A DNA stretch of 13,593 bases from Hormoscilla sp. (lineage in GTDB: Bacteria > Cyanobacteriota > Cyanobacteriia > Cyanobacteriales > Desertifilaceae), in contig JBFRWI010000123.1 of assembly GCA_051439505.1 (NCBI GenBank), positions 1 through 13,593 on the forward strand, given 5' to 3'. Positions 1 through 13,593 of the stretch are shown here, in pieces. The translations under genes and the position numbers were made by a program. Numbering within the stretch: the first letter of the stretch is position 1; every line of letters begins with the position of its first letter. Under the pieces are notes generated by a model. That model searched no databases and was not told the origin of the DNA. It saw only the letters and a program-made list of their open reading frames with translations.

Positions 1-936
1 TTGAGCGCTGAGGGTGTTTCGCTCCCAAAACACGCCGTCAGCATATCCCTGGATAGACGGATACTCTTGAGCAATTGCCAGGCGCTTCAAAGCCCAGCAG
101 CAGTATTCTTGATTAATTTCCACGCCCACAAAGCGCCTGCCAAGTTTTTTAGCAACTACCGCAGTAGTTCCACTACCTAAGAATGGATCTAACACCATCT
201 CCCCGGGATTAGAACTTGCCAGCACTAACTTAGCAATCAGTTTTTCTGGTTTTTGGGTGGGATGCTTGGTATTCTCCGGCATTGACCAAAAGGGAATTGT
301 GATATCTGTCCAGATATTTGATGGATGGGTGAGGCGGAAATTACCTCCCGCCTCTGCTTGCCAATCTTTTGGACGCCCGTCTTCTGTACGATAGGGCGCA
401 ATTACCTTTCGCTTGAGCTTGACCGCATCAAGGTTAAAGCGGTATTGCTCGGAGACCGTACAAAACCAGATGTCTTCAGTGTTATTTTTCCAGTTATATT
501 TGGCGCCTCTCCCTTTTTCTCTTTCCCAGGTGATGCGATTTTGGATGCGGAACTCCTTTTCAAGTATCGGAGCAATCAATACAGATGTTCTCCAATCAGA
601 ACAGACGTAGACTGTAGCTGTGGGCTTCAGCATTGGTTTGACAAGCTTAACCACTCCCGCAAACCACTCCTGATATTCCGACTTCTCCTTTTCCTTGAAC
701 AGGTAACCATTGTAGTTTTTTGACAGATTGTATGGAGGGTCCAACACTAGCAACTCCGCCAACCCGATCGGCAAATGGGGTGCCGCCTCGAAAATATCTT
801 GGTGAATAATTTTATTTTCAATTGTTTTGAGGGATGTATCTGACATCAGATAAGCCAGTTCTCTACTGAGATCTGCAATCTCTTGTATGGAGCAATTCAG
901 GGTTCTATTTCTGCTTGGGGATTTAGTCTGGTTCAC
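1..936 (-). CDS. Site-specific DNA methyltransferase (N4-C/N6-A, beta class), 3' end outside window
   Basis: Minus frame checked open from GTG at 936 to position 1. Motif IV DPPY at 741-730 precedes motif I DPFLGSG at 189-169 (beta order); HPTQKPEKLI also present. Alternative ATG at 846. Confidence 0.93.
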   Translation of the reverse strand, partial: MNQTKSPSRNRTLNCSIQEIADLSRELAYLMSDTSLKTIENKIIHQDIFEAAPHLPIGLAELLVLDPPYNLSKNYNGYLFKEKEKSEYQEWFAGVVKLVKPMLKPTATVYVCSDWRTSVLIAPILEKEFRIQNRITWEREKGRGAKYNWKNNTEDIWFCTVSEQYRFNLDAVKLKRKVIAPYRTEDGRPKDWQAEAGGNFRLTHPSNIWTDITIPFWSMPENTKHPTQKPEKLIAKLVLASSNPGEMVLDPFLGSGTTAVVAKKLGRRFVGVEINQEYCCWALKRLAIAQEYPSIQGYADGVFWERNTLSAQ

Positions 937-1092
937 TTTCTCTATAATATTGGTATAAGCAACTTTTAACCTGCCGATGCGGGCTAATTACCGAGTCTTG
1001 TCTTAGGTTAACCTATGGGACTGCCTCCTGTCAAGTGGGAAAGCGAAATTTTTTTGATAATTTTCCGGTTGCGCTCGCAGCTCCAACTTCCT

Positions 1093-1211
1093 TTACAATC
1101 CTGATGGAGCGCAGTTTTTCTCCTTTGGCGGAGCTAGCAGCACACCGATGGCACCCGATCGGGACTCGCCAGCCGCAACAGTCCGTAGCCGATACCTGCC
1201 AGTCCCATCAT
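1093..1211 (-). pseudogene. Relic of a lanthipeptide synthetase (LanM/LanC) C-terminus
   Basis: 1211-1134 reads MMGLAGIGYGLLRLASPDRVPSVCC*. A frameshift after PSV continues LLAPP... to TAA at 1095-1093. This matches the remembered LanC-fold terminal motif GLMxGLAGIGYxLLRLAxPxxxPSVLxLxPP. Confidence 0.7.
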
Positions 1212-1443
1212 TTTTTCCCCAATTTGAATTACCCTCCCCTCTGGAAGCTATAATAGATGAAGCAATCGCCGCTCCCATACAAGGAACACCGAACAGTATC
1301 CCTTGGGTCAAACTAAGCTGCAAGGTTTATTTGTGGGACCGGTGATGAAGAAAACTAGCGATCGCGCCGATCCCAAGCTGACCAACCGGTTGTTGGGTAA
1401 AAAGCTTAAGGGTTAGAATGGCGATAGCCGATATAGTTTCCCT

Positions 1444-1557
1444 CTGGTTCCTAGGCTCAGCCTGGGAACCGTCTGTGGAGGATCTGCCTCCTGTTGGTTA
1501 GTCGCACTGGAGGCGGATCCTCAAAAGCATCATTCCCAGGTAGAACCTGCCAACGAG
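1444..1557. repeat. REP-like palindromic element, family B (CTCGTTCCCAGG...CCTGGGAACGAG / GAGGCAGAGCCTC type)
   Basis: Hairpin GGTTCCTAGGC-TCA-GCCTGGGAACC (1446-1470); inverted pair GAGGATCTGCCTCC (1478-1491) / GGAGGCGGATCCTC (1509-1522); degenerate hairpin 1531-1557. Relatives at 13137-13163 and 13215-13263. Confidence 0.75.
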
Positions 1558-1616
1558 ATCTATCCTACGATCCTACCTCTCCCTGGTTCGGTGGATCATC
1601 CTTTCTAGATAATGCT

Positions 1617-1673
1617 GGAGAGTCGGTTTTAACCCACTTGAGCTATTAGCCGGGGGTTTGAACCCCCGGCGGG
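1617..1673 (-). repeat. Double-hairpin REP/MITE-like element, family A, copy 1 (inverted relative to the other copies)
   Basis: AGTCGGTTTTAACCCACT-TGAGCTATTA-GCCGGGGGTTTGAACCCCCGGCGGG is the reverse complement of the copies at 6221-6418, 11110-11163 and 13112-13186. Confidence 0.85.
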
Positions 1674-1701
1674 TGAAAACAAAGACGATAAGGTAAAAAA
1701 G

Positions 1702-3636
1702 ATGAAATTTGAAGTTTGGGGATTGTCAAATATCCCACAGTCACAAGGTTCCTACTATCGCGTCTGGGTCGAGTCAAAAGCAACTTTGCAGGTGGAAGAC
1801 CCCGGGCAGTTCCAAGAACGCTGGGCGGTCAACGATACCCGCGAACTCCTTTACCTCCCGGAAAGTTTACCTTCTTTCCTGCGCTTTTGGACTTCAGATA
1901 ATGGTACTTTAGAACAATGTCTGATTCCCATTCAAGACCTGGAAGTGCAAACTAAAGGTATCATTTGGTTGCCCACTGCTAAGGTGCGCCCGGGTGCGGA
2001 TGTCCGAGGATTTGTCGTCCATCGCAACCTAACTCAGAATAGCCCGATCGCCCTTTCCCCGCAAGCTTTAACCCTCACCCTGCTTGACCCCAGCGGCACG
2101 GAACGCCGGGCGATCGCCATCCAGGGGGAAACCCTCCTGTCCCTGTTTAGCTTAGAAATCTCAGAACACGACCCCACGGGAACATGGAAATTTATCCTCG
2201 GGCAGGACGCAGAAACAGTTTACGAGACCAGTTTTGAGGTAGTGCGCTTCGAGAAACCGGAGATCGAAATTCAACAGCAAGTACCTAGCTGGTTCTTGCT
2301 TAATTCCCCGATCGCGTCATCTGTGAATCTGCGGTATTTCTTTGGGGAACCGGTGACCCAAGTCAAGCAAGCCAAATTCCGCTTGCACCGCCGAGAAGAA
2401 AGCGGCGAAAAAGTTTTCCTCGGGGAGATAGTCCGGGAAAATATCGAACTGACTGGGGGAAGTTACGAACTAAACCCGGACAGCAGCGCAGCGGGAAATT
2501 ATGAATGGGAACTGGAAATTGAAGACCCCCAATACCGCACGGCGAATGCCTGGGGGAATTATACTGTAGTTACCCAACCTTTGGCAATCTCCATCGGGAC
2601 TATCTCACCCCTTGACGACCTGAAACCAGAGGTTCCCATTGCCATTGAAATTAAACTGACCGACCCAGTGGGTGCCTCCTTGACAGGAGTGCCCATTGAG
2701 TGGAAAATTGTCGGTGACTCGGACTGTTACTCCTACTTGTACCCTCCGAATTTGGTAACCGATGCTAATGGTAAAGTGGTAGTCCACCTCCAGTTTCAGG
2801 ATATTGACGACCCCACCCAATTCCAGTTGCAAGCATCCGCAACGGTTGACGGAGTTAGTCAAACCCGAGAGCAAAAAATCCGCGTCATTCCTTGGATGTC
2901 TCGGGAGTCCTGGTTGGACGTTTCTCTGGATAAGTCCGCTTACCAACCCGGAGAAGCAGTGCAGGTGGATGTCCGGGTTAAGGGACGACCAAACCTCATC
3001 CAATCTCTGCACGTGGGGTCGGCGGAATTGATCGGCGATCGGGTGGCGCGATCGCTGGATTTCCAGTTGTCAGACGGTACGGGAAGCGTCACCTTTAAGC
3101 TACCCAAAACAGTGACATCGCCCCTGCAACTGCAAGTCAGCGTCTTGAAAGATTTCCCAGAATTTATCGATCGGAAGATTACCTTACCAGTTAAGATGGA
3201 AAGGACATCGGCCCTTTGGCAAGCAACTACGGCGGGAGACAAAGAAGTTGCCACCGGACAACCGTTGCAAGTAACCGTCAACTTTCCCCAACCCCTAACC
3301 CAGGATAGCAAAATCCTGGCCTGGTTGATCGATCGGCGCATTCCTCGGGCCAGCAAAGATGATATCTTGGGAACGGATCTGACCGCACCGGCAATTGAGA
3401 ATGAATTAAAACATTTTGCCCCCGTCCAGATCGAGGAATGGTCGAAAATTCAGCAAGAGACGCAGACTTTTGATGTAGAATTGAAATCCGGGGAGTGGCA
3501 TGGTTGGTCCTATCTGCATGGAAGCAACCAGGGAAGATTGATTGTGATGCGTGGGTCAGATCGCAACTGGTTCTCAGAGAAGGATGGATTCCTGCGGACA
3601 TTACTCTCTAGCAGCTATGAGATTAATGAAGTATAG
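1702..3636 (+). CDS. A2M N-terminal part (macroglobulin MG domains), 644 aa
   Basis: MG-type motifs: [17 protein letters not shown]...[47 protein letters not shown] upstream of the ATG. Confidence 0.85.
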
Positions 3637-3774
3637 GCAATTCTACAATATTTTCCACAAATCGCCGAATTTCAAATCTACAGTTGGGATAACAGTGCGG
3701 GAATACAACTGGAAACAAAATGGGCCAGGGGGAACGCCGAACCGTCAAACATTGAAAAGGAATTAAAATCCCAG

Positions 3775-6156
3775 TTGCCGAAGCTAGTTCAGGTGCCAGC
3801 GTCCCTGATGTATGAATTAGAAATGTTTCGTGGTGCCATGCCGCGCGGTGGTGGCGGTTGGCGAGGTGGTGGCGGAATGGTGATGATGGCGGCGGAACCA
3901 ATGACAAAAGGAGTGGGGTATTTCTTTGCAGATGATGATGAATTATACTCCGAAGAAGCTGCCCTGGATATAGAGTCACCATCAACTAAAACCCTTGTGG
4001 TCCGGGAAGACTTTATTGAGGTGGCATGTCACGAACCCATTGACATCAAAAAGGGTGCGACTTCCGCAACAGTGGAGTTTGCAGGCAGCGATGCCATTAC
4101 CGAGTACGATGTCGTAGTCTTTATCATTGGCGAAGATAATTTCGGTACCGCATCCCATCGCGTCATTGTCCGCAACCCCCTGTTTACCACGATCGCAAAT
4201 CCGCCGGAAATGATTTGGGGTGACAAAAGCACCCTGCGTACTATTGTCCAAAATATTTCCAGTCAAGAGTTTGACGAAATTATCCTCAAACTCCAGACGG
4301 AAAAAATTCGTACCGGACTGAAGCAACAGGCAATTACGGCCCTGGCACCCCAGGAAAGCGTCGCCGTCAACTGGCAAATTGAGGCAGTGGAAGTGGGGAA
4401 TGCCAAGGTATTGCTATCCTTAGAAACGAAAGGTTTTCGGGAAATATCCCAATTGGACACGCCCCTGCGAGTGCAACCCCCCGGAGAACCGGAAATTCAG
4501 CGCTATACGGCGACTTTGTCGGAGAAAAATCCAGTAGAATGGACCTTTGACTTGTCGGGAGAGGAAATCTTTACCTTGGGAATTATCTCCCTGATGCCCA
4601 ATGCCGAAGGGGCGGTAATTGAAGGGGTGGAATCTCTGGCCAGCTATCCCTATGGATGTTGTGAACAGACCTATGCTACCACCTTGCCCAATTTCATTCT
4701 CTACAAGTACCTGGAACGCCAGGATAAACTCACCCCCAAGTATGCCCAGAAGCTGAAAAAGAATATGCTGGCAGGACGCGATCGCTACCTGACGGTCTTC
4801 CGAAATCCCGAGACGGGGGGGTTTGGTTTGTGGGATGGCAAGGAAACATCGGTGTTTCACACGGCCTTGGCCTTCAGCATCTTGGCACTGATGAAGCAAG
4901 TTATCGATACCGAACAGCAAATCTTGGATGGTGCCATGAAATACTTGCTGGATTATCGCACGGCGGCGGGCAGTTGGGAACCGGCAAAAAGCCTGGAAAC
5001 TCCCTTTCCTTCCACCCTTTCGGAAGCGGGTAACACCGCCTTCATCTTTCACAGTGCCGCTTTAGGGAACATTCCCTTGCCCGAGACCTTAAACTGGTTG
5101 AAGCAAAACCTCAATTCTTACCAAGATGACGAAACTTGCTTGGCCTTGCTATTAGACGCCTTGACCCGCCTTGAGGAGTATCAACAAGCAGAAGGGACTC
5201 TAATCAAGCAACTCCGGGACATCCTCCTCAAGCAGCAAAAGTCAAATGGTAACTGGACTGGCAAAAGCAGTCTCACGGGGGACATTGAAACTACTGCCTA
5301 TTGCATGATGGCATTGGGTCGCGCCTTCGGCGCCGATCCTCGGGTGAGAAAGGCCATCAAAAAGGGATTGGATTATCTCTTGGCCAACCGACGTTCCACC
5401 GGTTGGTATTCGACTCGCGATACCCTCTATGCTTCCTGGGCGATCGGGGAAGTAGGGCACTTAGCTTGGACAGTATCGGACGTGAAGGGTACAGTCAACA
5501 TTGCCGTAAACGAAACCGAACAGGACATGTTGTCGAGTTTGCGGAAAATTGCCGGTCTCGAAGCCGCAAACCAAGCTCATAATTTTCACAAGACCTTTGA
5601 CTTTTCCCAAGCAAGGGGCACGGAACAGCTAGATTTAGTCTATCAGGCCCGCCGCATTTATATCGAGCAATTCCAACCGGGTCCGAATAAAATCTCCTTG
5701 AAGGCGGCAAAAGGATTTAACGCCCATGTTTTGATCGAACTCCATGTCTACCGTCAAGCTTCCTCACCAGAGGCACGGACGAATCAAATCGGAAATCTCC
5801 AGGTACAATGGTCTCAGCAGGAGTTCTCCCTAGGGGAACATACAGACTTGACCGTGCAGTTCGCACCCAGTCAAAAGTTGGAAGCGCTGCTAATGGAAAT
5901 TCCCATTCCCGCAGGAATAACTTTCGATCTGGCCCTTCGAGACGAGATGGCAGTGCCCAAGCAGTTCGATCATGTCGAGGTTAACCAGAACAAAGTGGCC
6001 CTGTTTGCCTCCAACTTGGACGCAGCGGTAGAAATAAAGGCCCGGTTCCACGGTGAGTTTCCCGGTGAGGTGCAGGTGAACCCCATCCGCGTTTATCAAA
6101 TGTATAAACCGGATGCGATCGTCCTTAGTCCCTGTACCAAACTCGTTGTTAATTAA
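3775..6156 (+). CDS. A2M C-terminal part (bait end, MG7, CUB-like, thioester domain, terminal MG domain); independent start doubtful
   Basis: VREDF...SDAITEY after the bait; thioester YPYGCCEQT (CCEQ 4657-4668); helical-barrel motifs [27 protein letters not shown]-terminal EIPIPAG and YQMYKP. Confidence 0.88.
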
Positions 6157-6220
6157 ATCGGAGGCATTCCCGATCGCCCGCCCGATCGCCCGCCGAGAGG
6201 TTTTCTCGTTTTCCCGATGG

Positions 6221-6418
6221 CCCGCCGGGGGTTCAAAGATGCTGTGGGCGAATTACCAATTTCTCGGCGTCTGAGGGGGTGAGGGAGGGAGGGGGGGAGG
6301 GGGGGGAAAGTCAAGCGCCATCAGCTTTTGAGGGTGGTAAGGGGTCATGCCCCCCAGTTAATTGCCCCACAGTATCTTCAAACCCCCGGCTAATAGCTAA
6401 AGTCGGTTAAAACCGACT
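6221..6418 (+). repeat. Family A element, copy 2, interrupted by a MITE
   Basis: CCCGCCGGGGGTTCAAA [insert] TTCAAACCCCCGGCTAATAGCTAAAGTCGGTTAAAACCGACT. Removing the insert and one TTCAAA restores the consensus. Confidence 0.85.
6238..6376. mobile_element. 139-bp non-autonomous MITE, 18-bp imperfect TIRs, 6-bp target-site duplication
   Basis: Left end GATGCTGTGGGCGAATTA (6238-6255); right end reverse complement GATACTGTGGGGCAATTA (6359-6376), 15/18 identical. TTCAAA at 6232-6237 and 6377-6382. Confidence 0.85.
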
Positions 6419-6429
6419 AAAAAATATTA

Positions 6430-6530
6430 GCGTTGCACAATTACAAGATGATCGAATATTTGCGCAAGTCTTAAACTTCGACTACAAGTCATTTTTAGTT
6501 GCCAAAAATTGTATCATCCCTGTGCAACGC
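6430..6530. mobile_element. ~100-bp MITE-like element with GCGTTGCACA termini
   Basis: Perfect 10-bp inverted repeat GCGTTGCACA (6430-6439) / TGTGCAACGC (6521-6530), each followed inward by GATGAT. AT-rich interior; no clear target duplication. Confidence 0.6.
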
Positions 6531-6533
6531 CCA

Positions 6534-6552
6534 TTGCTTCCCCATTGTTAAT
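6534..6552 (+). repeat. 19-bp direct repeat, left copy (TTGCTTCCCCATTGTTAAT)
   Basis: Exact match to 8700-8718. Confidence 0.9.
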
Positions 6553-6561
6553 TGAAAAGCC

Positions 6562-7185
6562 ATGACAGCACATGCGATCGCAGTTTCTCCAAATAGCACC
6601 GATAGAGAACAATATTTTGCTTTACCCGGATGTTACAATTGGCAACAATTTAAAACACTGACAAATTCCCTGGGAGAGAATAGTAACCTGAAAATATCTT
6701 ATCTGGATGGCAAAATAGAACTCATGACAACAGGAGAAAAACACGAAACTATCAGCCGTTTAATTTCCCTGTTACTGGGACTATACTTCTGGCAGATGAA
6801 AATAGAGTTTATTCCCGTGGGCAGTGCCACCCGCGAATCTGAAGAAAAAGAGGTTTCTTTTGCACCCGATGAATCTTATTATATTGGCAGGCAAAAAGAA
6901 CATCCAGATCTGGCGATCGAGGTCATTATTACCAGTGGGAATGTGAACAAACTCGAAAAATATAAACGCTTGCAAGTTCGAGAGGTGTGGTTCTGGAAAC
7001 AAGAGAAAATTTCAGTTTATGTATTGCAGAATGCAGAAACTGAAGATAAAATCGCGTATGAACTCAAAAAGAAAAGTGAATTATTGCCCGACTTGGACTT
7101 AGAAATGTTAGTTAATTGCGTGTTAATGCCGTCCAAAGTAGAAGCGATGAACGAGTTTTTGACAAATATCCAAGCAACACCGTAG
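6562..7185 (+). CDS. Uma2 (DUF820) family putative PD-(D/E)xK endonuclease, 207 aa
   Basis: YLDGKIELM...HE, PDESYYIG, PDLAIEVIITSG, KLEKY...VREVWFW, SELLPDLDL are typical of cyanobacterial Uma2 paralogues. Confidence 0.93.
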   Translation: MTAHAIAVSPNSTDREQYFALPGCYNWQQFKTLTNSLGENSNLKISYLDGKIELMTTGEKHETISRLISLLLGLYFWQMKIEFIPVGSATRESEEKEVSFAPDESYYIGRQKEHPDLAIEVIITSGNVNKLEKYKRLQVREVWFWKQEKISVYVLQNAETEDKIAYELKKKSELLPDLDLEMLVNCVLMPSKVEAMNEFLTNIQATP

Positions 7186-7297
7186 GTTGGGTAGAGGCAC
7201 GAAACCCAACCGAAAGCTGCGGTAGAGGCACGAAACCCAACCGAAAGCAAATGTTATGGTTGTGCAGTTTGGGTTTCCTAATGTCAACCCAAGCTAC
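7182..7297. repeat. GTAG-type REP doublet (family C) with an internal 28-bp duplication
   Basis: GTAGGTTGGGTAGAGGCACGAAACCCAAC from 7182; inverted partner ends CTAC at 7294-7297. GGTAGAGGCACGAAACCCAACCGAAAGC occurs at 7190-7217 and 7221-7248. Confidence 0.8.
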
Positions 7298-7349
7298 GAA
7301 GAACTAACTACCGGTGGAACCCACGGGAGAAAAAATTTACAAATAAATG

Positions 7350-7378
7350 TTGCAATTGCGCCGAGCTTTGGGTATGAT
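7350..7378 (+). promoter_or_regulatory. Sigma70-type promoter of the 412-aa gene
   Basis: TTGCAA (7350-7355), 17-bp spacer, TATGAT (7373-7378); 55 bp upstream of the ATG at 7434. Confidence 0.65.
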
Positions 7379-7433
7379 AGATAAAGGGGGACTTTGATTC
7401 CTGACGACTTAATTTATTGTATTTAAATTCAGC

Positions 7434-8672
7434 ATGTTCTCGATTCCTCTAATTCCATCGCAGCCACCTCCGATCGCCCTTGATATCTCCCAGGCGATCG
7501 CCCAAGTGGACGTTTTCGACCCTCAAATTTATCGGGGGGGAAAAACCGTCATCTATCCCGAATTTGTCCTGTCTACCCACAGCCTCTCTTTCGACGGACT
7601 GAAGACGCGACCCACCAACCGGATGGGCGATCCGTTTAATATCTCATTTTATGATTGGAATTCGGATGGCAAAAAAGCGATCGTAACCGTCCAAGTGACG
7701 CCGACTCAATATCACAATCAACATCCGAAATTTGCGATCGATGGTGGGGGACGTGCCTACCAACTTTCTCCCACCCCGGATTACGTGAAAGTGGATGGAA
7801 CATCGGTCATGAGTTCCGTACCTTTGAACTGGTACGGAAAGGGGCCGGTTGTGGCCTTGGGGTTGCGATCACGCACATTCATGATTCCCCTACTTCCCAA
7901 AACTAACTATCGCCAATCTATCGAGGAAATTGAGAAGCTGGGGGGTAAAGTTTTGGGCTTTTTGGGGACGGCGTTCAAAGGATTTGAGGCCAAAACCAAT
8001 CGACCCATGCCTTTATATTATACTTATCTCAATTTGAATAATTACCAGGGGTTGAATGGGGAAAAGGAAAAATATCCCGTGTATCGCAGTTCTGAAATCG
8101 CCGGACAAAGCGCCCCCAATATCCTGTTATCCGGGATCGTCACCTATCGGGACGGACATACGGAATATTTGGATTTTTCTCATCTGAAAGGGACGGGAAA
8201 CACGCCTGACGAACGGTTGGAAAGTATCAAAAAACAGATGCGCAAACATTTGGAAAAATTGGAGGGCGATCGGGATGTGGTGCAACTGACGATCGACACC
8301 CACGGCGTGATTCGTAAACCGGCAGATATCGCCGCCGTCTTCACCCGAGGGGGCGGGAAACGGGGCGGGCTGTTTTTGTTTTATGAAACGCAATCTGTGG
8401 GGCGGGCGGCGCGAGTTTTTAACAACAAAACTAAGGAATTTTTGGCTTCGATTATTACGCCTTCTCTGAAGATGGAAGATGTGTTGACAGTGGCGAAACG
8501 GCTGTATGGGGAAAATGCGGTCGTGCAATTTTTGGATGGAGATACGGCGGCGGCGGCACAATTTACCAGGGAAGATCCTACGAAAAAACTGCATATTTTG
8601 GACGATCGCGTTGTCAATGAGCATCGTTTCGGCCAGGTTCAGGGATTGCAATTGATCGTTTATTTTCCCTAA
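7434..8672 (+). CDS. Hypothetical protein, 412 aa, possibly a divergent phosphodiester glycosidase (NAGPA-like) fold
   Basis: Long ORF with its own promoter. The C-terminal GRAARVF...LKMEDVLTVAKRLYGENAVVQFLDGD loosely resembles NAGPA PRTAIG...LTLxELAxxLxxLG...NLDGGGS. The CDS is solid; the function is tentative. Confidence 0.8.
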   Translation: MFSIPLIPSQPPPIALDISQAIAQVDVFDPQIYRGGKTVIYPEFVLSTHSLSFDGLKTRPTNRMGDPFNISFYDWNSDGKKAIVTVQVTPTQYHNQHPKFAIDGGGRAYQLSPTPDYVKVDGTSVMSSVPLNWYGKGPVVALGLRSRTFMIPLLPKTNYRQSIEEIEKLGGKVLGFLGTAFKGFEAKTNRPMPLYYTYLNLNNYQGLNGEKEKYPVYRSSEIAGQSAPNILLSGIVTYRDGHTEYLDFSHLKGTGNTPDERLESIKKQMRKHLEKLEGDRDVVQLTIDTHGVIRKPADIAAVFTRGGGKRGGLFLFYETQSVGRAARVFNNKTKEFLASIITPSLKMEDVLTVAKRLYGENAVVQFLDGDTAAAAQFTREDPTKKLHILDDRVVNEHRFGQVQGLQLIVYFP

Positions 8673-8699
8673 AGCCCGCCTGAATTAAGAATAATACTC

Positions 8700-8718
8700 T
8701 TGCTTCCCCATTGTTAAT
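8700..8718 (+). repeat. 19-bp direct repeat, right copy
   Basis: Exact match to 6534-6552. Confidence 0.9.
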
Positions 8719-8797
8719 AGATTTTTGCTGTGGAACGATTAGGCAATGCGATCGGGATATCGTTCCAGCCGATCGCCCAAATCAGTTGTAAAAATTG

Positions 8798-8820
8798 AGA
8801 AACCCGGTTTCCGGGTTTCT
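8798..8820. terminator. Hairpin between convergent genes (possible terminator or AGAAACCCGGTTTC-type repeat)
   Basis: Perfect 10-bp stem AGAAACCCGG-TTT-CCGGGTTTCT, 40 bp past the phoX stop. No strong U-tract. Confidence 0.5.
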
Positions 8821-8860
8821 GGGCATCTTTTAGTTCGCCAATGGTGGGACAGGCGGAACC

Positions 8861-11038
8861 CTACAAGCGATGAATGGCGACAACGGCGGGTTTGGGCGGG
8901 TCGTTCGGTCCCTTACCGGGCCAGTTGGAACCGATCGGCACTTTCCGTTCTTGGATGAATTCCTGACCGTCGGGTAGTCTCATGGCAAATTGACGGACTT
9001 CTGCGGCCCCATTGCGACGCTGGCCATTCCTTTCCCCCGGATGCTGGAAAGCTAAGAATAATGTTTGTTGATCGGGGGTGAAGCATGGTCCGCAGGTTTC
9101 TGTCTCCATGGGCCCGATCGCGAAAGGATAAGCTTGGCCTGCATCAGGACCGGAGGTGGGAATAAACCAGGTGGTATTGTTGCCAAATACCCCCAGGACT
9201 TCATATTGGTTGACAGGGGTACCGTCAGGTTTCACTCGACTGGGCAGGGGTATGTTCTGACTGCCAGTACCGATGTCCGTTACCATCCAGATATTGCCAT
9301 CGCGATCGATCTCCAGGTTGTCGGGATTGGAAAAACCCAGACCGCCGTCCGCTGGTTCCCCCCCCATCGCTAGCATTTCCCAACGGAAAGTCATGGCAGA
9401 GGGTTCTAACCCATCTTCGGTCAGCCGCATTATCCAGCCATACTCGTAGGGAGACTCGCCGTTGGGTCCGATGAAGATATCCTTGTCAGGACCGCCACTA
9501 CGACTGGGACTCCCGGAGGTAAAGGCAATGTAAAGAGTGCCGTCCCTGGCAACATCGGTGTCTTCGGGACGGGCGGTGCAGGTGATCCCCGCCGCATTGG
9601 CAGCATAATGGGCATCAATCAGAATTGCTCCTTGTTTTTCTGTATAGTTGCCAAGGTAGAGATCCCCCAAGGTTTTAAATTGCTTGCCAAAGGCGATCGC
9701 CTGGGCATCGTTGTTCATCTTGACTAGGCCCCCTGCTGCCCGATCGGGGTTAGGCATAATGACATTGTTACCCAACACTTGACTGGGCAATACTGGATGT
9801 ACGGGAGTATTGGGGTTGAGGGCTATCCAACGACCCGTACCATCGGCATAGAACTTGGCACCATAAAGCATTCCCTCTGTCATCAGTTTACTGTTGGCCT
9901 TGTCTTGGGGGTGGCTGACAGAGTCTTTGCTGAGAAACTTGTAGAGATGTCCCCCCCGCCGATCGCATCCGGAATATACAGCTAGTTGCTTGCCAGATAC
10001 TGCCCTGACTGCTACGGCTTCGTGACGGAAACGTCCCAACCAGGTATGCTTGGTGCCATAATCATTGGGGTTGGCCGGATCTACTTCTACCATCCAACCA
10101 TACTTGTTCCCCGCCAGACCGAAAACATTCCCCTGACCTGCGATAAATCGATTATCTATATAGAAGCTATTCCGTGCGGGGTCCGCTGAGGAACCATCGG
10201 CCAACACTGGTTCGCTTACTTGGGCCTGGAAGTTTTCCTCTGCACTCAGAACTGTCCCCCAAGGGGTGGTTCCCCCAGCACAGTTGGCAAAGGTGCCGAT
10301 GATGCGTACACCTAACCCGTCCTCGTAACCTCTCTTCTGCTTTTTCTCGAACACGGCCACGGCGGGGCCTGTAGCTTTTAGGTAGCGTCCGTCTTGCCAA
10401 CCGGAGATACCTGTTATCCGGCGATCGGCCTTGGAAAAGGTGCGCGTCCATTTGCCATCGGAGTTGCGGGCCAGGGAAATTACCCCTATTCCCTGGTCTA
10501 TTAAACATTCCTGACAGATTTCCCGGATTTGAGCTTTCAAGGGGTTATCCTCGGATAGGGTTAAGGCATCGATCGGGCCTTGGGTGGCCGCGATCACTTC
10601 CTGAAAGGGTAGCGATCGCCCGATCGCCCCTCTGTAGGTCTGCATCCAGGTAAAGCCGCTGATATACTCGAAGTTGATCGTCAAGTATCCTCGATCGATG
10701 CCTGTTTTCACGAAGGATAGATAATCGTTGTTATAGCCGCAGCGTCCGTCACCTATCTTGTCCCCCCAGGCTGCGATCGGGTCATAGGTGAACCCTTCTG
10801 GCAGTACAATATCATCGACAACTTCGTAGCTGCTATAGGCGAGGATTTGCGCTGACGCTGGCTGGTCGTCTATCTCTAGGGGAATCGGCAGTTTAATGGG
10901 TTTAAAGCTCATGCCGGAGTTACCCTGGTTAAAAGGCATGGATAATTTCTGTCCCTGGTCCTTGCCGCAGGCCCCAAGGGCAATGGTGGCAGCGCCTGCA
11001 CCGAGGAACATTAAGAACTCTCTGCGTTTGACATTCAT
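8861..11038 (-). CDS. phoX: PhoX-family alkaline phosphatase (DUF839), Tat-exported probable lipoprotein, 725 aa
   Basis: MNVKRREFL twin-arginine motif, hydrophobic stretch, LGAC lipobox. PhoX motifs GYNND, NFEY, GTFANCAGGTTPWGTVLSAEEN, LGRFRHE, RPED, NPDNL, ETCGP, QHPGE. ATG 11038 preferred to GTG 11098. Confidence 0.95.
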   Translation of the reverse strand: MNVKRREFLMFLGAGAATIALGACGKDQGQKLSMPFNQGNSGMSFKPIKLPIPLEIDDQPASAQILAYSSYEVVDDIVLPEGFTYDPIAAWGDKIGDGRCGYNNDYLSFVKTGIDRGYLTINFEYISGFTWMQTYRGAIGRSLPFQEVIAATQGPIDALTLSEDNPLKAQIREICQECLIDQGIGVISLARNSDGKWTRTFSKADRRITGISGWQDGRYLKATGPAVAVFEKKQKRGYEDGLGVRIIGTFANCAGGTTPWGTVLSAEENFQAQVSEPVLADGSSADPARNSFYIDNRFIAGQGNVFGLAGNKYGWMVEVDPANPNDYGTKHTWLGRFRHEAVAVRAVSGKQLAVYSGCDRRGGHLYKFLSKDSVSHPQDKANSKLMTEGMLYGAKFYADGTGRWIALNPNTPVHPVLPSQVLGNNVIMPNPDRAAGGLVKMNNDAQAIAFGKQFKTLGDLYLGNYTEKQGAILIDAHYAANAAGITCTARPEDTDVARDGTLYIAFTSGSPSRSGGPDKDIFIGPNGESPYEYGWIMRLTEDGLEPSAMTFRWEMLAMGGEPADGGLGFSNPDNLEIDRDGNIWMVTDIGTGSQNIPLPSRVKPDGTPVNQYEVLGVFGNNTTWFIPTSGPDAGQAYPFAIGPMETETCGPCFTPDQQTLFLAFQHPGERNGQRRNGAAEVRQFAMRLPDGQEFIQERKVPIGSNWPGKGPNDPPKPAVVAIHRL

Positions 11039-11109
11039 AATCTTGCTCAATCGGATAATGTTATACCATTTTAATTTTTCGATGATACAGTTACTCACTT
11101 CGCTGTTAT

Positions 11110-11163
11110 CCCGCCGGGGGTTGCAAACCCCCGGCTAATAGCTGAAGTCGGTTAAAACCGACT
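11110..11163 (+). repeat. Family A element, copy 3 (intact)
   Basis: CCCGCCGGGGGTTGCAAACCCCCGGCTAATAGCTGAAGTCGGTTAAAACCGACT in the divergent phoX/DUF3352 spacer. Confidence 0.88.
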
Positions 11164-11300
11164 AATAAATAATGCTTGAAGTAATTGTAGCATCAGTTTC
11201 AGAATTTGTATTACCTGAGGTTATCTTTTTCTCTATTTACATCCTACTAGGTATTGTATACTTATCTCTCGACAAATCACTTTTCACCGAAAACAGAACA

Positions 11301-13010
11301 ATGAAGCGAAGTTCAATTTTTGCGGGTCTGGTAGCTATTGTACTGGTGTTATCCCTCGGCACTGGCGGTTTTTACTGGTGGAACTCCCAAAGTCGGACTG
11401 GGAAACTGCCCGAACAGGATAGCACGATGACTACTCCGACAACAGCAATGTTCGTGTCCAAAGAGGCCACGGCGATGCTGTCGCTGTTGGTTAATCCTCA
11501 GCAGTTTCCAACGTTGGGACAGTCAAAAGGTGATAGTTCTGGTGCCTACCTGGATCAAATTAAATCATCCCTGCTAGCTGCCTCGGGTTTAGATTACCAG
11601 AAATATATTGATCCTTGGGTAGGAGATGAAATCACTCTGGCAATTACTTCTCTGGATATCGATCGGGACTCGGACAATGGCCGTCAACCAGGTTATCTGT
11701 TGGTAGCGAGGACAAAAGATGGCCAGCGGGCCCGGGAACTGTTGGAACTGTTCTGGCAGCGTCAGGGGGTGGAGGGAAAAGATTTAGCATTTGCATCCTC
11801 TAATGATATTGAGATTATCTCCTGTAGTCAGCCATTGAATATCGCTACGGCGGTAGTGGGGGCGAAGTTTGTCTTGTTTGCTAACTATCCCAAGGTAATT
11901 CGGGAGGCGATTAATAATGTCCAGGTGCCTGACAGAAATATCACTAATCTGGCGAATTTTCAGGCGTCGGGAGATTTAACTGAAGCAAAGCAGGGCTTGA
12001 TTTATCTGAATATTCCTGGTGGTAAGCAGAAGATCCAGGGGGTTTATGATAGTCTGGCGATCGCCCTAAAAGTCAGCAAGCAGGGTTTGCTGGCATCCAC
12101 AACTTTGTTTGCCCCAGTTTCCCAGAAGTTGACGGCAACAGATCCAGCCTTTTCTCAGCCAGTGGAGGCGTTACAATATATTCCCAAGGGAAGTGCGATC
12201 GTAGCTGCGAGTAAAGACTTGGCAGGGATGTGGGAACAGTTGCAAAGGGGAATATCGGGTTACGAGTCCCTGGAAAATCTGGTCGGTCAGTCGATCGCGG
12301 ACTTGCAAACGCGCTGGGACATTGATTTACCCGCAGACGTATTTCAGGCTGTGCGCGGGGAGTATGCTGGGGGATTATGGCCTCGGAAAGAGGACCAAAC
12401 AGATTGGATTTTTGTGGCGGAAAAGTCGTCTGGAGAGACTCCCGAGTTGATGGCCCGTTTACAGTCGATCGCTCGGCAGCGAGGATATAATATCAAGGAA
12501 TTGCAGGTGGCAGGTATAGCAGTTTCGGCCTGGATAAAGTTACCAGAAAATGCCGAACTTCCCGCAGCAGAGTCGGAATTAAACGAGGAAGTGAGTAGTG
12601 CTACGGCAGTTGAGCAATTAAACGAACAAGTGAGTGAGGTTAGCGCTACCGCAGAAGAGGAATTAAACGAGGAAGTGAGTGGGGTTAGTGCTACGGTAGG
12701 AAAGTACGAGATATTTGCTACCTCCCTGGAAGCTATGGAGGCGGCAATTAATGCCCCCAAGGCTGGTTCTATACTGACTGGGAAGAGTTTTCAGGAGGGT
12801 ATTGCGCCCTTGGCCGAGTCGAATGATGGTTATTTCTATCTGGACTGGGTGGATGGTCAGGAGATCTGGGAACGTCAGGTGCCTTTGTTGAGGTTGGTGG
12901 AAGTCATAGGCAAACCCCTGTTCGAGAATTTGCGCAGTCTCACTATTAGCAGCTACGGTAGCGAGGTAGGGGAACGGAAAGCAGATATCTTTTTCCGTCT
13001 GGGAAAATGA
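11301..13010 (+). CDS. DUF3352-like cyanobacterial membrane-anchored protein, ~569 aa
   Basis: MKRSS plus a hydrophobic anchor. Motifs GLDY...PWVGDEITLAITSLDIDRD..NGRQPGYLL, FVLFANYPKVIREAINNVQ and NDGYFYLDW recalled from this family. ATG 11301 preferred to 11172. Confidence 0.82.
   Translation: MKRSSIFAGLVAIVLVLSLGTGGFYWWNSQSRTGKLPEQDSTMTTPTTAMFVSKEATAMLSLLVNPQQFPTLGQSKGDSSGAYLDQIKSSLLAASGLDYQKYIDPWVGDEITLAITSLDIDRDSDNGRQPGYLLVARTKDGQRARELLELFWQRQGVEGKDLAFASSNDIEIISCSQPLNIATAVVGAKFVLFANYPKVIREAINNVQVPDRNITNLANFQASGDLTEAKQGLIYLNIPGGKQKIQGVYDSLAIALKVSKQGLLASTTLFAPVSQKLTATDPAFSQPVEALQYIPKGSAIVAASKDLAGMWEQLQRGISGYESLENLVGQSIADLQTRWDIDLPADVFQAVRGEYAGGLWPRKEDQTDWIFVAEKSSGETPELMARLQSIARQRGYNIKELQVAGIAVSAWIKLPENAELPAAESELNEEVSSATAVEQLNEQVSEVSATAEEELNEEVSGVSATVGKYEIFATSLEAMEAAINAPKAGSILTGKSFQEGIAPLAESNDGYFYLDWVDGQEIWERQVPLLRLVEVIGKPLFENLRSLTISSYGSEVGERKADIFFRLGK
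12576..12701 (+). repeat. Three in-frame imperfect tandem repeats encoding E/QLNEE/QVS..SAT
   Basis: Units start at 12576, 12615 and 12660 (39- and 45-nt spacing). Confidence 0.85.
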
Positions 13011-13018
13011 TGGCAACT

Positions 13019-13060
13019 GTAGGTTGGGTTGACCTAAGAAACCACCTAAGAAACCCAACC
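13019..13060 (+). repeat. GTAG-type REP (family C) with a 12-bp internal duplication
   Basis: GTAGGTTGGGTTG-ACCTAAGAAACC-ACCTAAGAAACC-CAACC; similar to the reverse complement of 7268-7297. Confidence 0.75.
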
Positions 13061-13111
13061 TGAGATAAAGCACCATTGTCAATTAGTCAAGAACGTCTCC
13101 TGGCCCGCCTG

Positions 13112-13186
13112 GCCCGCCGGGGGTTCAAACCCCCGGCGTTACCAGGCAGAGCCAGGTAACGAGGCTTAAGTGGGTTAAAACCCACT
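13112..13186 (+). repeat. Family A element, copy 4, with a family B hairpin between its two stems
   Basis: CCCGCCGGGGGTTCAAACCCCCGGC + GTTACCAGGCAGAGCCAGGTAACGAG + GCTTAAGTGGGTTAAAACCCACT. Confidence 0.8.
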
Positions 13187-13214
13187 CTCTACATTGTCTA
13201 TAAAGCGTTTTCCC

Positions 13215-13263
13215 CTCGTTCCCTGGCGGAGCCAGGGAACGAGTTATAGAGGCTCTGCCTCTA
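13215..13263. repeat. Family B REP-like hairpins
   Basis: Perfect 13-bp stem CTCGTTCCCTGGC-GGA-GCCAGGGAACGAG (13215-13243) and TAGAGGC-TCT-GCCTCTA (13247-13263). Confidence 0.8.
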
Positions 13264-13310
13264 GTTGACAATGGTGCAAGATATGAACCGATGCACAGTA
13301 AGAGAATTTG

Positions 13311-13341
13311 TGCTAGAATAGGTGTGTTAGGAATTTGGAGG
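13311..13341 (+). promoter_or_regulatory. Extended -10 element and ribosome-binding site of the last gene
   Basis: TG-C-TAGAAT (13311-13319); GGAGG (13337-13341) upstream of the ATG at 13353. Confidence 0.55.
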
Positions 13342-13352
13342 AATAATAGAAA

Positions 13353-13589
13353 ATGTCGGATTTGCAAGCAGTAAGAAAACAAATATATAAGTTATCGGTG
13401 CTGGAACGGTTGGAGTTGCTAGAGGCGATCGCCCAGTCTCTGCAATCAGAACTCAGACCCCGTCCAAAATTGCCCGAAAATTTCCTCATGGAGATGCGGG
13501 GGTTGGGGAAAACTGATAATCCTCCTCCAACTGATGCAGAAGTGTCAGCGATGAAGGAAGAACGTTTAGTGGAGAAATACCTGAAATGA
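13353..13589 (+). CDS. Small hypothetical protein, probable antitoxin, 78 aa
   Basis: RBS present. LSVLERLELLEAIAQSL helix and PPTDAEV...EERLVEKY tail resemble small cyanobacterial proteins that precede PIN toxins. The stop overlaps the next start (ATGA, 13586-13589). Confidence 0.7.
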   Translation: MSDLQAVRKQIYKLSVLERLELLEAIAQSLQSELRPRPKLPENFLMEMRGLGKTDNPPPTDAEVSAMKEERLVEKYLK

Positions 13590-13593
13590 GATT

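Follow-up and report, generated by a model that had tools for sequence, protein, structure and literature searches.

A thioester protein gene with one in-frame stop codon

The window, that is, the whole stretch of 13,593 nucleotides that was analysed, contains on its plus strand a single frame of 1,484 codons (positions 1702 to 6156), which represents an alpha-2-macroglobulin (A2M)/thioester protein gene. Two open reading frames, 1702 to 3636 and 3637 to 6156, share this frame and are separated solely by a TAG codon at 3634 to 3636. An earlier note on this DNA had only hinted at a broken frame by speaking of a "repaired gene"; the interruption itself is confirmed. The gene comprises the following features.

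1702 to 3633, plus strand: N-terminal 644 codons, MG-domain array, with the leaderless start MKFEVWGL at 1702 and a Pfam MG2 match at nt 1987 to 2241
3634 to 3636, plus strand: in-frame TAG, codon 645; two alleles occur at base 3635 (A in runs X1, X3, and X4; C in X2)
3637 to 6156, plus strand: C-terminal 839 codons and stop, same frame, with a bait-like region, MG7 (A2M), CUB/TED, and a C-terminal MG domain
3784 to 3996, plus strand: predicted bait region, aa ~695 to 765, hypervariable, rich in Met/Gly/Pro/Arg and then acidic, preceding the conserved VVREDFIEV motif
4033 to 4269, plus strand: Pfam A2M (MG7) domain, aa 778 to 856 (PF00207, E 6.4e-7)
4612 to 4992, plus strand: Pfam TED_complement match, aa 971 to 1097, covering the thioester domain in part (PF07678, E 1.6e-22)
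4654 to 4668, plus strand: thioester motif GCCEQ, aa 985 to 989, invariant in 26/26 aligned sequences
5800 to 6114, plus strand: Pfam bMG10, C-terminal macroglobulin domain, aa 1367 to 1471 (27.9 bits against a cut-off of 26.2)

The MG2 (aa 96 to 180, 35.2 bits against a cut-off of 32.8), A2M, TED, and bMG10 matches each exceeded the Pfam cut-off. NCBIfam offers no model for the window protein, and no Rfam RNA family was found within the window. Alignments to P0035 and insect TEP1 span the whole TED, and hhalign against P0035 covered aa 766 to 1472 with a probability of 98.5%. In the alignment of 26 sequences, all residues from Y982 to Q989 are invariant, while the clade has few conserved cysteines (C73, C986, C987, C1146, and C1201). 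The earlier observation of a full thioester domain is confirmed.

Regarding the N-terminal half, profile comparison aligned TEP1 and cobra venom factor to aa 121 to 437, and the language-model features of this half matched A2M N-terminal clusters at 0.91 to 0.93. Since Pfam A2M_BRD gave no match in the window protein and hhalign on slices of the alignment found no internal MG repeats (best probability, 0.9%) and did not separate MG1 or MG3 to MG6 individually, the architecture of this half is derived from the MG2 match, the alignments to PDB chains, and the language-model features. At aa 695 to 765, column conservation was 0.29 to 0.36, compared to 0.6 to 0.96 elsewhere, and all 26 clade sequences harbor a low-complexity stretch at this position. 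Given its hypervariability and its placement before the A2M domain, we predict that this segment represents the bait region.

The clade lacks an N-terminal export signal

We judged the absence of a signal peptide by a simple hydrophobicity measure, namely, the highest Kyte-Doolittle mean over 10 residues within the first 45 aa. The window protein reached 0.46 and has no hydrophobic core. The clade maximum was at most 1.13, with the exception of P0025, whose annotator-called extension reached 1.94; on the same measure, 18 of 23 distant A2M hits attained at least 2.2. Furthermore, the nonhydrophobic start MKFE..SYYRVW is conserved in 24 of the 25 aligned homologues. Twenty-two of these begin exactly at the MKFE-type start, in two the annotator placed a short non-signal extension in front of it, and the remaining homologue is N-terminally truncated. 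Three features flank the gene.

1625 to 1675, no strand: short palindromic intergenic repeat, present ~316 times in the genome, across 139 contigs
1639 to 1641, plus strand: in-frame TGA, 20 codons 5' of the start
6380 to 6425, no strand: related repeat copy downstream of the gene, ~290 copies

The TGA leaves no room for a longer N terminus and, together with the upstream repeat, agrees with the previous statement that no longer start is available. In-frame stops lie 3 to 31 codons upstream of the start in 7/7 loci. In addition, TEP1 and cobra venom factor aligned to the clade profile with offsets of only 13 to 18 residues, indicating that MG1 begins at about residue 1. The earlier note had described a protein with no export signal, a view that signal peptides in close homologues would have reduced to a 5' truncation of this copy. 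The close homologues are leaderless as well, and the copy is not truncated at its 5' end.

We found no membrane-spanning segment anywhere in the protein and no hydrophobic C-terminal anchor (26 sequences scanned); in 25 of the 26, the most hydrophobic stretch was the conserved TED helix. Because no member of the clade has an N-terminal export signal, the protein likely works inside the cell, as far as can be judged from its sequence. Lack of a Sec, Tat, or lipobox signal nevertheless leaves room for non-classical export.

This clade is a rare cyanobacterial group, matched in 1 of 401 genomes of a phylum sample and in 10 of 401 genomes of an order sample. The plasmid collection contained no clade member, all six matching records being at most 26% identical. 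Full-length relatives are single frames of 1458 to 1518 aa.

Comparison with known A2Ms and thioester proteins

Among solved structures, the clade profile matched insect TEP1 best (E 4.9e-21), followed by human A2M (E 7e-16) and CD109 (E 1.2e-15). Animal thioester proteins (TEPs), which include complement C3/C4/C5, resemble the clade in length (~1,300 to 1,500 aa) and are colinear with it from MG2 to TED. However, they are secreted with signal peptides and are rich in disulfides, whereas the prokaryotic clade has no leader and few conserved cysteines, and its C-terminal domain, unlike that of animal TEPs, matches the bacterial bMG10 model.

Bacterial type I A2Ms (Escherichia coli YfhM/ECAM and Salmonella Sa-A2M) likewise combine multiple MG domains, a CxEQ motif in the TED, and a bMG10-type C terminus; they also have a bait before MG7, where the predicted bait of the clade lies. 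The trap mechanism that we propose for the clade is the one given for type I A2Ms in PMC5764988. These proteins are lipoproteins of the periplasm with genes adjacent to pbpC, while the clade has neither a signal or lipobox nor a pbpC neighbor. The similarity of the clade profile to the YfhM and Sa-A2M chains is marginal (E ~1e-4), and the bacterial Pfam models bMG3, bMG5, and bMG6 did not match the window protein. Type II A2Ms (Pseudomonas aeruginosa MagD/YfaS) belong to the same superfamily and share the A2M and MG2 domains. As described in PMC5764988, they lack the thioester, carry a signal peptide, and are encoded within an operon of six genes; the clade, in contrast, has CCEQ, no conserved operon, and no signal.

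We also compared the clade to the conventional cyanobacterial A2Ms of ~1,900 aa, which are of the same superfamily and contain A2M and MG2 domains. All four examined (L066, L067, L069, and L070) have lipoprotein-type starts. Three of them have CxEQ nowhere, and L070 harbors CKEQ at residue 1548. L066 adjoins a PBP1C-like gene. The genome of the window encodes no conventional A2M of this kind.

Gene neighborhood

No Transgly, Transpeptidase, or yfa-type neighbor was detected by Pfam within the window. Similarly, the 59 neighboring open reading frames of six clade loci included no Transgly, Transpeptidase, or BiPBP_C domain, while the control locus L066 displays such a pair. No neighbor was consistently conserved among these 59 frames, and the window's own neighbors recur within the genus only. 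The previous description of the gene as stand-alone, with no pbpC or yfa-type partner, is thus in agreement with our data.

An ADP-ribosylglycohydrolase was considered as a partner and ruled out, this neighbor being confined to one lineage. The upstream copies in L005, L006, and L033 are 95 to 100% identical and therefore count as one lineage; the copy in L004 is only 24% identical and lies on the opposite strand, and the window genome has no copy.

The earlier note had also placed the gene in a possible defence or accessory region on the basis of a methyltransferase, a Uma2 nuclease, and a probable toxin-antitoxin pair. This argument turned out to be weak. PADLOC-DB 2.0 has no defense-system family for either half of the protein, and the only PADLOC matches in the neighborhood were the Uma2 gene (PDC-S17) and the methyltransferase. 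The Uma2 neighbor is real but uninformative, since the genome contains 68 Uma2 matches. The small open reading frames at 13125 to 13591, presumed to encode the toxin-antitoxin pair, matched no Pfam or PADLOC family and could not be confirmed as such. Scoring of the clade neighborhoods for defense genes revealed no enrichment beyond the cyanobacterial background. We therefore dropped the defense-island reading as unsupported.

An intracellular trap or an exported protein

The reading that we prefer, and to which we give about an even chance, is that of a single A2M gene from a rare leaderless clade that carries a young, polymorphic TAG codon and whose intact product we predict to act as a bait-triggered thioester trap, likely intracellular. 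In such a protein, the Cys986-Gln989 thioester would become exposed once the putative bait (aa 695 to 765) is cleaved or otherwise disturbed, and would form a covalent bond with the attacker. Both triggering and capture would take place in the cytoplasm; this location and protease trapping as such are putative.

A possible but unlikely alternative is that the protein leaves the cell independently of a classical signal, via a type I-like C-terminal signal, in vesicles, or when cells of the filament lyse. Like other A2Ms, it would then be extracytoplasmic and could guard the periplasm, the sheath, or the mat against foreign proteases. As far as they are covered in PMC5764988, the characterized A2Ms and TEPs all act outside the cytoplasm, which speaks for export, as do the proximity of the clade profile to secreted animal TEPs and the fact that the carriers, judged by record titles, are mat- and sheath-forming filamentous cyanobacteria. 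However, none of the 24 homologues that retain the N terminus has a hydrophobic or lipobox start, the C terminus offers no hydrophobic anchor, and no transporter gene is conserved beside the clade gene. Moreover, the conventional A2Ms of the same phylum retain classical lipoprotein signals.

Relatives fused to Hsp70 or DnaK

The closest non-clade relative with readable sequence 5' of the shared part, L036, has this part fused to Hsp70, the Hsp70 residues running directly into the MG7-TED part. The HMM of the clade C-terminal part matched L036 with an E value of 7.6e-79, compared to 4e-28 for the best other outgroup, and the tree united the clade, L035, and L036 with a support of 100/100. L036 shares the YPYGCCEQ context with the clade; it is a distant relative, with an identity of 26%, and may carry an Hsp70 of the endoplasmic reticulum type.

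Another leaderless CCEQ family comprises L068 and L100. The bait position of L068 is taken up by a complete DnaK ATPase domain (E 1e-151), which replaces the 57-aa linker of L100 exactly before MG7. These two proteins have leaderless starts like those of the clade but resemble the window protein only remotely (for L068, BLASTP E 2e-5 and hhalign probability 9%). In L036, L068, and L100, the CCEQ motif follows the A2M domain at the same distance as in the window clade. An Hsp70 module stands beside the bait or in its place in L036 and L068; the corresponding position in the window clade is of low complexity. We found no description of such fusions in the A2M literature, in a search that was not aimed at them specifically. 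The fusions are consistent with a compartment that contains ATP and hint at such a location, although relatives this distant may be uninformative about where the proteins of the window clade reside.

It is also conceivable, although rather improbable, that the protein is intracellular without being a protease trap. The variable "bait" would then serve as a decoy or sensing surface, with the thioester covalently tagging, in a complement-like manner, anything that disturbs it; in the relatives, the Hsp70/DnaK module at the bait position could represent an integrated decoy or client-sensing unit. The precise replacement of the L100 linker in L068, the abutment of Hsp70 on MG7-TED in L036, which groups with the window clade, and the position of the bait stretch as the least conserved part of the clade would all fit. 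On the other hand, there are only two cases of fusion, one of them on a short metagenome contig, and none within the window clade, where the low-complexity stretch is universal.

The stop codon is a young nonsense mutation in a decaying gene

Run X2 (depth 137) has C at position 3635 and thus reads TCG (Ser), while runs X3 (depth 195), X4 (3.5), and X1 (5) have A, giving TAG. These alleles were called from the assembled contigs of the runs and are thus majority alleles only. Over positions 1500 to 6300, base 3635 is the sole listed difference between X2 and the window. At codon 645, 14 of 25 homologues have Ser, and none has a stop.

In each of the five species genomes of the genus, the gene is damaged or survives as a remnant, and the lesions are independent. 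One copy has two frameshifts (G491, locus L008), another has frameshifts and deletions (G544, locus L010), and two genomes retain remnants, of aa 113 to 325 (G568) and of aa 1439 to 1473 (G557). The dN/dS ratio against L008 was 0.33, indicating that selection acted until recently. The TAG is real, a young TCG-to-TAG nonsense mutation that is still polymorphic; across the genus, the gene is decaying and being lost. In this genome, it is non-functional or split; at best, a 644-aa N-terminal fragment would be made, and the gene is probably heading for loss.

Contigs of the RNA run X20 are ~92 to 96% alike over 1793 to 3227 and 4176 to 6204. They correspond to a relative's copy and are no proof of transcription.

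We regard as very improbable an intact and functional gene in which the TAG either results from faulty sequencing or assembly or is read through. The TCG of X2, the otherwise open frame, and the dN/dS value could be taken in this sense, but A at 3635 occurs in contigs of three runs, X3 with its depth of 195 included, and four other species of the genus have independent frameshifts, deletions, or remnants. Furthermore, with Ser prevailing here among the homologues, there is no sign of TAG reassignment, and one of the 68 Uma2 matches of the same genome likewise contains a TAG within its frame, as expected of a broken gene. Least probable of all is a natural split gene made of an N-terminal MG array and a C-terminal bait-TED fragment translated anew from TTG 3775 or from an ATG further downstream: an open reading frame with this TTG start exists (3775 to 6156), but none of the aligned homologues is split here, the full-length relatives being single frames, and the intact Ser allele still circulates.

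The earlier note had seen in this locus a candidate cytoplasmic protease trap, and this overall interpretation is supported in part. The leaderless clade and the stand-alone gene hold, while the copy itself has a nonsense mutation, the gene is being lost in the genus, and the defense argument is weak.

Implications

If our preferred reading of a leaderless intracellular trap is correct, a conserved clade that retains the thioester motif together with all of the domains would move an ancient trap mechanism into the cell, and it would be a candidate for bacterial protease-sensing immunity or protein quality control; in relatives, an ATP-dependent Hsp70 domain is fused to the same module. Irrespective of function, the TCG/TAG allele pair and the stages of decay across one genus are useful for timing when a gene becomes dispensable. 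More tentatively, and with the odds against so broad a proposal, there may be an A2M-based immune mechanism inside the cell that is as yet undescribed in any organism: filamentous cyanobacteria may possess at least two cytoplasmic complement-like thioester families in which a variable bait, in some relatives an Hsp70/DnaK decoy or client sensor, would trigger the covalent capture of an intruder such as a phage protease.

Frame and domains of the window gene

The thioester alpha-2-macroglobulin (A2M) gene is the one gene that matches the TED and A2M families in its genome, a draft of 6.47 Mb in 232 contigs, one of which (C123) makes up the entire window. ORFs were listed at 1702-3636 (644 aa) and 3775-6156; they lie in the same frame and, when delimited by stop codons, the second one opens at 3637, right behind a TAG codon at 3634-3636. 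With this TAG read as X, the frame encodes 1,484 residues. All of its Pfam matches scored above their cut-offs, and the thioester motif is present:

aa 96-180, MG2 (Pfam)
aa 778-856, A2M domain (Pfam)
from aa 971, TED_complement (Pfam, E 1.6e-22)
aa 985-989 (nt 4654-4668), thioester motif G-C-C-E-Q
aa 1367-1471, bMG10 (Pfam)

No NCBIfam or PADLOC model was found for this family. Column conservation is 0.6 to 0.96 along the protein, with dips at aa 691-750 (0.36 and 0.29) and aa 1261-1290 (0.36). The first dip is rich in Met, Gly, Pro and Arg and then acidic, is very variable in length among members of the clade, and directly precedes the VVREDFIEV motif, which is conserved, and the A2M domain. 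This is the bait position of A2Ms, and the stretch is a predicted bait region. Since the Pfam bait-region model gave no match in the window protein and hhalign detected no internal MG repeats, we only infer, from length, the MG2 match, PDB alignments and language-model features, that the N-terminal half consists of six MG domains. In profile comparisons, animal TEPs (TEP1, E 4.9e-21; human A2M, E 7e-16; CD109, E 1.2e-15) come closer to the clade than do E. coli YfhM and the Salmonella A2M (E about 1e-4).

A rare clade with a leaderless start

When a 5.8-billion-protein collection was searched for homologues, 8,000 candidates were scored and 50 proteins were returned. Of these 50, 27 form a tight group of 55 to 91% identity, the next matches dropping to 21 to 27%, and the N-terminal 640 residues as sole query recovered the same 27 proteins and no others. 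Full-length members have 1458 to 1518 aa and, where any name is given, their carriers are filamentous or pleurocapsalean cyanobacteria. Y982-P-Y-G-C-C-E-Q989 reads the same in all 26 aligned sequences, and conservation of the start (M1-F3-G7-L8...S17-Y18-Y19-R20) is 90% or more.

The N-terminal half was found in 1/401 genomes of a phylum-wide sample, namely the window genome itself, and in 10/401 genomes (5/142 genera) of an order sample. These 10 matches comprise five intact frames (1494 to 1551 codons), four genomes from the genus of the window, counting the window genome itself, and one remnant of 74 aa. The remnant (L097; contig C14 of genome G660, 13331-13588, - strand) covers aa 571-644 at 54% identity and lies in another family of the order; it points to gene loss beyond the window's genus too. 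Pattern scans detected nine clade loci among genomes taken one per species, and four further clade loci and two outliers on metagenome contigs. No plasmid record contains a clade member.

The earlier note had described the window protein as lacking an export signal, and this is true of the clade as a whole. The start is at exactly the same MKFE-type site in 22 of 25 homologues; two have a short annotator-called extension ahead of it and one is truncated. Signal absence was judged by a simple hydrophobicity measure rather than by SignalP. Averaged over 10 residues, Kyte-Doolittle hydropathy in the first 45 residues peaks at 0.46 in the window protein and does not exceed 1.13 among clade members, except in homologue P0025 (1.94), where the value derives from an annotator-called extension. 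As to whether close homologues carry signal peptides, the clade start is therefore leaderless, while distant A2Ms are often signal-bearing: the same measure reaches 2.2 or more in 18 of 23 distant A2M matches, many with plain signal or lipobox sequences. The claim that no longer start is available was confirmed as well, an in-frame stop lying 3 to 31 codons upstream of the conserved start at 7/7 loci (in the window, TGA at 1639-1641). No membrane-spanning segment was found anywhere in the clade proteins, and in 25 of the 26 sequences the 19-residue stretch of highest hydrophobicity is a conserved helix of the TED. Finally, the clade profile aligns aa 121-338 with chain residues 135-349 of insect TEP1 and aa 152-437 with residues 165-455 of cobra venom factor, offsets from which the clade's first MG domain must start at about residue 1.

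Conventional cyanobacterial A2Ms served as a control. Their gene, of about 1,900 to 1,950 codons, was present in 87/401 sampled cyanobacterial genomes, and this type of protein, about 1,900 aa long, was not found in the window genome. All four examined (loci L066, L067, L069 and L070, whose carriers belong to the same family and order as the window genome) have a lipoprotein-type start. The CxEQ motif is absent from three of them; the fourth, L070, contains CKEQ (residue 1548). The L066 gene adjoins a PBP1C-like gene:

2634-8354 (-), conventional A2M
8683-10962 (+), PBP1C-like gene

PMC5764988 gives a type I/type II scheme and a periplasmic location for bacterial A2Ms, and a signal of 21 residues for MagD; the A2M mention in PMC12839542 refers to a beta-sandwich resemblance only. 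A full-text literature search found no paper on leaderless or cyanobacterial A2M.

Gene neighbourhood

A pbpC link of bacterial A2Ms was reportedly described by Budd et al. in 2004. Neither the window nor the neighbours scanned at six clade loci include a pbpC or yfa-type gene, which agrees with the earlier description of the gene as stand-alone. Among 59 neighbour ORFs at six clade loci, only Uma2 genes and, at some loci, an ADP-ribosylglycohydrolase gene recur. At three loci, the latter immediately precedes the A2M gene in the same orientation:

L005, 8936-9940, ADP-ribosylglycohydrolase
L006, 70-1068, ADP-ribosylglycohydrolase
L033, 6844-7842, ADP-ribosylglycohydrolase

We rejected it as a partner. 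These three copies are 95 to 100% identical and therefore represent a single lineage, the copy at clade locus L004 shares 24% identity and has the opposite orientation, and the window genome has none.

The neighbours in the window (methyltransferase, Uma2, a 412-aa ORF, PhoX and DUF3352) recur in same-genus genomes only, with the exception of one Uma2 match (36% identity, L004). A Uma2 gene is indeed nearby, as had been noted in favour of a defence region, but it says little because the genome holds 68 Uma2 matches. The supposed toxin-antitoxin pair was not borne out, the small ORFs at the contig end having no Pfam or PADLOC match:

13353-13589 (+), small ORF
13125-13591 (-), small ORF

The 412-aa ORF (7434-8672, + strand) gave no Pfam, NCBIfam or PADLOC match and was not found next to the A2M gene at the 16 related loci checked. 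The gene lies between two copies of a short palindromic repeat (core gccgggggtttgaacccccggc), at 1625-1675 and 6380-6425; genome-wide, the repeat occurs about 290 to 316 times, on about 139 contigs.

A young break and gene decay in the genus

Contigs of four sequencing runs (X1 to X4; X1 may be the source run, and X2 is a different sample from the same study) were aligned to the gene. Base 3635 is C in X2 (depth 137), giving TCG (Ser), and A (TAG) in X3 (depth 195), X4 (3.5) and X1 (5); over 1500-6300, no other difference of X2 from the window was listed. This codon is Ser in 14 of 25 homologues, among them P0003 (91% identity), and a stop in none of the 25. Four further species genomes are assigned to the window's genus, and their copies are as follows:

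G491, two frameshifts, near aa 49 and aa 1040
G544, only aa 1-138, 388-470 and 675-1484 left, frames shift
G568, aa 113-325 left
G557, aa 1439-1473 left

Locus L008 is the G491 copy (100% identical over 7,301 bases), and the pieces that match in L010 are those of G544. Of the five copies, the one in the window has suffered the least damage. Its dN/dS against L008 is 0.33 (1,485 codons), therefore indicating purifying selection until recently; the adjoining methyltransferase gave 0.22. We conclude that the break is real, young and one piece of wider gene decay: the window genome carries a fresh nonsense allele in a genus that is losing the gene.

Three further observations concern this region. 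One X2 contig skips 1559-1620, a 62-base insertion/deletion difference. On a related chromosome (L010, 6789-9603), a segment of about 2.8 kb between methyltransferase and A2M remnant is absent from the window and could be an inserted element. In a sediment metatranscriptome (run X20), contigs roughly 92 to 96% alike cover window positions 1793-3227 and 4176-6204; they represent a relative's copy, with two compensating pairs of one-base indels (4260/4266 and 5196/5200).

DnaK-fused relatives and cellular location

An HMM of the clade's C-terminal part (aa 766 to the end) matched two metagenome contigs over the whole model, L035 (E 9e-136) and L036 (E 7.6e-79), the best other outgroup reaching only 4e-28. 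In a maximum-likelihood tree of 44 rows, several with long branches and unusual composition, support was 99/96 for the clade, 100/99 with L035 added and 100/100 with L036 then added. An Hsp70-type domain occurs in L036 and in L068, which with L100 belongs to a second, leaderless and CCEQ-bearing A2M-like family in cyanobacteria of the window's order:

L036 (metagenome contig), 2-2758 (+), 5'-open frame, Hsp70-A2M-TED fusion
L068 (genome G148, same order), 4791-9272 (-), leaderless protein of 1,494 aa
L100 (genome G464), 3301-6855 (+), leaderless protein of 1,184 aa, relative of L068

In L036, Hsp70 (Pfam positions 337-524; DnaK-type by NCBIfam) continues directly into an A2M domain and then a TED whose motif reads YPYGCCEQT. 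In L068, CCEQ follows an A2M domain at the usual distance; where L100 has a 57-aa bait-like linker, L068 instead has an entire DnaK ATPase domain (aa 503-890, E about 1e-151). On either side of the linker the two proteins are 49 to 51% identical. Their family was found in 2/401 genomes of the order sample and has only remote similarity to the window protein.

An ATPase domain in a bacterial protein suggests a cytoplasmic location, which only by analogy may be carried over from the DnaK-fused relatives to the window clade. Recombinant bacterial A2Ms made in the E. coli cytoplasm form their thioester. The interpretation first proposed, a cytoplasmic protease trap, is partly supported: the protein is leaderless and stand-alone and keeps its thioester motif, but its gene is broken in this genome. 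Overall, the family is a rare, undescribed A2M variant that is leaderless, stand-alone and thioester-bearing, and a candidate cytoplasmic trap is the best available reading of it.
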